The translations under genes were made by a program, and so were the position numbers. Of a DNA stretch of 63,760 nucleotides, positions 1-63,760 are shown piece by piece. Location of the stretch: positions 1-63,760 of the forward strand of contig JBMCWH010000003.1 in assembly GCA_048621635.1 (NCBI GenBank), in the 5' to 3' direction. Within the stretch, counting starts at the first letter, position 1. Each line of letters opens with the position of its first letter. The notes under the pieces were generated by a model that saw only the letters and a program-made list of their open reading frames with translations, had not been told where the DNA came from and ran no database searches. This DNA comes from Patescibacteria group bacterium. Lineage in GTDB: Bacteria; Patescibacteriota; WWE3; JAUXAW01; JAYEID01.

Positions 1-45
1 GAAAGCTGATTGTCGAGAGCTGTAATGTGTTAAAATTAAGTACGT

Positions 46-1827
46 ATGGCAGGTGATCCTGTTCGCGAAATAAAGGAAAAGATTGACATTGTGGATTTTA
101 TTTCTCAGTATGTGGATTTGAAAAAATCTGGTAAGAATTATAAGGCTTTGTGTCCTTTCCATAACGAGAAAACTCCTTCCTTCATGGTTTCTCCTGATTT
201 GCAAATTTGGAAATGTTTTGGGTGTGGTAAAGCTGGTGATATTTTTTCCTTCCTTATGGAGTTTGAAGGTATTGACTTCCGAGAAGCTTTGGAATCTTTA
301 GCTGAAAAAGCTGATGTTGAACTGACTTCTTATACTCCGTCCCCCCGTGAGGAGCGACGCAAAAAGCTTTATGAGTTAAATGACTTAGCTATGCGTTTTT
401 TTCATTACTTATTAACTGAACACAAACTTGGAGAGAATGCTTTAGAATACGCTTTATCGGAGCGCGGTTTATCTGAGGAACTTGTCAGAACTTTTCAGCT
501 TGGTTATGCTCCTGATTCTTGGTCTAGTCTGTCCGAATTTCTTTTGAGTAAGGATTATACTCGTTCAGATATCGTAAGTGCTGGTTTGGCTATTTCCAAG
601 GAGGACGGGAAGAAATTTTACGATCGCTTTCGGGGTAGGTTAATATTTCCTTTGCGTGATGTACGTGGTCGCTGTGTAGGGTTTTCTGGGCGTGTTATTA
701 ACAAGGATACTGGTCCTAAATATCTTAACATTCCGGAAACCCCTGTGTTTAAGAAACGTGCTTTCTTGTACGGTCTTTACGAGGCAAGAAAGTATATTCG
801 TCGTGAAGAACATGCACTGGTCGTGGAAGGGCCTACGGATTTGCTTTCTCCTTTTGATCAGGGTTATAAAAATATAGTTGCTGCACAAGGCACTTCGTTA
901 ACTTCTGGGCAAATTAGACTTTTGAAGCGATACACTGATGATGTTTTAATTTGTTTCGATACGGATTTAGCCGGCAACGAAGCTGCCCGGAGAGGTATAA
1001 CTCTTGCGGAAAAAGGTGATCTAAATGTTCACGTGATTTTGTTACCTGACAAATATAAAGATCCGGATGAATGTGTTCGCAACGATTTGCAAGCTTGGGA
1101 AGAGGTACTTGCTAATCCTGTTTCTGTTTACGATTTTTACTTTCGCTTAGCGCAGGATAAATATGATCAATACGATCCTGTGGGAAAGAAAAAAATTTCT
1201 CAGGAGCTTTTACCAATTATTAGAGATATTCCTGATGCTATTGAGCAGGCACATTATATTGAAAAATTGGCTAAATTACTTTCTGTTGATAAAACCGTTG
1301 TCCGCCAAGCGTTGGAAAAACGTAACCAACCCTCTGGTCAGGCGGATCGTGGGCGGCAAGACCCTGTTGACCGTGTGTTAAATGCATCTGCTAACCACGG
1401 ATATCCGGAGAAGGAATACTATATGCTAAGGCTTCTGCTTCTCGGTTCCTTGAGTCATGTTAAATCTATAGTGCATAGATTAGGACGAAAGGACTTTTCT
1501 CATCGTGCTCTTCGTGAATTTTTTAGTATTCTGAAAAAGTATATCCAAGCTACTGAAGACTTTCAGATTAGTGAGTTTCGTGATAAAATAGAAAACAACG
1601 AGGATTTGTTAAACATTTTGGAAAGGCTTGTCTTTTTTGAACTTCCTCTGTCCCGCAGTCAGATTGAAGATGAGTTGGAAGGCACGTTGCAGAAATTAAA
1701 GGTGGGGCGGACAAAGAGACGTCTTAATGAGATTCAGAAAGAGATAAAGAGGAGGGAGCAGGAAGGCGACCTTGAAGAAGTAAAGGAACTTCAAAAGAAG
1801 TTTCAGGACCTGTCTAGAAAGTTATAA
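46..1827 (+). CDS. dnaG: DNA primase DnaG
   Basis: 593-aa ORF with an N-terminal CHC2 zinc finger (CPFHNEKTPSF..CFGCG) and TOPRIM motifs (EGPTDLL, DTDLAG). rpoD starts 4 nt downstream, as in the classic dnaG-rpoD arrangement. Confidence 0.95.
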   Translation: MAGDPVREIKEKIDIVDFISQYVDLKKSGKNYKALCPFHNEKTPSFMVSPDLQIWKCFGCGKAGDIFSFLMEFEGIDFREALESLAEKADVELTSYTPSPREERRKKLYELNDLAMRFFHYLLTEHKLGENALEYALSERGLSEELVRTFQLGYAPDSWSSLSEFLLSKDYTRSDIVSAGLAISKEDGKKFYDRFRGRLIFPLRDVRGRCVGFSGRVINKDTGPKYLNIPETPVFKKRAFLYGLYEARKYIRREEHALVVEGPTDLLSPFDQGYKNIVAAQGTSLTSGQIRLLKRYTDDVLICFDTDLAGNEAARRGITLAEKGDLNVHVILLPDKYKDPDECVRNDLQAWEEVLANPVSVYDFYFRLAQDKYDQYDPVGKKKISQELLPIIRDIPDAIEQAHYIEKLAKLLSVDKTVVRQALEKRNQPSGQADRGRQDPVDRVLNASANHGYPEKEYYMLRLLLLGSLSHVKSIVHRLGRKDFSHRALREFFSILKKYIQATEDFQISEFRDKIENNEDLLNILERLVFFELPLSRSQIEDELEGTLQKLKVGRTKRRLNEIQKEIKRREQEGDLEEVKELQKKFQDLSRKL

Positions 1828-1830
1828 GTT

Positions 1831-2898
1831 ATGAATGACCTTCGAGAACACCCTGGTGTACAAGATTTAATTGAAAAAGGCCGCAAAGATGGTTATGTTA
1901 CTCAGGAGGAGATTTTGGCTGTTTTTCCGGAAGCGGAAAAGGATTTAGAGCTTTTGGATGAGATTTATACCCTTTTTGTAGAGGAAGAGATCGATGTTTT
2001 GGACGAGCCAGATGAGGGGAAGACAAAGGAAGAAATTGAAGATGAATTAAATTTGGATGAGAAAAGAGATGTCTCTGATCCTGTGCGCATGTATTTTAAG
2101 GAAATTGGTAAGGTCTCTCTTTTAACTGCGGAGGAAGAAGTAGAATTGGCTAAACGGATTGAAAAAGGTGAGGAGGAAGCAAGACAAAAACTTACCCAGG
2201 CTAATTTGCGCTTGGTGGTTTCTATTGCCAAAAAGTATACAGGGCGGGGTTTGTCTTTTCTTGATCTTATTCAGGAAGGTAATATCGGGTTGATGCGGGC
2301 AGTAGAGAAATTTGATTGGCGACGGGGTTATAAATTCTCTACCTATGCAACCTGGTGGATTCGCCAAGGCGTAACCCGCGCAATTGCAGACCAGGCTCGC
2401 ACTATTCGTATTCCTGTTCATATGACAGAAACTATGAACAAGTATAAGCGGGTTGCTAGAGAATTGGAACAAGAGTTAGGACGTGAACCTGAACCAGAGG
2501 AGGTAGCGGAGGAGTTGGAGGATGTTGATTTGGAGAAGGCGCGGCAAATTGTGAGAATTCGTAGGAAACCAGCTTCTATTGAAGCGCCGGTAGGTGAGGA
2601 GAAGGATTCTCGCTTGAAAGACTTCCTTCCGGATGAGGAAACTGCTTCTCCTGAGGAGATTGCGTTTACTACATCTTTGCGTGATCGCATTAGAGAGGTT
2701 CTTTCCTCTCTAGATCCTCGCGAACGCAAAGTTTTGGAATTGCGCTTTGGCTTGGAAGATGGGCGTATGCGAACTTTGGAGGAGGTAGGTAAGGAATTTA
2801 ATGTTACTCGTGAACGAATTAGACAGATTGAGGCTAAAGCACTGCGCCGTCTTCGCCATCCTTCTCGAGCCAAGAAACTCAAGGGCTTTTCTCACTAA
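1831..2898 (+). CDS. rpoD: RNA polymerase sigma-70 factor RpoD
   Basis: 355 aa with an acidic N-terminus. Region 2 is present ([26 protein letters not shown]), as are regions 3 and 4 ([20 protein letters not shown]). Confidence 0.95.
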
Positions 2899-2980
2899 CT
2901 AAAATTTAGTTTAGCTCTTTCCTGTGTCAAGTTAGTTTTGGTGGAAAAAGTGCTGTTTTTGATGTATACTATTAACATAA

Positions 2981-3055
2981 TCCGGGGTGGCGCAGCGGTA
3001 GCGCGCGGGCCTGTTAAGCCCTAGGTCGTGGGTTCGAATCCCACCCCCGGAGCCA
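2981..3055 (+). tRNA. tRNA-Asn (anticodon GTT), CCA encoded
   Basis: Hand-folded cloverleaf: acceptor TCCGGGG/CCCCGGA, D stem GCGC/GCGC, anticodon loop CTGTTAA, T arm GTGGG-TTCGAAT-CCCAC, discriminator G followed by CCA. Confidence 0.9.
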
Positions 3056-3125
3056 TGAACCCGACGTGGTTCATGCAGTGTACCCCACGTGGTACACTGC
3101 AGTGAACTCAACGTAGTTCACTGCA
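3056..3125 (+). repeat. Three tandem hairpins immediately 3' of tRNA-Asn, with a shared loop motif C-N-ACGT
   Basis: The hairpins are TGAACC-cgacgt-GGTTCA, TGCAGTGTACC-ccacgt-GGTACACTGCA and TGCAGTGAACT-caacgt-AGTTCACTGCA. The stems differ but the loops are conserved. No T-tract follows. Confidence 0.7.
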
Positions 3126-3396
3126 TAAACAACTGCCATTCTTCATGTTAAACTCAAGTAATGTTTTACGTTTACGTTCTTCTAAGTTTAAAAATCTACA
3201 AGTTTTTACATTAGTTTTGCTACTAGATTAAAAAAACGTGTTAAAAAATATAGCCGGAGTGAAAGTACTTCTGTGTCTAAAAGACTGTTGCCGGAATTGA
3301 TTTAGTGTGGAATCCAAGGTGTTTAGGGACTTTACGTTTTTCATTTTTTTGTTAAATTTAAACAGTAAGCAATTGATAAATTAGTAAAAAATTTTT

Positions 3397-3972
3397 ATGA
3401 ATAAAAAAATAATAATTCTTGTTATTGCAGCGCTATTAATAGGTGCAGCGGGAGGGTATTTTGTGTCCGACACGCTGAAAGAAATGGGTGAGGATATTAC
3501 TGACGAAGAAGCTCTTGTGAAAGAAGAACCGGAGGAAATTGAAGAAGCGGAAGAGGTTGAAGAAGAAGCAACTTCTGAAAAAGATCAAGAAGTCACTGAT
3601 TTATATGAAGAGGATGAGGAAATTACTCCCATTTCTGACAAGATTGTTGAATTTGACGAAGACATGAGGAAAGTTCTCGCGGAAATGGATTTCGAAAATG
3701 AACCTAAATTGGTAAGTTCCAGTGGTATTACTCCTATTACTTATGTTGTAGATCGACCTCTTACAGTTGAAGATGCACAGATAGCTTACGATACGTTCAA
3801 AAATATGGAGAACTACGAAATAGAAAACACAGACTCCGATGCTGAAAGATACGAAATATCGCTTTCCGGAGAGGTTGCTGGCGAGGAATACACAGGCAAT
3901 CTTTATGTAAACTTCTGGTTTACAAAAGAAGGAGAAGAGAATGCTCAAAAAATTGTGGTCAAGACATTATAG
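3397..3972 (+). CDS. Hypothetical membrane-anchored acidic protein
   Basis: 191-aa ORF with one N-terminal TM helix (IIILVIAALLIGAAGGYFV), then a Glu-rich linker and a globular C-terminal part. I recognise no family. Confidence 0.5.
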   Translation: MNKKIIILVIAALLIGAAGGYFVSDTLKEMGEDITDEEALVKEEPEEIEEAEEVEEEATSEKDQEVTDLYEEDEEITPISDKIVEFDEDMRKVLAEMDFENEPKLVSSSGITPITYVVDRPLTVEDAQIAYDTFKNMENYEIENTDSDAERYEISLSGEVAGEEYTGNLYVNFWFTKEGEENAQKIVVKTL

Positions 3973-4029
3973 ACTTGTTTTGGTTTGAGTAAGGATTTTA
4001 TAAGGTCACCTCGCTTTTATTAAGAATAA

Positions 4030-4140
4030 GGAAAATCGATTATAATAGCTAAGTCTTCAGATGGGTGTGGGGCAGGATTTAATGTCTTTTTGGCGGCAAA
4101 GAAAGTCGGGAAGAAGGGTAGGGTAATTGGTGTTGATATC
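4030..4140 (+). pseudogene. Remnant of a class I SAM-dependent methyltransferase (ArsM/UbiE-like motif I only)
   Basis: The in-frame translation DGCGAGFNVFLAAKKVGKKGRVIGVDIT matches the SAM-binding motif I/post-I region. An in-frame stop lies at 4027-4029, there is no N-terminal part, and the downstream sequence has no methyltransferase motifs. Confidence 0.5.
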
Positions 4141-4514
4141 ACAATTCATAAAACAACCCCAGGGTTTCTTAAAGACTTTACTAAAAGTATTACTTTTTCA
4201 GCATTCAAAAGATACTTTTATGGAAACAAAAAAAGGCCGATTTTTTTTGAGCAGAACAAAATTTTTCGTGCCCCTTTGGCTGTGGGCGGAATTGGCAGTT
4301 GGTGTGTTTACAAACTGGGGTAGTTGAATAGAACAGTTTTTATTTATAAATTTAACAGATTACTGCTTTCTCTTGCCACATATTCCGAATATTCCGGACA
4401 TGCCCTGAACCCAATGTGGTTTGGGGTGATCAATCCAGTTAATATTTCGTATTTCCGCCAGAGGCGGACACGTATACCATTGTTGGAGCTAAATAGCTGA
4501 TGTATAATAACTAA

Positions 4515-5138
4515 ATGGAGATAGAAGAATATGTATTTCCTAAAGTATCTGCTCTCTATTGCTATAGGTTTTTGCTCCTTTTTCTTTTTTTGATTTTATT
4601 ACCAATAATAGATGGATTGGAATATTTGATCATTATTAAAGTTTTGATTTTGATAGGGGTTTTACTCGTTTTTGATTTTTTGATGAGGGAGATTATTATT
4701 TCTAAATTTTCTCCCACACTTTTGTATTTGTTTTCCGTAATAATTCCTTCAGCTATGATAGGTTATACTTCGGCTGATTTTTTGTTAAATACAACTGAAC
4801 TAAATTTTGTTAATTTATTGAAGGGGTATTTTGCTTTTGTTAATTATATATCAGCAATTCCGGACATTATGGCGTTAATTGGAATTGTTTCGGGTGGATT
4901 AATGTTAGCCCCTTTTTTTGAAAAGTTTTTTAAGGATTTTGTTAAGCCGAAGAAAATAAAATATATCTTAAATAATGATATTAAATTTATCTTAATATTG
5001 GCAGCTAGCCTTTTGTTTTACTTCTATTCTGGTAATTGGAGCCAAACTTATTTTTTAAGTTATGGAATTTTAAACACTATTTATTCTCGAATAACAATTG
5101 GATTGTGGAAAAAGGTTTTTTCAGGGGTTCAAACCTGA
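4515..5138 (+). CDS. Hypothetical polytopic membrane protein
   Basis: 207-aa, very AT-rich ORF with about 6 hydrophobic segments. No family recognised. Confidence 0.45.
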   Translation: MEIEEYVFPKVSALYCYRFLLLFLFLILLPIIDGLEYLIIIKVLILIGVLLVFDFLMREIIISKFSPTLLYLFSVIIPSAMIGYTSADFLLNTTELNFVNLLKGYFAFVNYISAIPDIMALIGIVSGGLMLAPFFEKFFKDFVKPKKIKYILNNDIKFILILAASLLFYFYSGNWSQTYFLSYGILNTIYSRITIGLWKKVFSGVQT

Positions 5139-5503
5139 CTTTTTAGAAAGCCTGGTGAGCGTAATTAGTTCGAACTTCGTTTAGTATGAGGTCCTAAAAT
5201 GACATAAAACTTATGGGTATTATTGCTTGGGTATTCCGTATGATTATGATTCTGCAATAGTGTTTTAAACCTTATTTTATCGGAGGGTATTGTAATTACG
5301 GAATGTAATATAGTGAGTTGAAGGGGGAACTTAAGCATTTAAATGCACTTCATTTTAGTTGCCCAAGTAATCTTCTAACAATTTTTTTGTTCGAGCATGC
5401 CATGTGCTAAATGGTGCTGTGGTAGTGTCCAAGCGGGGAAGTTTTAGATTTGCTACAATGAGACTACAAAACTTTATTTTTTTTAATAAAGCCTGATAGA
5501 TTA

Positions 5504-5779
5504 ATGAATAATAAGCCCAAATTTTCAAAAATTTTATTATTATTAAGTTTATATTATTTTCTTGGTTTTTTTATTTTAATGTATTTTGTTTATACATCCT
5601 CTTGTGATTGTCCTTATATTATTGATTATGCTCCTGATTGCTATTGTCCAGATAAAAAAACTATTTTCATTCATCTATTAAAATTACCGATATCGTCTGT
5701 TGAATTTTGGCTTTGGCAACACATTTGGCCTTTTCTTTTGTTTCAAAATGAAGTAAATACTTTTATTAATTATTTGTAA
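5504..5779 (+). CDS. Hypothetical small membrane protein with a Cys motif (SSCDCPY..APDCYCPD)
   Basis: 91-aa ORF with an N-terminal TM helix. No family recognised. Confidence 0.35.
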   Translation: MNNKPKFSKILLLLSLYYFLGFFILMYFVYTSSCDCPYIIDYAPDCYCPDKKTIFIHLLKLPISSVEFWLWQHIWPFLLFQNEVNTFINYL

Positions 5780-5923
5780 TTATAACTAGTCCGAACTTCG
5801 TGCCGCAGTACCATTCGGTGCACGGTAAAGCACTAAGGGGGAGCTGGTCGGCTATTAATTGAATTGAGCTATCCTCTAACAGTGTTTTAAGAGTTTCTTT
5901 TAATTTTTGGTATCATTAAAAAT

Positions 5924-6175
5924 ATGAAACAACTTCTTGATTCTAGAAGGATTCTAAAGATTACAGCAATAACTTTAGTTTCTTTTGCTTTAATGATTCT
6001 TTTAGGCTATTTGTTTATAATAAGCTGCAGATTACATTTTCTTCCTTGGTGTGTGTATACAACTAATTGCTATGGTCGGCGTTCTTGCATAGGAAATTCT
6101 TGTATAATGTGGTCCTGCCCGCATTATGAAAATGTAGTGGTGAGGAATGTTCTTCAATGGATGGGCCGCTGGTAA
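5924..6175 (+). CDS. Hypothetical small Cys-rich membrane-anchored protein
   Basis: 83-aa ORF with one TM helix and then 7 Cys residues. Coding status is uncertain. Confidence 0.25.
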   Translation: MKQLLDSRRILKITAITLVSFALMILLGYLFIISCRLHFLPWCVYTTNCYGRRSCIGNSCIMWSCPHYENVVVRNVLQWMGRW

Positions 6176-6236
6176 GTTTTGGTTAAATTTCAAATTTCGT
6201 TTACTAAAGGCAGCAAGGGGATTTTTATTGTAGTAA

Positions 6237-6556
6237 TTAATGGTCCATCTGCTCCCATTCCAAATTCTTCCTGCCAAAATGGCCATTCTTAGCTAGGTCG
6301 GTGTAAATTGGGTTTCGTAAATTAAAACGTTCTATGATAGCAAGGGGACGGCAGTCATAGTCGAAAGCTACTTCCTTGCCGTCTGCATAAGCACTTTTAA
6401 TAAGGGGCTTGTCATGGCCGATAACATAACCAAGTTTTATAATTACTTCATCGGCACTGTATTTGTTTAAAAGTTGTAGTGTAATCCAACGGGCCATGTA
6501 TGCGGCCGACCTATCTACTTTCGTTGGGTCTTTACCTGAAAATGCACCGCCGCCAA
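6237..6556 (-). pseudogene. metK: 3' fragment of S-adenosylmethionine synthetase (metK), with the N-terminal two thirds missing
   Basis: The minus-strand translation reads ..GGGAFSGKDPTKVDRSAAYMARW...NPIYTDLAKNGHFGR..LEWE. This covers the conserved MetK P-loop-like motif through to the C-terminus. Sequence upstream of about 6556 is AT-rich and shows no MetK similarity. Confidence 0.8.
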
Positions 6557-6691
6557 TCGGCGTTAAAACAAATATTTTAAATATTGAATAGATATATTTC
6601 GATATATGCTATAATTCTCGGGTTATTATTGAACCCAGTTATTGATTTATTAGTTAGATGTTGGATAGATATCTAACTGCAATTTTTACTA

Positions 6692-7585
6692 ATGACAAAA
6701 AAATTTAAAACAATTTTATACTTAGCCGCATTATGTTTATTAGGATTTGTTGGTGTGGTTTTCTTTATGTCATATGGAAATATTTTTACAGATACCCCTG
6801 ATATAACCCCTGTACCGGAATCTTCAACATCAACTCCATTACCTAGTGAGGAAGATTCCCCAGAACCGCTTAACCCCCTACCTTCAGAAGATTCGGAAAC
6901 GCTTCCCGATAAACCTGATGATCAGTTACCTAAGGTAGCAATAATTATTGATGACCTGGGGAATAGTGCAACTATTAATAAATCAATAAATGAAATTTCT
7001 GTCCCTTTGACGCTGGCTATTCTTCCTTTTAGATTACATACGGGGGATGCCGTGAATTATTTTTCGGGAACTAATAGATTTGAACTAATACTTCACATGC
7101 CAATGGAACCATTATCAGAAGAAGAGAAGGAAGAAAATATGCTAATGGAAAATATGAGTGAAGCACAAATCGAGGCAATGCTTGATGAGGCATTTTCACA
7201 AATGGGTAATTCTATTTTGGGGATGAACAATCACAAAGGATCATTTTTTACTTCTGATAGAGAAAAGATGAGCATAATACTAAATGTGTTGAAAAAAAGG
7301 AATCTTTACTTCCTTGATAGTTATACTTCGTCTGAGTCTGTTGGATATTCATTAGCAATGGAGATAGGAGTAAAAACGACAAGGCGACATGTGTTTCTTG
7401 ATGGACAAAATAATGAGGAATACATAAGAGAAAAGTTGTATGAAACTGTTCGTCAGGCTGAAGAAGATGGTTACGCAGTTGCTATTGGACATGCCAAGGA
7501 AAATACAATCAAAGTTCTGAGAGAAGAAGAACCGTATTTGCTAAGCAGAGTTAATTTCGTAAAAACTTCTCAAGTTGTTAGGTAG
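6692..7585 (+). CDS. Divergent polysaccharide deacetylase (YibQ-like)
   Basis: 297 aa with an N-terminal TM helix and a Pro/Ser/Glu linker. Family motifs present: VAIIIDDLGN, LAILPF, LHMPMEP, GMNNHKGS. Confidence 0.75.
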   Translation: MTKKFKTILYLAALCLLGFVGVVFFMSYGNIFTDTPDITPVPESSTSTPLPSEEDSPEPLNPLPSEDSETLPDKPDDQLPKVAIIIDDLGNSATINKSINEISVPLTLAILPFRLHTGDAVNYFSGTNRFELILHMPMEPLSEEEKEENMLMENMSEAQIEAMLDEAFSQMGNSILGMNNHKGSFFTSDREKMSIILNVLKKRNLYFLDSYTSSESVGYSLAMEIGVKTTRRHVFLDGQNNEEYIREKLYETVRQAEEDGYAVAIGHAKENTIKVLREEEPYLLSRVNFVKTSQVVR

Positions 7586-7984
7586 ACTAGTCCGAATTCT
7601 TTGTCTCCAGAATCAGCCAGTTAGCAGAGCAACCTACCTTGGCGGTTATTGATAATTCTATTAGTTTTTTTTAAAATTTCCTGCTTTGCTTAGGAATTCA
7701 ATACAAGGGGAAAGCCAATTCCCTTCCGTCTTTAATTTAGGTGTTTTTTTTATCTTTTTCTGTAGGCTGGCACAGAAAAAGACCTGATGAAGGGTTTTGA
7801 GTTTCCCTTGCTACCTATTTTGTATATTTTAGGTATGTCCTAAACTGTACTTTTATCGTGTCCCAAACCTTGTTCTGGTAATGCGATGTTCTAGTTTGGA
7901 TGGTAATCCTTTGTATGTACTTCGACAGGCTCAGGGCAAAGATACCATTACTGGCGTAAGGTATTTTTTGATATACTAAGATGT

Positions 7985-8587
7985 ATGAGTAGCTATTCTT
8001 TTATCTCTGTAGATTTACAAAATGTCTTTGCTTCTGAAGGTGGTAAGGGTTACACACCCAAATCTTCGGTTGGATTTCTAAAAAGCAAGCTTTTTCCTTA
8101 TTTTGAAAAAAAGAATATAAAAATTAATGAGATTGTGTCTGATTATAGACAGCCGCGACCTGGTGATAAGGGAGATTTATGCCATCCTGGTACTTGGGGA
8201 TACCAATCGATTGTACCGGAAAAATTGAGAAGATCTTTGTGGGTAAAATGCATGAATTCTCCAATTTGGGTAAGAGAAAATATCGGAAATGAAGATGCAG
8301 AACCTGGTCTTCCTTACCAAGATACAGCAAAGTTTGGTAAATGGTTAGAAAAAAATGTTGGGGATAGGGAAAAAGTTATTCCGGTGGTTTTTGGCCTAAC
8401 TGTTGATTGTTGTGTCCTTTCCACTTTACAAGAATTGAATTGGCGAGGGTATTACCCTTTACTTATTGAAGAAGGAACAGATCATAGAACTGGGGAAAAA
8501 GCAGACAAGCAAAAGGTTTTGGATGCTGCTATTGGGAATTGGGCTTCTGTTATAGGCTGGAAAAAATTGAAATTGACGCTTTCGTGA
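7985..8587 (+). CDS. Isochorismatase-like cysteine hydrolase family protein
   Basis: 200 aa. Contains ISVDLQNVF, CHPGTWGYQ and FGLTVDCCVLSTLQEL, where the catalytic Cys context resembles GxxTDxCV. Confidence 0.55.
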   Translation: MSSYSFISVDLQNVFASEGGKGYTPKSSVGFLKSKLFPYFEKKNIKINEIVSDYRQPRPGDKGDLCHPGTWGYQSIVPEKLRRSLWVKCMNSPIWVRENIGNEDAEPGLPYQDTAKFGKWLEKNVGDREKVIPVVFGLTVDCCVLSTLQELNWRGYYPLLIEEGTDHRTGEKADKQKVLDAAIGNWASVIGWKKLKLTLS

Positions 8588-8622
8588 ATAGTCTCGGAGC
8601 TAATATTTTCTGAGAGGTTTCG

Positions 8623-9084
8623 ATGAAAAAAAAGGATTTAAGAAAGTTTTTACTAACTTCAAACAAAGTTGGCTATGCTAGCGGAGATGAGGCAAAACAG
8701 ATTGAAGAAGAGGATGGCTCGACGACAATTGTTTTTGAACAAGGAGGTTGGAAATCCCATGATAATTACTTTGGAGGAGAGCCTTACGGTGGAAGAATAG
8801 TTGTTTTTTATAAGGATAATCCAATTTGGATAATGGTTTATTATGGTTGGGTAAAAAAGAATGCGGAAGCGGATCTTGTTTATGAATTTTTAAGGGAATC
8901 TTTGCTACAAATGCCAGAAGATTACCCGTTTCGAGGACCGCAGAAATATGAAAAAGGCAAATTTGTTTACTTAAACACTTGGCAAGGCGAGGTAGATAGA
9001 TTGTCTGGTGAGGAAGAAATTAGACAGGACAAGGAAGTTGTCTATAAGGCTAGTTATTTAGGAGGGTTTATAGACCGAAGATAG
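8623..9084 (+). CDS. Hypothetical protein (possibly DUF5680-like)
   Basis: 153-aa ORF. The pattern YASG...DGS..I.F..GGW...D.YFGGEPYGG..VV is recognised only from memory. Confidence 0.35.
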   Translation: MKKKDLRKFLLTSNKVGYASGDEAKQIEEEDGSTTIVFEQGGWKSHDNYFGGEPYGGRIVVFYKDNPIWIMVYYGWVKKNAEADLVYEFLRESLLQMPEDYPFRGPQKYEKGKFVYLNTWQGEVDRLSGEEEIRQDKEVVYKASYLGGFIDRR

Positions 9085-9291
9085 AGAAATTAACTAAGTA
9101 TGAAAATTAAGAAAAAAAATTGCTCCGAATATTTTGACAAGGAGTTTTTAGCTCTGTAATTTTAACTTTAATTTTTGATGGGAAAATCCCTTGTTGTTTT
9201 TCAATCGGAGGAAAGTAGAAGTTTCGCAATTAGCTCGAAGTAAAATTTTCTAGCAGTGCTTCTGTTTGAGAGGTAGGTTAGTGCCAGAAGA

Positions 9292-9882
9292 TTAGAAGCG
9301 AAAGGTGTCTATTAAGAAAAGTAAATCACTTTGCAACAGTTGCAGTAGTTCCATGCCCGTGAAAATCATTAAACTTCCGATTGTGAACCATTTAATTGTT
9401 GGCTTGTTGATTTTTCTTGCGAGGTAGGTAAAAATTGGTCCGAGTATAATGCCGGGCAGAGGTGTCCAGAGTAGAAACTCGAATATTTCAATAATAGAAA
9501 CAACATGTGTTTTTATATTGGAACTTATAGTGGATAGTTTTTGGGAGATGGGATTACGAGGCTGTGTTTTGGAAGGGATTGTGCTTATTAGGGAGACAGG
9601 TTTGGCATGTACACAGCGGTATCCTGAGTAAAGATCGAATTTTGTATAGCGGTAGCCGGGTTTGAGGGAACAAAGAAGACCTTCTACGTAGAAGGTTGGG
9701 TGGATGTATGTTTTCCAGGGTGTCTCTTCTTCGTTGGATTCAGCGATGGGTAGAAAAGACATGTCCCCAGAGTATTTATGTCTTAGATATTTTGATAGGA
9801 TTAACTGGTCGAAAACAATCAAAAAGTGTAGTAAAAATATTCCCAAAGCAAACACAAATAAAGCTTTTCTTATTAATTTCAT
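9292..9882 (-). CDS. Hypothetical membrane protein
   Basis: 196 aa with an N-terminal signal/TM helix and two C-terminal TM helices. Preferred over the overlapping + strand ORFs. Confidence 0.4.
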   Translation of the reverse strand: MKLIRKALFVFALGIFLLHFLIVFDQLILSKYLRHKYSGDMSFLPIAESNEEETPWKTYIHPTFYVEGLLCSLKPGYRYTKFDLYSGYRCVHAKPVSLISTIPSKTQPRNPISQKLSTISSNIKTHVVSIIEIFEFLLWTPLPGIILGPIFTYLARKINKPTIKWFTIGSLMIFTGMELLQLLQSDLLFLIDTFRF

Positions 9883-10047
9883 CTGTTCTTATTCTAGTAT
9901 AACTTGTTTGTCTTGCTTTGTTGAGCAGTTGTTCTTTCCAGGTACTTTTTACCTTTGGTTACTTACCAATGGAATCTCTAATCAGGTTATATCTTTTTTC
10001 TTGGCAACTTATCTTGAGTTTTCTGTTATACTGTAAGGTACAAAGAA

Positions 10048-10554
10048 ATGACCGACAATACAGTTTTCTTCGACCAACCAGGATCCCAAAATACTGAAGA
10101 AGTTTTAGAAGTGGTAGAGAAGCAAGCACAGAAATTAGGAATTTCCACTCTGGTTATCGCTTCTACTAGCGGTTCTACTGCTTTAAAAGCATGGGAAAAG
10201 TTAGGAGATAAGTTGGAAATAATTGCTGTTGGTACCTACTACCGACGCTGTGAACCTGAAAAAGTTGAGAAATTTGAGAACAAGGACGGTAAGTTTATCT
10301 TTGCCTTTGAAGATCTAGACTATGATTATCCCGAGTTTTTGCAGAAGGAGTTACGGCAAGAAATAGGGCAGGGTGGAAAGGTAGCTTTAGAAGTTGTGGT
10401 GGCTGCAACTCAGGCAGGTCTAATTGATGAGGGGGAGAAGGCTATTGGTGTTGGTGGTGCTTATCCAGGAGCGGATACCGCTTTCTTGGTTAAGGCTACG
10501 GAAGAATTTGATCGTTCTAAGGTGGAAAAGATTCTTTGCTGCCCTAAGCATTAG
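10048..10554 (+). CDS. Pyruvate kinase alpha/beta (C-terminal) domain-like protein
   Basis: 168 aa. The N-terminal pattern (FFDQPGSQNTEEVLEVV...LVIASTSGSTA) resembles stand-alone PK_C-like proteins. Confidence 0.45.
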   Translation: MTDNTVFFDQPGSQNTEEVLEVVEKQAQKLGISTLVIASTSGSTALKAWEKLGDKLEIIAVGTYYRRCEPEKVEKFENKDGKFIFAFEDLDYDYPEFLQKELRQEIGQGGKVALEVVVAATQAGLIDEGEKAIGVGGAYPGADTAFLVKATEEFDRSKVEKILCCPKH

Positions 10555-10677
10555 ATTATCTGCATGATTGTTGCTTTTTTGCTTTTATCATTTAGGGGGG
10601 AATTAAGCTTTAATTGCAATTCCCCTGGTTGCGTTAGGTTACTTGATGCGTTATAGTGTGGGAAGTAGGCAGTATTT

Positions 10678-11016
10678 ATGGCCCAGGAACTTTTTGTTGG
10701 CAATTTGGATTATGGTATTGATAGTGAGCAGCTTAAAAAGATTTTTGAAGCTGTAGGGGAAGTTACGAATGCTAAAGTTGTTACTGATAAAGAGACAGGG
10801 AAAAGTAAAGGTTTTGGCTTTATTAGTATGGGTTCCGAGGAAAGTGCGCAAAAAGCTATTGAGGTGTTGAATGAGAAGGAATTTGCTGGGAGAGCAATAG
10901 CTGTGGAGGAAGCAAAGTCTTCTCAGGATAGTGAACCTTCTACAGAACCAGAAGAAGCTTCTGATGATTCGGAGTCCTATAATCGTACTTTTCCTGGACC
11001 TAACGATCTCCGCTAA
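10678..11016 (+). CDS. RRM-type RNA-binding protein
   Basis: RNP2 (LFVGNL) and RNP1 (KGFGFISM) motifs, followed by an acidic Ser/Glu tail. Confidence 0.85.
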   Translation: MAQELFVGNLDYGIDSEQLKKIFEAVGEVTNAKVVTDKETGKSKGFGFISMGSEESAQKAIEVLNEKEFAGRAIAVEEAKSSQDSEPSTEPEEASDDSESYNRTFPGPNDLR

Positions 11017-11020
11017 GTTT

Positions 11021-11584
11021 TTATTTTTCTCGAGTAGGAAAACGTTTGTGATACTCTTCTTGTGCTTCTCTTATTAATTTTTTTGCTTTCTTTGCTTGTC
11101 CCCAAGAGCCTACGTTGATTTCTTTTTCTGGCTGTAAGGCTGCGTATGTTTCCCAAAAACTTTCAATTTCTTTTTTGACGTGATCACTTATTTTGGAAAG
11201 TTTGTCCATTTCTTCAAAGCGCGGGTCGTTGCTAGGAATAGCAATTATCTTGCTGTCTTTTTTCCCACTATCAATTACTTCCAACATTCCTATAGGATTA
11301 GTTGTTAGTAAACATCCCGGAAAGGTAGTAAAGGTGGAAAGTACCATTATGTCCAAAGGATCCCCATCTTCTTTGCTGAATGTTTGGGGAATGAATCCGT
11401 ATTCGGTAGGATAAAAAACGGAACTGTACAAGGCACGATCTAATTTAAAAACACCAAGATCTTTGTTGTATTCATATTTATTACTTTTCCCACGGGGTAT
11501 TTCTACTACACAGAATACTTTATTTGGGGGGTTAGGTCCTGCAGGCAGATTGTGGAAGAGATTGTTTGTAGTTTGGTCTTCCAT
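11021..11584 (-). CDS. ppa: Inorganic pyrophosphatase (family I)
   Basis: Contains VVEIPRGKSNKYEY, LDRALYSSVFYPTEYGFIPQT and DGDPLDIMVL. The ORF extends to a GTG at 11647, but the ATG at 11584 gives a typical length of 187 aa. Confidence 0.9.
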   Translation of the reverse strand: MEDQTTNNLFHNLPAGPNPPNKVFCVVEIPRGKSNKYEYNKDLGVFKLDRALYSSVFYPTEYGFIPQTFSKEDGDPLDIMVLSTFTTFPGCLLTTNPIGMLEVIDSGKKDSKIIAIPSNDPRFEEMDKLSKISDHVKKEIESFWETYAALQPEKEINVGSWGQAKKAKKLIREAQEEYHKRFPTREK

Positions 11585-11679
11585 AATTGTAAAAATCATA
11601 GCATAGATTGCACGCTTCTTTAAAGAGGCTGCGATACTTGTTTGCACAATTGTTATGGTTTATAATTCTAGGGTAGAAA

Positions 11680-12105
11680 ATGGAAGCAAAGCAACTTAGA
11701 GAACATACTTGGGCTATCCGAATTGCACGGGGGGAAAGGTTGGTTTCTAGTTTGGAGGATTTTTGTCAGCAAAAGGATATAGCTGGGGGCTTTTTCTTTG
11801 GCGTGGGGGCAGTAGGTTTTGTGGAGCTGGCTCATTACGATGTTGGAGAGAAGAATTATCAATCTCAGGAGTTCGAAGAACCTTTAGAACTGGTTAGTTT
11901 GGAAGGGAGTATAGGGTGCAAAAAAGATAGCCTTATTGTTCATGCCCATGCTGTTTTGTCTCGCCCCGATATGGAGACAATTGGAGGGCATTTGGTAGAA
12001 GGTGTTGTTTCGGGGACAGCAGAAATTTATCTGATTACATCTTCTCCTTTGGAGAAAGAACCGGATGAGATAACAGGCTTGGACCTTTTCTCCTTTTCCT
12101 CTTGA
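11680..12105 (+). CDS. PPC (DUF296) domain protein
   Basis: 141 aa. The pattern RIARGERLVSSLEDFC..GVGAV..VEL..Y....VSLEGSI...VHAHAVL...GGHL is typical of PPC/DUF296. Confidence 0.65.
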   Translation: MEAKQLREHTWAIRIARGERLVSSLEDFCQQKDIAGGFFFGVGAVGFVELAHYDVGEKNYQSQEFEEPLELVSLEGSIGCKKDSLIVHAHAVLSRPDMETIGGHLVEGVVSGTAEIYLITSSPLEKEPDEITGLDLFSFSS

Positions 12106-12115
12106 ATTAATTTAG

Positions 12116-12763
12116 ATGATACCTTTAGGTGACGACAATTTAGCACGCATTACTCCTGTTGTTACTTATTTACTTATTGGTCTTAATACTTTAGTTTTTG
12201 GTTATATTCTTTACTCACAGATCTTTTTGCCAGCCGGGTCGTTATTGACTACGTACGCACTAGTTCCGAGAAGAATTTCTTCTGGTCAAGGATATTACAG
12301 TTTCTTTACCTCTTTGTTTCTTCATGCTGATTTAGCACACCTTATTGGGAATATGCTGTTTTTGCATATTTTTGGAGATAATGTGGAAGATGCTCTAGGT
12401 CACATTAAGTTTGCTTTGTTTTACTTACTATGTGGTTTAGGGGGTTCTTTGTTGCAGTTTTTTATTTCCTCTACTTCTTCTGTTCCTGTTGTTGGTGCTT
12501 CTGGGGCAATTGCCGGTGTGATGGGGGCTTATCTAGTTCTCTATCCACAAGCACGTGTCCGCGTTCTAATTCCTGGTTTCTTCTTTTACCGGCAAGTTAT
12601 GCTTCCTGCTCAGTTTATGCTTTTTTACTGGATTTTGATACAAGTTCTTTTTGGTCTTAGCAGTTTAGGTATTAATGGGGGAGGGGTAGCTTATTTTTCT
12701 CACATCGGAGGCTTTTTAACTGGTTGGTTTTTGGTTCGGCAAAGTTTTTCCTCGGGTAGTTGA
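12116..12763 (+). CDS. Rhomboid family intramembrane serine protease
   Basis: Six TM segments, the catalytic GASGAIAGVMGAY motif and the HIGGFLTG histidine motif. Confidence 0.85.
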   Translation: MIPLGDDNLARITPVVTYLLIGLNTLVFGYILYSQIFLPAGSLLTTYALVPRRISSGQGYYSFFTSLFLHADLAHLIGNMLFLHIFGDNVEDALGHIKFALFYLLCGLGGSLLQFFISSTSSVPVVGASGAIAGVMGAYLVLYPQARVRVLIPGFFFYRQVMLPAQFMLFYWILIQVLFGLSSLGINGGGVAYFSHIGGFLTGWFLVRQSFSSGS

Positions 12764-13518
12764 TTTGTGATGTAGTTTATCTGTTCTGGTTGTACTATAA
12801 TGTTGGTAGAAGTTGTTTTGGGGTTGTAAGGAGGTCTGCTGTGGATATTCTTTGTGCTTGTGGGGATGGGGAAGAAGCTAAATCGGATGGTTTTAAGGGT
12901 GTTGAGTGTTCCTATACAGCGGACAGCATCCCTTTGCATGGGGAGTTGGTTTCCGAGTGTGTTGTTTTACATTTGGGAGACTTGCGATTCCCTTATGTAG
13001 GAGAGTTAACAAATTTTTTGAGAGAGCGAATTGACCAGATTTTGTTTGTGGCGCAAGTGGATAGGGTAGTTATCCATGCCGAATCAGCATTGGGTTGGCT
13101 GGATGGGGAAAGGCAGGCTAGGAAGGAGTTTTGGAATAGACTTTCTGACTTACCTGTGGATGTGGTGATTGAGAATAACGTGGTTAAAGCACCAAATAAG
13201 CGTTATGATTTTATTCGCGATCCGCTTTTGCTGCTCCAGGAGGTTTCAGAGGCGGGACTAGGTTTAGCTCTGGATGTCTCTCATGCTGCCTGGTTTTACA
13301 AAGGTTGGCCGGAGGCTGTTTTTTCTGTAGTGAGAGCCGCCCGACACTTACATTTAAGTGATTGGCGAAAAGGAGAGCAACACCTGCCTTTAGGAGAGGG
13401 GCTTTTGCCCATTGAACAAATACTTTCCAATTATACCGGAAAGTATACTACGTTAGAGGTTCGTGACAAGGTGAGTGATTCTCTCCATTATTTGCAAGCG
13501 AAAAGCGTTCCGTTTTGA
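12760..13518 (+). CDS. Xylose isomerase-like TIM-barrel (sugar phosphate isomerase/epimerase) protein; start uncertain
   Basis: The C-terminal half has LALDVSHA and HLHLSD....HLPLGEG motifs. The N-terminal ~50 aa of the ORF look non-native and begin at a TTG, so the true start is probably internal. Confidence 0.5.
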   Translation: MICDVVYLFWLYYNVGRSCFGVVRRSAVDILCACGDGEEAKSDGFKGVECSYTADSIPLHGELVSECVVLHLGDLRFPYVGELTNFLRERIDQILFVAQVDRVVIHAESALGWLDGERQARKEFWNRLSDLPVDVVIENNVVKAPNKRYDFIRDPLLLLQEVSEAGLGLALDVSHAAWFYKGWPEAVFSVVRAARHLHLSDWRKGEQHLPLGEGLLPIEQILSNYTGKYTTLEVRDKVSDSLHYLQAKSVPF

Positions 13519-13525
13519 ATTTTGC

Positions 13526-13563
13526 GCCCGTAAAGCTTTAGTTAAGGCTTTACGGGCCTTTTT
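13526..13563. terminator. Hairpin terminator between convergent genes
   Basis: GCCCGTAAAGC-(10 nt)-GCTTTACGGGC is a perfect 11-bp stem followed by CTTTTT. Confidence 0.65.
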
Positions 13564-13565
13564 CA

Positions 13566-14294
13566 TTAGAGGTTTTGCGGTAATGTTCTTTTTGCATTTT
13601 TTAACCGTTGAGGTGTGCCTAGGTCTTCCCAGTAAGTTTCTTGGGGGTAAATAAAAGGATTTATTTGTACCCCGTTTCCTATTAGATTTGGGTACAAATC
13701 GTTATCTCCGAAAAACCCCCAAAATTTGTTTTCGGGAATATATTCTAGGAATTCCCGGAGGAGAATATGTTGCCCGGCAAAAGTGTAAGTTTTCTTACTT
13801 TCTTGGTATCTATTACGGACCAATTTGCTTATTCTCCCGGTTTTTCCAATTCCAATTGATTGGGGGTAGTTCTTCTTTTTTATAAGGGCTATAGTTGCCG
13901 CTTTCTTATTTTTCGGATGGGTTTCTGTTATTTTTTTGAAATTTAGATTTGTAATTATGTCGGAGTTACAGACCAAGAAAGGAGTGTTAGTAGGGAGGCG
14001 TTCTTCTACAGTTTTAAGGTCACCTGCTGTTCCTAGGATTGGTTCTGTAGGTAGATGTTTATAGGTGATAGTGATGTTTTTGTAGCGGGTTCCCAATTTT
14101 TGTTGGAATTGTTTTTTAAAAGGGCGGGTAGTGATTATAGCCTTAGTAATATGAGCTTCTGCTAAGTTATCTAGTGTGTAAGTGATTAAAGGACGACCCT
14201 TTATCTCGATTAAAGGTTTGGGAATTTTGTTTGTTAGTGGCTTCAGGCGGGTGCCTAAACCGCTGGCTAAGATTACAGCTGTTTTAATTTCCAT
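13566..14294 (-). CDS. Sugar-phosphate nucleotidyltransferase
   Basis: N-terminal AVILASGLGTRLKPLTNKIPKPLIEI (the GxGTRLxPLT signature). Confidence 0.8.
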   Translation of the reverse strand: MEIKTAVILASGLGTRLKPLTNKIPKPLIEIKGRPLITYTLDNLAEAHITKAIITTRPFKKQFQQKLGTRYKNITITYKHLPTEPILGTAGDLKTVEERLPTNTPFLVCNSDIITNLNFKKITETHPKNKKAATIALIKKKNYPQSIGIGKTGRISKLVRNRYQESKKTYTFAGQHILLREFLEYIPENKFWGFFGDNDLYPNLIGNGVQINPFIYPQETYWEDLGTPQRLKNAKRTLPQNL

Positions 14295-14310
14295 AAATTA
14301 ATAATAACAT

Positions 14311-14339
14311 TTGACAAATGAATAATTATTCAATATAAT
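14311..14339 (+). promoter_or_regulatory. Consensus sigma-70 promoter with an embedded 14-bp palindrome
   Basis: TTGACA (14311-14316), an exact 17-nt spacer, then TATAAT (14334-14339). The spacer contains the perfect palindrome TGAATAATTATTCA (14319-14332). The promoter sits 22 nt upstream of the DUF134 start. Confidence 0.6.
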
Positions 14340-14361
14340 ACTTGTTGGAGGTTTTCCCATT

Positions 14362-14844
14362 ATGACTAAAACGAAGAAAAAGCGCGTTGTTCGCTTTGAT
14401 CCGAAAGTAACATATTTTAAGCCTCGTGGGGTTCCGCTGGCGGAATTAGAGGAAGTGGTGCTTAATGTTGAAGAATTGGAGGCGGTAAGATTGGCAAATG
14501 TCGAAGAATTTACTCAGACAGAAGCTGCGGGACAGATGGAGGTTTCCCAAAGTACGTTTCATCGTATTATTTCAACAGCTCATCAGAAGCTAGGAAAGGC
14601 TTTAATTAATGGTTGCTCTATAAAAGTGGAAGGGGGTGACTACAGAATGCCAAACGGAAGAGGACGCGGTGCTGGCCGCGGCGGTCGTGGGCGCCAAGGT
14701 GGGCCCTACTCTGCTGGTCCTGGCGGCACGTGCGTTTGTACAAACTGCGGACATAAGGAGCCGCACCGGGCTGGAGAACCTTGCTATAAGCGAGAGTGTC
14801 CTGAGTGCGGTAGTGCTATGGTTAGGAAACGAGAGGATAATTGA
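14362..14844 (+). CDS. DUF134 (UPF0251) predicted DNA-binding protein with an RGG-rich linker and a C-terminal Cys4 zinc ribbon
   Basis: The DUF134 core is FKPRGVPL...LNVEELEAVRL...TQ.EAA..M.VSQSTFHRI. It is followed by GRGRGAGRGGRGRQGG and then CVCTNCGH..CPECG. Confidence 0.75.
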   Translation: MTKTKKKRVVRFDPKVTYFKPRGVPLAELEEVVLNVEELEAVRLANVEEFTQTEAAGQMEVSQSTFHRIISTAHQKLGKALINGCSIKVEGGDYRMPNGRGRGAGRGGRGRQGGPYSAGPGGTCVCTNCGHKEPHRAGEPCYKRECPECGSAMVRKREDN

Positions 14845-14926
14845 GTTTTTGGCTAGTAATTTTTAACCTGGTAGTGGCGGTCGAGTTTTTAGATTTGTTT
14901 CGAAGGGGGGTGTTTTTAATTAAGTT

Positions 14927-15340
14927 ATGAAAATTTGTATTACATCTACCGGTAAAGATTTGCAATCTTTGGTTAGTTCCCGTTTTGGGAGATGTTCTTA
15001 TTTTTTAATTATTGATGCCGAGACCAAAGATGTTGAAGTAGTAGAAAATACTAATGTGCAAGCTTCAAGAGGTGCAGGTGTTGCCGCTTCTCAGGATATA
15101 GTTAATTCTGGTTGTGATGTTGTAATTTCAGGAAATATTGGTCCAAATGCTTTTTCCGTTTTGAACCAATCAGGGGTTGATGTGTTTATGGCTAGAAAAA
15201 ATGTTAGTTGCGAGGAAAATTTGCAAGCGTATAATCAAGATTCGCTAGAAAGGGCAACGGCAGAGTCAGCCCGTGGAGATGGTTTTGGTCGTGGTAGGAG
15301 GCAAGGCCGTGGTGGCGGGCGGAGAGGAGGACGTAGCTGA
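14927..15340 (+). CDS. NifB/NifX-like (dinitrogenase FeMo-cofactor-binding fold) protein with an RGG tail
   Basis: MKICITSTG..SRFGRCSYFLIID...GAGVAASQ...VISGNIGPNA pattern. The C-terminus is GFGRGRRQGRGGGRRGGRS. Confidence 0.75.
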   Translation: MKICITSTGKDLQSLVSSRFGRCSYFLIIDAETKDVEVVENTNVQASRGAGVAASQDIVNSGCDVVISGNIGPNAFSVLNQSGVDVFMARKNVSCEENLQAYNQDSLERATAESARGDGFGRGRRQGRGGGRRGGRS

Positions 15341-15663
15341 TGGCGAAAATTGCACTACCAGTAAATGGTGATGATATAGAAAAATTGGTAGCTAAACATT
15401 TTGGTTGGGCAAAAAATTATTTAATTTATGACACTGTTAGTGATGGTTTTGAGGTTGTTGCTAATCCCGAGGCAGAAGGAAAGAAGACATTACCACCAAA
15501 ATTTTTGGATCAGCACGGTGTAGATGCTGTTATCTGTTTTGATCTTGGTTCCCGCGCCGTTAATTTTTTTAATCAATTAGGTATTGATGTATTTAAGGCT
15601 GTTGGGAGTAGTTTGAAGGAGAATATCGGTAGATTTAAGAAAGGTCAGCTGGTTGTTTATTAA
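15340..15663 (+). CDS. NifB/NifX-like protein
   Basis: KIALPVNG...HFGWAKNYLIYD...DAVICFDLGSRAVNFF pattern. Its start overlaps the previous stop (TGATG). Confidence 0.75.
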   Translation: MAKIALPVNGDDIEKLVAKHFGWAKNYLIYDTVSDGFEVVANPEAEGKKTLPPKFLDQHGVDAVICFDLGSRAVNFFNQLGIDVFKAVGSSLKENIGRFKKGQLVVY

Positions 15664-15664
15664 T

Positions 15665-16594
15665 ATGGAAACCATTGCAATAACTGGAGGTAAAGGTGGT
15701 GTTGGTAAATCAACAGTTTCTGTTCTTCTTGCCAACAAGTTTAGGCGAGAAGGGAAGAAAGTGATGCTGGTTGATTTGGATGTGGAGTGTCCTAATGATC
15801 ACCTTTTGTTAGGTAGAGAATTAGCTAGTGTTGGGGAAAAAGTTTATGCTAAATTTCCTAAGCTGAACAAAGAGAAATGCACTAAGTGCTTGCATCGTGG
15901 GAGCGGAGCGACTTTACGGGGTGGTTTGTGTGTTGAAAAATGTCCTAACAATGCAATTTTCCAACCACCCGGAGAATATCCTCTCTTTATGCATGACCTT
16001 TGTTCGGGTTGTGGTCTTTGTTGGAATTTGTGTCCTTTTGGAGCTATTGAGATTGAGGAGAAGATTACGGGGGAGATATTTGTGAATCAGTTGGGTACAC
16101 CCGCTGCAGGAAAAACTTCCCCCGACGAGTCGGGAGAGGTTGGGGAGTGTGGTGAGGATTTCCCGTCGGCTTGGCTGGTGTCGGGAAGGTCAGTAGGTGT
16201 TGTGGAAGAAACAGGGCCTGTTGTTGCTGAAGTAAAAAAGTTTGCGTACCAATTGGCAGAAGAAAAAGGTGTCGATGTTATTTTGCTGGATACAGCGCCG
16301 GGGTTGCATTGTGCAGTTATCCGAGCACTTTGGGAAGTTGATAAAGCTTACGCAGTTACGGAGCCGACTCCGTTAGGCGCACATGATTTGAGACTTATTC
16401 TTAAGCTTTTGAAGAAGTTGAGGATACCAGCAAAAATAATTTTAAATCAAGCAGATTTAGGGGATCGAGATTCTGTTGATAATATTGCCCATAATTTAAA
16501 TACTGAGATTGCGTACGAGATTCCTTACTCTAAAGAAATTGTAAACGCTTATTCTAAAGGTAGGCTTTATGATTTTTCATTACAGCACTTCTAA
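15665..16594 (+). CDS. MinD/ParA-superfamily P-loop ATPase with an inserted 4Fe-4S ferredoxin domain
   Basis: Deviant Walker A (GGKGGVGKST) plus Cys clusters CTKC..C..C and CSGCGLCWNLCP. The ATG at 15665 lies 1 nt after the upstream stop. Confidence 0.8.
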   Translation: METIAITGGKGGVGKSTVSVLLANKFRREGKKVMLVDLDVECPNDHLLLGRELASVGEKVYAKFPKLNKEKCTKCLHRGSGATLRGGLCVEKCPNNAIFQPPGEYPLFMHDLCSGCGLCWNLCPFGAIEIEEKITGEIFVNQLGTPAAGKTSPDESGEVGECGEDFPSAWLVSGRSVGVVEETGPVVAEVKKFAYQLAEEKGVDVILLDTAPGLHCAVIRALWEVDKAYAVTEPTPLGAHDLRLILKLLKKLRIPAKIILNQADLGDRDSVDNIAHNLNTEIAYEIPYSKEIVNAYSKGRLYDFSLQHF

Positions 16595-16652
16595 ATAGAA
16601 GTTTGGATTTGCGCTGATATTTTTAACAATTTTGCAATTGAACAATCGAACC

Positions 16653-17819
16653 ATGTTAAGTAAACAACAAGTTTCCATAATTAGTACTGTTGCCAACGCG
16701 ACACTAGGTTTAGCAAAGGTGGTTGTGGGTATGGCTGCAAGCAGTTCAGCCCTAGTTGCTGAAGGTTTGCATTCTACTATTGATTTTGTTTCTTCAGGAA
16801 TAACTTTTTTAGGAATTCGTGTTGCTGAAAAGGAGCCGACTGAGAGACATCCCTATGGTTGGGGGAGAGCAGAGGTTTTGGCTAGTTTGGTGGTTGTGGT
16901 GTTTATTGGTTTAGCTGGTGTGGAAATTGTTCAGGAGGCAGTTACCTCTTTGCTTTCAGGTGACTATCTTCCCGTTAGCGGAGTGCTTTCCGTGGTTGTG
17001 ATGGTTGTGTCTGTAGTTGTTAATGAATTGATGGCCCGACTTAAAGTTAGGGTTGGTCAAAAACAAGAATCTTTAGCGCTCATTGCTGATGGAAAGCATT
17101 CTCGCGTTGATGTATATTCCTCTGGGGCCGCGCTGGTGGGAATCTTTTTAGCGCGATTTTTTCCTGTGCTAGATAGTGTTACTGCTTTTGGCGTAGGGAT
17201 TTATATTCTCTACGAAGCTATAGATTTAGGCAAAGAAGTAGGGGAAAATCTATTAGACATTGCAGATTTGGAGGCGGAGGAAGCTATTCGTGAGATTTGT
17301 GAGAAAGAACAAGTCGATTTGGCTGATTTACGGACTAGGAAGATTGGTTCCCTGACCCATGCGGAATTGGAGATAGTTATTCCTAAAGATGTGACAGCTG
17401 GGAAGGTGGACGATTTAGTTACTGATCTGCAAGAAACACTAGTTGAGAAAGTTCCTCATTTAGAATATGCAGTTGTTCAGATTCATGGGCATGGCAAACG
17501 GTCGAGAATGTTTCGTGGTGAGTGTGAAACTATTGAACGGGTTGGCCCAAAGAAGAAGGGCTACAGGGTGATTACTCCTTATCGTAATGGTTGTTTTTAC
17601 GAGGATTTTGGAGCTCCGGAGTATTTAGTTACTGATTATAGGGGTGAAAGAGATGTACAAAGAGAAATTGTTGAAAATCCTTACTTTAAAGTGGGCCGCG
17701 GTCACGGAGTTCGTTTTTCTCAGGCTGTTCAGGCAGATGAAGTGAGGACGGAAAATATAGGCGAGAACGCAAAAAGAGCACTCAAAGATTTGGGTGTGAG
17801 TATTTTAATTTTGAAATAA
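16653..17819 (+). CDS. Cation diffusion facilitator (CDF) transporter fused to a C-terminal NifX-like domain
   Basis: The CDF TM core has HSTIDFVSS, HPYGWGRAEV and DGKHSRVDV. The last ~100 aa (YRVITPY..FGAPEYLVTD...GRGHG...IGENAKRALKDLGVSI) repeat the pattern of the two NifX-like ORFs. Confidence 0.75.
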   Translation: MLSKQQVSIISTVANATLGLAKVVVGMAASSSALVAEGLHSTIDFVSSGITFLGIRVAEKEPTERHPYGWGRAEVLASLVVVVFIGLAGVEIVQEAVTSLLSGDYLPVSGVLSVVVMVVSVVVNELMARLKVRVGQKQESLALIADGKHSRVDVYSSGAALVGIFLARFFPVLDSVTAFGVGIYILYEAIDLGKEVGENLLDIADLEAEEAIREICEKEQVDLADLRTRKIGSLTHAELEIVIPKDVTAGKVDDLVTDLQETLVEKVPHLEYAVVQIHGHGKRSRMFRGECETIERVGPKKKGYRVITPYRNGCFYEDFGAPEYLVTDYRGERDVQREIVENPYFKVGRGHGVRFSQAVQADEVRTENIGENAKRALKDLGVSILILK

Positions 17820-17974
17820 CTTTTTCCAAAGAAGGTTGGACAGTTATTTTTAGTATATCTGTTGGTGGACAGATTTTTCTTACTTCATTGTAGCGGATTA
17901 CGGCTTGACAAATTTTTGCCTTCCTTCTAACATAGTTAAAGTGTCATTCAACTATTTAATTTTAATTAATTTTA

Positions 17975-18250
17975 ATGAAAGAACCACAGCATTTGTTTTT
18001 GTTTGAAAGAACCCGCTTACTTATTTTAAGAGCTTTGTTTAGGTGTAGCGAGGATGTCTGCGGTTGCGACCTTGTAGATAATTTGGGTGTTTCTAAATAC
18101 TTGGTCTCCTACCATATTAAAAAGTTGCGGGAGAAGGGTTTTGTAGATGAAGTTAAATGTGGGAACAGAAAGGAATACATTGTGGCTGAAGGTAAAAGGA
18201 AATTAGTTAAAAATGTACTAAGAATAACTGGTCTCTTGGATGATGAATAA
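17975..18250 (+). CDS. ArsR-family winged-helix transcriptional regulator
   Basis: 91 aa. The pattern RLLILRAL...CGCDL...GVSKYLVSYHIKKLREKGFV is typical of ArsR/SmtB. The 3' end overlaps the TrxR start. Confidence 0.7.
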   Translation: MKEPQHLFLFERTRLLILRALFRCSEDVCGCDLVDNLGVSKYLVSYHIKKLREKGFVDEVKCGNRKEYIVAEGKRKLVKNVLRITGLLDDE

Positions 18251-19181
18251 GCTTTCTGAAAAATATGACCTTGTAATTGTTGGTTCCGGTCCCGCTGGGT
18301 ATACTGCCGGAATATACGCAAGGCGGTTTAAATTAAAGACTTTGATTGTTGGTAAATCCCCGGGGGGGACAATTGCTGATGCTCATAAAGTGTGTAATTT
18401 TCCCACTTTTGGGGAGATAGCAGGGGAGGAGTTAACTCGCAGGATGCATGATGTGGCGAAAGATCTTGGGGTTAAGTCGGTGACGGCTAGGGTAGAAAAG
18501 ATAGGAAGGAAGGATTACGGCTTTCTTTTAGAAACGACATCTTCGGGGGAGGTTAAGGGGGACGCTGTGCTTTTAGCTACTGGGACAAAGCGAAGAAAGC
18601 TTAATTTGGAGCACGAGGATTATTTTTTGGGAAGGGGTGTTTCCTATTGCGCCACCTGTGATGGGCCGTTTTTCCAGGATAAGATTGTAGCAGTGGTGGG
18701 GGGCTCTAATGCAGCAACAACAGCGGCATTGTATCTTTCTGAAATTGCTAAAAGAGTTTATCTTATCTATCGAAAAGATGAGCTTAGAGGAGAGGAGATG
18801 TGGAAAGATCAGGTAGAGGAGAATCCTAAAATAGAGGTGGTTTATAATACCAATGTTGTTTCCCTGGGCGGGGAGAATAAGCTGGAGCGAATAGGCTTAG
18901 ATAACGAGTTTGCTGGTAAGGATTTTATTAGAGTTGATGGGCTTTTTGTTGAGATCGGCTCCGTTCCGGCTAATGCTTTAGCCAAGAAGATTGGTCTGGA
19001 TTTGAGTGAAGAGGGGTATCTTCGGGTGGGAGAGGATCAGTCTACTAACCTGCCCGGCTTTTACGGTGCGGGTGATATCACCACCGGTTCGGGAGGTCTG
19101 AAGCAAGTTATTACCGCTTGCAGTGAGGGAGCAATAGCGGCAACAAATATTTATAAATTTTTGAAATCGAAAGGTCCGTGA
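18240..19181 (+). CDS. Thioredoxin-reductase-like flavoprotein (low-Mr TrxR fold) with degenerate NADPH motifs
   Basis: FAD motif GSGPAGYTA and redox CATC are present. The second dinucleotide site reads GGSNAATTAA and IYRKDELR instead of the canonical GGGDSA and HRRxxFR. Confidence 0.75.
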   Translation: MMNKLSEKYDLVIVGSGPAGYTAGIYARRFKLKTLIVGKSPGGTIADAHKVCNFPTFGEIAGEELTRRMHDVAKDLGVKSVTARVEKIGRKDYGFLLETTSSGEVKGDAVLLATGTKRRKLNLEHEDYFLGRGVSYCATCDGPFFQDKIVAVVGGSNAATTAALYLSEIAKRVYLIYRKDELRGEEMWKDQVEENPKIEVVYNTNVVSLGGENKLERIGLDNEFAGKDFIRVDGLFVEIGSVPANALAKKIGLDLSEEGYLRVGEDQSTNLPGFYGAGDITTGSGGLKQVITACSEGAIAATNIYKFLKSKGP

Positions 19182-19184
19182 TAG

Positions 19185-19499
19185 ATGTCTCACATAATTG
19201 CTACTGACAAAAACTTTAAACAGGAAGTTCTTGAAGAGGAAAAGCCGGTGTTGGTTGATTTTTGGGCTCCTTGGTGCCGGCCCTGTCTTATTCTTTCTCC
19301 CATGATTGAGGAGCTTGAGGAGGAACTAGAGGGAAAAGTTTTGGTGGCGAAGCTTAATGTGGATGAGAATCGAGAGACTGCGATGCGCTATCGAATTCAG
19401 GGTATTCCGACGGTGCTGGTTTTTAAAGATGGGAAACTTCGGCAAAGGTTGGTCGGGGTGCGTTCGAAACAGGCTTATCGAAAGGCTTTGGAGCAGTAG
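19185..19499 (+). CDS. Thioredoxin with a non-canonical WCRPC active site
   Basis: 104 aa. Contains VLVDFWAPWCRPC and GIPTVLVFKDG. Confidence 0.85.
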   Translation: MSHIIATDKNFKQEVLEEEKPVLVDFWAPWCRPCLILSPMIEELEEELEGKVLVAKLNVDENRETAMRYRIQGIPTVLVFKDGKLRQRLVGVRSKQAYRKALEQ

Positions 19500-19500
19500 T

Positions 19501-19728
19501 ATGCCGATTTATAATTTCCAATGTATAGAATGCGAACATGAATTTTCTGGTATTTTTCCGATGCGCTCTTCTGGGGGAGAAGAGGTTAGCTGCCCAGAAT
19601 GTGGAAATGGGGATGTGAAACGGGTGTATAAAAGTGGTGCTACGTTGATTTCTAATTCGGACTCAAGAACTGAAGATTCGAATTGCCCAACTTGTCCTGT
19701 CTGTTCGGGCGGGGCTTGTGATTTTTAG
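19501..19728 (+). CDS. FmdB-family zinc-ribbon protein
   Basis: MPIYNFQCIECEHEF...CPECG.. and a C-terminal CPTCPVCSGGAC. The ATG lies 2 nt after the trx stop. The longer tracked ORF (19357) overlaps trx and is not credible. Confidence 0.7.
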   Translation: MPIYNFQCIECEHEFSGIFPMRSSGGEEVSCPECGNGDVKRVYKSGATLISNSDSRTEDSNCPTCPVCSGGACDF

Positions 19729-19737
19729 GATAATATT

Positions 19738-20994
19738 ATGTCGGATCCATTTGAAGATTATCTTGGACAAGTTAATAATGCATTGGAACTTCTGGATTTT
19801 GATGGGTGCGCTAATACTTTGTTGAGCACTCCACAGAAAACAGTTGAAGTGAATTTCCCAGTGGAAATGGATAGCGGTGAGGTACAGAACTTTCACGGGT
19901 TCAGGGTGCAGTTTAACAATTCTCGTGGCCCTTATAAAGGAGGAGTTAGGTTTCATCCTGAAGTTGATTTGGCAGAAGTTAAAGCTTTGGCGGCTTGGAT
20001 GACTATTAAGTGTGCAGTGGCCGATATTCCTTTTGGTGGTGCAAAAGGGGGGGTGATTGTTAATCCCAAAGAATTTTCAGAGACCGAGTTGGAGAGACTT
20101 TCCCGGGCTTACGTTAGGTCTATTTATAGAGATATCGGTCCGGATACAGATGTTCCTGCTCCTGATGTTAATACCAATTCTCAGATTATGGCTTGGATGT
20201 TTGAAGAGTACGAAAATTTGAGGGGTGAAGGATCTCCCGCCGCCTTTACGGGAAAGCCTTTAAAGTTGGGAGGTTCGGAAGGAAGGGTGGCGGCAACAGG
20301 ACGAGGAGGGGTTTATGTTTTGGAAAAAATTGCGAGAACCCTAGGTCTCATCCCTTCTCAAACAACCGTTGCTGTGCAGGGTTTTGGTAATGTCGGCTAT
20401 CATTTTGCCAAATTTGCAGCGAAGGTGGGCTTTAAAGTAATTGCTGTTTCTGATTCTACAGGTGCAGTTTTGGTTTCCAAAGGCTTAGATCCTGAGGAGA
20501 CGCTAAACTGTAAAAAAGGTGAAGGAACAGTTGCCGGTTGTTACTGTGTTGGTTCTGTTTGTGATTCTTCTTATGGACAGAAAATAACTAATGAGGAGCT
20601 GCTCCAGTTGCCTGTAGATGTTTTGGTCCCTGCTGCCTTGGGGAGTGTTATTACTGGGGACAACGCAAAGGATGTTAGGGCCAAGATAATTATTGAAATG
20701 GCTAATGGCCCCGTTACTGCTGAAGGCGCTAAAGGATTACAAAATAGAAGTATAACATCTATCCCTGATGTTCTTGCCAATTCTGGTGGTGTAATTGTTT
20801 CTTATTTTGAGTGGCTCCAGAATAGGCAAGAAACCCATTGGGGTAGGGAGAAGGTTTTTTCCATGTTGAAGAAAAAGATTACTGGTTCTTTTGAAATTAT
20901 TTGGAACTTCTCTAAGGAGCGGGAAATTTCTCTCCGAGAAGCAGCTTATGTTTTGGCTGTATCTAGGATTACAGAAGATTTAGGAAGGGAATAG
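19738..20994 (+). CDS. gdhA: Glutamate dehydrogenase (Glu/Leu/Phe/Val dehydrogenase family)
   Basis: Contains KGGVRFHP, the catalytic-lysine motif PFGGAKGG, the Rossmann motif QGFGNVG and EMANGP. Confidence 0.9.
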   Translation: MSDPFEDYLGQVNNALELLDFDGCANTLLSTPQKTVEVNFPVEMDSGEVQNFHGFRVQFNNSRGPYKGGVRFHPEVDLAEVKALAAWMTIKCAVADIPFGGAKGGVIVNPKEFSETELERLSRAYVRSIYRDIGPDTDVPAPDVNTNSQIMAWMFEEYENLRGEGSPAAFTGKPLKLGGSEGRVAATGRGGVYVLEKIARTLGLIPSQTTVAVQGFGNVGYHFAKFAAKVGFKVIAVSDSTGAVLVSKGLDPEETLNCKKGEGTVAGCYCVGSVCDSSYGQKITNEELLQLPVDVLVPAALGSVITGDNAKDVRAKIIIEMANGPVTAEGAKGLQNRSITSIPDVLANSGGVIVSYFEWLQNRQETHWGREKVFSMLKKKITGSFEIIWNFSKEREISLREAAYVLAVSRITEDLGRE

Positions 20995-20997
20995 GGT

Positions 20998-21819
20998 ATG
21001 AACAGTGGGGTAGAGAAGATTACAATTTTTCCTGGTTTTGATAAATTTGGTGAGAGAGAAAAGTTCGGCCGGCTTGAAATAGCTAGGGGAGAAATTGTGT
21101 CTATAGTTGGGCCTACTGGTGCCGGAAAGAGCCAACTTCTTTATGATATTGAGAAATTAGCCCAGGGGGATACTAAGAGTAAAAGAAAAGTGTTGATTAA
21201 TAATGTTTCTCCTGGCAAGAAATGGAAGTCTGATCCGCGGAGGAAGATTGTGGCATCTTTGTCGCAAAGTATGGATTTTTTGACAGACACTTCTGTTGGG
21301 GAATTTTTGGATATGCACCTTAAAGCGCGGGGACGGGAAACGGAAGCTAGTTTGATAAAGGAGGTAATTGATGAGGCTAATGAGATTACCGGCGAGCCCA
21401 TTTCTGCAAAAATGAATCTATTGAGCTTGTCCGGAGGTCAAAGTAGGGCTTTGATGGTTTCCGATATTGCAAATATAACTGTCTCTCCAATTATTTTAAT
21501 TGACGAGATTGAGAATGCAGGTATTAAGAAAAGTAAAGCTCTTCAGATTTTGATTGAGGAAGAGAAGATTGTCTTAATTGTTACCCATGATCCTTCTCTT
21601 GCTTTGAGTGCGGATAAACGCCTTGTTGTTGAAAATGGCGGAATTGTTAGAGTTTTGGATACTGCTCCCCAGGAAAAAGATATTGCCCATTACCTTAATT
21701 GGATAGAGGAACATAATTTGCGAATTAGAGAAAAAGTTCGCCAAGGTGAAGTGGTAGAAGAGCCCGGGATTTATTGTGTGGAGCCGACTAAATTTAGAAA
21801 TATTGAATTGAAAAATTAA
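20998..21819 (+). CDS. Stand-alone ABC-type ATPase (no permease adjacent)
   Basis: Walker A GPTGAGKS, signature LSGGQ, Walker B ILIDEIE and H-loop VTHD. Confidence 0.8.
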   Translation: MNSGVEKITIFPGFDKFGEREKFGRLEIARGEIVSIVGPTGAGKSQLLYDIEKLAQGDTKSKRKVLINNVSPGKKWKSDPRRKIVASLSQSMDFLTDTSVGEFLDMHLKARGRETEASLIKEVIDEANEITGEPISAKMNLLSLSGGQSRALMVSDIANITVSPIILIDEIENAGIKKSKALQILIEEEKIVLIVTHDPSLALSADKRLVVENGGIVRVLDTAPQEKDIAHYLNWIEEHNLRIREKVRQGEVVEEPGIYCVEPTKFRNIELKN

Positions 21820-21821
21820 CT

Positions 21822-22622
21822 ATGAAATTTGTTATCTTTGCTGGTACCCCCGGTGCGGGGAAAACTAGTATTATTAAGTTTGTCGTTGAGAACTTAGTTG
21901 GGAAGTTTGATGTCTTCTTTGCCAAGTTTGACTGTTTGCAAACTCCGGATGCTGATTTTATTTCCGAAAAATACGGAATTCCCGCCGTAAAGAAATTGGC
22001 CGGGGATCTTTGTCCCGATCACTTTACTGCGCTTGAAATTCCCAAAATTATTGAGAACAACAAAGATAAGGATCTTATTATTTTGGAAACGGCAGGCCTA
22101 TGTTTGCGGTGTTCTCCTTATGTTGAAGAGGGTTTAGGTATTAATATTTTGGATGTCACTTCGGGGAGTCCTGATCGGTATGGTCCGATCCTGACACAGG
22201 CCGATATTGTGGGAATTACTAAAGGAGACTTAATCTCTCAAGCGGAGCGGGAGATTTTCAGAGCGAAAGTGTTGGAAGTTAATCCCACAGCCAAAATTGT
22301 AGAAGCGAATGGCTTGACTGGCGAAGGCGCTGTTGATATTGGTAATTATATAAAACAGTCTTCTGATGTTGATGACCATCAGCTCACATTGAAACATTCC
22401 ATGCCTTCTGCAGTGTGTGGTTATTGTTACGGTAATAAAATTATAGATGAAGAAAAGGCGCACGAAAGGTATTTGGAAGGTAAAAAACTGAAAGCTTTAA
22501 TTCCGAATTTGAATTGTGGGAAGTGTGGATTTAAGTCCTGTAACGAGTTTATTCGCGCTGTTTTGGATGGGGAGGTTGAAAAGGAGCGTTGTCCATTTAT
22601 TAGAAAATCTAGTGGGGAGTGA
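21822..22622 (+). CDS. P-loop GTPase (G3E/SIMIBI-like) with a C-terminal putative Fe-S domain
   Basis: GTPGAGKTS, ILETAGLCLRC and GITKGDL. The C-terminal CGKCGFKSCNEFIRAV..ERCP resembles the RnfB-type Fe-S cluster domain. Confidence 0.6.
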   Translation: MKFVIFAGTPGAGKTSIIKFVVENLVGKFDVFFAKFDCLQTPDADFISEKYGIPAVKKLAGDLCPDHFTALEIPKIIENNKDKDLIILETAGLCLRCSPYVEEGLGINILDVTSGSPDRYGPILTQADIVGITKGDLISQAEREIFRAKVLEVNPTAKIVEANGLTGEGAVDIGNYIKQSSDVDDHQLTLKHSMPSAVCGYCYGNKIIDEEKAHERYLEGKKLKALIPNLNCGKCGFKSCNEFIRAVLDGEVEKERCPFIRKSSGE

Positions 22623-22636
22623 CGGTTTTTGAATTC

Positions 22637-22665
22637 TTGAAAGTATAGATTTCTCGAGTTATAAT
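22637..22665 (+). promoter_or_regulatory. Sigma-70-type promoter upstream of trxA
   Basis: TTGAAA, a 17-nt spacer, then TATAAT, ending 10 nt before the ATG. Confidence 0.5.
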
Positions 22666-22675
22666 CGCAATTGCA

Positions 22676-22999
22676 ATGGAGTATGTTTTCACTGACGACA
22701 ATTTTGAAGAGGAAGTTCTAGAAGAGGAACTTACTGTGTTAGTAGATTTTTGGGCACCCTGGTGTGGCCCGTGTAGAGTGATAGGCCCTGTAATTGAGGA
22801 ATTAGCAGAAGAGTTTGAAGGAAAGGTTAAGGTCGGGAAGTTGAATGTTGATGAGAATCCAGGTGTTGCGCAAAAATATTCAGTTATGAGTATACCGACG
22901 ATTCTTATTTTCCAAGAGGGGGAGCAAGCTAGGCAGTTAGTTGGGGTACGTTCTAAGGAGCAACTTTCCCAGGAACTTGAATCTCTTCTTGCTGCGTAA
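22676..22999 (+). CDS. trxA: Thioredoxin (canonical WCGPC)
   Basis: 107 aa. Contains VLVDFWAPWCGPC and SIPTILIFQEG. Confidence 0.9.
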   Translation: MEYVFTDDNFEEEVLEEELTVLVDFWAPWCGPCRVIGPVIEELAEEFEGKVKVGKLNVDENPGVAQKYSVMSIPTILIFQEGEQARQLVGVRSKEQLSQELESLLAA

Positions 23000-23075
23000 G
23001 CCCTTTAGCTTCCTTCGTTAGGTAATTTTTACTAACTCTCGGGCAAATTTGTGTTCTAGGAAAGGATCTTTTTTT

Positions 23076-23942
23076 ATGGTTAAAATTGCTGTTGCTTCAG
23101 GAAAAGGCGGGGTGGGGAAAAGTATGCTTGCTTCTTCTCTAGCGATCCTTTTTTCCCAAGAAAAAAATATAGTGGCTTTAGATACTGATGTGGATGCTCC
23201 CAATTTGCATTTGTGGTTGGGGGAGGAAGAGAATTGGGATAAAGTAGAGAAATTGTCAACTAACCAGCGGCCAGTCATTGATCAAGAGGAGTGTACCGAT
23301 TGTGGTAAGTGCGTTGATGTTTGTCAGTTTGGTGCGCTTTCCATGGAAGGTGGTAGATTGAAAGTGAACAGTTATTTTTGCGAAGGATGTGGTGCATGTG
23401 CAATAGTATGTTCGGACGCTATCCGGATGAATTCTGTGGACAATGCGGAAATAAGAATAAAGGAAAGAACGGATTATGATTTTCCTTTGATTTCTGCCCA
23501 GCTTAAGCCGGGAGAGACTGGTTCGGGCAAGATCGTGGACGAAATAAAACTTCGTGCAGAGCAACTCGAATCAGATTTGGTTCTAATGGATGTTCCTGCC
23601 GGTACCGGTTGCCCGGTGATTTCTGCACTCAAAGATGTGGATTTTGCGGTTCTTATTACCGAACCAACACTATCTGGTTTAAGCGATCTCCGTAGGGTTT
23701 TAGAAATTGTTGATCATTTTCATATCACCTTTGGAGTAGTGATTAATAAGTGGGATATTAACCAAAGCCTGAGTAAGCAGATTGAGAAAGAGTTTGGGGA
23801 GCAGCTGCTTGGGAAAATCTCTTACGAAAAAGGGATTTTTCAGTCTATTGCCGATCTGACTCCTGTTATGGAATCAGATCTTCCTGCTGTAGGTGAGATT
23901 GAGAAGATTTTCGCCCAGTTGAAAGACGTTTCTTCCATTTAA
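23076..23942 (+). CDS. MinD/ParA-superfamily P-loop ATPase with a 2x[4Fe-4S] ferredoxin insert (second copy)
   Basis: SGKGGVGKS, then CTDCGKCVDVCQ and CEGCGACAIVCS. Paralogous to 15665-16594. Confidence 0.8.
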   Translation: MVKIAVASGKGGVGKSMLASSLAILFSQEKNIVALDTDVDAPNLHLWLGEEENWDKVEKLSTNQRPVIDQEECTDCGKCVDVCQFGALSMEGGRLKVNSYFCEGCGACAIVCSDAIRMNSVDNAEIRIKERTDYDFPLISAQLKPGETGSGKIVDEIKLRAEQLESDLVLMDVPAGTGCPVISALKDVDFAVLITEPTLSGLSDLRRVLEIVDHFHITFGVVINKWDINQSLSKQIEKEFGEQLLGKISYEKGIFQSIADLTPVMESDLPAVGEIEKIFAQLKDVSSI

Positions 23943-24024
23943 GCAAGATATTTCTATTGTATTGTCTTTGGATTCTATTCTTTTCTCCTCATCTAGGACT
24001 GTTTGATGTATAATAAACAGCACA

Positions 24025-25122
24025 ATGAGCAAGATCTTTTCTTCGTTTTTTATCTTGTTAATTTTTTTTTGTTTGTTCTTGGTTACTCCTTTCCTTCTGT
24101 TGGCTCAAGGCCAACAGGCAAGCGAAAGCGCTGTTTTGCAACCTTCTGAAACGACTTTTTTTGAAGGCACAGTTGTAGCAGTTGAAGAAACGGATTTCTT
24201 ACAAAACTTACAAGTTGCTATTAGTAGTGGGGAGCTTGCGGGCGAAACCGTGCTAGTTTCTGTTGGAGGTATGGAAGGAAAAGTTAGTGAGAGCGAAATT
24301 TCTGTTGGGGACCGGGTTCTTCTGGGGAAGGTGGGCGAAACTTTTTATGTGCATGACTTCCTTCGTAAGAAGGCTTTGTTTTGGTTATTTATGCTTTTCC
24401 TCGGTGTTGGAGTTTTGGTTGCTGGCAGGGCAGGTATAAGTTCTTTTGTTGGATTAGCAATGTCTTTCTTGGTGATCTTGAAATTTATTCTCCCCCGCAT
24501 ATTAGTGGGTTGTGATCCGGTAGGAACAGTTGTTTTAGCTTCTTTTCTTCTTGTTCCTTTTAATTTTTATCTATCTCACGGTTTTAATCGAAAGACAACT
24601 GTGGCTATTGGAAGTACCTTGGTAGCTATATTGTTGGGGGGTTTGTTGGCGCAAGGGTTTACAGAATTTGCTAATCTCACGGGTTTTGCTAGTGAAGCTA
24701 CTAGTTTTCTTAAGGCGTCAGGCGCAGATATACCAGATATGCGGGGTTTGGTTTTAGCAGGTATTATTATTGGTTTTTTTGGTATTTTGGATGATGTAAC
24801 AATTGCGCAAGCAAGTCTTGTTGTTCAATTAAAGGAGGCAAAGCCTTCGGCCACTTTTGGTGAACTTTTTTCCCGGGGACTTCGGGTGGGTAAAGATCAC
24901 ATTGCTTCTGTAATCAACACTTTGTTTTTGGTTTATGCTGGAGCTGCTTTACCTTTGCTGTTGCTTTTTGTTTATACAGAACAGCCTTTGGGGCTTATTT
25001 TGAATACAGAGCCGGTTGCGGAAGAGATAGTTCGTACTTTGGTAGGAAGTATTGCATTAATCTCAGCCGTACCTTTGACTACTTTTCTAGCTTGTGCATT
25101 TGCAACTGAAGGCTCTTCTTGA
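24025..25122 (+). CDS. YibE/F-family membrane protein
   Basis: 365 aa with a signal/TM helix, a soluble N-terminal domain and about 7 TM helices. Contains GILDDVTIAQAS and GKDHIASVINTLFLVYAGAALP. Confidence 0.7.
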   Translation: MSKIFSSFFILLIFFCLFLVTPFLLLAQGQQASESAVLQPSETTFFEGTVVAVEETDFLQNLQVAISSGELAGETVLVSVGGMEGKVSESEISVGDRVLLGKVGETFYVHDFLRKKALFWLFMLFLGVGVLVAGRAGISSFVGLAMSFLVILKFILPRILVGCDPVGTVVLASFLLVPFNFYLSHGFNRKTTVAIGSTLVAILLGGLLAQGFTEFANLTGFASEATSFLKASGADIPDMRGLVLAGIIIGFFGILDDVTIAQASLVVQLKEAKPSATFGELFSRGLRVGKDHIASVINTLFLVYAGAALPLLLLFVYTEQPLGLILNTEPVAEEIVRTLVGSIALISAVPLTTFLACAFATEGSS

Positions 25123-25210
25123 ATTGTGTTAGAGAGGGATTAGGGTTGCGTCTTTTTGTTCTTTGTGGTTATACTGAAGACAGCTAGTTTCTCGAAAGGG
25201 GTGATAATCC

Positions 25211-25372
25211 ATGGTTACGTGTGTGCCTGATTTTTTAATGTTTCTTGCTGTAACAGCAGTTATCTTAGCTACTTTTGGCGCCTTTGTTAACGATATTTGG
25301 CTTGCTTCTACTCAATGGCTTCTTGTTGCTGCTGTGTTTGCTATCTTTGCAATTTATCTAAAGGTTCGCTAA
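25211..25372 (+). CDS. Possible 53-aa two-TM membrane peptide (below the ORF-track cutoff)
   Basis: The ATG is preceded by GAAAGGGG. The translation is MVTCVPDFLMFLAVTAVILATFGAF..LLVAAVFAIFAIYLKVR. The next ORF starts 19 nt downstream. Confidence 0.35.
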   Translation: MVTCVPDFLMFLAVTAVILATFGAFVNDIWLASTQWLLVAAVFAIFAIYLKVR

Positions 25373-25391
25373 AGATAGGGGGTGAATATTA

Positions 25392-25610
25392 ATGAATGAT
25401 CTTAGAAATATTCGACAAGATTTAGTAGCTGAGTTGCAAGGTATTAGTGAATACCAGGATCACATAGATGCAGCAGAGAACGACGAAGTTAGAGAAATAT
25501 TAGCTACTATTCGCGACGAAGAAAAGAAACACGTAGCTATTTTAATGAGTTTGATCAATCGCCTGGATGAGGTTCAGGCAGCTCATTTTAATACGGAAAG
25601 TTGGGCTTAA
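25392..25610 (+). CDS. Small two-helix ferritin-like protein (half-ferritin with an E..ExxH pattern)
   Basis: 72 aa. AELQGISEYQDH ... IRDEEKKHVAIL resembles the E/ExxH di-iron ligand spacing of half-ferritins (EncFtn-like). There is a good RBS (AGGGGG). Confidence 0.45.
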   Translation: MNDLRNIRQDLVAELQGISEYQDHIDAAENDEVREILATIRDEEKKHVAILMSLINRLDEVQAAHFNTESWA

Positions 25611-25614
25611 TTTT

Positions 25615-26265
25615 TTATTTATCTTGTTCTTGTGCTATAAAAAGGCTTATGTCTAGGGCAGTTACTTCTCCATCCCCGTCCAGATCGTAGCTTTCGTTTG
25701 TAGTACCTAATGCTTCTTCAAATCCTTCAAGTGTTAACTCTGTTTGGTCATCTTCTTCTTTTTGGTCATCTTTTTCTTTCTCTTCTTCAAATCCGCTGCT
25801 TTCTGTGGCCTGCTTTGTTGGTGGTTCTTGAGTTGTCGTTGTTTTTTCCTTTTCCTCTTTTTCTGTTTCTTGGGTAGCTGTCTTTTTTGGCGTGGTGAAT
25901 GAATAGGGGACACCGTTGTTGTCAAATAATTGCTCTCCTACACCTACTTTGTAGTAGTAAGTGGTATTGGGTTTAAGATTGTAGAGTGTTACTCGGTGTG
26001 CTTCTGTTTTTGTTTCTTCTTGCGCAGTTCGTCCTAACTCCGCAGTTTCTCCGTAAGAGACGAATCCATAAGCAGACTCGCTAGTTACCCAGGTTATGGC
26101 AGCGCTTTCTGAAGTTACTTCAGCCTCTCTTACAAGTTGTGGTTTGTTTTCTGGGGACGCTTTAGAAGTCGGTTCGCGGAATTGTTTCAGTCCTAGAATT
26201 CCTAAAGGAATTCCCAAGGATAAAAGTAAGATTCCGATAACTATTAACAGTTTCTTTTTGTTCAT
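25615..26265 (-). CDS. Membrane-anchored FN3-like domain protein with a C-terminal dockerin-like EF-hand segment
   Basis: N-terminal TM helix, then an FN3/purple-acid-phosphatase-N-like segment (AAITWVTSESAYGFVSYGET...TTYYYKV), an acidic linker, and finally YDLDGDGEVTALDISLFI. Confidence 0.6.
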   Translation of the reverse strand: MNKKKLLIVIGILLLSLGIPLGILGLKQFREPTSKASPENKPQLVREAEVTSESAAITWVTSESAYGFVSYGETAELGRTAQEETKTEAHRVTLYNLKPNTTYYYKVGVGEQLFDNNGVPYSFTTPKKTATQETEKEEKEKTTTTQEPPTKQATESSGFEEEKEKDDQKEEDDQTELTLEGFEEALGTTNESYDLDGDGEVTALDISLFIAQEQDK

Positions 26266-26275
26266 TGTTTGTTAG

Positions 26276-27040
26276 TTAGATAAATACCCATAAAAACCCG
26301 ACGAAAATCATGCTTATGGCTAGTACTGTTGTGAGGAGTGCGGTTTCTGTTCCTGTAGCTGTTTCCAGATCGCTTTCGGTTTGTGCTGTTGTGGACTCTT
26401 CCTCTGTGGTTATGTCTGTGTCTCCACCTGTTTGGTTGGGTTCTTCCGTTGTAGAATTTTTCTCTTCTTCTTCTTCTTCTTCTTCTTCTTCTTCTTCCGA
26501 AGTAGTGGTTTCCTCTTCTGAGGTAGCAGTAAGCGTGTAGGTTCCTCCCGATGTTGTGTCTAAAATGTTTTCACCTTCTAAGGCAACTTGGCTTTCTTCG
26601 TTGAAGCTTATTTCTGTGGTTGTTTTATTGGTAATGGTAGGAGTGAACTGCAGTGTTGCTAAATGTACTGCCTCTCCAGATATAGGTTCTGCATCGTTAG
26701 AATCAAAAACTGTGAAACGGATTAGCTTTTCGTCTGCATTTACAGATACACCAGCAAGAGTTAAGTTATTTGCTGCGGAAATATCGTCAGTGGTAATTGC
26801 CAGATTATCGGGTTCCCAATCCAAGGCTACCCCCACAGCGCCGGCTTCTGTGTTCGCGGTATCTAACATTACTTTAACTGGAAATTCTTCTGTGTAGGAT
26901 CCTGTGGAAGGGGAAAGGTATAATCTAACTTCCTCTGCTGCATAAGTTTTAGAAACTCCAACATTTGTTAAAGCGCTACATGAAATTGCGCCGGCGAGTA
27001 GTAGTTTAAAAATTATGTTTTTTTTCGGCAGGTAAGGCAT
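26276..27040 (-). CDS. Cohesin-like domain protein with a signal peptide, a poly-Glu linker and a C-terminal TM anchor
   Basis: Signal peptide, then FPVKVMLDTANTEAGAVGVALDWEPDNLAI (cohesin-like beta sandwich), an E12 run, and a C-terminal hydrophobic helix LLTTVLAISMIFVGFLWVFI. Confidence 0.55.
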   Translation of the reverse strand: MPYLPKKNIIFKLLLAGAISCSALTNVGVSKTYAAEEVRLYLSPSTGSYTEEFPVKVMLDTANTEAGAVGVALDWEPDNLAITTDDISAANNLTLAGVSVNADEKLIRFTVFDSNDAEPISGEAVHLATLQFTPTITNKTTTEISFNEESQVALEGENILDTTSGGTYTLTATSEEETTTSEEEEEEEEEEEEKNSTTEEPNQTGGDTDITTEEESTTAQTESDLETATGTETALLTTVLAISMIFVGFLWVFI

Positions 27041-27054
27041 ATTTATGCTTAAAT

Positions 27055-27675
27055 CTATTCTACAATAGTTACGGTTGCTTTTCCAGCACTTGTGAGAATG
27101 TTTGTCGTGTTATCCCATTGGATAACTTTGCTGAAATGCCTGGATTCCTGATCTGTTACCAAAGCTATTTCTGCTTTTCCTGGCTTGAGAGCAGTAAATT
27201 GAATTGTTCCTATTTTAGTTTCTTTATCAATTAATTTTTCTTCTTTTTGGTAGGCAGTTATTGCTAATTCTCCTTCCTTTTTAATCGTGTGGTGAAAATT
27301 AAACTGCGAGGACTTATTATTAAAAGGATTGTCCTTATCAGCTAGCCGCAGTTTTTGTGAATCGTATTTTAAAACAATATCCATAGCCGAGATTGCTTCT
27401 TCTTGATTAAGGTTAAGATTAATTGTGATTGGAATTATCTCTCCCTTTTGAATGTCGTCTTCAGGTTTTATTAGCTCTAGTTTTGCCGAGGTGTGTGTTA
27501 GTTCGGAAAGTTCGAGAGAAGATTGTTTTGGCTGGTTTTTTCCGGCGGTAAGAGTGTAACCATAGATGCCGGCTCCCACAATTTCTAAGAAAATTAATGC
27601 TATTAGGATTTTCACCATGATATTGTTCTGGTTATTTTGTTTTGTGTTCTTTTTAGAACTTTGCTTACTGATCAT
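27055..27675 (-). CDS. Cohesin-like domain protein with an N-terminal TM anchor
   Basis: TM helix, then IPITINLNLNQEEAISAMDIVLKYDSQKLRL...GTIQFTALKPG. Its start overlaps the stop of the upstream gene by 4 nt. Confidence 0.55.
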   Translation of the reverse strand: MISKQSSKKNTKQNNQNNIMVKILIALIFLEIVGAGIYGYTLTAGKNQPKQSSLELSELTHTSAKLELIKPEDDIQKGEIIPITINLNLNQEEAISAMDIVLKYDSQKLRLADKDNPFNNKSSQFNFHHTIKKEGELAITAYQKEEKLIDKETKIGTIQFTALKPGKAEIALVTDQESRHFSKVIQWDNTTNILTSAGKATVTIVE

Positions 27676-29606
27676 TGTGCTCCTTTCCTATTTAATCGCG
27701 GAAGAATTAGGGAAAGGTCTAGTGCATCAACAATCCTATCACGGTTTATGTCTGCTGTTAAAGCTTCCCCTTCTTGGTATGCTTGTTGAATCCAAATGCT
27801 TATATCTAAGGAATCTACCTTGTTGTCCTCATTTATGTCTCCGGCCGGAGCTTCGGGGAAAGTAATGTTATAAACACCGGGGCTACTCAATTTTACTGTG
27901 TTTGTGCTTTTTATTTGTAAGTGCTGTTTTGGCTTGAGGAGGAATTCGTAAGTTTTTCCCGCGTAAGTATCTAAAGAACCAAGTGCCAGTTCTTGGATAA
28001 TTCCAGTACCATAGGCGCTGCTTGTGCTAAGTTCTTTTTTCCACGCAGCTGTTTCGTAATTTTTATTAGAGCCTGCCTGACGAGCGAATATTTTTATGTT
28101 TTCTGCAGTTGGTTGAGACCTGTTCTTACGTCCCGTCAAACTAAAGTTGAAATTTAGTATTGCTGTTTCCTTTTTTATTGTTGCTGTGACAGTGTCTGTG
28201 CAGGTATTGTTTTTACTGTCAGTTACCGTTAAGCTGATGTTTATTTTTTCGTTATTGTTAACATCTTCACTTGCTATTTCCAATCTAGCAATTGCGCTAT
28301 CCTTTGCGGTTAGGGTCCCTTTGTCGGCAGACCAGTTGTAGTTGTAAGGTGTTGTCCCCCCACTTACAGAGCTGGACAATGCTTTTTCAGTTTTGGGTTC
28401 GATAGTAAAGCTTTTTTCTATTATTTTGCAAGTTAGGGGTTGGGCATTTTCGGTAACAGTGATAGAAGTAGTTTTTTCTTTAGAAATATTATTGTGGCTT
28501 AGCGAAACAGTTATGGTTCCGGAACCTTCTTTTGTGTTGGTTATTCGAACTCTGCTTTGACCCTTTGGTGTGTTATCGCTGTCATAGTTAGTTTCTAATG
28601 TTCCAATATCCTCTGATAGAGACCAGGAGAAGTCTGTATCTGTTGCCTCCTCGAAAATTGTTCCGTCATTACGGTAGGCAGTAGCAGTGATTATCTGCGG
28701 TTCCCCTGTTTGGAGAGTTACTTCGGTGGGGGAGATTGTTAAAGTTTCTAATTGCGCTTCCTCTGTTATTGTTAGGTTAATGCTATCTGTTCCTGTTTTT
28801 CCCGAGCTATCCATAGCAGTTAAGGTTATTGTGTGTTCTCCAATACTAAGACTACTTGTTTGGTAGTTTGTTCCTGTGCCTAACTCCCCGTCGATACTCG
28901 AGTGCCAGGTAAGCCTGTCACCGGAAAGGTTACCGTCTTCGCGATCTACACCTGTTCCTTGGAAGTTGATTGTTTCTTTTTCTTGGAAGGATGTTTCGTC
29001 CTGGGGAGCGGTTATGCTAGCAGTGGGTGCTGCATTTTCTCCTTCAATAGTGTAGGCTGTCCCTTTAGCTTCTCCCAGCACGTCTTCGATGTTTTTGTTG
29101 TAGACAGTACAGGTTATATCTCCCGCAGTGACGAAGGACAGGTTACTATCTCCTTGTGGTGCTGATTCTCTAACCCTGAGTTTAAAGGTTCCTATTGAGC
29201 CGGCAGAGGATACGAGATTTGTTCCCGGGTTTATAGAACGCACAAATTGTATTGTTCCATTTTCAATTTGGTTCTTTACATTTAAAGGAAAATCTAGATC
29301 GGTTTGATCTGTGTTTACCTCTGAACTGATTGCTTCAAATATTGCTGTATCGTAACTGATCGTAGTTTCGAATCCGTACAGATCTTCTCCACCCGGATCA
29401 AGGTTAATAGTTACAGTAAGTTCTTCTCCGGGTAGTAAGGTGCTTTCTGTTGGTGGTGTGGAGGTTAGTGATAAGGATGCTGGACCTTTTGATACCAAAG
29501 CCCTTTTTCGGGGTTCGTAAGAATATTGTAAGTTAAGTACAACTAAGGGAATAGTTATGGCTATAGTTAAGAGGCCGATCCTGGTTAGTATTTTTTTGGC
29601 AGGCAT
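27672..29606 (-). CDS. Large surface protein with cohesin-like, PKD/Big-like repeat and two-segment dockerin domains
   Basis: 644 aa. N-terminal TM/signal helix; LTVTINLDPGGEDLYGFETTISYDTAIFE (cohesin-like); several Ig-like repeats (LTITE, ISLTVTDS..TATI); C-terminal GDINEDNKVDSLDISIWI ... ADINRDRIVDALDLSLIL (dockerin repeats). Confidence 0.65.
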   Translation of the reverse strand: MPAKKILTRIGLLTIAITIPLVVLNLQYSYEPRKRALVSKGPASLSLTSTPPTESTLLPGEELTVTINLDPGGEDLYGFETTISYDTAIFEAISSEVNTDQTDLDFPLNVKNQIENGTIQFVRSINPGTNLVSSAGSIGTFKLRVRESAPQGDSNLSFVTAGDITCTVYNKNIEDVLGEAKGTAYTIEGENAAPTASITAPQDETSFQEKETINFQGTGVDREDGNLSGDRLTWHSSIDGELGTGTNYQTSSLSIGEHTITLTAMDSSGKTGTDSINLTITEEAQLETLTISPTEVTLQTGEPQIITATAYRNDGTIFEEATDTDFSWSLSEDIGTLETNYDSDNTPKGQSRVRITNTKEGSGTITVSLSHNNISKEKTTSITVTENAQPLTCKIIEKSFTIEPKTEKALSSSVSGGTTPYNYNWSADKGTLTAKDSAIARLEIASEDVNNNEKINISLTVTDSKNNTCTDTVTATIKKETAILNFNFSLTGRKNRSQPTAENIKIFARQAGSNKNYETAAWKKELSTSSAYGTGIIQELALGSLDTYAGKTYEFLLKPKQHLQIKSTNTVKLSSPGVYNITFPEAPAGDINEDNKVDSLDISIWIQQAYQEGEALTADINRDRIVDALDLSLILPRLNRKGAQ

Positions 29607-29847
29607 ATATTTTGTTTCTCCTTTTTTTGTTTTTATACTTAAATTTTTTGCTACTTTCCACCGCAGTTTTGTCTGTAAAATAAATAGACAACCCTTAGTT
29701 GTGGTCTAAGTTACGGCTGGAACTAATTTTAACCCTAGCAGTTTTGGGAGCTAGATGCAAGCGTGGTTTTCAACTTATTTTCTCTAGCTTTATGGCTGAC
29801 AGGGAAGGTCTTTTTTGGTAGGATAATAAAAGGAGTTAAGGAGTTTT

Positions 29848-31650
29848 ATGGTTGAATCGATAGATAAAAATAAAATACGCAATTTTTGTATTATTGCTCA
29901 TATCAATCACGGAAAGTCAACATTGGCAGATCGATTGTTGGAAGAAACCGGTACAGTTTCTTCTCGAAAAATGAGTAACAGATTGTTGGATAAGATGGAC
30001 TTGGAAAAAGAAAAAGGAATAACTATTAAGTTGAAGCCTGTAAGAATGTCTTTTTCATATTCCAGGAAGGAATATGTTTTGAATCTCGTAGATACCCCGG
30101 GACACGTCGACTTTTCTTATGAAGTGTCGAGATCATTGGCTGCTTGCGAAGGTGCTATTCTGTTGGTGGACGCCGTTTCTGGTATTCAGGCCCAAACTTT
30201 AGCTAATTTGGAGAAGGCTAGAAAGCAAGGGTTGAAAATATTACCTGTGGTTAACAAGATAGATTTGCCCGATGCTCAACCAGAGAAGGTTGCTAGAAAT
30301 TTGGTGAATTCTTTGGGTTTCGATAAGTCTTCTGTATCGTATATTTCGGCTAAAACGGGTAAAAATGTTACTCAATTGTTAAGTCGCATTGTTAAGGAGG
30401 TTTCTCCTCCAAAGCGCAATGGTTCTCACTTGCAGGGGTTAGTTTTTGATAGTTTTTATGATCCTCATCGCGGGGCAATAGCGGTGGTTCGATTAATGAA
30501 TGGCAATTTAGAAAGAGAGGCGGCAGCTTGCTTTTTAGGCACAGATACTACTTTTGTTGCTGAAGAGTTGGGGTATTTTGTTCCTGAGGAGCAGCCTACA
30601 GAGAAATTGTCAGTGGGGGAAGTAGGTTATGTTGTTACTGGAATGAAAGATATAAGTAAGATTAGGGTTGGCGATACATTGGTTTCTGGACAGCGACCAA
30701 AGATGGAAGCTTTACCCGGCTATCGGGAGCCAAAGCCAATGGTTTTCCAAAGTGTTTTTCCCTTGTCAGCTAATGGTTACACGCCGTTGAAGAAAGCTCT
30801 TCAATATTTACATTTGTCTGATTCTTCTTTCACGTTTTCTCCTTCGTCATCGGAGTCTTTAGGTAGGGGATTCCAGCTTGGTTTTTTGGGAGCATTGCAC
30901 GGAGATATAATTTGTGAACGCTTGCGGCGAGAATTTGATTTGGAGATATTAACCACACCTCCGGCTGTTTCCTATAAGATAAAGACAAATGATGGAGAGA
31001 CGCATATTGCTCGCACTCCTTCCGAGCTTCCTGAGCCTGAGCAAATTAAGGATATTCTTGAACCTTGGTTACGCGTGACCATATACACACCGGAGGAATA
31101 TTTGGGAGCAGTATTTTCACTTTGTGAGAATAGGCGTGGTGTTCACCAGCAACAGAAGCATTTTGCGGAAAAAGTGAAATTGGTTTATTTGTTACCTATG
31201 GCTTCCTTTTTGCAAGGATTTTATAACAAATTGAAATCTGCTTCTTCTGGTTATGCATCTTTGGAATATGTTTTAGACGAATGGCGGTCAGCAGATGTAG
31301 TGCGGTTAGATATATTAGTTCATTACGAGATTGTGGAGCCTCTTTCCCAACTAGTTTTACGGAAGAATGCTTATGCTGTTGGAAAGCGAATGGTATCTGA
31401 TTTGAAAGAATTGTTACCTCCAGCACAGTTTCCACTTGCTTTGCAGGCGGCAATTGGTAGTAATGTTATTGCTAGAGAAACTATTGGCGCACAGAGAAAA
31501 AATGTTACGGAAAAATTGTATGGAGGAGATAGGACAAGAAAAGACAAACTTCTTCAACAGCAAAGAGAAGGCAAGAAAGAATTAAGTGCGCGAGGGGATG
31601 TCTCAGTGCCTGCAGATGTCTTGCAAAAGCTGTGGCGGAATAGCGAATAG
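29848..31650 (+). CDS. lepA: Elongation factor 4 (LepA)
   Basis: NFCIIAHINHGKSTL, DTPGHVDF and NKIDL, plus the LepA-specific C-terminal domain (YGGDRTRKDKLL). Confidence 0.95.
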   Translation: MVESIDKNKIRNFCIIAHINHGKSTLADRLLEETGTVSSRKMSNRLLDKMDLEKEKGITIKLKPVRMSFSYSRKEYVLNLVDTPGHVDFSYEVSRSLAACEGAILLVDAVSGIQAQTLANLEKARKQGLKILPVVNKIDLPDAQPEKVARNLVNSLGFDKSSVSYISAKTGKNVTQLLSRIVKEVSPPKRNGSHLQGLVFDSFYDPHRGAIAVVRLMNGNLEREAAACFLGTDTTFVAEELGYFVPEEQPTEKLSVGEVGYVVTGMKDISKIRVGDTLVSGQRPKMEALPGYREPKPMVFQSVFPLSANGYTPLKKALQYLHLSDSSFTFSPSSSESLGRGFQLGFLGALHGDIICERLRREFDLEILTTPPAVSYKIKTNDGETHIARTPSELPEPEQIKDILEPWLRVTIYTPEEYLGAVFSLCENRRGVHQQQKHFAEKVKLVYLLPMASFLQGFYNKLKSASSGYASLEYVLDEWRSADVVRLDILVHYEIVEPLSQLVLRKNAYAVGKRMVSDLKELLPPAQFPLALQAAIGSNVIARETIGAQRKNVTEKLYGGDRTRKDKLLQQQREGKKELSARGDVSVPADVLQKLWRNSE

Positions 31651-32233
31651 GCTACAAATAGAAATTAGTAGTAAGCATTAAGCAGTAAGCAGGAAGTAGT
31701 AAGCAGGAAGTAGTAAGCATTAAGCACCAAGCTCCAAATAACAAGTTCCAAAAAGGATTCGTATTTCGTATCTCGTATTACGTATCAAGAGAAATCAGAG
31801 ACTAGAGACTGGCGACTAGTACCTGGAGACTGGAGATAGGAAACTAGTAACTGGTATAGCGGGAACGGCGAAAGAAAAAGCCTGGCTTTGGGAAATTCGC
31901 CAGCTGAACAACTGTGGGTTTACGGGACTACGAAATGAGGAAAGTCGCCTACAACGGCGACCACGCTGAGCGGGGCGACCCGCCGTCTTAGGAGGGATTC
32001 TGAATCCCCCTTCGGGGGTTCAGAATGACGATACACGTGGTTAAGCGATTGAATAGTTTGTATTGAACATTTTGAACAAGTGAGCGAAGCGAACGGTTCA
32101 ACATTTTCAACAACTTAACCAAGCGTAACGATCCAACACTTTTGACATTTTGTACCGCATGCCGTGTACCGTATTTGGTATAGCAAATTATTACGAAAGG
32201 GAACAGTAAGTTCTATTTGTTCCATTTGTCTTA
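31651..32233. repeat. 580-nt non-coding block of stuttering word repeats and GC-rich hairpins
   Basis: Tandem AGTAAGCAGGAAGT x2 plus variants, CGTAT-type heptamer stutter, GAGACT stutter, GGTATAGC words, the hairpin ATTCTGAATCCCCC-ttcg-GGGGTTCAGAAT, and the word CAACACTTTTGACATTT. Confidence 0.8.
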
Positions 32234-32266
32234 TTGCCGGATACTGATGGCGGTTATGTTATAATA

Positions 32267-32554
32267 ATGGCAGTGGAAAAGATTGGTGATATTTTATCGA
32301 GGGAGGATCTCGGCCCCTCCAAACATATAAAACATGAATTTCAAGATTTTGGCTATCGGTTGGCTTGTGAGTTGGATGATCTTGAACACCGATCTTTGTA
32401 TATGAAACTTGCCAAAGAAGAACCACGCGGTAGGCTGGAGCGTGCACTGGAGTTTGTTAAAGGTAGAGATAATTTAGAAGGTGAGAAAGGAAAAGCAAAG
32501 CTTTTTATGTGGAAACTAAAAGATTTGCGGGAGAAGAAAGAGACGGAAGATTAG
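32267..32554 (+). CDS. Hypothetical 95-aa charged protein
   Basis: The ATG at 32267 lies within the tracked ORF. The sequence is helical and Lys/Glu-rich (HEFQDFGYRLA..LYMKLAK..FMWKLKDLR). No family recognised. Confidence 0.45.
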   Translation: MAVEKIGDILSREDLGPSKHIKHEFQDFGYRLACELDDLEHRSLYMKLAKEEPRGRLERALEFVKGRDNLEGEKGKAKLFMWKLKDLREKKETED

Positions 32555-32710
32555 AAACCGGTATAGCGAATTACTACGAATTATAAGTAGCTAATTTATG
32601 CGAATGGAAAGGAGTAAAAGATAGGTAACAGGTAACGAGCAGTTCGTTGACAGATTGAACAACTTCAACACTTTTGACATTTGGATTTTGAAATTTGTTA
32701 TTTTACTATT

Positions 32711-33040
32711 ATGGACGCAGTTTCTTTTGCGGAATTCAAAAAGTTAGATTTGCGGATAGGCGAGGTGGTGGAGGTGTTAGAAGTAGAGAGTTTGGACAAG
32801 GTACTGAAGCTTCGGGTTGATTTAGGTGAGTTAGGAATTAAGACTATTTTGGCCGGTGTTAAGGAGACTCATAGTAAGGAAGATCTAGTTAGAAAGCAGA
32901 TTGTGGTGGTTGCCAATCTTGCTCCTAAGAAGATTGGAGGGGAGGTTTCGGAAGGTATGCTTTTAGCTGTGGATACTGATAAAGAACCTGTCTTGCTAAC
33001 TCCAAATAGAAAAGTGGCAGTAGGCGCGAAAGTTGTTTAA
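32711..33040 (+). CDS. tRNA-binding domain protein (CsaA/Trbp111/EMAP-like)
   Basis: Contains FAEFKKLDLRIGEV, LKLRVDLGE and VVVANLAPKKIGGEVSEGMLLA. Confidence 0.8.
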   Translation: MDAVSFAEFKKLDLRIGEVVEVLEVESLDKVLKLRVDLGELGIKTILAGVKETHSKEDLVRKQIVVVANLAPKKIGGEVSEGMLLAVDTDKEPVLLTPNRKVAVGAKVV

Positions 33041-33049
33041 TCTGTGTAA

Positions 33050-33126
33050 GGGCCTGTAGCTCAGTGGTTTAGAGCGCCATCCTTATAAGATGGATGTCCC
33101 TGGTTCGAATCCAGGCAGGCCCACCA
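33050..33126 (+). tRNA. tRNA-Ile with anticodon TAT (UAU), CCA encoded
   Basis: Perfect 77-nt cloverleaf: GGGCCTG/CAGGCCC acceptor, GCTC/GAGC D stem, CCATC-CTTATAA-GATGG anticodon arm, CCTGG-TTCGAAT-CCAGG T arm. Confidence 0.85.
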
Positions 33127-33375
33127 TCCTCCTTCGCCGCGCCTGCCTGCCGGCAAGGCAGGGCTTCGGAGGACCTTCGGTCCGAACGAAACCCGTGCAG
33201 GGGAGATGCCCCTCGTAGTTCCGATTAGTCGGAACGAAGTGAGGCAAAGTACACCTTACGGCCCTTTGCTAAAGCTATGGACGACAGGCCAGGTGGCCTA
33301 CGGGCATCCGGACGCGAGTTTAGACGAAGGAGTGTCGTTTCCGTAGCCTTGTGCGAAAGGGCACATCAATGTAGG
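33127..33375 (+). repeat. GC-rich multi-hairpin block 3' of tRNA-Ile(UAU), related to the ITS and rRNA-insertion modules
   Basis: Stems closed by tetraloop-like sequences: GGACC-ttcg-GTCC, CCTGCC..GGCAGG, GTTCCG-attagt-CGGAAC. The 23-mer GCGAGTTTAGACGAAGGAGTGTC (33314-33336) matches 62806-62828 at 22/23 positions. It ends with CCTTGTGC-gaaa-GGGCACATCAA, like the start of the rRNA insertion. Confidence 0.7.
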
Positions 33376-33513
33376 TTTATGCGGAAAGAAATAAGCAAAG
33401 AGGTCTGTATGTGTTGACTTTCCTTTGATACTCAGCAGTTTGTATTTTGGAAGACGAAGATATTTAACAATTGAGGAAAGTTGCTTCCAAATTATTAACT
33501 ACTCACACCCTAA

Positions 33514-35949
33514 CTACTTTCGTTTACGTCGGGCTCTAAAAGCCCATTTAATTAATTCAATACCTACAATATCAATAGTTCCTAAAAGCATAATTAAGCC
33601 TATATCCATTGTTCGAAGAGGATTCAGTCTTAAGAAATTACGCAAGGGATGTATTAAGAAAGAGGATGTTAATAGAATAAGACCAGAGCCAATTGTTGCC
33701 AATAACATCCGATTTTTAATCGGCGGTGAATGGATAATACTCTTACTGAGGCTACGACAAGAGAAAACGTAAAGAAGCGAGTCCAAACCAAGAGTTCCGA
33801 ATGTAATTGTTCTAATGTGGTCTATTGATGTTCCTCTGTTAAACAACCATAAAGTTACTGTTAGCAAAATAGCATCTGTCATTAATCCTACAGCAAAGAT
33901 TATTGATTTTACCTCCTTATCCAACAGTGGTACGTCTGTAGGTATAGGTGCTTGCTGTAACAATCCTGGTTCTTTTCCTTCGAATGCTAACGCAACGCCT
34001 GGTAGACCGTCTTCTACTAAGTTTATCCATAAGATTTGGAACGGCAATATTGGTAGAGGAATTCCGGTTAATAGTGAACCTCCTATTAATACAACAGTAG
34101 TGAAGCTGTCAGAGAGAAGATATGCTAGTATTTTGCGTATATTTTTGTAAATACCGCGTCCCTCTTCAATTGCGTGTACTATAGAGCTGAAACTTGATTT
34201 TACTAAAGCCATGTCTGCAGTTTCTTTAGCTACCTCTGATCCTGTGCCCATAACTATCCCTATTTCCGCACGTTTTAAAGCTAGTGAATCATTTACCCCA
34301 TCACCGGTCATAGCTACAACCTCTTTTCTTTTTTGCAGTGCTTCGACAATGCGCAGCTTCTGGTGGGGGGCTGTTCTGCAGAAGAGCTTGATGTTCGGTA
34401 TTTTGTTATTCAGTTGCTTGTCGTTAAGTTGGTGAAGCTCCGTACCAGTGATAATTTCTTTTTCTTTCAGTTGAATATCCAGCTGTTTTAGAACAGCAAC
34501 TGCCGTTTCCTTTATGTCTCCTGTTACTACCTTAGTTTCCACTCCTGCTGTTTGACAGTCCTTCAAAGCTTTTTTGACTTCTTCTCGGACCGGATCTTCT
34601 GCGTAAAGTACTCCCAGCCACTTTAATGATTTTTCCTTATTTAAATTAGTTTCTTTTTCAATTCCGGCCTGTTTTCTGTAAGCATAACCGACCGCTCTCA
34701 ATCCCGTTCCTGCTTTTTCCTTGATTTTCTGTAGCTGTTTTGATTTTTCTTCTTCACTTATTCCGCATTTTTCCAAAACGACTTCTGGAGCACCTGCTAT
34801 GAATAGGTGTTTTTTTGTAAGGGCGGACGCTAGCTTGGTCTCTGATTCAAAAGGGTCATCATCAATAATTGTACTTTCTTTAACAATTTGTTCTGGGTCC
34901 TTTGCTCCGTTGTTTTTTAGCCATTCCCAAATTGCTTTTTCTAAAGGATCTGTTCTTGCGTTGCACAAGGCAGCTGCGTAACTGATTAAATTTAAGTTAG
35001 TTTCTTCATGTTTTGTTACTTGCATGTCTCCCAGTGTTAGGGTTCCTGTTTTGTCAACACAAATTACTGTAGTGGATCCTAAAGTCTCAGTTACTGTAAG
35101 TTTTTTAATTAATGCCCCGCGATTTAGAATGCGTTTCATTCCTAAGGCAAGCACAACAGTTAGAGATACGGCTAAGCCTTCGGGAACCGCAGCTACCGCT
35201 ATAGCTACGCTGGTAATAAACATTTGGTAAGGATCTCTCCCTGTTAAAATACCTTCAATAAAGATTAATGTGGCGAGGATACCTACTACCATGGCAATGG
35301 TTTTGCTTAACCTGTTGAGCTTTTTCTGAAGAGGAGTTTTTTCTGCTTCAGTGAGACTTAGTTTATGAGCAATTTGGCCGATTTTAGTATCTTTACCAGT
35401 CTTTTTTACAATCATCTGCCCTTTGCCTGCTCCAATTAAGGTGCCCTTATAAGCGTTATCATCTTTTTCTTTCTCAACTAGTGTTGATTCACCCGTTAAA
35501 GTAGCCTCATTTATTGCTAGGTTAGCAGGTTTTACTATTGTGCCGTCTGCAGGAACCTTACCACCCGCTTTTAAAAAAACGAGGTCACCAACTACAACAT
35601 CCTGAGTCGGAATTTCTTTTCTTTTTCCGTTCCGCAAAACTTCTGCTTTGAGGGTTTGTGCCTGGGCTAACTTTTCTAATACTTTTAGAGATTTTCTTTC
35701 TTGGATATAGCCTAAAATAATGTTTAAAAGGGCGGCAGCAGCTATAGTTATTGCATCTAGCTGTTCGTTTAGGAGGAAAGCGGTGGTTGCTGCGGTTATT
35801 AAAATATACATTAACGGATTTTTGAACTGTTCTAGAAAAAGCTCGAGTTGTGATGTTGGTTTTTTTCGAGGAATTAGGTTAGGGCCGTTTTTTTCTCTGC
35901 GCCTTTTTGCTTCTTCTTTAGTTAGACCGTTGTAGTTTTCTGGAAGCAT
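33514..35949 (-). CDS. Cation-translocating P-type ATPase (type II, Ca2+/Mg2+-like)
   Basis: DKTGTLT phosphorylation site, TGES, TGDIKETA, MTGDGVNDSLALK and about 10 TM helices. The ATG at 35949 gives the N-terminus MLPENYNGLTKEEAKRR. Confidence 0.9.
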   Translation of the reverse strand: MLPENYNGLTKEEAKRRREKNGPNLIPRKKPTSQLELFLEQFKNPLMYILITAATTAFLLNEQLDAITIAAAALLNIILGYIQERKSLKVLEKLAQAQTLKAEVLRNGKRKEIPTQDVVVGDLVFLKAGGKVPADGTIVKPANLAINEATLTGESTLVEKEKDDNAYKGTLIGAGKGQMIVKKTGKDTKIGQIAHKLSLTEAEKTPLQKKLNRLSKTIAMVVGILATLIFIEGILTGRDPYQMFITSVAIAVAAVPEGLAVSLTVVLALGMKRILNRGALIKKLTVTETLGSTTVICVDKTGTLTLGDMQVTKHEETNLNLISYAAALCNARTDPLEKAIWEWLKNNGAKDPEQIVKESTIIDDDPFESETKLASALTKKHLFIAGAPEVVLEKCGISEEEKSKQLQKIKEKAGTGLRAVGYAYRKQAGIEKETNLNKEKSLKWLGVLYAEDPVREEVKKALKDCQTAGVETKVVTGDIKETAVAVLKQLDIQLKEKEIITGTELHQLNDKQLNNKIPNIKLFCRTAPHQKLRIVEALQKRKEVVAMTGDGVNDSLALKRAEIGIVMGTGSEVAKETADMALVKSSFSSIVHAIEEGRGIYKNIRKILAYLLSDSFTTVVLIGGSLLTGIPLPILPFQILWINLVEDGLPGVALAFEGKEPGLLQQAPIPTDVPLLDKEVKSIIFAVGLMTDAILLTVTLWLFNRGTSIDHIRTITFGTLGLDSLLYVFSCRSLSKSIIHSPPIKNRMLLATIGSGLILLTSSFLIHPLRNFLRLNPLRTMDIGLIMLLGTIDIVGIELIKWAFRARRKRK

Positions 35950-36182
35950 ATTTCTTGAAGTATAGCATTTACGGAGAATTATAAATAACAAATTTTAAAT
36001 GACGAATCAGCTTTCGGCTATCAGCATTCAACCAGAAACATGAATACTGATTAAATGATTTTTGGTTTTTGAATTATATAGTATTAAAACTTATTTGATC
36101 GTTTAATCATTTACTAATGATACGGTATACGACATACGGTATATGGAATTAGGACCTTGTTATAGTATTGAGTTGGAGGGGA

Positions 36183-37067
36183 TTAGAGTTCTTCCAGTTC
36201 TTTAGTTTCTTTTTCTGGTCTATCTACGTATTGAAGATATTTTTCTGTGGAGGTTAGTCTTTTGTGCCCGATTAGGTTGGAAATGTATGTAACATCTGCT
36301 CCGCGGCTAAGATGGTGGGCGACAAAAGTATGTCTTAGGGAACTGACTGTTGCATCTTCAATTCCTGCTTTTTCAAAGTATCGATTGAGGGAAGCACGGA
36401 TATTACGGATTAGAAACGGGTTTCCTGTTTTGGTAATAAATAAGATATCGGAGTCACTTTCTGGGCGTACTTCTAGGTAATCCTTTATCGCTTCTTGTGC
36501 CGCTTTGTTTAGCGGTACAGCTCGTCCTGGGCGGCGGTGGGAGGGACGGACGTATAGCTCACCTGGGCCATTGTCGGAAAAGGTAATGTCCTCGATACGT
36601 ACTTCGCGGAGTTCCCCAATGCGGATTCCAGTTTGCAAAAGAAGTTCTACAACTGCGTACATTCTTTTATCATCGCGAACTACGTCGCGCAGGGCTCGAT
36701 ATTCCATTTCTAATAGTATTCGGGGGGGTTTAATTTCAAATTGAGGATGTTTTAAGCGTGATGCGGGGTTTTCGCTTATTTCTCCTTCTTCTTTGAGATG
36801 GCGAAAGAATGTGCGGATAGAATTTATTTTTCTGGAAATAGATTTCTTTGTGTAGCCAGAATCTTCTAAGTCATCGAGGAAAGAGGCAAGGTCTCCATAT
36901 TTTATCTCGTCTGCCTCTGGGTCATCTAAAAATTCTATAAGTTGTCTTATATCCGTTCCATAGGCTAGTACTGTTGATTCTGCCCTGTTTTTTTCTTCCA
37001 GATCTTCTATGAAACCGTCATAATTTTCGCGTAATGTAGCCATTATAGCCTTAAAAATATCAGACAT
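36183..37067 (-). CDS. Tyrosine recombinase (XerC/XerD-like)
   Basis: N-terminal SAM-like domain, then a catalytic region with R..., LRHTFVAHHL, GHKRLTSTEKY. Confidence 0.8.
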   Translation of the reverse strand: MSDIFKAIMATLRENYDGFIEDLEEKNRAESTVLAYGTDIRQLIEFLDDPEADEIKYGDLASFLDDLEDSGYTKKSISRKINSIRTFFRHLKEEGEISENPASRLKHPQFEIKPPRILLEMEYRALRDVVRDDKRMYAVVELLLQTGIRIGELREVRIEDITFSDNGPGELYVRPSHRRPGRAVPLNKAAQEAIKDYLEVRPESDSDILFITKTGNPFLIRNIRASLNRYFEKAGIEDATVSSLRHTFVAHHLSRGADVTYISNLIGHKRLTSTEKYLQYVDRPEKETKELEEL

Positions 37068-37176
37068 GTTTATATCTGTCAATAGTTTATTCTATGAGGC
37101 CCCTGTTATAGACATTAGCGAGAGTATTTTCTGTCCTTTTGTTGCAGTATTTCTTTTCCGTTGGTACTCTTCAAGT

Positions 37177-37578
37177 ATGGCGTATAAATTTCTAAATATA
37201 TTTTCCGGAGACGTGAGTGGAAATAAGTTTTTTAATATAGCTGGAAAATTATTGCTATTACTTTGTATTGTTCTGCTTTTAATGTCTTTATGGAGGGCTT
37301 TGTGGGGAAGTTTGTCGTCATTAGGGCGAGTGCGCCAGTTGAGAAAAGAGGTGGGTCTATTGCAAGAGCGGAATGAAGAGTTAAAGAGCGAGTTAGAAGA
37401 GAAGAAAACATTGCACTTTGTTGAGGAAGTTGCGAGAAGAGATTTAGGTATGGTGAAGGAATCCGAACAAGTGGTAGTTGTTCCTGGAGAAGACTCTCGG
37501 ATGAAGCATGATCCAGTTGGTGATAGTGCTCTTTCTCTGAAAACGTGGAAAGAATGGCTTTTCGTTTTTGGATGGTGA
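37177..37578 (+). CDS. ftsB: Septum formation initiator (FtsB/DivIC family)
   Basis: The ATG at 37177 is followed by a TM helix, a coiled coil (LRKEVGLLQERNEELKSELEE) and EEVARRDLGMVKE. Confidence 0.7.
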   Translation: MAYKFLNIFSGDVSGNKFFNIAGKLLLLLCIVLLLMSLWRALWGSLSSLGRVRQLRKEVGLLQERNEELKSELEEKKTLHFVEEVARRDLGMVKESEQVVVVPGEDSRMKHDPVGDSALSLKTWKEWLFVFGW

Positions 37579-37885
37579 TATAGCGAATAGTTATTCCGCT
37601 CACCGCGTGCCGCTTTCCGTCCTCAGCTACAAATTTGTAGCCGATTCTCAAGCGAGCAACTGACAACTATCTCTCTTTGCACCCTGCACCCCGTACCCTG
37701 TTATCACGGATTAAACGAGTTAAACCTTAAAGGGTTCTCCGGTTATAAGATACAAAATACGATATACGAAATACGGTATATACTGTATTGCCCATTAGCA
37801 TTTGATATTAGGCTTCCACTAAAGCTACTTCCTACTAGTTATAGCTTGAGTGCTTTGTCTATATTTGCTATAATAGTAAGCACGA

Positions 37886-37963
37886 CGCGGGGTGGTGTAG
37901 CGGACTGCATGCGAGGCCCATAACCTCGAGGTAGGAGGGTTCGACTCCCTCCCCCCGCAACCA
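37886..37963 (+). tRNA. Initiator tRNA-fMet (CAT), CCA encoded
   Basis: Starts CGCGGGG and ends CCCCGCAACCA, giving the bacterial initiator C1xA72 mismatch. The anticodon loop is CCCATAA. Confidence 0.8.
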
Positions 37964-38104
37964 TCACGACATCCAAAGTTGCCGAAGGCAACTTCCGCCG
38001 GGATGCCCCGTTGGAAACGAGCGTTAGCGAGTTTTGGATAACGGGGCAGCGATTTTACGGCAGGGTAGCTCAGGTGGCAGATAATAATTTGACAGACTTT
38101 TAAG

Positions 38105-38803
38105 ATGGCTAAGTCAAAAGAACGTTTAAAAGCTAGAAAATTAAGGAGAGCAGGAAGTAGTATTAACGAGATAGCTGAAAAGGTTAATGCGTCAAAAAGC
38201 AGTATAAGTAGGTGGTGTAGAGATGTTGAGTTAATCGAAGAGCAAAGAAGAGACTTGCTTAAGAGAGCAGAAGACGGGGCGGCCAAAGGCCGATTGAAAT
38301 GGGCAAAAATACAGAAGCAACGGCGGTTGACAGAGATTAGAACTTTATGTAAAGAGGGAATTGAAGAAGTGGGAGATTTGAACAGAAGAGATTTTTTTCT
38401 GACCGGGGTAGGTCTCTATTGGACGGAAGGATTTAAATCCAATGACAGATGCGGTTTTATAAACTCCGATCCGGAAATGGTCTGTTTCTTAATCCTTTGG
38501 ATGAAGACCTTTTTTGATCTGGAAGACGAAGATTTTTATGTTAACGTAGATATAAATATTGCTCATAAGGAGAGAATTGAAGAAGTAGAGAAGTTCTGGT
38601 CTGATGTTACAGGGATTCCGGTTGAACGCTTTCGAAACCCCAGTTATAAGCGTTATAAATTAAAGAAGAAATTCGAAAATTTTGAAAATCACTACGGTTC
38701 CTTGCGAGTATATGCAAAGAAAGGAACCAAGAAATTCAGGAAAATAAGAGGCTGGATTGAGGGTTTGAAAGGTAATTTTGATAAAAAGGCTATTGACTAT
38801 TAG
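38105..38803 (+). CDS. Putative LAGLIDADG-type homing endonuclease with an N-terminal HTH
   Basis: 232 aa. HTH (SINEIAEKVNASKSSISRWC) and one LAGLIDADG-like motif (FFLTGVGLYWTEGFK). The stop codon directly abuts tRNA-Met. Confidence 0.5.
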   Translation: MAKSKERLKARKLRRAGSSINEIAEKVNASKSSISRWCRDVELIEEQRRDLLKRAEDGAAKGRLKWAKIQKQRRLTEIRTLCKEGIEEVGDLNRRDFFLTGVGLYWTEGFKSNDRCGFINSDPEMVCFLILWMKTFFDLEDEDFYVNVDINIAHKERIEEVEKFWSDVTGIPVERFRNPSYKRYKLKKKFENFENHYGSLRVYAKKGTKKFRKIRGWIEGLKGNFDKKAIDY

Positions 38804-38877
38804 GGCAGGGTAGCTTAACGGTAGAGCAGAGCTCTCATAAGGCTCCGGAGAGGGTTCGATTCCCTCCCCTGCCACCA
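38804..38877 (+). tRNA. tRNA-Met (CAT; elongator type, or Ile2 if lysidinylated), CCA encoded
   Basis: GGCAGGG/CCCTGCC acceptor, GAGCT-CTCATAA-GGCTC anticodon arm, GAGGG-TTCGATT-CCCTC T arm. Confidence 0.85.
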
Positions 38878-39030
38878 TTTTTTTTACCAACTTTGAGTTT
38901 TAGGACAAGAATTTGTTGTCCGTAGCTTTGTGTTGGGGAACAGTCAACGCGTATCTCTCCAAAACTACGAAAATATCCCCCAGTCATAAAATTAGTGACC
39001 CCTGACAGACTCTTTAGTTATACATGGTGT

Positions 39031-39990
39031 ATGAAACAAATAGGGATCTTGCTAGGTGGTGTTTCTTCAGAACATAGAGTATCTCTCAAATCTGGGCAGG
39101 CAGTGTTGGATAATATTAATCGCAGGAAGTATAAGCCTTGTAAACTTAAAATAAGGGAAGACGGTAGGTGGTGTTTTTCCATTAAAGAACTGAAAGGAAT
39201 GGATTGTGTTTTTATTGCTTTACACGGGAAGGGTGGGGAGGACGGTACAATACAGGGTTTTTTAGAAACATTGGGTGTAAATTACACTGGACCGGGGGTG
39301 TTTTCATCTGCTCTAGGAATGGATAAATACAGTTGTAAAGAGCTATGGAAAGGGCATGATTTGCCAACAATACCGCATCAGATTGTTGAAACACCGCAAG
39401 AATGTCTTAGTAATCATTTTCCTTTTGTTCTTAAACCTCGGAAGGAAGGTTCTTCTCTAGGCATATCGATTGTGAGAAAAGAAGCAGAAGTTGGAGAATG
39501 CTTTGAAAATGCCCGTCATTATGACGAAGATGTTTTGTTAGAGCCTTATATAAAAGGAAGAGAGTTGACTGTAGGCGTGTTAAATATTTCCGGACAGCTA
39601 AAAGCTTTGCCTATAGTTGAGATTATACCGGCTACAGAATTTTATAATTATGAAGCTAAGTACAACCGTAGTGATACGGAATATATTGTTCCTGCAAACC
39701 TTTCGGCGAAGGTAACACGGAAAATACAAGAAATTGCTGTGAGAGCCTGTAAGATAATTAAAATAAATTCTTTCTCCCGTGTAGATTTCTTGTTAGAGAC
39801 TACGCACCCTTACTTGTTGGAAGTGAATACTATACCAGGTCTTACTTCCCATTCTCTTCTTCCCAAAGCCGCCCAAGCTAATGGTATTTCTTTTACTGAA
39901 TTGATTAGTAGAATGATCGAAGGGGGCTTTAACAATCGAACAACCCGTCTGCCGACCCGTTTCGATGCGAGGCGCGCGGGGCAGGTTTAA
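39031..39990 (+). CDS. ddl: D-alanine--D-alanine ligase
   Basis: MKQIGILLGGVSSEHRVSL, ALHGKGGEDGTIQG, ATP-grasp motifs, and EVNTIPGLT. The last ~20 aa run into a GC-rich repeat. Confidence 0.9.
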   Translation: MKQIGILLGGVSSEHRVSLKSGQAVLDNINRRKYKPCKLKIREDGRWCFSIKELKGMDCVFIALHGKGGEDGTIQGFLETLGVNYTGPGVFSSALGMDKYSCKELWKGHDLPTIPHQIVETPQECLSNHFPFVLKPRKEGSSLGISIVRKEAEVGECFENARHYDEDVLLEPYIKGRELTVGVLNISGQLKALPIVEIIPATEFYNYEAKYNRSDTEYIVPANLSAKVTRKIQEIAVRACKIIKINSFSRVDFLLETTHPYLLEVNTIPGLTSHSLLPKAAQANGISFTELISRMIEGGFNNRTTRLPTRFDARRAGQV

Positions 39991-40265
39991 CCTTTGCGGT
40001 TTTCCTTGGCTGGCTTTTTTCCTTCCTCGGCTCTCTCCCGTTCCCGATTTTAGGTCGGAAAACCAGCCCACCAGCTAACTAGCTTACTTGACTTTTCTTT
40101 ATTCTTGAAGCTCTTCTATACGAGATACAAAATACGAGATATACAATCCGGTATACCAGCTGTGTCATAGTTATCATTGCTTAACTTTTGGTTACCTTTT
40201 AGAGGCAAATGTTAAAGGGCAGTGGTTAGCTGTCAACCATTGCTGGTCTCTTGTTTTAGTATTCA

Positions 40266-42200
40266 GTGGCTGAAAATAGCTTGAGGCTGTGGTATAATCT
40301 ATATGCTGTGGATAATTCATTATTAGACAAATCGAAAAAGCAAGGCATTCCTACTCCTCAAGAAAATAAAAATAATTTAGTAAAAAATTTTATTCTTTAC
40401 GGTTTTCTTGCCTTGGCAGCTTTTGTTGTGCTTATGGCTTTTGGTTCATTAGGTGAGTCTGTAGAGGAAAAGTCAATCACCGAGGTGTTGTCATATATTC
40501 GGAAAGGGTCGGTTCAGGAAGTGGTTGTTTCTGGGGATGACCTACGTGTTACTTTGGACGATGGGAAAAAAGTGCGTGCTGTTAAGGAGCCAGACCAAAG
40601 TTTTATTTCCCTGCTTACGGAACAAGGTCTAAGTGTTGATGATATTGCGGAAAGCATAAAGGTAGAGGAGCCAACAGATATTTCTTGGGTAGATATTGTA
40701 ATCAACTTTTTGCCCCTTGTCTTAATGGTGGTCTTTTTTGTTATGTTATTCAAACGTGCTGGTGGGAATGGGGGACCAGGTGGAGGATTGCTTAGTTTTG
40801 GGAAAAGTAAAGCACAACGGTTTGGTAAAGAACAGCCACAAGTCAGTTTTGATGATGCTGCCGGTTTAGATACTGCTAAAAAAGAGTTACGAGAGGTAGT
40901 TGATTTTTTGAAAAATCCGGGCAAATATCGAAAATTGGGGGCTAGAATTCCGAAAGGTGTTTTGTTAGTCGGTCCAGCAGGTACTGGTAAAACTCTCCTT
41001 GCACGCGCAGTAGCTTCAGAGGCGAATGTTCCTTTCTTTTCAGTAGCCGGTTCAGAGTTTATGGAAATGTTGGTTGGTGTAGGATCTGCACGCGTGCGAG
41101 ATTTGTTTAAAACTGCTAAGCAAAATGCTCCTAGCTTGGTGTTTATTGACGAGATAGAAACTATTGGCCGGCATCGTGGTGCTTCTATGATGTCTCAAGG
41201 TGAACAGGAGCAGACTCTTAATCAAATTTTAACAGAAATGGATGGTTTTGAACCTAATGCAGGGGTAGTGGTTATTGGTGCGACTAATCGACCACAACTT
41301 TTGGATCCTGCTCTGGTTCGTCCTGGTCGGTTTGATCGCCGTATTGTGCTGAATCTTCCTGATATTGAAGGGCGGGAGGGGATTATTAAGATCCATATGA
41401 AGGGAAAACCTTTTACTGATGATGTGGATGTGGAACGGCTGGCGCGGAGAACTGCAGGGTTTTCTGGGGCAGATATTGAAAATATGCTGAATGAGGCTGC
41501 TATTCTTGCTGCTCGGGAAGGAAAAAAGAAAATAGGCAAAGAGGAGCTGGAAGAAGCTGCAACTAAAGTAAAGTTGGGTCCAGCCAAGAAACGGTTGCAA
41601 ACAGAAGAGGAACGGCGTTTAACAGCTTTTCATGAAGCGGGGCACGCAGTTGTGTCTTACAGTCTTCCCAACACAGATCCTGTCCACCGAGTTTCTATTG
41701 TTTCCCGCGGCCTAGCTCTTGGATTTACGATGATCCCTCCTACTGTAGATCGTTATAACCAAACCCAGACTAGGCTTGAGGAACAGATAGTAGCTCTTCT
41801 TGGTGGGCGTGCTGCGGAAAGTATGGCCTTAGGTGAGTTTAGTATTGGAGCCTCTTCGGATATTCAGGAGGCAACTAAGATTGCTCGCAAAATGGTTACG
41901 GAATACGGAATGAGTTCTTTGGGTCCTATTTCTTTGGTTTCTTACGACCGTGGAGGGTCCGATGATAATTTCTCTTGGAGAGGGGGCTTATCAGAAAAGA
42001 TAGAATATTCGGAGGAAATGGAAAAGAAAATAGATCGGGAGGTTAAGAAAATTATCGATCAAAGTTTTGAACGGGCGAGAAAAGAGCTAGAAAATCGGCA
42101 GGATGTGTTGGAAAGGGTGGCGGAGAAACTTATGGAACAAGAAACAATTGGTGGAGATGAGTTTAGGAAATTGATGGAGGGAGATCTTTCTGAGGAGTAG
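40266..42200 (+). CDS. ftsH: ATP-dependent zinc metalloprotease FtsH
   Basis: [15 protein letters not shown], the SRH region, and the zinc site HEAGHAV. The GTG start is uncertain. Confidence 0.93.
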
Positions 42201-42209
42201 CTTTGCATT

Positions 42210-43106
42210 ATGGTATCTTCTACCACCAATAATAAGCTGATTTTAGTTGATGGCCATTCTGTTCTGCACCGTGCTTATCACGCTTTTCCTAAATCCTTAT
42301 CTACTTCGGAAGGCGAGCTTACTAATGCTGTCTACGGATTTACCCGCGGTCTTCTTTCTGTTTTGGGAAAATTTGGACCCCAGTGGATTGCTGTTTGTTT
42401 TGACACCGCTGGCCCAACTTTTCGCCATGAGGAATACAAACCGTACAAAGAACATCGTCCAGAAATGGAGGAAGAATTAAAAGTTCAATTAGACAGAGTT
42501 CACCAGGTAGTAGAAACTTTTGATTTTCCTACTTTTGAAATGGAAGGCTATGAGGCAGATGACCTAATTGGTACTTTGTGTTTGCAAGCAGAAAAGAAGG
42601 ATCAAATTAGCGAGATAGTTGTGGTTACGGATGATCGTGATTTGCTACAGTTAGTTAATGAAAAAATAAAAGTTTATCTTGCTCGCAGAGATGAAGTTTG
42701 GGACAAAGATAAAGTTCGGAAGGAATACGGTTTTGAGCCGAAGAAGATAGTTGACTACAAGGCTTTACGCGGTGACCCTTCTGACAATATTCCTGGTGTT
42801 CGGGGTGTAGGTCCCCAAAGAGCCAAAGATTTGTTGGCAAATTTTTCTAGTTTGGAGGATATTTATCAGCATCTGGAGGAAGTTGATCCGAAGATTTCAA
42901 AGCTATTAACTGCTTCCGAAGACAATGCCCGCGTTTCTAAAAGACTAGCTGATGTTTTACGTAATTTACCTATTGAACTTGATTTGGAAAAGTGTCGTAC
43001 TTCGACGTTGGATAGAGAGGAACTGAAGAGTCTTTTTATGGAGTTAGAATTTAATTCTTTACTGAAAAAGCTTCCGGAAAAAAATCCGCAAATGCCACTT
43101 CTGTAA
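42210..43106 (+). CDS. Stand-alone 5'-3' exonuclease (FEN-like, Pol I N-terminal domain homologue)
   Basis: LILVDGHSVLHRAYHA, the acidic cluster VVTDDRDLLQL, and the H3TH segment GDPSDNIPGVRGVG. At 298 aa there is no polymerase domain. Confidence 0.85.
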   Translation: MVSSTTNNKLILVDGHSVLHRAYHAFPKSLSTSEGELTNAVYGFTRGLLSVLGKFGPQWIAVCFDTAGPTFRHEEYKPYKEHRPEMEEELKVQLDRVHQVVETFDFPTFEMEGYEADDLIGTLCLQAEKKDQISEIVVVTDDRDLLQLVNEKIKVYLARRDEVWDKDKVRKEYGFEPKKIVDYKALRGDPSDNIPGVRGVGPQRAKDLLANFSSLEDIYQHLEEVDPKISKLLTASEDNARVSKRLADVLRNLPIELDLEKCRTSTLDREELKSLFMELEFNSLLKKLPEKNPQMPLL

Positions 43107-43196
43107 ACAGGTTCTTATATACCCAACTACTAGCTACTAACTGCTCCTAATTACTATTTACTACTAATCAGCAAATTTGTTTGCTAAACTTGGTAT

Positions 43197-44333
43197 ATGA
43201 AAGTTGCTTTAGTACACGATTATCTTACCCGGTTAGGGGGTGCGGAGCGTGTGTTAGCTGCTTTTTCTGAGCTTTGGCCTGATGCGAAGTTATTTACCTT
43301 GTTGAAGAAGCCTTTTACTCGAGAGTCTTTTTCTCAGGAAATTAGCACTTCCTTTTTAGATCAATTTCCTGCCAAGATAAAAACTTCCAAATTTTTTGTT
43401 CCTTTGTATCCTTTTTTAGTAGAGAGATTTGATTTGTCCCCTTTCGATGTGGTTGTTTCCTCAGGTTATTTTTCTAAGGCGGTACTAACCTATCCTGATC
43501 AATTACATATTAATTATTGTCATACCCCCCCACGTTTTCTTTATCACTATTCGACAGAGGCCCCAATCCGCAAAAGTTTACTAGGTAAAATTTCCTTGCC
43601 TCTGCTTGATCATAAATTACGTGTTTGGGATTTTCTCTCTGCACAGAGGCCAGATACTATTGTTGCTAACTCAGAAACAGTAGCTTCCAGAATTAGAAGT
43701 ATTTGGCGGCGCAATGTGGAAGTTGTTTACCCCCCTGTGGAAATTGACCCCGTTGACAATAATCCGTTAAGGAGTGGTAAGAATTCCCCGATTGGCAAGC
43801 AGCGGAACCATCAGGTTGGGTATTTTCTTGTTGTTTCCCGTTTAGAAACCTACAAAAATGTTGATGTCGTTATTGAAGCGTGTAACAGGTTACAGGTGCC
43901 ATTGAAGATTGTGGGGACTGGTTCTGAGCAAAAGGATCTTGAAAGTTTGGCAGGGCCGACAACCAAATTTTTAGGGCGCGTTTCGGATCAAGAACTAAAT
44001 TCCCTTTATAGACGGGCAGGCGCATTGATTGTTGCTGCTTCTGAAGAGGATTTTGGCATTACTCCTGTAGAAGCAATGAGCAAGGGAACACCAGTGGTTG
44101 CTTTGCGAAGCGGGGGTTTCCAAGAAACTGTAGTGGAAGGAAAGACAGGCCTTTTCTTTGAGCAGCCAGAAGTTACTATTTTGGTTAAAGTCTTGCAACA
44201 AATGGATACCTTTTATTGTCGGGAAAAAGATTGTTATAAACAAGCGGAAAAGTTCTCCAAGCGCCGCTTTAAAGCAAGGTTTCATACTCTTGTGCAACGT
44301 TGGTGGCAGGATAAGCGCGAATCCTTGGCGTAG
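43197..44333 (+). CDS. Glycosyltransferase family 4 (GT-B fold)
   Basis: MKVALVHDYL.. at the N-terminus and the EEDFGITPVEAMSKGTPVVA E-X7-E motif. Confidence 0.8.
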   Translation: MKVALVHDYLTRLGGAERVLAAFSELWPDAKLFTLLKKPFTRESFSQEISTSFLDQFPAKIKTSKFFVPLYPFLVERFDLSPFDVVVSSGYFSKAVLTYPDQLHINYCHTPPRFLYHYSTEAPIRKSLLGKISLPLLDHKLRVWDFLSAQRPDTIVANSETVASRIRSIWRRNVEVVYPPVEIDPVDNNPLRSGKNSPIGKQRNHQVGYFLVVSRLETYKNVDVVIEACNRLQVPLKIVGTGSEQKDLESLAGPTTKFLGRVSDQELNSLYRRAGALIVAASEEDFGITPVEAMSKGTPVVALRSGGFQETVVEGKTGLFFEQPEVTILVKVLQQMDTFYCREKDCYKQAEKFSKRRFKARFHTLVQRWWQDKRESLA

Positions 44334-44369
44334 TTGTTTTTCCTCTTTGTGTTAGAATAGTCCTCAGAT

Positions 44370-45200
44370 ATGCCGGAATTACCGGAAGTAGAGACAATTA
44401 AGAGACAGCTTGCGGATGAGTTAGTGGGGCTGGAGATTAAAGGTGTAGTTTGCAAAGATGAACGATTGCTTCAACCTGATACGCAGACAGTGGGACGGGC
44501 CGTTGTTGAAGCTGTTTTTAAAGATGTTGATAGGACAGCTAAGCTCCTTATTTTTACTTTAGCAAAAGAAGGAGAAACGTTTTACCTGTTGTGCCATTTG
44601 CGCATGTCGGGGAGATTATTTTTTCGTAACCAATCTGATCCAGAAGATGATTATGTGGGAGTGACAATCAAGCTGTCCCAAGGAAAAGAGTTGCGTTTTG
44701 CTAGTGCGCGTAAGTTTGGGTATATCCGTTTGGCAGATGAGCAGGAAATGCAGGAAACCTTGAAAAAATACGGTCCAGAGCCTTTAGACGATTTAACTTT
44801 TGAAAAATTTAAGAATATTCTTGCTGATACAAGGGCGATGGTTAAGACAGTTTTGATGGATCAAAAAAGAATTGCGGGAGTAGGTAATATTTATGCTAAC
44901 GACGCCTTGTTTTTGGCAGAAATAAACCCAGAGACTCCGGCAAATAAACTTTCGGCTGGAGAAAAAGAAACTCTTTACAATGCCTTAGAACAGGTGCTTA
45001 AGGAAGGTTTGGATACAGAAGGAGCATCGGATCAGTGGTACCGAAACGCTTACGGTGGGAAAGGATCTTATCAAGAGCATTTTAAAGTTTACGGCAAAGC
45101 TGGAGAGTCTTGCCCGGAATGTGGCGGAACTATTAAAAGGATAAAGGTGGGTGGGCGAGGTACCTTCATCTGTCCCAATTGCCAGAAAAAAAGTACTTAA
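44370..45200 (+). CDS. mutM: Formamidopyrimidine-DNA glycosylase
   Basis: MPELPEVETI N-terminus, H2TH region, and a C-terminal zinc finger CPECGG...CPNCQ. Confidence 0.93.
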   Translation: MPELPEVETIKRQLADELVGLEIKGVVCKDERLLQPDTQTVGRAVVEAVFKDVDRTAKLLIFTLAKEGETFYLLCHLRMSGRLFFRNQSDPEDDYVGVTIKLSQGKELRFASARKFGYIRLADEQEMQETLKKYGPEPLDDLTFEKFKNILADTRAMVKTVLMDQKRIAGVGNIYANDALFLAEINPETPANKLSAGEKETLYNALEQVLKEGLDTEGASDQWYRNAYGGKGSYQEHFKVYGKAGESCPECGGTIKRIKVGGRGTFICPNCQKKST

Positions 45201-45336
45201 AGAATAAGTGCTAGATAATAAAGAAAAAGAGACTAGGGACTGATATAGCGAATTATTACGACTAGGAAAGGAAAGAGGTCCACACAGTTTATCGGCAATA
45301 AGCAATTGAATACTATAACTATTTAATTATTGAACC

Positions 45337-46497
45337 ATGATTTTAAAAGAATTATCTTTAACTAATTTTAGGAATTACGTTTCCAAAACTTTTTCTTTTT
45401 CTCCGCAAACAACTTTGATTGTTGGTCCTAATACTGCAGGTAAAACCAATTTGTTGGAAGCTATTTATTTACTTTCCGTAGGCGACTCTCTAGCTGCTTC
45501 TTCTGATGCGGAACTGATTCTGCTTGATAAGGCTTGGGGAAGAGTGGAGTTGGTAGCAGAACAGAAAGATGTTGTTCAGGATGACCTTCCTGATGTGGAT
45601 TTGTCTGTGGCTGAACAGCCTGTTGATAAAGACGATCAAATGAATTTTGAAGTTTTTATTAAAAGAGAAGGGAAAACGCGCGCGCAAAAAATTTTCAAGA
45701 TCAATGGTGTGGAAATAAGTAAGCGGGATTTCCAAGGCCAGTTTAAGATTGTTATTTTTTCCCCAACCACCCTGGATCTGGTTTTAGGAAGTCCTTCCGG
45801 GCGGAGATCTTATTTGGATAGGGTGCTTTCTTCTATAAAAGATACTTACTACCAAAACCTGCAAGATTACAAGAAAGTAGTTCGGAACAGGAATAAATTA
45901 TTGTGGATGATTAGAGAGAACAATGTTTCTGAACAACGCTTGTCTTATTGGAATACTCAGCTTTTTGAATTGGGAGGGGAGATTCACAAACATAGAAAGA
46001 CGTTGGTTACTAGACTTAACAATGAGTTAGCAGATTTGGGTTGGGGGATACGGTTGCAGTATACTCCTAGTAGATTGGTTAAGGAACGTTATAAGGAAAG
46101 ATTATCTGAGGAAGTTGAAAAAGCTACTACGTGTTTTGGACCGCACAGGGATGATTTTCAATTTTTGGGTTTAGTTAATGATGTGAGAAAAAGACAGTCG
46201 GAAACTACTGGGAATGGTAAAGAGGGGATTAACAGAGACTTAGCTGTTTTTGGGTCGCGAGGGGAGCAGCGGGAAGCAGTTTTAGCACTTTGTCTGGCGG
46301 AGTTAGAAGTTGTCACTGATTTTTCCAATCAGCGTCCTCTTCTTCTCTTGGATGATATTTTTTCTGAACTGGATCAGAAACACCGGGAAAAAATTTGTTC
46401 TACTCTTTCTCGTCAACAAACTATAATTACTTCTGCTGAGCCTGAATTGTTGAATTCCGGCTTAATGGATAATGCGCACTTAGTTAATTTGGATTAG
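45337..46497 (+). CDS. recF: DNA replication/repair protein RecF
   Basis: LSLTNFRNY, GPNTAGKTNLLEAIY, and the C-terminal signature/Walker B region LLLLDDIFSELD. Confidence 0.9.
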   Translation: MILKELSLTNFRNYVSKTFSFSPQTTLIVGPNTAGKTNLLEAIYLLSVGDSLAASSDAELILLDKAWGRVELVAEQKDVVQDDLPDVDLSVAEQPVDKDDQMNFEVFIKREGKTRAQKIFKINGVEISKRDFQGQFKIVIFSPTTLDLVLGSPSGRRSYLDRVLSSIKDTYYQNLQDYKKVVRNRNKLLWMIRENNVSEQRLSYWNTQLFELGGEIHKHRKTLVTRLNNELADLGWGIRLQYTPSRLVKERYKERLSEEVEKATTCFGPHRDDFQFLGLVNDVRKRQSETTGNGKEGINRDLAVFGSRGEQREAVLALCLAELEVVTDFSNQRPLLLLDDIFSELDQKHREKICSTLSRQQTIITSAEPELLNSGLMDNAHLVNLD

Positions 46498-46584
46498 AGA
46501 AAGAAATTGGAGACTAGAGACTAGTAACTGGTAATTAGAATTTCGTATACCGTTATTATTTGTAGTAATTCGCCATATCAACAA

Positions 46585-47133
46585 ATGCGTGTTTTCTTAG
46601 CAATTCATTTACCAGTAGCAGTTAAAGAAAGCTTGGCCCAGATGCAAGCTTGTTTGGCAAGAGATCTCTCCGGTGTCCGTTGGGTTGATCCGGAAAAGAT
46701 GCATCTAACTTTGTTTTTTTGGGCTGATTTTCCTTGCGAAGCTGTTTCTAAGTTGAAGAAAGTAGTTTCCTCTGTAGCTATTGAAAAAGAACCTTTTGAA
46801 GTATCTTTGGGTTCTTGGGGGGTTTTTCCTCACAAGGAAAATCCCCGCGTGCTTTGGGTTGGGTTGCAGAAAGGTAAGGAGCAAATGCTGTTGTTTCACA
46901 AATCTTTGAAAAAGGAGTTGCTTTGTCTTGATATTGAGTTTGCGGATAAGCACTTTGTCCCGCATATAACTTTGGGGCGGGTAAAAAAGATTCAGTTGAA
47001 TAAGTGTAGTTCGCTTTTGGATGAGGCGATTAGTGAGGTGACCTTTTCCGTGAATTCGGTCTCTGCTGTGCACAGCGTACTGAAACCTAGCGGATCGGAA
47101 TATCGGCAGCTATTTGCTGTTTCTTTTACCTAA
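46585..47133 (+). CDS. thpR: RNA 2',3'-cyclic phosphodiesterase (2H family, ThpR/LigT)
   Basis: Two HxTx motifs: HLTL and HITL. Confidence 0.85.
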   Translation: MRVFLAIHLPVAVKESLAQMQACLARDLSGVRWVDPEKMHLTLFFWADFPCEAVSKLKKVVSSVAIEKEPFEVSLGSWGVFPHKENPRVLWVGLQKGKEQMLLFHKSLKKELLCLDIEFADKHFVPHITLGRVKKIQLNKCSSLLDEAISEVTFSVNSVSAVHSVLKPSGSEYRQLFAVSFT

Positions 47134-47192
47134 ATTATTTATTTGCATCTTGTTCTTAGGAAGGTTTTTCCTTAGAATCAAGGTGTGGGTCT

Positions 47193-48965
47193 ATGTTAAA
47201 CCTGTCTTTCTTGAGTAAAAAAGATTTAAGAAATATTTTCTCTGCTTGTAAGATTGTCTACCAAATTGATCCTCTTGCTGTTGCTGTTGAGTCTTCGATA
47301 TTTATTTCTAACGCCTTTCTGGTTATGTACAGAATTTCTCTTTTTGGTACTTTTTTAGATCACACTGTTGATTATATTGATTCTGTGGATAGTTTTGTGT
47401 TTGTTGAGTATATCTATTCTCCTTCTTTTTATTCTTTTGCTCAGCTTTTTGGTCTGTGGTTTATTACTTCCTTTTTAATGTCGTTAAAAAGATATTTTCA
47501 AAGTCGGCTTGAGATTAAATATAAGGAAGAGATGCCGGCCCGAGTCGTAGAAAAGATTGCAGATTTGAATATGGAAGATGTGGAAAGGAAGGAATTTAGG
47601 GATTTATTGTCTAATATAAATAATTACGCTTTTAGTCGTATATTAGACACCTATATGCGGGTTCGGCAATTTTTTCACCAGTTGGTAAAGATGGGAAGCG
47701 CTGCCTTTTTTGTATTTCGGATAAATCCCTGGTTACCTTTGGGGGCCTTTTTACTAGTACTTCCGGAGATTATTTACAAATTTCGTTCTAAGGTTGCAGA
47801 GCGGAAGTTTTTGGATGAGTCTGTTGAACGAAGGAAGTTGGCTGATTACATTTACCGGGAAGCGACGCGTTTGCGTAATTTTCCCGAGCTGAAAGTGGAT
47901 CGTGTTTTTGATTTTTTCCTTTCCATAAGGGAAAGTGTGACCCAGGAGCTTACCGAAGGTGTAGATAGTAGGCGTTATGACCAGTACGTGAAGAGTTTTG
48001 CCTTTTCTGTGTTTGACCAGTTCTTGTTTCGTGGTCTCTTGATCGCTTTGGTGGCAATGGCTGTGGTGCAGAATATAAGCGTAGGAATTTTTCAAGCTTT
48101 GTTTAACTATATGCGTAGTCTTTACTCCTCTTCTCTTGCTTTGTGGGACCGTCTTTCTTCTGTCGGAGACAACTCTCAATATATAGAAGATTACCTTAAC
48201 TTTATTGAATTTACAGGGTTTGGTGATGTCAGTACCGGTTATCTTCATTTGGATGCCGAGGATCCTAGTGTTAGTGTTCAAGACCTTACCTTTACTTATC
48301 AAGGGTGGAAAGAGCCTATATTTAAGGATATGAACTTTTTTATTGAGGGTGGGGGTAAAGCTGGTTTTGTAGGGGAAGATGGTGCAGGAGGTACTACTCT
48401 AGCTAAGCTTTTGTGTGGTCTGTATCGGATTAGAAAAGGAGATATTTTGTACGATGGTAAGTCTATTAAGGATTTGAAAAGAGGGGAATTGAAGGAGAAT
48501 ATAAGTGCTCATTTTGATGCCTTTGTTAAATATGACCTTAGTTTTTGCGAAAATATCGTTCTAAGTTCCTCTGGTACTTCTGGTTGGGATTTTGATCCCG
48601 ATCTTTACAAACAAGTTCTTTATGTTACTGGTTTGGACTCTTGGTTGGAGGAGACAGGTCTTGATGATTCGCAAAAATTAGGTAAAAGCTTAGGGCAGGG
48701 GGCAGAAATTTCCCAAGGTTATTGGCAAAGGATAGCGTTAGCTCGTACTCTTTATCGGAACAGTTCTGTGTTTATCTTGGATAACCCGTTAGCTTATGTG
48801 GATGCTTTTTCTCGCCGGGAAATTTACAAGCGCTTGTTGGCTTTTGTAGGGGACAGGACATTGCTGGTTATGTTGAACACTTTGGAGGTTGCTCGTTATT
48901 TTGACTATGCTTTTCTTCTAGAAAATAAGAAAGCTAAAGAGTTACAACTCGGATCTACGCAATGA
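47193..48965 (+). CDS. ABC exporter-type fused TMD-NBD protein with degenerate catalytic motifs
   Basis: TM domain plus NBD fold. However, Walker A reads GEDGAGGTT (Lys replaced), the signature reads ISQGYWQR (not LSGGQ), Walker B reads ILDNP (Glu to Asn), and no H-loop His is visible. Confidence 0.7.
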   Translation: MLNLSFLSKKDLRNIFSACKIVYQIDPLAVAVESSIFISNAFLVMYRISLFGTFLDHTVDYIDSVDSFVFVEYIYSPSFYSFAQLFGLWFITSFLMSLKRYFQSRLEIKYKEEMPARVVEKIADLNMEDVERKEFRDLLSNINNYAFSRILDTYMRVRQFFHQLVKMGSAAFFVFRINPWLPLGAFLLVLPEIIYKFRSKVAERKFLDESVERRKLADYIYREATRLRNFPELKVDRVFDFFLSIRESVTQELTEGVDSRRYDQYVKSFAFSVFDQFLFRGLLIALVAMAVVQNISVGIFQALFNYMRSLYSSSLALWDRLSSVGDNSQYIEDYLNFIEFTGFGDVSTGYLHLDAEDPSVSVQDLTFTYQGWKEPIFKDMNFFIEGGGKAGFVGEDGAGGTTLAKLLCGLYRIRKGDILYDGKSIKDLKRGELKENISAHFDAFVKYDLSFCENIVLSSSGTSGWDFDPDLYKQVLYVTGLDSWLEETGLDDSQKLGKSLGQGAEISQGYWQRIALARTLYRNSSVFILDNPLAYVDAFSRREIYKRLLAFVGDRTLLVMLNTLEVARYFDYAFLLENKKAKELQLGSTQ

Positions 48966-48983
48966 GAATGTTAAAATACTGAT

Positions 48984-50033
48984 ATGCAAGAACCTCGCTT
49001 TGAAATTACAAGCCAAATTTTAGAAAACGTGGGAAGGATTGATGCCGCTCGGGAGATGATTGAAAATGCTCCTCTAGTACCTCTTTGGGAAAGGAGATTT
49101 AAGAGAGAGGCTATTGAACGGACAGTACATTATGCCACTGCTTTGGAAGGTAATGCTTTGAATTATACAGAAGTTAAGGAAATACTAGACAAGGGTACAG
49201 AACATCGAGTGACCGCAGGGCAGCGAGATATTCAGGAAGTAATAAATTATCGTAAGGCAATAGAATATATAGATGAGCTGCTGGAGAAGGACGTGCAAAT
49301 AATTGATGAAGAAATTGTTAAACACTTAAATTCTCTTATAACAGACGGGCTTATTGATGAGGATTTGCGAGGTAAATATCGGGAAGTGCCCGCCATTAGT
49401 AGAAACATGCGAACTATGGAAAAGTCGCTTGATTGGCCAGACCCTCAGAGGGTTCCTTGGTTGATGGGGCAATTATTTGACTGGCTTTCCGGGAAAGGCC
49501 GGGAGGTTCACCCTATTTTGCGAGCGGGTGTCATCCATACTTGGCTGGTTTTAATTCATCCTTTTTCTGAGGGTAATGGAAGGACAGCACGAATTCTTTC
49601 CACCTTAAGTTTGTGTTTGGATGGCTATGATATTCGCCGGTTCTTTTGTCTTGAGGAATATTATGACCAAGATGCTGCGCGCTATTATCAGGCGATTCGG
49701 GCAGTTTTAGACTCGGATGGTAATTATACTGACTGGCTTGAGTATTTTACTACTGGCTTAGCTCTTGAATTTACTCGGGTGGAGAAGAGAGTTCTGGATC
49801 TTAGCCGTGATGCCAGCTTGAAATCTTCTGCAGGTCAGGTACGTCTTAATCCGCGACAGGAGAAGATAATTCTGTTTGTTAAAGACTACGGACAAATTAA
49901 AAATAGTGATTGGCAGGAACTTTTTCCTGATGTTTCTGACGATACGATTTTGCGGGATATCAAAGAGCTAGTAGAAAAGGGGGTTTTGGTAAAGAGAGGT
50001 AAGACTAAAGCTGCCCGCTATGAGTTTCCCTGA
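48984..50033 (+). CDS. Fic family protein (Fic_N, Fic core and a C-terminal winged helix)
   Basis: Core motif HPFSEGNGRTAR, an N-terminal ALEGN helix, and a C-terminal DILRDIKELVEKGVL. Confidence 0.9.
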   Translation: MQEPRFEITSQILENVGRIDAAREMIENAPLVPLWERRFKREAIERTVHYATALEGNALNYTEVKEILDKGTEHRVTAGQRDIQEVINYRKAIEYIDELLEKDVQIIDEEIVKHLNSLITDGLIDEDLRGKYREVPAISRNMRTMEKSLDWPDPQRVPWLMGQLFDWLSGKGREVHPILRAGVIHTWLVLIHPFSEGNGRTARILSTLSLCLDGYDIRRFFCLEEYYDQDAARYYQAIRAVLDSDGNYTDWLEYFTTGLALEFTRVEKRVLDLSRDASLKSSAGQVRLNPRQEKIILFVKDYGQIKNSDWQELFPDVSDDTILRDIKELVEKGVLVKRGKTKAARYEFP

Positions 50034-50123
50034 ATTTGTACAAAAGCTCCTATCAGTTCCTGTCCTGTTTTTCATGGTCGGATATGTGCGAATCGTATTG
50101 TAAAAAGTCTCTACCTTTTTGAC

Positions 50124-50286
50124 AGAAGACGGTGGGCCGTTCCCAAAAACGTTCGCCTTGGTTAGTATCTGCCGGAATTTATTTTTTTAGGCTCACTCAG
50201 CGAAAAATTTACATCTAGGTTGGCTTTTGTTGACACTTACAGAAAGTAAATTTTTCGGTGTTTTGGTTAATGATCCACCGTCTTCT
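50124..50286. promoter_or_regulatory. Nested perfect inverted repeats in the Fic-ligase intergenic region
   Basis: The outer 12-bp inverted repeat is AGAAGACGGTGG (50124-50135) / CCACCGTCTTCT (50275-50286). The inner 12-bp inverted repeat is CGAAAAATTTAC (50201-50212) / GTAAATTTTTCG (50246-50257). Confidence 0.6.
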
Positions 50287-50320
50287 ATTTGACATGTTGG
50301 GGTTAGGTTAGCAGTTGCTT

Positions 50321-52090
50321 ATGAAGTTTTCTACTTTATCTACGTACTTGCAAAAAATTGAAAATACTTCTGCCACTTCGGAAGAGATTAAATTGTTGTC
50401 CAAACTATTTTTAAAGGCCTCAATTAGAGAAGCTGGTAAGATTGGTTATCTTGTCTTAGGGCGGTTAGGACCTCTTTACAGCAATCCTGGTTTTGGTTTG
50501 GGGGAAAAGTTGATGATTAGGGTTATCGCTATCGCTTTTGAAGAAGAAAAGGACATCGTCGGGGAGAAATTTGAGGATTTGGGGGATTTAGGGGAAGTTG
50601 TCCAGGAATTAGCAAAAAATAATCAGGAGAAGAATTTGGGTATTTTGGATGTATATGAGAAACTCTTAGCTATTGCGAAGTTGGAAGGATCTGGGTCTCA
50701 AAAGAAAAAAGTAGAAAGATTTTCCTCTTTGTTACAATCTTTAGACCCACTTTCGAGTAAATACGCTGTTCGAATTGTCCTGGGAAGTTTGCGGTTGGGT
50801 GTAGCGGAAAAAACCTTGTTAGCAGCACTTTCCTGGTTGGAAAAGGAGGATAAATCTTTGTTGAAGGATTTGGAGAAGATTTATTTTGTACATCCGGATG
50901 TTGGTGAAATTATTACTAAGTTTAAAGAGGGAAGTGTGGAAGCACTTTCTGACTCGGAGATGGAAATTGGTATACCTGTACGGTTAGCTTTGTGCCAACG
51001 GGAAGAAAAAACAGAAAAGATTGTGAAGAGGATGGAGGGGAAAGCTGCTGCTGAGTATAAACTGGACGGCACCCGCTTACAACTTCATTTGGATAAGGGC
51101 AAGGAACCTCGTTCAGTTAAAGATGCTCAACGACGGGAAATTGATTTTTTTGTGGCCACCTATACTCGTAATTTGGAAGAAACCACGACTATGTTCCCAG
51201 ATATTGTTCAAGGTGTGATAGAACAGCTGGATGTACAGTCAGCTATCTTAGATGGTGAAGTGATTGGCTACGACCCAGAAACGGAAGAATTTTTGCCTTT
51301 TCAGGTAACTGCTCAGCGAAAAAGGAAATATGGTGTTGCAGAAAAGGCAGAGGAGGTGCCTTTGAAATTTTTTGTTTTTGATCTTCTTTATTTGGATGGG
51401 GAGAACCTTCTTTCCAAACCCCTTTCGGAGAGAAGAGCTTTGTTGGAATCTGTAATTAGAAAAGGGGAGAAGATTATACCAATTGAGCAAAAGATAGTGA
51501 AAAGTGCTGACCAATTGGCAAATACTTTTGATGAAGCTGTTAACAAAGGTTTGGAGGGATTAGTAGTTAAGGATTTGGATGCTTGTTATCAGGCTGGTTC
51601 TCGCGGATATTCTTGGATTAAGTATAAGCATCAGGAAGGAGAGTTGTCGGATACATTGGATTGTGTGGTTCTAGGGTATTATGCGGGACAAGGAAAGCGA
51701 GCAGAATTGGGAATTGGTGCCTTTCTAGTAGGAGTTTACAACCAAGAGAGGAATCGTTTCGAAACTGTTGCCAAGATTGGAACTGGACTTACAGATGAGC
51801 AGTGGGAGGAGATGCGAAGACGTTGTGATGATTTGACCGTGGAAAAGCAGCCGGCTAATGTTTTTTTGCAATCTGATTTATATCCGGATACATGGGTTAG
51901 ACCGGAAATGGTTGTGGAAATTTTTGCTGACGAAATTACCCAGAGTCCTGTACATACTGCTGGTGCAGGGGAGACTGGTGCTGGATATGCGCTAAGATTT
52001 CCTCGTCTTATTAGTTGGAGGGATGACAAAAACGCGCAGGATGCGACCACAGCTGACGAAATAATTGACCTCTATGAGATGCAGAAATGA
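50321..52090 (+). CDS. lig: ATP-dependent DNA ligase (Lig1/archaeal-like, three-domain)
   Basis: Adenylation motif I AEYKLDGTRLQ, motifs EGLVVK and WIKYK, an N-terminal DNA-binding domain and a C-terminal OB domain. Confidence 0.9.
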   Translation: MKFSTLSTYLQKIENTSATSEEIKLLSKLFLKASIREAGKIGYLVLGRLGPLYSNPGFGLGEKLMIRVIAIAFEEEKDIVGEKFEDLGDLGEVVQELAKNNQEKNLGILDVYEKLLAIAKLEGSGSQKKKVERFSSLLQSLDPLSSKYAVRIVLGSLRLGVAEKTLLAALSWLEKEDKSLLKDLEKIYFVHPDVGEIITKFKEGSVEALSDSEMEIGIPVRLALCQREEKTEKIVKRMEGKAAAEYKLDGTRLQLHLDKGKEPRSVKDAQRREIDFFVATYTRNLEETTTMFPDIVQGVIEQLDVQSAILDGEVIGYDPETEEFLPFQVTAQRKRKYGVAEKAEEVPLKFFVFDLLYLDGENLLSKPLSERRALLESVIRKGEKIIPIEQKIVKSADQLANTFDEAVNKGLEGLVVKDLDACYQAGSRGYSWIKYKHQEGELSDTLDCVVLGYYAGQGKRAELGIGAFLVGVYNQERNRFETVAKIGTGLTDEQWEEMRRRCDDLTVEKQPANVFLQSDLYPDTWVRPEMVVEIFADEITQSPVHTAGAGETGAGYALRFPRLISWRDDKNAQDATTADEIIDLYEMQK

Positions 52091-52333
52091 TTTGCTCGCG
52101 GTCAAATAAGGGTATGACAGTGAGGCTGTGTATGTAATTCGGTATGCGATTCTTGGTATACGGTGACAGACGATATCGGTTATATCAAATACTAGTTTCC
52201 AGTTTCTAGTCTCTAATTTCCGGTTTTTTTTTCTTTTGTATACTGTTGACAGTTTGGCTCTTTCTCGTTACTCTGAGGGTGTACTAGAGATAAATTTTTT
52301 TGGATTAATTTTTTGAAGGGAGGTGAATAACTG

Positions 52334-52750
52334 ATGCCTGAAGAATATGAAACAACTTCGGAAGAGGGAACAGCGCAGGTGGAGAGTTCTGTGTCTGGAC
52401 AGCCAAGTTCAGGAAGTGTGTCTGGTGGTGGAACTGGTTTAGATTCTAATGTTGCTGGGGCACTTTGTTACGCTTTAGGTTTGATTACTGGTATTATTTT
52501 CTTGGTGATGGAGAAAGAAGATGACTTTGTTCGGTTTCATGCTATGCAGTCAATAGTTGTCTCTGTTGCCCTGCTGTTGGTGAGCGTTGTGTTAGGTATT
52601 GTTCCTATCCTCGGTTGGATTTTGGCTTTTTTGATCAATATTGGTTCTCTTATTCTCTGGCTACTTTTGATGTACAAAGCTTATCAAGGTGAAGAATGGG
52701 AAGTGCCAGTTTTAGGTAAGATTGCTCGTGAGCAGATGAACAAGGTTTGA
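52334..52750 (+). CDS. DUF4870-like membrane protein
   Basis: NVAGALCYALGLITGIIFLV.EK.D.FVRFHAMQS pattern and 3 TM helices. Confidence 0.65.
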   Translation: MPEEYETTSEEGTAQVESSVSGQPSSGSVSGGGTGLDSNVAGALCYALGLITGIIFLVMEKEDDFVRFHAMQSIVVSVALLLVSVVLGIVPILGWILAFLINIGSLILWLLLMYKAYQGEEWEVPVLGKIAREQMNKV

Positions 52751-52780
52751 ATTAGGTTTGGTTGAGATCAATTAAAAGGG

Positions 52781-52812
52781 GACAGCTTTAATTAGCTGTC
52801 TTCTTTTTTTTG
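52781..52812 (+). terminator. Rho-independent terminator
   Basis: GACAGCT-ttaatt-AGCTGTC followed by TTCTTTTTTTTG. Confidence 0.7.
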
Positions 52813-52861
52813 TTAGGGTTATGTGGTTGTTTTGGCTTGGGGGAGATGCTATCCTAACCGT

Positions 52862-53269
52862 ATGTTCTTTGTTCTGGACAGTTTTTGGAAATTTCTTCCT
52901 TTTTTGTATTTTTTGTTGGGAGGGGTTTTGGGTATGTACGTGTTTAAGGTGTGTGTACTAATGAATGTTTCTGCTGCCTTTCGTAATTTTGTTACTTACA
53001 TTGCTGCGGTTATTTTGCACTTTTATGTTATTTTTAGCACACCTTCTGTATTTGCAGCTAGTTTTCTCTCTGCTCTTGTTTTAAGTATGTTAATTAGACA
53101 GTATAAAGCCCATAAAAACGACAATCTTCAACAGTGGTTTTGGGCAGTAGGCCGGGAACCTGAACAGCCTTATTTGCTTTTCTATTATTTGGTTAGTGGC
53201 ACTATTTATGTATATTCACTAGTAATCTTTTTATTAACCTTTTTTAGCGGAGGGATGCGCAGTTTTTGA
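52862..53269 (+). CDS. Hypothetical 4-TM membrane protein
   Basis: Hydrophobic ORF. The ATG at 52862 lies inside the tracked ORF (GTG at 52823). The stop overlaps the fba start. Confidence 0.4.
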   Translation: MFFVLDSFWKFLPFLYFLLGGVLGMYVFKVCVLMNVSAAFRNFVTYIAAVILHFYVIFSTPSVFAASFLSALVLSMLIRQYKAHKNDNLQQWFWAVGREPEQPYLLFYYLVSGTIYVYSLVIFLLTFFSGGMRSF

Positions 53270-54165
53270 TGTCTTTGAGAACCACTTTTAAAAAATATAG
53301 GAAACAATCAGCTTCTTTGGGTGCTTTCAATCTGTCCACTGTTTCCCAGTTAAAAGCTGCGGTTGCTGCTGCCTGTGATTTACAAACCCCCTTAATTTTG
53401 GAACTTTCTCCTGGCGAAGCGGGGTTTTTTGGAATAGAAACTTTGGCAGGAATTCGAGATTCTCTAGTGGAAATAAGAGCTGAATTTTGTTCAACAGTTC
53501 GGATAGGTGATGCTGATCTTCCAAATATATATCTTAATTTAGACCACGCTGAGAGTATCAATACTATAAAAAGGGCTTTAGAAGCCGGTTTTGATATGGT
53601 TCACTTTGACGGTTCGGAACTTCCTTTTGAAGAAAATATTGCTAAATCCAAGAGCGTGGTTGAGATAGCCCGGAAATATAATGCTTTGGTGGAGGGGGAA
53701 ATTGATCAAGCCGGAGGGCACTCTACTGTGAAAAGTGAAGTAGGGAAGAAGGTGATGACTGATCCGAAGAAAGCGGCGGACTTTGTCTCCAAAACAGGTG
53801 TAGATATTCTTGCTTGTTTCTTTGGCAACCTTCACGGCGTCTATTCCAAGGAACTAGAGCTTGATTTTAACCATTTCCAGAAAATTAAAATGTCTATTGA
53901 ATCTGCTTGCCCTGGGCGGAGTCGAAGAGTGTTCTTTTCTCTGCACGGAGGATCCGGTGTAAGGGCAGGCGATTTATCGAAGGCCGCAGGACAAGGTATT
54001 GCAAAGATGAATTTTAATACCGAGCTTCGCCAAGCTTGGGCCAGTTCCCTACGAGAATCATTGGCGAAAAAAAAGGGTGAAATTGTGCCGTACAAAGTTT
54101 TGCCACCAGTAATTGGATCAGTCCGAGAAGTTGTAGAAGAGAAATTGCGGCTTATTAGTAAATAA
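53266..54165 (+). CDS. fba: Class II fructose/tagatose-bisphosphate aldolase
   Basis: Contains NLDHA, HFDGS and LHGGSG. Confidence 0.8.
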   Translation: MMSLRTTFKKYRKQSASLGAFNLSTVSQLKAAVAAACDLQTPLILELSPGEAGFFGIETLAGIRDSLVEIRAEFCSTVRIGDADLPNIYLNLDHAESINTIKRALEAGFDMVHFDGSELPFEENIAKSKSVVEIARKYNALVEGEIDQAGGHSTVKSEVGKKVMTDPKKAADFVSKTGVDILACFFGNLHGVYSKELELDFNHFQKIKMSIESACPGRSRRVFFSLHGGSGVRAGDLSKAAGQGIAKMNFNTELRQAWASSLRESLAKKKGEIVPYKVLPPVIGSVREVVEEKLRLISK

Positions 54166-54252
54166 TGAATTTTCCGCGTTCCGCTAACCGTAAACCGCTT
54201 TCGGAAGAAGCGGAGGGCGGGTTCGCGGTGTGCTGATCGCTGAGATTTAATT

Positions 54253-55218
54253 ATGTTTGACATAATAACTGTTGGTCACTCTACAATAGATTACTTTCTT
54301 AAACTTCGTGAAGCTGATGTGCACTTACATGAAGATGGTGATTCTTTGCTTTGTGTGGATTTTGCCGACAAGATTCCGTTGGAGAGTTTTGAAGAATATG
54401 TAGGAGGTAATGCTACCAATACTGCGGTGGGCTGTGCCCGCTTAGGGTTGGATACAGCGATTGTTTCCTGGATAGGTAAGGATTTGGAAGGAGAATTTGT
54501 TTTGAAAACATTAAAAGAAGAAGGGGTAGACTCTATGTGGATTCGTATTTCTGAGGAGGATTCTACAGACCAATCTGTTATTTTGAACTTTCAGGGTGAG
54601 CGGACAATTTTTTCTTACCATCCTTCCAGAACTCCCCATTTGCCGGAAAATGTTCCCGAGACTAAGTATGTTTATCTTACCTCTTCTGGCGTAGACTTCC
54701 AGGAATTACATGTGCAGGTTGCTCATTATGTTGGGCAGGTAGGAGCAAAGCTTGCTTATAACCCGGGGACGCATGAACTAGAGGCAGGGGTGGAAAAAAA
54801 CCGCGCGGTTTTAGAATGTTGTCAAGTGCTAATTCTTAACAGTGAAGAGGCAGGGGAATTGGCAAGAGGAAAGTTTGTGGATTTTGAAGAAGATAAACGA
54901 GCTCAACAGATAGGGGAGCTTATGCAAGAGCTGCGGGACGCAGGACCTGAGATAGTTGCAGTTACAGATGGGGGGCTCGGTTCTTATGTTTTTGATGGTA
55001 AGAATATTATTTTTGTTCCGCCAGTGGAAACTGAGGTAGTAGAGATGACAGGGGCAGGGGACAGTTTTTCGGCCGGGTTTCTTTCTGCGCTTGTGCGGGG
55101 AAAAGATTTAAAGACAGCGCTTAAGTGGGGGAACACTAATGCAACCTCCGTAATTTCTCAAGTTGGTTCCCAGGCAGGTCTTTTGAGTAGGGAAGATTTA
55201 AGAAGCCGGGATTTGTAA
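54253..55218 (+). CDS. PfkB-family carbohydrate kinase
   Basis: GGNATNTA and the C-terminal TGAGDSFSAGF motif. Confidence 0.85.
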   Translation: MFDIITVGHSTIDYFLKLREADVHLHEDGDSLLCVDFADKIPLESFEEYVGGNATNTAVGCARLGLDTAIVSWIGKDLEGEFVLKTLKEEGVDSMWIRISEEDSTDQSVILNFQGERTIFSYHPSRTPHLPENVPETKYVYLTSSGVDFQELHVQVAHYVGQVGAKLAYNPGTHELEAGVEKNRAVLECCQVLILNSEEAGELARGKFVDFEEDKRAQQIGELMQELRDAGPEIVAVTDGGLGSYVFDGKNIIFVPPVETEVVEMTGAGDSFSAGFLSALVRGKDLKTALKWGNTNATSVISQVGSQAGLLSREDLRSRDL

Positions 55219-55272
55219 TTTGAGGTTGGAAAGCAGTAACACTTTGCCTTACGTTGATGTTATCATCCAAAT

Positions 55273-56004
55273 ATGAAAACACTAGGAATTGATGAGGCAG
55301 GGAGAGGTTGTGCAATTGGTCCCATGGCAGTTGGGGGTGTGCTGGTTAGAGATGGGGATTTAGAATCTCTAAAAAGTTTGGGGGTTAAAGATTCGAAGCA
55401 TCTTTCTCCGGGAAAACGTGAAGAACTTTTTCCCCAGATTAAAGAAAAAGCTCTTTTTTATGAAGTAAAGTTTATCTCTCCTTCTGATATTGATGAGAGT
55501 AATTTAAATCAGATTGATCTTCAGGAAATTATTTCTTTTGTTGCAAAACTAAACCCCAACAAGGTTATTTTTGATGTTCCTACTAACCCTTCCGGTGTAG
55601 AGAATTTTGTTAAAGCAGTAAGGTTGGGTTTAGGGGAATCTGTCGATTCCTTATTAAAATCTGTCCAAGGAAAAACTTCGGAGGTTGGATCTACAGAAAC
55701 CTCCGAGGTTGAGGAATTGGGCAGGGAGAGAAGTAACCAACCGGAGCTAATCGGAGAAAACAAAGCGGATGAAAATTATCCCATTGTTTCTGCCGCCTCT
55801 GTTTTGGCAAAAGTAGCGCGTGATCAGGTTATTGAAGAGCTGCATAAACAGTATGGAGATTTTGGTTCAGGGTATATGAGTGATGAGAAAACACAGGTGT
55901 TTTTAAGGGACTGCTTTGCAAAGAATGGAGATTTCCCTCCTATTATTCGCCGCAAATGGAGCTCAGTACAAGGATTTTTACAAAAGCAGAGGAAACTTAT
56001 CTGA
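55273..56004 (+). CDS. rnhB: Ribonuclease HII (with an extra ~25-aa Ser/Glu-rich segment)
   Basis: GIDEAGRGCAIGPM, KDSK and VSAASVLAKVARD. There is an extra segment, KTSEVGSTETSEVEELGRE. Confidence 0.85.
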   Translation: MKTLGIDEAGRGCAIGPMAVGGVLVRDGDLESLKSLGVKDSKHLSPGKREELFPQIKEKALFYEVKFISPSDIDESNLNQIDLQEIISFVAKLNPNKVIFDVPTNPSGVENFVKAVRLGLGESVDSLLKSVQGKTSEVGSTETSEVEELGRERSNQPELIGENKADENYPIVSAASVLAKVARDQVIEELHKQYGDFGSGYMSDEKTQVFLRDCFAKNGDFPPIIRRKWSSVQGFLQKQRKLI

Positions 56005-56066
56005 TTTTGTATATTCCTTCCTACTTGTGATCTTATCCCAATTCTATTTGTTATAATATTTTATAG

Positions 56067-56945
56067 ATGAGTAAAGTTGCTCTGATTGGAAAACAAGGTC
56101 GGGGGGAAAATATTACCCAAGCTTTAAGTTTGGTGGGGGATAACTTTATCTCCAAATTCCATGCTGCCAAAAAACCCTTAATAAAAGTTAATTTTGTATC
56201 TTCAACCCGACAGTTAGCTGCAACTCATGTGGATGCAGTTCGCACAGTCTTAAATTTCTTGCTTCCTTATACAGATAAAAAAATAACTATTGCGGAAGCG
56301 TCTGTCCGAAATACAAAAACCGGGTTTGAAAATTTTGGTTATACAGAATTGCAAAAAGATTATGAACAAATTGAGTTAGTGGATTTGAATGGTACCCAGA
56401 CAGAAGAGCATGCCGGTTTTTCTTTGTCCAAAATTGTCCTAGATTCGGACTTTCGTATTAGTATTGGTCCTCCTAAGACTCACGACACTACTATAATAAC
56501 CGCAGCAATGAAAAATATGGCAGTGGGATCTATTATTACCGGAGAAGGTGTTTTAGGCAGGCATCTACGTTCTGGTTTCCATCAAGGAAGTTATCGCGAT
56601 TCCAATAAAAGGTTAGTTGATATTTATCAATTTGTTTTCCCCCATTTAGCAGTTGTTGACGGGTTTTTGGGTATGCAAGGTTCCGGACCGTCTAGTGGGG
56701 ACCCTGTGGAATCTGATTGGGCTTTGGTAGGAACAAATGCTGTTGAGGTTGATGCTGTTTGTGCGTATTTGGTGGGATATGCTCCTGAAGATATTGGTTA
56801 TCTTTGGTTTGCGCAGGAGAAAGGTTTGGGAAAAATTGATCTTTCCGAGATTGAGATTGAGGGGGACGAGCCTGAACAGTTAAGGCGAGAATTTGCGAAC
56901 CACCCTAACTACGTATCTGAATTATCTTGGCGAGAGCATGCGTAG
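56067..56945 (+). CDS. DUF362 domain protein
   Basis: IKVNFVS, PKTHDTT, MKNMAVG and VVDGFLGMQGSGP. Confidence 0.7.
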   Translation: MSKVALIGKQGRGENITQALSLVGDNFISKFHAAKKPLIKVNFVSSTRQLAATHVDAVRTVLNFLLPYTDKKITIAEASVRNTKTGFENFGYTELQKDYEQIELVDLNGTQTEEHAGFSLSKIVLDSDFRISIGPPKTHDTTIITAAMKNMAVGSIITGEGVLGRHLRSGFHQGSYRDSNKRLVDIYQFVFPHLAVVDGFLGMQGSGPSSGDPVESDWALVGTNAVEVDAVCAYLVGYAPEDIGYLWFAQEKGLGKIDLSEIEIEGDEPEQLRREFANHPNYVSELSWREHA

Positions 56946-56986
56946 TTGGTAGAGAAAGTCGTTGTGTCTATGTTAGAATTTAGAAA

Positions 56987-57490
56987 ATGCAAATTTTAGA
57001 GGCAATAAAAACAAGGCGAAGTATACGTGCTTTTAAGGAAAAAGATATTTCCGAAGGAGATTTAGATAGGTTGAAAGAAGCTTTGCGTTGGGCACCTAGT
57101 GCCCGAAATTTACAGCCGCGTAAATTTTACTTCGTAATGACTGAGGAAAAGCGTAAGCAATTGGATTCTGCTGTTTCCCAATCTTTTGTTTGTCGCGCGC
57201 CCCTTGTGGTTGTTGCTTGCAGAGATTTGGAAAAAGCTCGCGGAGAAAAAGGCGAGAATTTATATTCTATTACTGATACCTCTTTTTCTCTTCAAAACCT
57301 GGTTTTAGCAGCTTGCGAGCTAGGGCTGGGTACTTGTTATATAGGCGCGTTTAATCGTAAGAAAGTTGCTGAGCTTCTAGATCTTCCTGAAAATCTTAGG
57401 CCTATGCTTCTTGTTCCTGTTGGTTATCCTGCGGAGCAACCCTCTCCTACTTCTCGTGTTCCGAAAGAAGACGCGGTTACAGAACTTTAA
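56987..57490 (+). CDS. Nitroreductase family protein
   Basis: IKTRRSIRAF, APSARNLQP and a typical length of 167 aa. Confidence 0.8.
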   Translation: MQILEAIKTRRSIRAFKEKDISEGDLDRLKEALRWAPSARNLQPRKFYFVMTEEKRKQLDSAVSQSFVCRAPLVVVACRDLEKARGEKGENLYSITDTSFSLQNLVLAACELGLGTCYIGAFNRKKVAELLDLPENLRPMLLVPVGYPAEQPSPTSRVPKEDAVTEL

Positions 57491-57520
57491 GTATGTTTGG
57501 GTTGTGCTAGAATATTTTCA

Positions 57521-58450
57521 ATGCCGGAAACTTATGATTTGATAATAATTGGAGCTGGTCCAGCTGGTTTGGCTGGTTCATTTTACGCATCTCGTTGTTT
57601 TTCCTTAGACACTCTTGTTTTCGATGGCTCTCCGGGAGGACAGATGGCAGAAGCTAGACAACTCGCTAGTTATCCGGGGTTTAAGAACATATCTGGTTGG
57701 GAACTTATGGAGAATATGTTGGAGCAAGCAAAATCTTTCGGTGTAGAAATAAAAACTAAGAAAGTTACTACTGTGAGGGAGCGGGAGGGAGTATTTGTTG
57801 TTTCTACGGAGGAGGAAACTTATCAGGCGAAAACTGTTTTAGTTGCTATAGGAGCTGGCCCTAGGAAATTGGGTGTTCCTGGGGAGGAAGAGTTTATCGG
57901 TAAAGGTATCTCTTATTGTGCGCTTTGTGATGCGCCTTTTTATAAAGACAAGGTAGTGGGTGTTGTGGGGGGAGGGGATAGTGCTCTGGATGGGGCTTTA
58001 GAGCTTTTGGAACACGTGAAGAAGATTTTTTTGATCCATCGCCGGGAAGAATTTCGTGCCAAACCTTTGTTTGTCCAAAAGATTAAGGAAGCTGAAAATG
58101 TTGAATTAGTTTTAAAAAGAAATGTGGTTAGGGTGGAAGGTGAAGAAATGGTAAACAAATTGATTTTGGATATGCCTTATCAGGGAGCTGACTTCTTGAA
58201 GGTGGACGGAGTGTTTATCGAGATCGGTAATGTCCCTGACAGAGAGTTTTTGGAAGATATTGGCTTGGAAACAACTGAGCAGGGATACGTACCTGTTGCT
58301 GAGGACATGCGCACTAATATTGAAGGTATATATTCTGCAGGAGATGTAACCACAGCCTCTAATGGGGTTAAGCAGATTGTTACTGCCTGTAGTGAAGGAG
58401 TGATAGCTGCAAAAAGTATCTATAATTATCTTCGTAAAGAAGGGAGGTGA
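57521..58450 (+). CDS. trxB: Thioredoxin-disulfide reductase (canonical NADPH motifs)
   Basis: GAGPAGL, CALCDA, GGGDSALDGA and HRREEFRA. Confidence 0.88.
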   Translation: MPETYDLIIIGAGPAGLAGSFYASRCFSLDTLVFDGSPGGQMAEARQLASYPGFKNISGWELMENMLEQAKSFGVEIKTKKVTTVREREGVFVVSTEEETYQAKTVLVAIGAGPRKLGVPGEEEFIGKGISYCALCDAPFYKDKVVGVVGGGDSALDGALELLEHVKKIFLIHRREEFRAKPLFVQKIKEAENVELVLKRNVVRVEGEEMVNKLILDMPYQGADFLKVDGVFIEIGNVPDREFLEDIGLETTEQGYVPVAEDMRTNIEGIYSAGDVTTASNGVKQIVTACSEGVIAAKSIYNYLRKEGR

Positions 58451-58458
58451 AAGATATA

Positions 58459-58650
58459 ATGCCAGAAAAAAGAAACTTAACCATAGATCCTGAGAAGTGT
58501 ATTGGATGTGGGTTGTGTGCTACTATTGCGGGCGAAACGTTTAAGTTAGGAGAAAGTGGAAAGGCAATTGTAACTGATTCGGAAGGGAATTCGCGCGAGG
58601 AAATTGAAAAAGCTATTGAGTCGTGCCCCGTAGATGCAATTAGTTGGTAA
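58459..58650 (+). CDS. Small single-cluster ferredoxin
   Basis: 63 aa from the ATG at 58459, which has a GGGAGG RBS. Contains CIGCGLC...CP. Confidence 0.75.
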   Translation: MPEKRNLTIDPEKCIGCGLCATIAGETFKLGESGKAIVTDSEGNSREEIEKAIESCPVDAISW

Positions 58651-58916
58651 CTTTCGTCTCTGTATTTGCTAGATTTTGGTTTTGGGCAAATCCGCATATT
58701 ACAGCTAGTCGTTCGTACTATTAACTGTTGACTGTCAACGGCTGACTGTTATCTGTTACTGATTATTAGTCTCTAATCTCTAATTTTCTAAGTTTCCGTT
58801 TTCCCTCTCGTTCAATTAATCAACTAATCATTTTTTGAGTTGATATAGCTTAACTAGCAAATCGACTAATTTTGTATATCAGTCCAGTTTTTGAGGAATG
58901 GTAGAATAACCTTGTG

Positions 58917-60056
58917 ATGAGAACTGTTTCCCGAGATTCAAAAATAGCAGTGGCAATGAGTGGGGGAGTGGACAGTGGAACTACCGCCTTTCTTTTAGTA
59001 GAAAAAGGATATTCGGTTGCGGGCATATTTATGCAGCACTTAGATGGTATGGAGGAACAGAAGGAAACAGTACAGGCGATGGCGGATAGGTTAGACATAC
59101 CTTTGCAAGTGGTTGATTACAGGGATAGATTTAGGGATTTAGTTGTTGATTACTTTGTTTCTGAATATGCGGCAGGAAGGACACCAAACCCTTGCGTTGT
59201 GTGTAATAGGTATATAAAATTTGGCGATCTTTTACAGGAGACACAACACTTGGGGTGTGATTATCTTGCGACCGGACATTATGCTCGAATCCAAGTTGCC
59301 GACGGCTCGGAACTTGATGCCCGCCAATTTAAACTTTTAATGGGGGAGGACAAAAGTAAAGATCAATCCTATTTTTTGTGGCAGTTGGAGCAAGAACAGC
59401 TTGAACACATTTTGTTTCCAATTGGTGAGATGAGAAAGAAGAGTATAGTAAATATTGCTAAGAATAATAATTTATCTGTTGCACTTAGATCGGAATCTTT
59501 TGAGGTCTGTTTTGTAAAGGATTCCTTGGAAGATTTTTTGAAAGAGCGCATTCCAGAAAAATTTAATCCTGGCCCTGTGTTTGACACTTCGGGCAAAAAA
59601 ATAGGTCAACATTTTGGTTTACCTCTTTATACTTACGGGCAGCGCCGCGGTTTCGAGCTGACGAAATATAAAGGTATCCCTTTGTACGTGGTAGACAAAA
59701 AACCTGAGAAAAATGCTTTGATTGTTGGGCGTGGGGAAGAATCTGAAGTTGCTACATTCAGAGTAGAAGATGTAAACTGGATACGACGATTTGGCAAGGG
59801 TGTTGTTAGGAAAGAAAACAAACGTGATATAGGAGGAACGAAATGCGAAATGCAAAATAAAAGATACGATATGCATGGACATATCAGGATAAGACATCAG
59901 GGTGAACTTTTGCCGGGGAGTATAAATATATTGGAAGGCAACAACGCTGAAATAAATTTAGATACCCCTACTAGCGGGGTGGCTCCAGGTCAAAGCAGCG
60001 TTTTTTATAAGGACGATGAAGTACTAGGTGGAGGTGTTATTACTCAAATTTGCTGA
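58917..60056 (+). CDS. mnmA: tRNA 2-thiouridine(34) synthase MnmA (with a ~25-30-aa C-terminal-domain insertion)
   Basis: PP-loop VAMSGGVDS, NPCVVCN, and the C-terminal APGQSSVFY..LGGGVI. Confidence 0.9.
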   Translation: MRTVSRDSKIAVAMSGGVDSGTTAFLLVEKGYSVAGIFMQHLDGMEEQKETVQAMADRLDIPLQVVDYRDRFRDLVVDYFVSEYAAGRTPNPCVVCNRYIKFGDLLQETQHLGCDYLATGHYARIQVADGSELDARQFKLLMGEDKSKDQSYFLWQLEQEQLEHILFPIGEMRKKSIVNIAKNNNLSVALRSESFEVCFVKDSLEDFLKERIPEKFNPGPVFDTSGKKIGQHFGLPLYTYGQRRGFELTKYKGIPLYVVDKKPEKNALIVGRGEESEVATFRVEDVNWIRRFGKGVVRKENKRDIGGTKCEMQNKRYDMHGHIRIRHQGELLPGSINILEGNNAEINLDTPTSGVAPGQSSVFYKDDEVLGGGVITQIC

Positions 60057-60135
60057 ATAACTGCTAATTTTCTCCCCCTTCTAATTTTTCCCCTTATTGA
60101 TGGGCTGCATTGCGTTTTTTTCTATTTTTGTTCTG

Positions 60136-60164
60136 TTGACAATTCCCCCGTTAGTTGTTACACT
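60136..60164 (+). promoter_or_regulatory. Candidate rRNA operon promoter
   Basis: TTGACA, a 17-nt spacer, then TACACT, about 140 nt upstream of the 16S 5' end. Confidence 0.45.
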
Positions 60165-60268
60165 TTTAGTACATGAATAGGAGGTTGCCTATCTAGTAAT
60201 TATTTAAATATAGATATCCTTCATGGGTTTGTTAAAGCGGCCCTCCTGTTTGTGGGGCCGTTTCTTTT

Positions 60269-60281
60269 TGCCCTTTAACAG
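60269..60281 (+). promoter_or_regulatory. boxA-like antitermination element in the rRNA leader
   Basis: TGCCCTTTAACAG versus the E. coli rrn boxA TGCTCTTTAACAA (11/13). It sits just after a hairpin and T-run in the leader. Confidence 0.5.
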
Positions 60282-60304
60282 TTAAAAAGTAGAAGGAACC
60301 AAAA

Positions 60305-61944
<1,640 letters not shown>

Positions 61945-62246
61945 AAAGGAGTACCTTATAATCTCTTATCCAATCTGAGTTAATTCATATAATCGATCAT
62001 ATGTGAGTTACTGGTGAAGAGAATGGTTTCAATTTTTCACAATTGAAACTGGATCGAGTTTGCTAGATTAGCTTAAATCTAGTACTGACCTGTGATTTTT
62101 CGCAGGTGGCGTTCCTTCTACTTTTTAGCTGTTAAGGCAGAGATTTTTGTCTTTAGAAGATTGAGTTTGTTGAGACCTCCTTCGCTGAAGCTACGGAGGA
62201 CCAATTCAACTAACCAGATTCTAGTAAAAATTTGGAGTTTTATTAG

Positions 62247-62323
62247 GCGCGTGTAGCTCAGCGGCTTAGAGCACTTCTCTGATAAGGAAGGGGTCCGTGG
62301 TTCGAGTCCACGCACGCGCACCA
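62247..62323 (+). tRNA. tRNA-Ile (GAT) in the 16S-23S spacer, CCA encoded
   Basis: GCGCGTG/CACGCGC acceptor, anticodon loop CTGATAA, CGTGG-TTCGAGT-CCACG T arm. Confidence 0.9.
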
Positions 62324-62440
62324 CTTTTCGCTCTTGACGAGCTACGGATGGCCGTCGGCCACCCCGAAGCGAGTCTAAGCGAAGGAGTGTCACTCATAGC
62401 CCTGCCTCGCCGGCAGGTAGGCAGGCTTGGCGAAGGGTGG
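62324..62440 (+). repeat. GC-rich hairpin element following tRNA-Ile (ITS copy A)
   Basis: About 85% identical by eye to 62759-62872. The closing stem pairs CCACTTTTCGC (which includes the tRNA CCA) with GCGAAGGGTGG. Confidence 0.75.
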
Positions 62441-62681
62441 CAAAGCATAGTTTCTCGGAAAATTGCTAATGAAATCTGGATTGTTACAAAATTTAATATT
62501 TACCTTAGCGTTCAGATTCTCCCTAGATTTCCTTTTTTAAGTAATTTTCCGGAACTGAATTCTGATTACCGTTGGGTTGAAGGGTCTCGTTGAGCCTCTT
62601 GGCTCCGGCACGCTTAGCGTGCCTTCGCTCGAGACTAATTCCGACCATCCAAATTTGAAGACGAATTTGGGATTTCATTGA

Positions 62682-62758
62682 GGGGCTGTGGCGCAGTTGG
62701 CTAGCGCACCACATTTGCAGTGTGAAGGTCGTGGGTTCGAATCCCACCAGCTCCACCA
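62682..62758 (+). tRNA. tRNA-Ala (TGC) in the 16S-23S spacer, CCA encoded
   Basis: GGGGCTG/CAGCTCC acceptor with the G3:U70 Ala identity pair, and anticodon loop TTTGCAG. Confidence 0.9.
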
Positions 62759-62872
62759 CCCTTCGCTCTTAATGAGCTACGGGTGGCCTTCGGCCATCCC
62801 AAGTAGCGAGTTTAGACGAGGGAGTGTCACCCATAGCCTTGCCTCGTCGGCAGGTAGGCTTGGCGACGGGTG
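62759..62872 (+). repeat. GC-rich hairpin element following tRNA-Ala (ITS copy B)
   Basis: Homologous to copy A. The closing stem pairs CACCCTTCGC with GCGACGGGTG. Confidence 0.75.
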
Positions 62873-63032
62873 ACCGAAAATGTTTGTGCGAAACAAGTTG
62901 AGTTATTTAAGCAGCACATTTTAGCCTGCGATGTATATCGCTGGTTGAATTTTGCTACTTGTGTGGCAATCTACTTCGCACTTTGAAAACTAAATAGCAG
63001 GAACGAATATGCAAAATCCGTATAGAATACTC

Positions 63033-63760
<728 letters not shown>

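Follow-up and report, generated by a model that had tools for sequence, protein, structure and literature searches.

In the window, by which we mean the whole stretch of 63,760 nucleotides that was analysed, a tRNA-Ile(UAU) gene is followed by a GC-rich block at 33127-33375. The block begins at the base directly 3' of the encoded CCA of the tRNA, and on its other side lies a convergent gene. It is located 27 kb from the rRNA operon and 3' of a tRNA, and is thus not inside a 16S or 23S gene. As the first-pass annotation had described, the block is GC-rich: its GC is 0.59-0.62, while the GC of the window is 0.409. Further, all six stems listed in that annotation are found in the sequence. The features that we refer to below are the following, where CM R1 is a covariance model of the hairpin and CM R2 a covariance model of module B.

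33050-33126, plus strand: tRNA-Ile(UAU) with encoded CCA (ARAGORN; Rfam tRNA, 73.9 bits)
33127-33250, plus strand: module A, an inverted-doublet element between the CCA and module B (fold, z = -3.35)
33127-33173, plus strand: left arm of A, TCCTCC-TTC-GCC[CCTGCC hairpin]GGC-TTC-GGAGGA, the reverse complement of the 3' arm of ITS element 1
33210-33244, plus strand: right arm of A, CCTC-GTAG-[TTCCG attagt CGGAA]-CGAA-GTGAGG (sequence and fold)
33251-33368, plus strand: module B, a full-length homologue of the tRNA-trailer element (alignments; CM R2 46.8 bits, E 5e-8, this copy being part of the training set of the model)
33314-33336, plus strand: conserved word GCGAGTTTAGACGAAGGAGTGTC, which forms the 3' strand of the long hairpin in the consensus of the family
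33337-33364, plus strand: right arm of B, a slightly degenerate copy of the hairpin core with one extra A (CM R1 local hit; alignment with L013)
38908-38960, plus strand: degenerate right-arm-like piece CCGTAGCTTTGTG...TCAACGCG in the trailer of the tRNA-Met at 38804-38877 (alignment; BLAST E 6.6)
60374-60551, plus strand: 16S rRNA insertion, about 90% identical to the 23S insertion at 63315-63471
62165-62210, minus strand: single hairpin GGUCCUCC-GUA-GC-UUCA-GC-GAA-GGAGGUC upstream of tRNA-Ile(GAU) (CM R1 18.8 bits, E 0.004)
62321-62445, plus strand: B-type element from the CCA of the ITS tRNA-Ile(GAU), referred to as ITS element 1 (CM R2 87.4 bits)
62756-62878, plus strand: B-type element from the CCA of the ITS tRNA-Ala(UGC), referred to as ITS2 (CM R2 95.9 bits; fold z = -4.9)

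The plus strand of the block has a minimum free energy of -106.5 kcal/mol (z = -2.96), and 2 of 200 shuffled sequences are equally stable. The minus strand folds as well or better (z = -3.99), which hints at palindromic DNA and not at an RNA encoded by one strand.

In general no known noncoding RNA explains the block, in agreement with the first-pass annotation. When Rfam 15 was applied at the gathering threshold, and at E<=10 to the region 32950-33550, the tRNA was the sole match and the block had none, and scans of 31640-32240 and 37570-39000 gave no relevant family. For a group I intron, a retron, a ribozyme (HDV-like, hatchet, hammerhead or twister), a K-turn or a fragment of SRP or RNase P RNA there is either no Rfam support or the core nucleotides are absent. 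A search of the translated block against a protein database, made to catch miscalled ORFs on other copies, gave no candidates. There is no sigma-70-like promoter within the block. Nor does 33127-33375 contain a terminator-like site, i.e. a GC-rich hairpin with a U-tract; in the region, such a site is found at 33531-33545 only.

The same tRNA-Ile(UAU) and block are present, identical in sequence, in the NCBI MAG contig GCA_048622755.1, so the arrangement is not a chimera of one assembly.

Two tandem elements and their relatives at tRNA ends

The block consists of two tandem palindromic elements, A and B, of a family that abuts tRNA CCA ends and is built from a widespread, structurally constrained hairpin. 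That it belongs to a modular repeat family had been proposed in the first-pass annotation, and BLAST and the two covariance models agree: in the window, the relatives of the block adjoin tRNA and rRNA genes only. The division into two tandem elements was not foreseen there. The plan of B is a left arm with the motif on the minus strand, a spacer hairpin, and a right arm with the motif on the plus strand, and A follows the same plan. In all, the 64-kb window holds three B-type elements, one A and one or two single hairpins, and no target-site duplication is visible in it around A or B.

Module A is closed by the stem CCTCCTTCG/CGAAGTGAGG, and its 3' end, GGCAAAG, is the same as that of ITS element 1. 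The relation of its left arm to ITS element 1 is also seen when the block is compared with the window by BLAST, where 33131-33165 matches the reverse complement of 62398-62436 (85%, E 3e-4). The right arm consists of GTAG (33214-33217), a stem-loop and GAA (33236-33238), the arrangement of REP-type hairpins.

The link between B and the ITS elements is stronger than the first-pass annotation held. There, a shared word of 23 nt was reported, and this word, GCGAGTTTAGACGARGGAGTGTC, is indeed found without mismatches at 33314 and 62806 and with three mismatches at 62369, where 0 occurrences are expected. Beyond this word, the ITS trailer element is represented over its full length by the 3' half of the block (33251-33368). 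In the BLAST comparison of the block with the window, 33292-33351 matches the element after the ITS tRNA-Ala (79%, E 4.5e-8) and the element after the ITS tRNA-Ile(GAU) (E 1.7e-5). The ITS elements are about 115 nt each. Compared with them, the left arm of B is degenerate, its right arm is short, its apical hairpin carries an insertion of 12 nt, and their CCTGCC hairpin is missing. The inverted ends CCTTCGC...GCGAAGG are present. The right arm of B has GTAG at 33343-33346 and GAA at 33355-33357, and a local match to CM R1 covers 33343-33357 on the plus strand (19.2 bits, E 0.003), while the ITS copies read ATAG where the motif has GTAG. The best match to CM R1 in the window is at 62746-62796 on the minus strand (23.3 bits); it is the left arm of ITS2 and includes the CCA of the tRNA-Ala.

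The B-type element follows at least ten different tRNAs in five to six related CPR MAGs and in one alphaproteobacterial MAG. To describe it we used CM R2, which was made from nine copies and has 30 consensus pairs. With this model, copies that start at the CCA are found after Lys, Leu, Ile-UAU, fMet, Gly, Phe and Thr tRNAs in the CPR MAGs (L013, L138, L140, L154, L160, L167), and after a Leu tRNA in the alphaproteobacterial MAG (L159). Matches outside the training set follow tRNA-Gly and tRNA-Thr in L140 (4411-4519 and 4763-4832), tRNA-Phe in L160 (3562-3647) and tRNA-Leu in L159. All copies of B begin at a tRNA CCA, with the exception of the one in the block, which is set apart from it by A. 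In this CPR lineage, B is the usual element of tRNA trailers. A resemblance of GCUCUUAAUGAGC to the antiterminator boxA was considered and rejected, as the same hairpin follows tRNAs outside rRNA operons.

In the long hairpin of the family consensus, the conserved word at 33314-33336 has two pairing partners, the left arm and the terminal CA of the tRNA. Eight of the 30 consensus pairs of CM R2 show compensatory changes. On the tRNA-sense strand of the long hairpin there are 14 G-U and 7 A-C mispairs, an excess that leans slightly towards pairing at the RNA level.

The syntenic locus was compared in related genomes. In L013, which was found by a scan with the 3' half of the tRNA, the gene order is the same, the tRNA-Ile(UAU) is near-identical and B follows it directly, with a 3' end (CCGTAGCCTTGTGCGAA) identical to that of B in the block. 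Module A is absent at this site in L013 and also in L154, both of which have tRNA-Ile(UAU) and B only. Neither A nor B is found in the distant relatives L001, L005, L008 and L009. The distant relatives, in which the neighbouring protein is 56-63% identical, keep the synteny of the tRNA-binding gene and tRNA-Ile(UAU) without the block. In GTDB the closest match of the neighbouring gene is from a WWE3 MAG.

Because A lies between the CCA and B, and all other copies of B start at the CCA, A most likely entered the junction between the CCA and B, and would then have come later than B. Turnover is also seen in the orthologous spacer between tRNA-fMet and tRNA-Met: it holds a B element in L167 and unrelated hairpins in the window and in L013, which indicates that trailers turn over quickly.

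The source sample is a microbial mat. The Logan contigs of this sample end inside the block, where the depth is up to about 10x that of the flanks, and they include variant copies of A, with at least three variant A or A-B copies in total. The depth of the left arm of A is about 8-10x in run X1. The depth and the variant contigs in run X1 suggest that more copies are present.

The exact 23-nt word has 0 matches in GTDB genomes. Its one match in JGI metagenomes lies within a coding gene and was set aside as a chance match.

A hairpin shared across phyla

The hairpin module is about 31-35 nt long and has a stem of 5-7 bp, a 3x3 internal loop, a GC clamp and a small loop. The internal loop occurs in the variants GUA/GAA, GAA/GUA and GAA/GAA. 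In the widespread form of the hairpin, the stem has 6 bp and is followed by a 3x3 loop GUA/GAA, the pairs GC/GC and a YUURU loop. That this basic hairpin is REP-like, crosses phyla and is elsewhere not confined to stable-RNA genes was not foreseen in the first-pass annotation.

The core of the hairpin, CCGTAGCYTTRTGCGAA (CCGUAGCYUURUGCGAAGG), is found at at least 119 GTDB loci across many phyla, although by our estimate a few hundred chance matches to it are possible in a collection of this size. Verrucomicrobia, Lentisphaerae, Planctomycetes, many Patescibacteria, Bacteroidota, Desulfobacterota and Proteobacteria are represented among the matches listed. Three properties indicate that most of these matches are real. 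First, the core is continued by GG in 113 of the 126 matches listed. Second, the flanks of the core are complementary. Third, four stem pairs covary in 81 independent copies, as does the loop pair Y-R (UA in 43 and CG in 34). Further, the stems of the hairpin contain 36 G-U but only 11 A-C mispairs (p = 3e-4), which indicates that one strand is selected.

Flipped loops (GAA...GUA) occur in L049, in the left arm of L013 and in a variant from the source sample, and fit a symmetric loop with tandem G-A pairs. The loop changes from GUA/GAA to GAA/GUA between ITS2 and L013, and the purine loop is on opposite strands in left and right arms. Both observations are as expected of inverted DNA repeats.

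Of 83 copies, which are single hairpins in other genomes, 15 are flanked by direct repeats of at least 7 nt, while 3.8 are expected; TTCGACGA (L014) and TTTTCTCTGC (L120) are examples. Copies of the hairpin are found inside RNase P RNA at three loci (L029, L081 and L097) and 15 nt upstream of a 16S gene (L014), and one Lentisphaeria MAG, JAFTIE01, has at least seven loci. Among the matches listed, 9 of the 126 core copies lie within 400 nt of a tRNA. As judged from crude gene calls, the hairpin has no preferred orientation with respect to the ORFs next to it, and the canonical copies at other loci have no match in Rfam. In the literature we found nothing on the motif sequence and nothing relevant on repeats downstream of tRNA genes. 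A phage origin was considered and rejected, as the core has only three matches in IMG/VR.

One form of the hairpin is attached to tRNA genes. A pattern made from the left arm, CGCTCTYNNNGAGCTWYGGRTGG, is found at 41 GTDB loci, where about 17 chance matches are estimated. At 13 of the 41 loci the match begins exactly 5 nt after a tRNA CCA, on the same strand as the tRNA. The pattern itself specified no tRNA and none of the 5 nt that separate it from the CCA. The tRNAs concerned are Asp, Ser-UGA (3), Lys, Leu (4), Ile-UAU (2), Ala-GGC and fMet, in genomes of TM6, Gammaproteobacteria, Opitutaceae, Binatia, Alphaproteobacteria and CPR. The 5 nt outside the pattern are always YCCTW. Base +1 (Y) covaries with the R of GGRTGG, being T-A in six copies and C-G in eight, which indicates that the stem takes in C75 and A76 of the tRNA. 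The terminal CA is paired in local and in long-range folds alike.

Comparison with known systems and interpretation

GTAG-type REPs are short imperfect palindromes with G-T pairs that form inverted dimers and clusters (PMC3733652). They are mostly located between convergent or unidirectional genes, downstream of genes, and they are found in Proteobacteria, Cyanobacteria, Chloroflexi and the PVC group (PMC3733652). REPs of the GTAG-1/2 type consist of GTAG, extra bases, a stem-loop and a 3-bp tail, and in classical REPs the GTAG tag is the unpaired end of the stem-loop (PMC3733652). Like REPs, BIMEs and REPINs, the hairpins of the block are short, GC-rich imperfect palindromes that occur as singletons, inverted dimers and clusters. 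Also like REPs, they are located 3' of genes or between convergent genes, contain G-T pairs, and have many matches in the PVC group and in Proteobacteria. The 35-bp REP of P. putida, which is of the GTAG-1 type, has the reverse-complemented consensus ccctGtaGGaGCGGGtttaCCCGCGAAgagg (PMC11585281). This sequence, ...GTAGGA-GCGGG-TTTA-CCCGC-GAA-G..., shows the same order of GTAG, stem, loop, stem and GAA, and has short complementary outer flanks.

However, there are differences. Here, the GTAG and GAA triplets face each other in an internal loop, around which lies an outer stem that covaries, and the inner stem goes down to 2 bp. REP families are usually lineage-specific, while the 19-nt core is near-identical across phyla. 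Further, the elements abut and pair with tRNA CCA ends and occur in CPR bacteria, and some copies of the hairpin have flanking direct repeats. To our knowledge, such repeats have not been reported for REPs. The words "target site" and "duplication" are absent from the REP paper (PMC3733652). In general the fit to GTAG-type REPs is good but not complete.

In a tblastn search with two Y1 transposase queries, which is a weak test, no Y1 transposase or RAYT and no other candidate enzyme was found in the window or near the copies at about 120 loci. A classical association with IS200/IS605 or RAYT was considered and rejected on this basis, although the hairpin may resemble the end hairpin of IS608.

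Correia elements of Neisseria, ERIC and the Rickettsia palindromic elements are co-transcribed MITEs that fold into long hairpins. Such MITEs are noncoding, 100-150 nt long, have inverted ends and many copies, and insert into transcribed regions including RNA genes. As in these MITEs, the hairpin formed by the element ends is presumably a plausible substrate of RNase III. In contrast to MITEs, A and B have neither a long TIR that matches a known IS nor a fixed TSD, and they are built from a 35-nt hairpin module that is also found alone.

Two comparisons concern stable RNAs. The rRNA genes of CPR bacteria contain uncharacterised short (<200 bp) insertions without ORFs, which have been proposed to be IVS cut by RNase III, in a paper that mentions tRNAs 0 times (PMC11270868). 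The block is similar in that it is a structured, GC-rich extra sequence in a predicted stable-RNA transcription unit, but it lies outside an rRNA gene, and its likeness to the insertions in the window is limited to short words. Like a tRNA 3' ETS or an operon terminator hairpin, the block is located directly 3' of a tRNA and is predicted to be co-transcribed and removed in maturation. It differs from these in its conserved, repeated and modular sequence across unrelated tRNAs and phyla, in pairing with the CCA end, and in having no U-tract.

With moderate confidence, we interpret the block as a BIME/REPIN-like cluster of REP-type mobile hairpins, in which A and B stand in tandem and form the predicted 3' trailer of tRNA-Ile(UAU). 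Each element is an inverted pair of one small hairpin module, and the modules would have spread at the DNA level in the manner of REPs or MITEs. A candidate for the agent is an enzyme, RAYT-like or of another kind, by which the hairpin is recognised in single-stranded DNA. Just 3' of tRNA genes, the modules may have a preferred target, or they may be tolerated there. As the block sits between a tRNA and a convergent gene and has no promoter or terminator of its own, it is probably transcribed as a tRNA 3' trailer and not as a free-standing noncoding RNA gene. The long hairpins of such a trailer would pair with the terminal CA of the tRNA and mask the CCA, and they would need to be removed in 3' maturation.

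The left-arm hairpin is placed exactly 5 nt after the CCA, in one orientation, at 13 loci in six phyla, an observation that goes against a cluster of REPs. The precision of this placement could equally reflect a conserved RNA function.

A wider proposal can be made tentatively, and we regard it as possible but not probable. In it, the tiny hairpins with GUA/GAA loops (about 35 nt, single or as inverted doublets of about 100 nt) form a cross-phylum family, and one form of it is joined to the tRNA CCA and pairs with C75-A76. The family would consist either of undescribed mobile mini-elements that target tRNA 3' ends or of an ancient signal for masking or processing these ends, and in CPR it would have expanded into the trailers of tRNAs, into the spacer of the rRNA operon and perhaps into the rRNA insertions.

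The main rival to mobile REP-type hairpins is a dedicated RNA element of tRNA 3' trailers, whose hairpins are selected for a function in the precursor RNA; we consider it rather unlikely, but it has to be taken seriously. Its proposed roles are masking of the CCA (C75/A76 with a downstream UGG or GUG), a barrier to exonucleases, a site for RNase III or E, a terminator without a U-tract, or an insulator against convergent transcripts, and the appearance of a repeat would come from duplication of tRNA cassettes and not from selfish mobility. Several of the observations above speak for such an element: the position of the left-arm hairpin right after the CCA of 13 tRNA genes in a search that did not specify the tRNA, the covariation of base +1 with its partner, the paired terminal CA in both kinds of fold, the compensatory changes in the consensus of B, and the lack of a separate terminator after the tRNA. 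However, the presence of the element at orthologous tRNAs varies among relatives, where trailers are swapped for unrelated ones, and the block has two tandem elements where relatives have one. In the tRNA-proximal arm the purine-loop motif is on the antisense strand. Finally, the same hairpin is found at many sites away from tRNAs, some with direct repeats.

That the block is a remnant of a larger mobile element or intron, such as the att site of an island, a degenerate group I or II intron or the end of an IS, is improbable. tRNA genes in this lineage are targeted by mobile DNA, as exemplified by a 5' fragment of tRNA-Met with the ORF at 38061-38803, and a tyrosine recombinase gene is present at 36183-37082. 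However, the synteny of this recombinase with DivIC is kept in relatives without the block, which points to a housekeeping gene of Xer type. Further, a duplicated 3' fragment of the tRNA is not seen at the distal end of the block, there is no intron- or IS-related signal in Rfam or Pfam, and the boundaries of the elements fit small, self-contained units.

A free-standing gene for a structured noncoding RNA of a new family, located next to the tRNA by chance, is very improbable. The high GC, the plus-strand fold with z of about -3 and the compensatory changes in module B would agree with such a gene. Yet the block is made of two repeat units that occur separately elsewhere, is absent from the syntenic loci of relatives, has no promoter-like site and no Rfam match, and folds at least equally well on the minus strand, as palindromic DNA would. 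Chance GC-rich hairpins or an assembly artefact can practically be dismissed: although short-read unitigs end inside the block, an independent MAG contig carries the identical sequence, and the homology to the ITS elements and to elements of other genomes is significant.

CPR bacteria are known for unexplained extra sequence in stable-RNA genes, and the results above connect the elements in the tRNA trailers and in the rRNA spacer of one CPR lineage with a REP-like hairpin that can be searched for. The module tolerates insertion into RNase P RNA. If the association with tRNA ends is due to targeting, it would be a new insertion specificity for REP- or MITE-like DNA, and if it is due to function, it would be a signal in tRNA 3' maturation that is widely shared but has so far gone unrecognised. 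In both cases, CCA-YCCUWCGCUCU...GAGCUWCGGRUGG and the 19-nt core, which are not in Rfam 15, can be used to annotate many genomes.

Words shared with the rRNA insertions

According to the first-pass annotation, the end of the block mirrors the first module of the rRNA insertion. What stands of this are short shared words. The 9-mer GCCTTGTGC is common to the block and the rRNA insertions and has four exact copies in the window. Further, GGGCAC-N0-2-ATCAA is found in the window only at 33359, 60391 and 63332, while 0.07 occurrences are expected for this pattern, which was picked after the sequences had been seen. The mirror is not significant by the other measures: there is no significant match between the block and the rRNA insertions by BLAST or CM R1, and the 16S insertion, which shares only short words with the block, scores 7-9 bits with CM R1. 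For the sequence CCTTGTGC-gaaa-GGGCAC, a better explanation is the hairpin of the right arm, CCGUAGCCUUGUGCGAA(A)GG, by which each element of the family is closed. Judged from these sequences, membership of the rRNA insertions in the family is possible but unproven.

Two tRNA trailers also share sequence with the insertions. By similarity, the piece in the trailer of the tRNA-Met at 38804 connects the 3' end of the block with the beginning of the rRNA insertions. The block itself does not contain the word CGAGCGTTAGCGAG, which is common to the trailer of tRNA-fMet and both rRNA insertions. This word had been noted after tRNA-fMet and in the 16S insertion before, and it is present in both; its true position in the trailer is 38018, about 15 nt from where it had been placed. 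The further occurrences are at 60494, in the 16S insertion, and, with two mismatches, at 63414, where 0.18 are expected in the window.

The tRNA-Ile(UAU) locus in the window and in relatives

Positions 33050-33126 of the window hold a bacterial tRNA-Ile with anticodon UAU, located 9 nt downstream of a gene for a tRNA-binding domain (EMAP/Trbp111-like), and this pairing is kept in WWE3-like relatives. At the relatives' locus the intact tRNA is flanked by additional 5' and 3' tRNA fragments, as seen in three more distant relatives:

L005, 3309-3520: tRNA-Ile(UAU) with extra tRNA fragments
L008, 500-712: the same arrangement
L009, 3470-3730: the same arrangement

The anticodon-loop junctions (CTT|TAGAT ... 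GGTT|CTT) are the same in L005 and L008, suggesting that an older copy of tRNA-Ile took up an insertion.

An apparent insertion and hairpins at other tRNA genes

A second tRNA locus of the window, that of tRNA-Met, contains the following features:

38061-38083: copied start of tRNA-Met (its first ~23 nt)
38105-38803: ORF of 232 aa, its only recognisable part being a transposase-like N-terminal HTH
38804-38877: intact tRNA-Met, starting exactly where the ORF ends

The whole region (38061-38877) looks as if DNA had inserted at a tRNA gene, in its 5' part, and regenerated the tRNA. In the relative L013, both tRNA-Met genes are present without the ORF.

At 3052-3125, three tandem hairpins (z = -5.35) follow tRNA-Asn, beginning at A76. 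Their loops are related (CGACGT, CCACGT and CAACGT), and they form a trailer family distinct from that of the block at 33127-33375. Hairpins rich in ACGTGG are found downstream of the L005 tRNA locus. Further, a repeat occurs three times in a Parcubacteria MAG (L171, 863-2952); in it the left-arm hairpin, the tRNA-proximal arm of the block's element family, comes after ...GTTCACCA, as if joined to a degenerate tRNA-like 3' end.

Hairpins in other RNA genes, rRNA insertions and intergenic features

The hairpin CCGUAGCCUUGUGCGAAGG occurs in sense orientation within bacterial RNase P RNA genes of Geomesophilobacter, Geomonas and one further genome:

L029, 2615-2631: hairpin in RNase P RNA
L081, 4807-4823: hairpin in RNase P RNA
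L097, 4036-4052: hairpin in RNase P RNA

The window's 16S insertion (60374-60551) and 23S insertion (63315-63471) are about 90% identical to each other, so one common insertion sequence has been placed in the two rRNA genes.

Between genes, the structured GC-rich stretch at 31850-32030 includes GAGGAAAGTC, a sequence reminiscent of RNase P RNA's P4 region; an Rfam scan of this stretch at E<=10 gave no match. At 31653-31745 there are tandem 14-nt units resembling AGTAGTAAGCAGGA. One gap is all that separates the window from the NCBI MAG contig (GCA_048622755.1), and the aligned stretches differ in length by 14 nt. Finally, words resembling ATACGATATACGAAATACGGTATA and GGTATAGCGAATTATTACGA recur intergenically upstream of genes (36111, 37748, 40109, 40123; 32176, 32548, 45230) and may be promoter or regulator sites.

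Follow-up and report, generated by a model that had tools for sequence, protein, structure and literature searches.

The two GC-rich elements that follow the spacer tRNAs of this rRNA operon are probably copies of a non-autonomous palindromic repeat of REP/REPIN/BIME type, each placed by insertion precisely at the junction of a tRNA CCA end and the original spacer. They belong to a hairpin family that is present in multiple copies, occurs in many phyla and is docked flush on tRNA CCA ends in the orientation of the tRNA. The family is apparently mobile, and a dedicated role of the element in tRNA maturation is unlikely.

Results

In the window (the whole 63,760-nucleotide stretch of DNA analysed here), the 16S gene ends at 61942 and the 23S gene starts at 63034, which leaves a spacer of 1091 nt, in agreement with the length of about 1.09 kb given in an initial annotation; all features described below lie on the plus strand unless stated otherwise. 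ARAGORN places a tRNA-Ile(GAT) at 62247-62323 (67.1 bits with the Rfam tRNA model) and a tRNA-Ala(TGC) at 62682-62758, both with an encoded CCA. The first element, E1, is a composite palindromic repeat that runs from the first base after the CCA of tRNA-Ile to ..GGGTGGCA (62324-62442). The second copy, E2 (62759-62874), begins directly 3' of the CCA encoded by tRNA-Ala, 435 nt from the first. Their identity, judged by eye to be about 85% in that annotation, is 88% across ~118 nt when aligned, and within the window the two core motifs quoted there were found at E1 and E2 alone (up to 3 mismatches; 0.00-0.04 expected). Three of the six tRNAs in the window carry the element. Rfam gave no match to E1 or E2, either at the gathering threshold or at E<=10, and for the core in nine other loci it gave none except one sub-threshold sX4 match. 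This sX4 match, in locus L005, covers a tRNA-Ser plus its trailer.

Three modules make up each of E1 and E2: a forward one and two inverted ones, the first of these degenerate. On the plus strand both elements fold more stably than shuffled sequences (-58.9 kcal/mol and z -4.2 for E1, -61.6 kcal/mol and z -5.2 for E2). Module 1, the core hairpin, is recognised by covariance model R1 at 62321-62351 in E1 (41.7 bits, E 4e-8) and at 62756-62786 in E2 (50.8 bits, E 2e-10). Its basal stem, P1, reaches into the tRNA: the last three bases of tRNA-Ile are the 5' side of P1 in E1, and the CCA of tRNA-Ala is the outer part of P1 in E2. The E2 stem, CCACCC/GGGUGG, is completely paired (6/6), the E1 stem, CCACUU/GGAUGG, has one C.A mismatch and two G.U pairs, and in both an internal loop UUC/UAC separates P1 from the second stem, P2 (GCUC/GAGC). 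The minimum free energy (MFE) fold and pair table of E1 also give an alternative hairpin, P3, at 62346-62364 (GGAUGGCC-GUC-GGCCACCC), and P3 and P1 are mutually exclusive. The middle segment of E2, GUAGCGAGUUUAGACGAGGGAGUG (62803-62826), drawn from the alignment of E-type copies and from its MFE pairing with module 1, is nearly invariant across those copies and, by eye, appears to be a degenerate inverted copy of module 1. Module 2 is an inverted-type hairpin in the MFE fold, GUGUCACUC-AUA-GCC..GGC-GAA-GGGUGGC at 62387-62441 in E1 and GUCACCC-AUA-GCC..GGC-GAC-GGGUGAC at 62826-62874 in E2, and its stem covaries across seven homologues. Nested within it is an apical hairpin of 25 nt in E1 (62402-62426) and of 21 nt in E2 (62839-62859); the latter is missing from a metagenome variant whose loose end at 62841 reads GCGAAGGGTGAC.. 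The inverted termini of E1 and E2 are CCACCCTTCGC / GCGACGGGTGA.

Several known motifs were compared with the element by inspection and set aside. For a hammerhead ribozyme, CUUGAUGAG occurs in some copies only and the loop is variable; the architecture does not match that of an HDV-like or hatchet ribozyme cutting itself at the 5' end. GCUCUURAY is similar to an rrn boxA antitermination site, yet boxA-like sequences already stand at 60270-60283 and 62978-62992. The 3-nt strands of the internal loop are opposed, where an archaeal bulge-helix-bulge needs a 4 bp offset; a K-turn or loop E is feasible for the GUA/GAA strand only; UNCG tetraloops would have the wrong closing pairs; and a trailer could pair with the D-arm of the tRNA before it in the case of tRNA-Ile, but not in that of tRNA-Ala.

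Model R1 finds three clusters and one solo module in the 64 kb of the window. The solo module, CCUCC-UUCGCU-GA-AGCUAC-GGAGG with a collapsed P2, lies at 62173-62202 (24.1 bits, E 0.0012), 45 nt upstream of tRNA-Ile, and confirms a partial copy proposed at about 62176-62200. A second partial copy had been proposed at about 62620; this block, GTGCCTTCGCTCGAG (62620-62633), shares only CCTTCGCTC with the core (a 9-nt match), has no match to the covariance model, lines up by eye with CCTCGAAACTAATTC in the spacer of the relative L207, and is probably ordinary spacer sequence. The third cluster, E3 (33127-33365), is diverged, comprises four or more modules built to the same grammar and lies directly 3' of a tRNA-Ile(TAT) at 33050-33126. 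It begins with UCCUCC-UUC-..-UUC-GGAGGA immediately after the CCA and contains GCCCCUC-GUA-GUUCC..GGAAC-GAA-GUGAGGC plus an E-type 3' half (33305-33362); its assignment is based on sequence, fold and weak R1 matches at 33125-33164 and, on the minus strand, at 33207-33246.

The pairing of the tRNA end with the element calls for a distinction. The long closing stem first drawn, CCAC..UUCGC with GCGA.GGGUGG, can be formed on paper (11 of 11 pairs in E1, 9 of 11 in E2) but is not part of the MFE fold, and its conservation fails: the four outer pairs with the tRNA end are broken, uncompensated, in 2-4 of 7 homologous copies. What stands is a local stem of 6 bp between CCA+NCC and GGN-UGG, with covariation across the family. 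In the covariation check that had been recommended, the cells with a double change number 41 in P1, a count that none of 500 shuffles reached (14.3+-2.7 in shuffles), and double changes occur at 3 pairs. Its type shifts from YCCNCC/GGNGGR elsewhere to CCANCC/GGNUGG at tRNAs. Within P1 there is no excess of G.U (9) over A.C (17), and modules occur in both orientations within single elements, both of which fit a DNA palindrome. Since the CCA pairing is real as a covarying local stem, a side effect of the element on tRNA 3'-end maturation is possible.

The core unit of the family is a hairpin of ~33 nt, CCNCC-UUC-GCUC(U)-loop-(R)GAGC-UWC-GGNGG, in which a conserved 3x3 loop, UUC/UWC, separates a basal stem of 5-6 bp from a short GC stem. 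On the opposite strand this is CC-GTAG-CTC..GAG-CGAAGG, a palindrome of REP-like form with a GTAG tag and a likeness to the acceptor/D-arm part of a tRNA gene (nt ~5-30). The exact core, TTCGCTCTTNNNGAGCTACGG, has 83 matches at 81 GTDB loci in many phyla where ~17 are expected by chance (2 x 596 Gb / 4^18). The flanking CCNCC..GGNGG stem is present at nearly all of these matches, and most copies have a CA one or two bases past the stem. Two Lewinellaceae MAGs contribute 38 exact-core matches at 36 loci, 37 of them intergenic. Locus L204 has seven modules within 3.6 kb, and forward and inverted modules stand ~65-70 nt apart in E1, E2, L007, L204, L205 and L210. E-type copies adjoin seven different tRNAs in other genomes, and a metagenome scan for such copies gave 4 matches, 2 of them true. 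The module-2 motif GGAGTGTCACNCATAGCCNNGCC, with 0 matches in a genome scan, is not conserved outside this lineage. In viral contigs, a 14-base pattern gave mostly chance matches and the covariance model gave ~8 matches in 0.67 Mb, so that the family is not linked to phages.

In at least 15 cases the copy directly follows the CCA of a tRNA encoded on its own strand, and CCA+NCC then pairs with GGN-UGG. The docked copies are at L005 (three), L007, L021, L024, L026, L040, L047, L065, L075, L204, L205 and in the window (two), and their tRNAs are Ile, Ala, Lys, Met, Arg, Leu, Ser and Gln. The core also sits inside the D-arms of truncated tRNA copies at L012, L040 and L052, exactly after nt 12 (..UAGCU), and at L040 and L052 the tRNA sequence is contiguous across the insertion. 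With a multi-copy core across phyla, the CCA-docked copies and the D-arm copies, the early idea of a tRNA-targeting repeat family is supported. The flanking target duplication of a MITE is absent from E1, E2 and the D-arm insertions, and the copies compared gave no trace of a transposition event, a duplicated target or an excision footprint. The core also occurs in other contexts: in Lewinellaceae, 29 of 37 copies lie 10-50 nt 3' of co-oriented ORFs with no tRNA close by; at L064 the module adjoins antisense tRNA fragments; and the relative L210 has an inverted dimer within its 23S gene (9708-9750 on the plus and 9782-9824 on the minus strand), by eye at the position of the window's own 23S insertion.

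Three relatives, L207, L210 and L211, have the mnmA-rrn synteny and the spacer tRNA-Ile and tRNA-Ala in common with the window, and the E1/E2 core modules are absent from their tRNA-Ile/Ala spacers. In L207 an unrelated repeat occupies the same slots after the spacer tRNAs; L210 and L211 have neither this repeat nor E1/E2 there. Model R1 finds no core module anywhere in L207, spacer included, and by inspection L207 also differs from the window at the spacer position of the solo module. Downstream (3') of E1 the spacer of the window re-aligns with that of L207. Among other contigs from the mats, some carry the element alone at ~92% identity (diverged copies from the same mat metagenomes), and some have the spacer and tRNA and then diverge at 62324 or 62759. 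The element does not keep to orthologous tRNAs: the three relatives lack it there, and the tRNA that it follows varies from genome to genome. Processing or sequestration structures, as first suggested, are not borne out as a conserved device, given that three syntenic relatives keep the spacer tRNAs without E1/E2.

Discussion

The elements resemble REP, REPIN and BIME sequences. Published REPs bear a GTAG tag, occur downstream of ORFs and form inverted dimers with a spacing of 20-100 bp (PMC3733652), and TnpA_REP cleaves CT/CA sites chosen by GTAG (PMC8266576). Like them, the present elements are short, GC-rich, imperfect extragenic palindromes in multiple copies (PMC3733652, PMC3116915, PMC8266576); they form inverted dimers or clusters, lie mostly after ORFs and have CA/CT close to the stem. 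The imperfect palindrome is the ~33-nt hairpin of P1 and P2 with compensating changes, its multi-copy, extragenic nature is plain from the 37 of 38 intergenic matches in the two Lewinellaceae MAGs, and the dimers and clusters are the paired forward and inverted modules of E1, E2, L007, L204, L205 and L210. A candidate tag is present on one strand: it reads CC-GTAG-CTC on the minus strand of module 1, and on the plus strand of module 2 it is ATAG (E1, E2) or GTAG (E3, L204). There are also differences. In canonical REPs, GTAG is unpaired at the foot of a stem of at least 7 bp, whereas here GTA lies in the 3x3 internal loop between P1 and P2. REPs are usually specific to a lineage; here a 19-nt core is found across phyla, which is unusual and could reflect a constraint at the level of the host. 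Docking on tRNA CCA ends and D-arms is not reported for REPs in PMC3733652, PMC3116915 or PMC8266576, and the hosts here include Patescibacteria, with no RAYT match in ~0.6 Mb. A keyword search of the literature gave no description of the hairpin family, and sequence strings matched only primers.

Other systems share single traits. As in rRNA intervening sequences, E1 and E2 are small hairpin insertions in an rRNA-operon transcript that are missing from relatives (L207, L210 and L211), but they lie in the spacer after tRNAs and not within the rRNA, so that their membership in this class is by analogy only, and removal by RNase III would have to be assumed. The 23S dimer of L210, by contrast, is a member of the hairpin family at an IVS-like place, matching by eye the 23S insertion of the window. 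IS200/IS605 elements and PATEs likewise have strand-specific hairpin ends and insert 3' of a short guide-paired target with no target duplication; the end hairpins of IS200/IS605 are in direct orientation, whereas the modules here are inverted and the target would be CCA or CA only. The preference for tRNA 3' ends, with the tRNA left intact, recalls tRNA-targeting integrative elements, but the present elements are 35-120 nt long, have neither an integrase gene nor a duplicate of the tRNA 3' half at their distal end, and are also inserted in D-arms and rRNA. Finally, the discriminator bulge of T-boxes and the L15 loop of RNase P also pair UGG with the tRNA CCA; they are conserved RNA architectures acting in trans on mature or near-mature tRNA ends, whereas the pairing here is in cis, within a repeat hairpin.

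How such a repeat might spread can be sketched from these likenesses. The element may move, or may have moved, as a single-stranded DNA hairpin handled by an HUH/Y1 enzyme (RAYT- or IS200-like). Such an enzyme would cut after CA/CT, on the left at the terminal CA of the tRNA and on the right at the CA/CT that follows most modules, and the UGG of the element, paired with the CCA of the target, would be the guide. A phmmer search with E. coli RayT gave no match in the six-frame translation of the window and the 81 loci (~0.6 Mb, a small part of each genome), the first 25 of 88 Pfam families for 79 neighbouring ORFs, likewise a small part of each genome, were housekeeping only, with no Y1 or recurrent family among them, and neither tnpA nor tnpB was found near the elements. 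Because it lies inside the rRNA operon, the element is co-transcribed; a search of RNA-seq runs gave none that contains this DNA. The CCA of an E1 or E2 transcript is predicted to be locked in a stable helix through which 3' exonucleases could not trim, so that an endonuclease cut would be needed to free it from the pre-rRNA. By analogy with rRNA intervening sequences, the likeliest route of removal would be RNase III acting on the long imperfect hairpins. This need for processing would be a consequence of the insertion and not its purpose.

The sense-only orientation at tRNAs and the maintained CCA pairing would also fit an RNA function, and the element might be a functional module of the tRNA precursor in which P1 would hide the CCA and P3 (GGNUGG with a downstream CCAN) would release it, a switch that would govern the timing of 3'-end cleavage or guide it, or would shield the CCA for as long as the spacer is unprocessed. 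We consider this unlikely. It is true that the CCA-containing P1 covaries, that P1 and P3 are mutually exclusive and either can form in every E-type copy, that every tRNA-linked copy is sense to its tRNA, that the core is kept across phyla and that plus-strand folds beat shuffles (z -4 to -5). However, in three syntenic relatives these spacer tRNAs are processed with no such element, half of the window's tRNAs (3 of 6) do without it, and in the tRNA array of L011 it is found at 1 of 18 (plus one atypical tRNA-Ala read by eye). Furthermore, ~37 Lewinellaceae copies have no tRNA nearby, the same module occurs inverted and within a 23S gene, and the sense strand has no bias of G.U over A.C. Still less probable is a domesticated 3'-end hairpin, a factor-independent terminator or exonuclease block placed after tRNAs and ORFs, with the repeats arising by convergent selection for one very stable structure. 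The 29 of 37 Lewinellaceae copies found 10-50 nt after a co-oriented ORF would suit it, as would the post-tRNA copies that mark the end of a mature RNA, and REPs are reported to stabilise upstream mRNA and to sit downstream of ORFs (PMC3733652). Yet where an intrinsic terminator has a U tract, the stem here runs into CARG or GC-rich sequence, E1 and E2 lie inside an operon that needs read-through to the 23S gene, copies are also inside a 23S gene and tRNA D-arms, and convergence explains neither the common 19-nt sequence nor the inverted dimers.

Two further explanations concern where the sequence came from. The minus strand, CC-GUAGCUC-NNNAA-GAGCG-AAGG, fits by inspection U8 A9 G10CUC13 .. 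A21 G22AGC25 G26 of typical tRNAs, with tRNA-Ile(TAT) as a comparison, and the module of L064 adjoins antisense tRNA fragments, so one might see decayed, inverted tRNA pseudogenes here and not a repeat family. This is very improbable: the "D-loop" is always 5 nt, the anticodon and T arm are missing after it, copies within a genome resemble one another and not the local tRNAs, and one P1 type is common to many copies per genome. More likely, the modules look like a tRNA gene since they arose from one or mimic one. A simple local duplication in this operon had been named at the outset as one outcome that would undo the initial interpretation; a single trailer would then have been duplicated along with the adjoining tRNA, or beside it, and no wider family would exist. 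The spacing of 435 nt and the 88% identity of E1 and E2 are in its favour, but the two tRNAs differ, similarity begins only at the common CACCA, a third cluster lies 29 kb away, and elsewhere E-type copies stand at seven different tRNAs and the core at 81 GTDB loci. Local duplication is thereby refuted.

For the repeat family itself we offer a bolder and distinctly tentative proposal, namely that it may be a REPIN-like replicator, present in different phyla, which arose from the acceptor/D-arm part of tRNA genes or imitates it and which homes specifically to tRNA genes. It would enter after the CCA by its UGG guide and in the D-arm after ..GUAGCU, would be moved by a single-stranded DNA enzyme, and would persist in essential RNA operons as a self-contained hairpin excised from the transcript by host RNases; it would be widespread among Patescibacteria and might have given rise to rRNA intervening sequences.

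If E1 and E2 are indeed REP-like insertions, what makes the spacers of these small genomes long and GC-rich, and their tRNA trailers odd, would be colonisation by repeats and not regulation, and annotators and those searching for RNA motifs should mask this hairpin family. REP-like elements would then extend to Patescibacteria with a defined target, the CCA end of tRNAs, and such a target could make the insertion step of REPs and REPINs testable. The presence of a family module inside a 23S gene would tie the spacer repeats to rRNA intervening sequences, the origin of which is unsettled. Finally, the helix enforced on the CCA would pose the question of how tRNA 3' ends are finished in organisms with few RNases.

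Results

Anatomy of the elements behind the spacer tRNAs

The rRNA operon at the end of the window carries a 16S gene (60305-61942) and a 23S gene starting at 63034, and the 1091-nt spacer between them holds tRNA-Ile(GAT) (62247-62323) and tRNA-Ala(TGC) (62682-62758), both with an encoded CCA. The pair of trailing elements described in the initial annotation was confirmed: E1 (62324-62442) and E2 (62759-62874) lie immediately 3' of the tRNA-Ile and tRNA-Ala CCA, are 88% identical from the CACCA common to both tRNAs onward, and have a G+C content of about 60% (by eye) against about 40% for the genome; lying inside the operon, they would be transcribed with it. Neither of the two core motifs proposed in that annotation has a further occurrence in the window when as many as three mismatches are allowed, and Rfam gave no match to E1 or E2, with E values up to 10 included. 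A 25-nt inverted repeat, 96% complementary (60275-60299 and 62111-62135), flanks the 16S gene as the processing stem normally found there; sequences resembling boxA occupy 60270-60283 and 62978-62992.

Against shuffled sequence, the plus strands of E1 and E2 fold with z-scores of -4.2 and -5.2, and the gap is smaller for the minus strands (-2.6 and -3.9). Comparison with other copies gave the core hairpin as P1 (the basal stem, 5-6 bp)-UUC-GCUC(U)-3-5 nt loop-(R)GAGC-UAC/UUC-P1'. P1 is CCACCC/GGGUGG in E2, the tRNA CCA supplying its first three bases, and CCACUU/GGAUGG in E1, with one C.A mismatch and two G.U pairs. Its 3' strand can instead pair with a downstream GGCCAYCC segment to form the hairpin P3; P1 and P3 are mutually exclusive. 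Behind this region, an almost invariant middle segment (AGCGAG-YUUAG-..GARGGAGUG) looks by eye like the core in inverted, degenerate form. The 3'-most hairpin, module 2, reads GUCACCC-AUA-GCC..GGC-GAC-GGGUGAC, and since its internal loop (RUA/GAA) complements the core loop, module 2 is an inverted core. Within it, E1 and E2 carry a nested apical hairpin of 25 or 21 nt, missing from a variant found in the same metagenomes. By inspection, the core read on its minus strand (CC-GUAGCUC-NNNAA-GAGCG-AAGG) is similar to positions 5-30 of a tRNA whose D-loop has been shortened.

Seven full copies, standing behind seven different tRNAs, were aligned (E1, E2, three Saccharibacteria MAG copies and two metagenome contigs). 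Six of the seven have a perfect CCACCC/GGGUGG P1, and four of the seven pairs of the module 2 stem show double changes. The long closing stem that had been drawn between each element and the tRNA end stood only in its inner part: an invariant CCUUCGC/GCGAAGG is kept, but the four outer pairs, on the tRNA-end side, are unpaired in 4, 2, 4 and 4 of the seven copies with no compensating change, and the stem does not appear in the MFE fold, which is two hairpins for each element.

Spread and covariation of the core

Contigs of the source metagenomes placed on the spacer revealed diverged copies elsewhere in which the 5' module was unchanged, and these supplied the core motif. Across GTDB genomes, one for each species, a first scan with a module 2 motif gave no match; a separate scan with the core TTCGCTCTTNNNGAGCTACGG gave 83 matches in 81 loci, where we calculate about 17 by chance. 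Carriers include Saccharibacteria, Peribacteria, Paceibacterota and other Patescibacteria, Dependentiae, Verrucomicrobia, Alpha- and Gammaproteobacteria, one contig binned as an Asgard archaeon, and two Lewinellaceae MAGs with 38 matches together. The flanking stem is present at nearly all matches; it is missing from the single match in a MAG labelled Singulisphaera (L053), which is probably due to chance. Among 48 distinct sequences, three P1 pairs have changed on both sides (41 cells against 14.3 ± 2.7 after shuffling, the observed count being reached in 0 of 500 shuffles), and the invariance of the inner GC stem, P2, reflects the search design, which fixed it. On the sense strand P1 holds 9 G.U against 17 A.C, i.e. 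no G.U excess.

R1, a covariance model built from these core sequences, scores E2 at 50.8 and E1 at 41.7 bits. It also bears out the first of two partial copies suggested upstream of the tRNAs (62173-62202, 24.1 bits, E 0.0012), whereas the second has no R1 match and its block aligns by eye with a relative's spacer. The 240-nt trailer of tRNA-Ile(TAT), E3 (33127-33365), matches R1 weakly and on reading consists of clustered, diverged modules, at least four in number. The trailer of tRNA-Asn (3056-3130) holds different short repeated hairpins (GTTCAYTGCAG.., three times).

Docking on tRNA genes and other sites

Core modules lie directly against the CCA of a co-oriented tRNA at L005 (behind each of the three tRNAs there), L007, L021, L024, L026, L040, L047, L065, L075, L204 and L205 and twice in the window, and the tRNAs concerned have many identities. 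At L011 a further module follows an atypical tRNA-Ala, read by eye; this tRNA-Ala(UGC)-like gene (about 7738-7812, minus strand), with odd D and T arms and missed by ARAGORN, sits among 18 tRNA genes arrayed over 8 kb. P1 takes the form CCANCC/GGNUGG at tRNAs versus YCCNCC/GGNGGR elsewhere, so the stem has co-varied to take in the CCA. At L012, L040 and L052 the module lies within a truncated tRNA copy, exactly behind nucleotide 12 (..UAGCU), with an intact copy 50-100 nt downstream, and this arrangement recurs in tRNA-Gln at L017 and L020. A fragment resembling these D-arm insertions occurs in the syntenic relative L211 (8968-9040), where a tRNA-Ile-like 5' end (GGGCUGUUAGCUCAGCCGGUUAGA) is broken by a GC-rich hairpin just 5' of the intact tRNA-Ile.

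The 36 Lewinellaceae loci are all free of tRNA genes, and 29 of 37 copies there lie 10-50 nt downstream of a co-oriented ORF. At Lewinellaceae loci (L004, L009, L010, L013, L031 and others) units of 8-9 nt (GAGGAAYN, TTGATTTG, CGTATCAAT) form tandem arrays that embed the core hairpin from one side or from both. At L204 (1409-1445), a 27-nt AT-rich hairpin between tRNA-Ser and its element is bordered by repeated CCGCCA, the tRNA 3' end, and so has the look of another small insertion that duplicated 6 nt. At L005, a sub-threshold Rfam match to the Xanthomonas sRNA sX4 (2649-2780; 39 bits against a gathering score of 70) covers tRNA-Ser and its trailing module; sX4 itself may be a tRNA-plus-trailer transcript.

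Orthologous sites in relatives

Relatives were traced through MnmA, encoded just 5' of the 16S gene; three contigs reached in this way share the gene order and have an rRNA operon downstream. In L207 (MnmA 59% identical) the spacer has both tRNA-Ile and tRNA-Ala and no core module; behind each tRNA stands another repeat, about 100 nt long, near-identical at the two sites (11375-11480 and 11884-11980) and unrelated to E1/E2. This second family of repeats behind tRNAs has the layout CCA|CCCCGACAUCCAAA-hairpin-UUCCGUCGGGG-CAGG...; the window has a diverged copy of it after tRNA-Met (37964-38003), whose inner hairpin shows compensating changes. The two spacers re-align beyond E1 and beyond the L207 repeat, so different elements fill the same slot. 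The spacer tRNAs of L210 and L211 carry neither. The L210 23S gene contains an inverted dimer of the core family (9706-9828; R1 31.2 and 28.6 bits), by eye at the position of the window's own 23S insertion, which belongs to another family. That insertion (63315-63471) and one in the 16S gene (60374-60551, a single long hairpin of -96 kcal/mol, z -8.6) are homologous, about 180 nt long and 90-92% identical, and look like the same intervening-sequence-like element. Some contigs of the source metagenomes follow the spacer and tRNA as far as 62324 or 62759 and diverge there, and the element alone is matched by others.

Discussion

The initial annotation offered two readings, a processing device or a tRNA-targeting repeat family. 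The former finds no support and a dedicated regulatory role is unlikely, since the element is missing in relatives and in half of the window's tRNAs. The docking of modules on tRNA CCA ends and the spread of the core favor a repeat family. Being multi-copy, palindromic and extragenic, present in both orientations, in inverted dimers and in clusters, absent from the orthologous sites of relatives and free of a G.U over A.C excess, the E1/E2 family points to a DNA-level repeat of the REP/REPIN/BIME kind. REPs are GTAG-tagged palindromes, often inverted dimers 20-100 bp apart, downstream of ORFs (PMC3733652), and Y1 transposases cut them at CT/CA sites picked by GTAG (PMC8266576). The core has GTAG on one strand, and a CA lies within one or two bases behind most modules; its GTA is in an internal loop and not at the base of a long stem, and for REPs it is not typical that several phyla have a core in common.

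At tRNAs, the terminal CA of CCA forms the left edge. On this basis the element would move as single-stranded hairpin DNA through an HUH/Y1-type enzyme, its UGG pairing with the target CCA; no HUH/Y1-type gene was found in the 0.6 Mb examined. For the RNA, a formed P1 would make the CCA double-stranded with very stable hairpins behind it, which should block exonuclease trimming and call for an endonuclease cut. RNase III would be the obvious candidate for cutting E1/E2 out, given that their hairpins are imperfect and about 25 bp long and that the module also occurs as an insertion in a 23S gene. For an element of the REP/REPIN kind, such a preference for tRNA ends is unusual and apparently undescribed.
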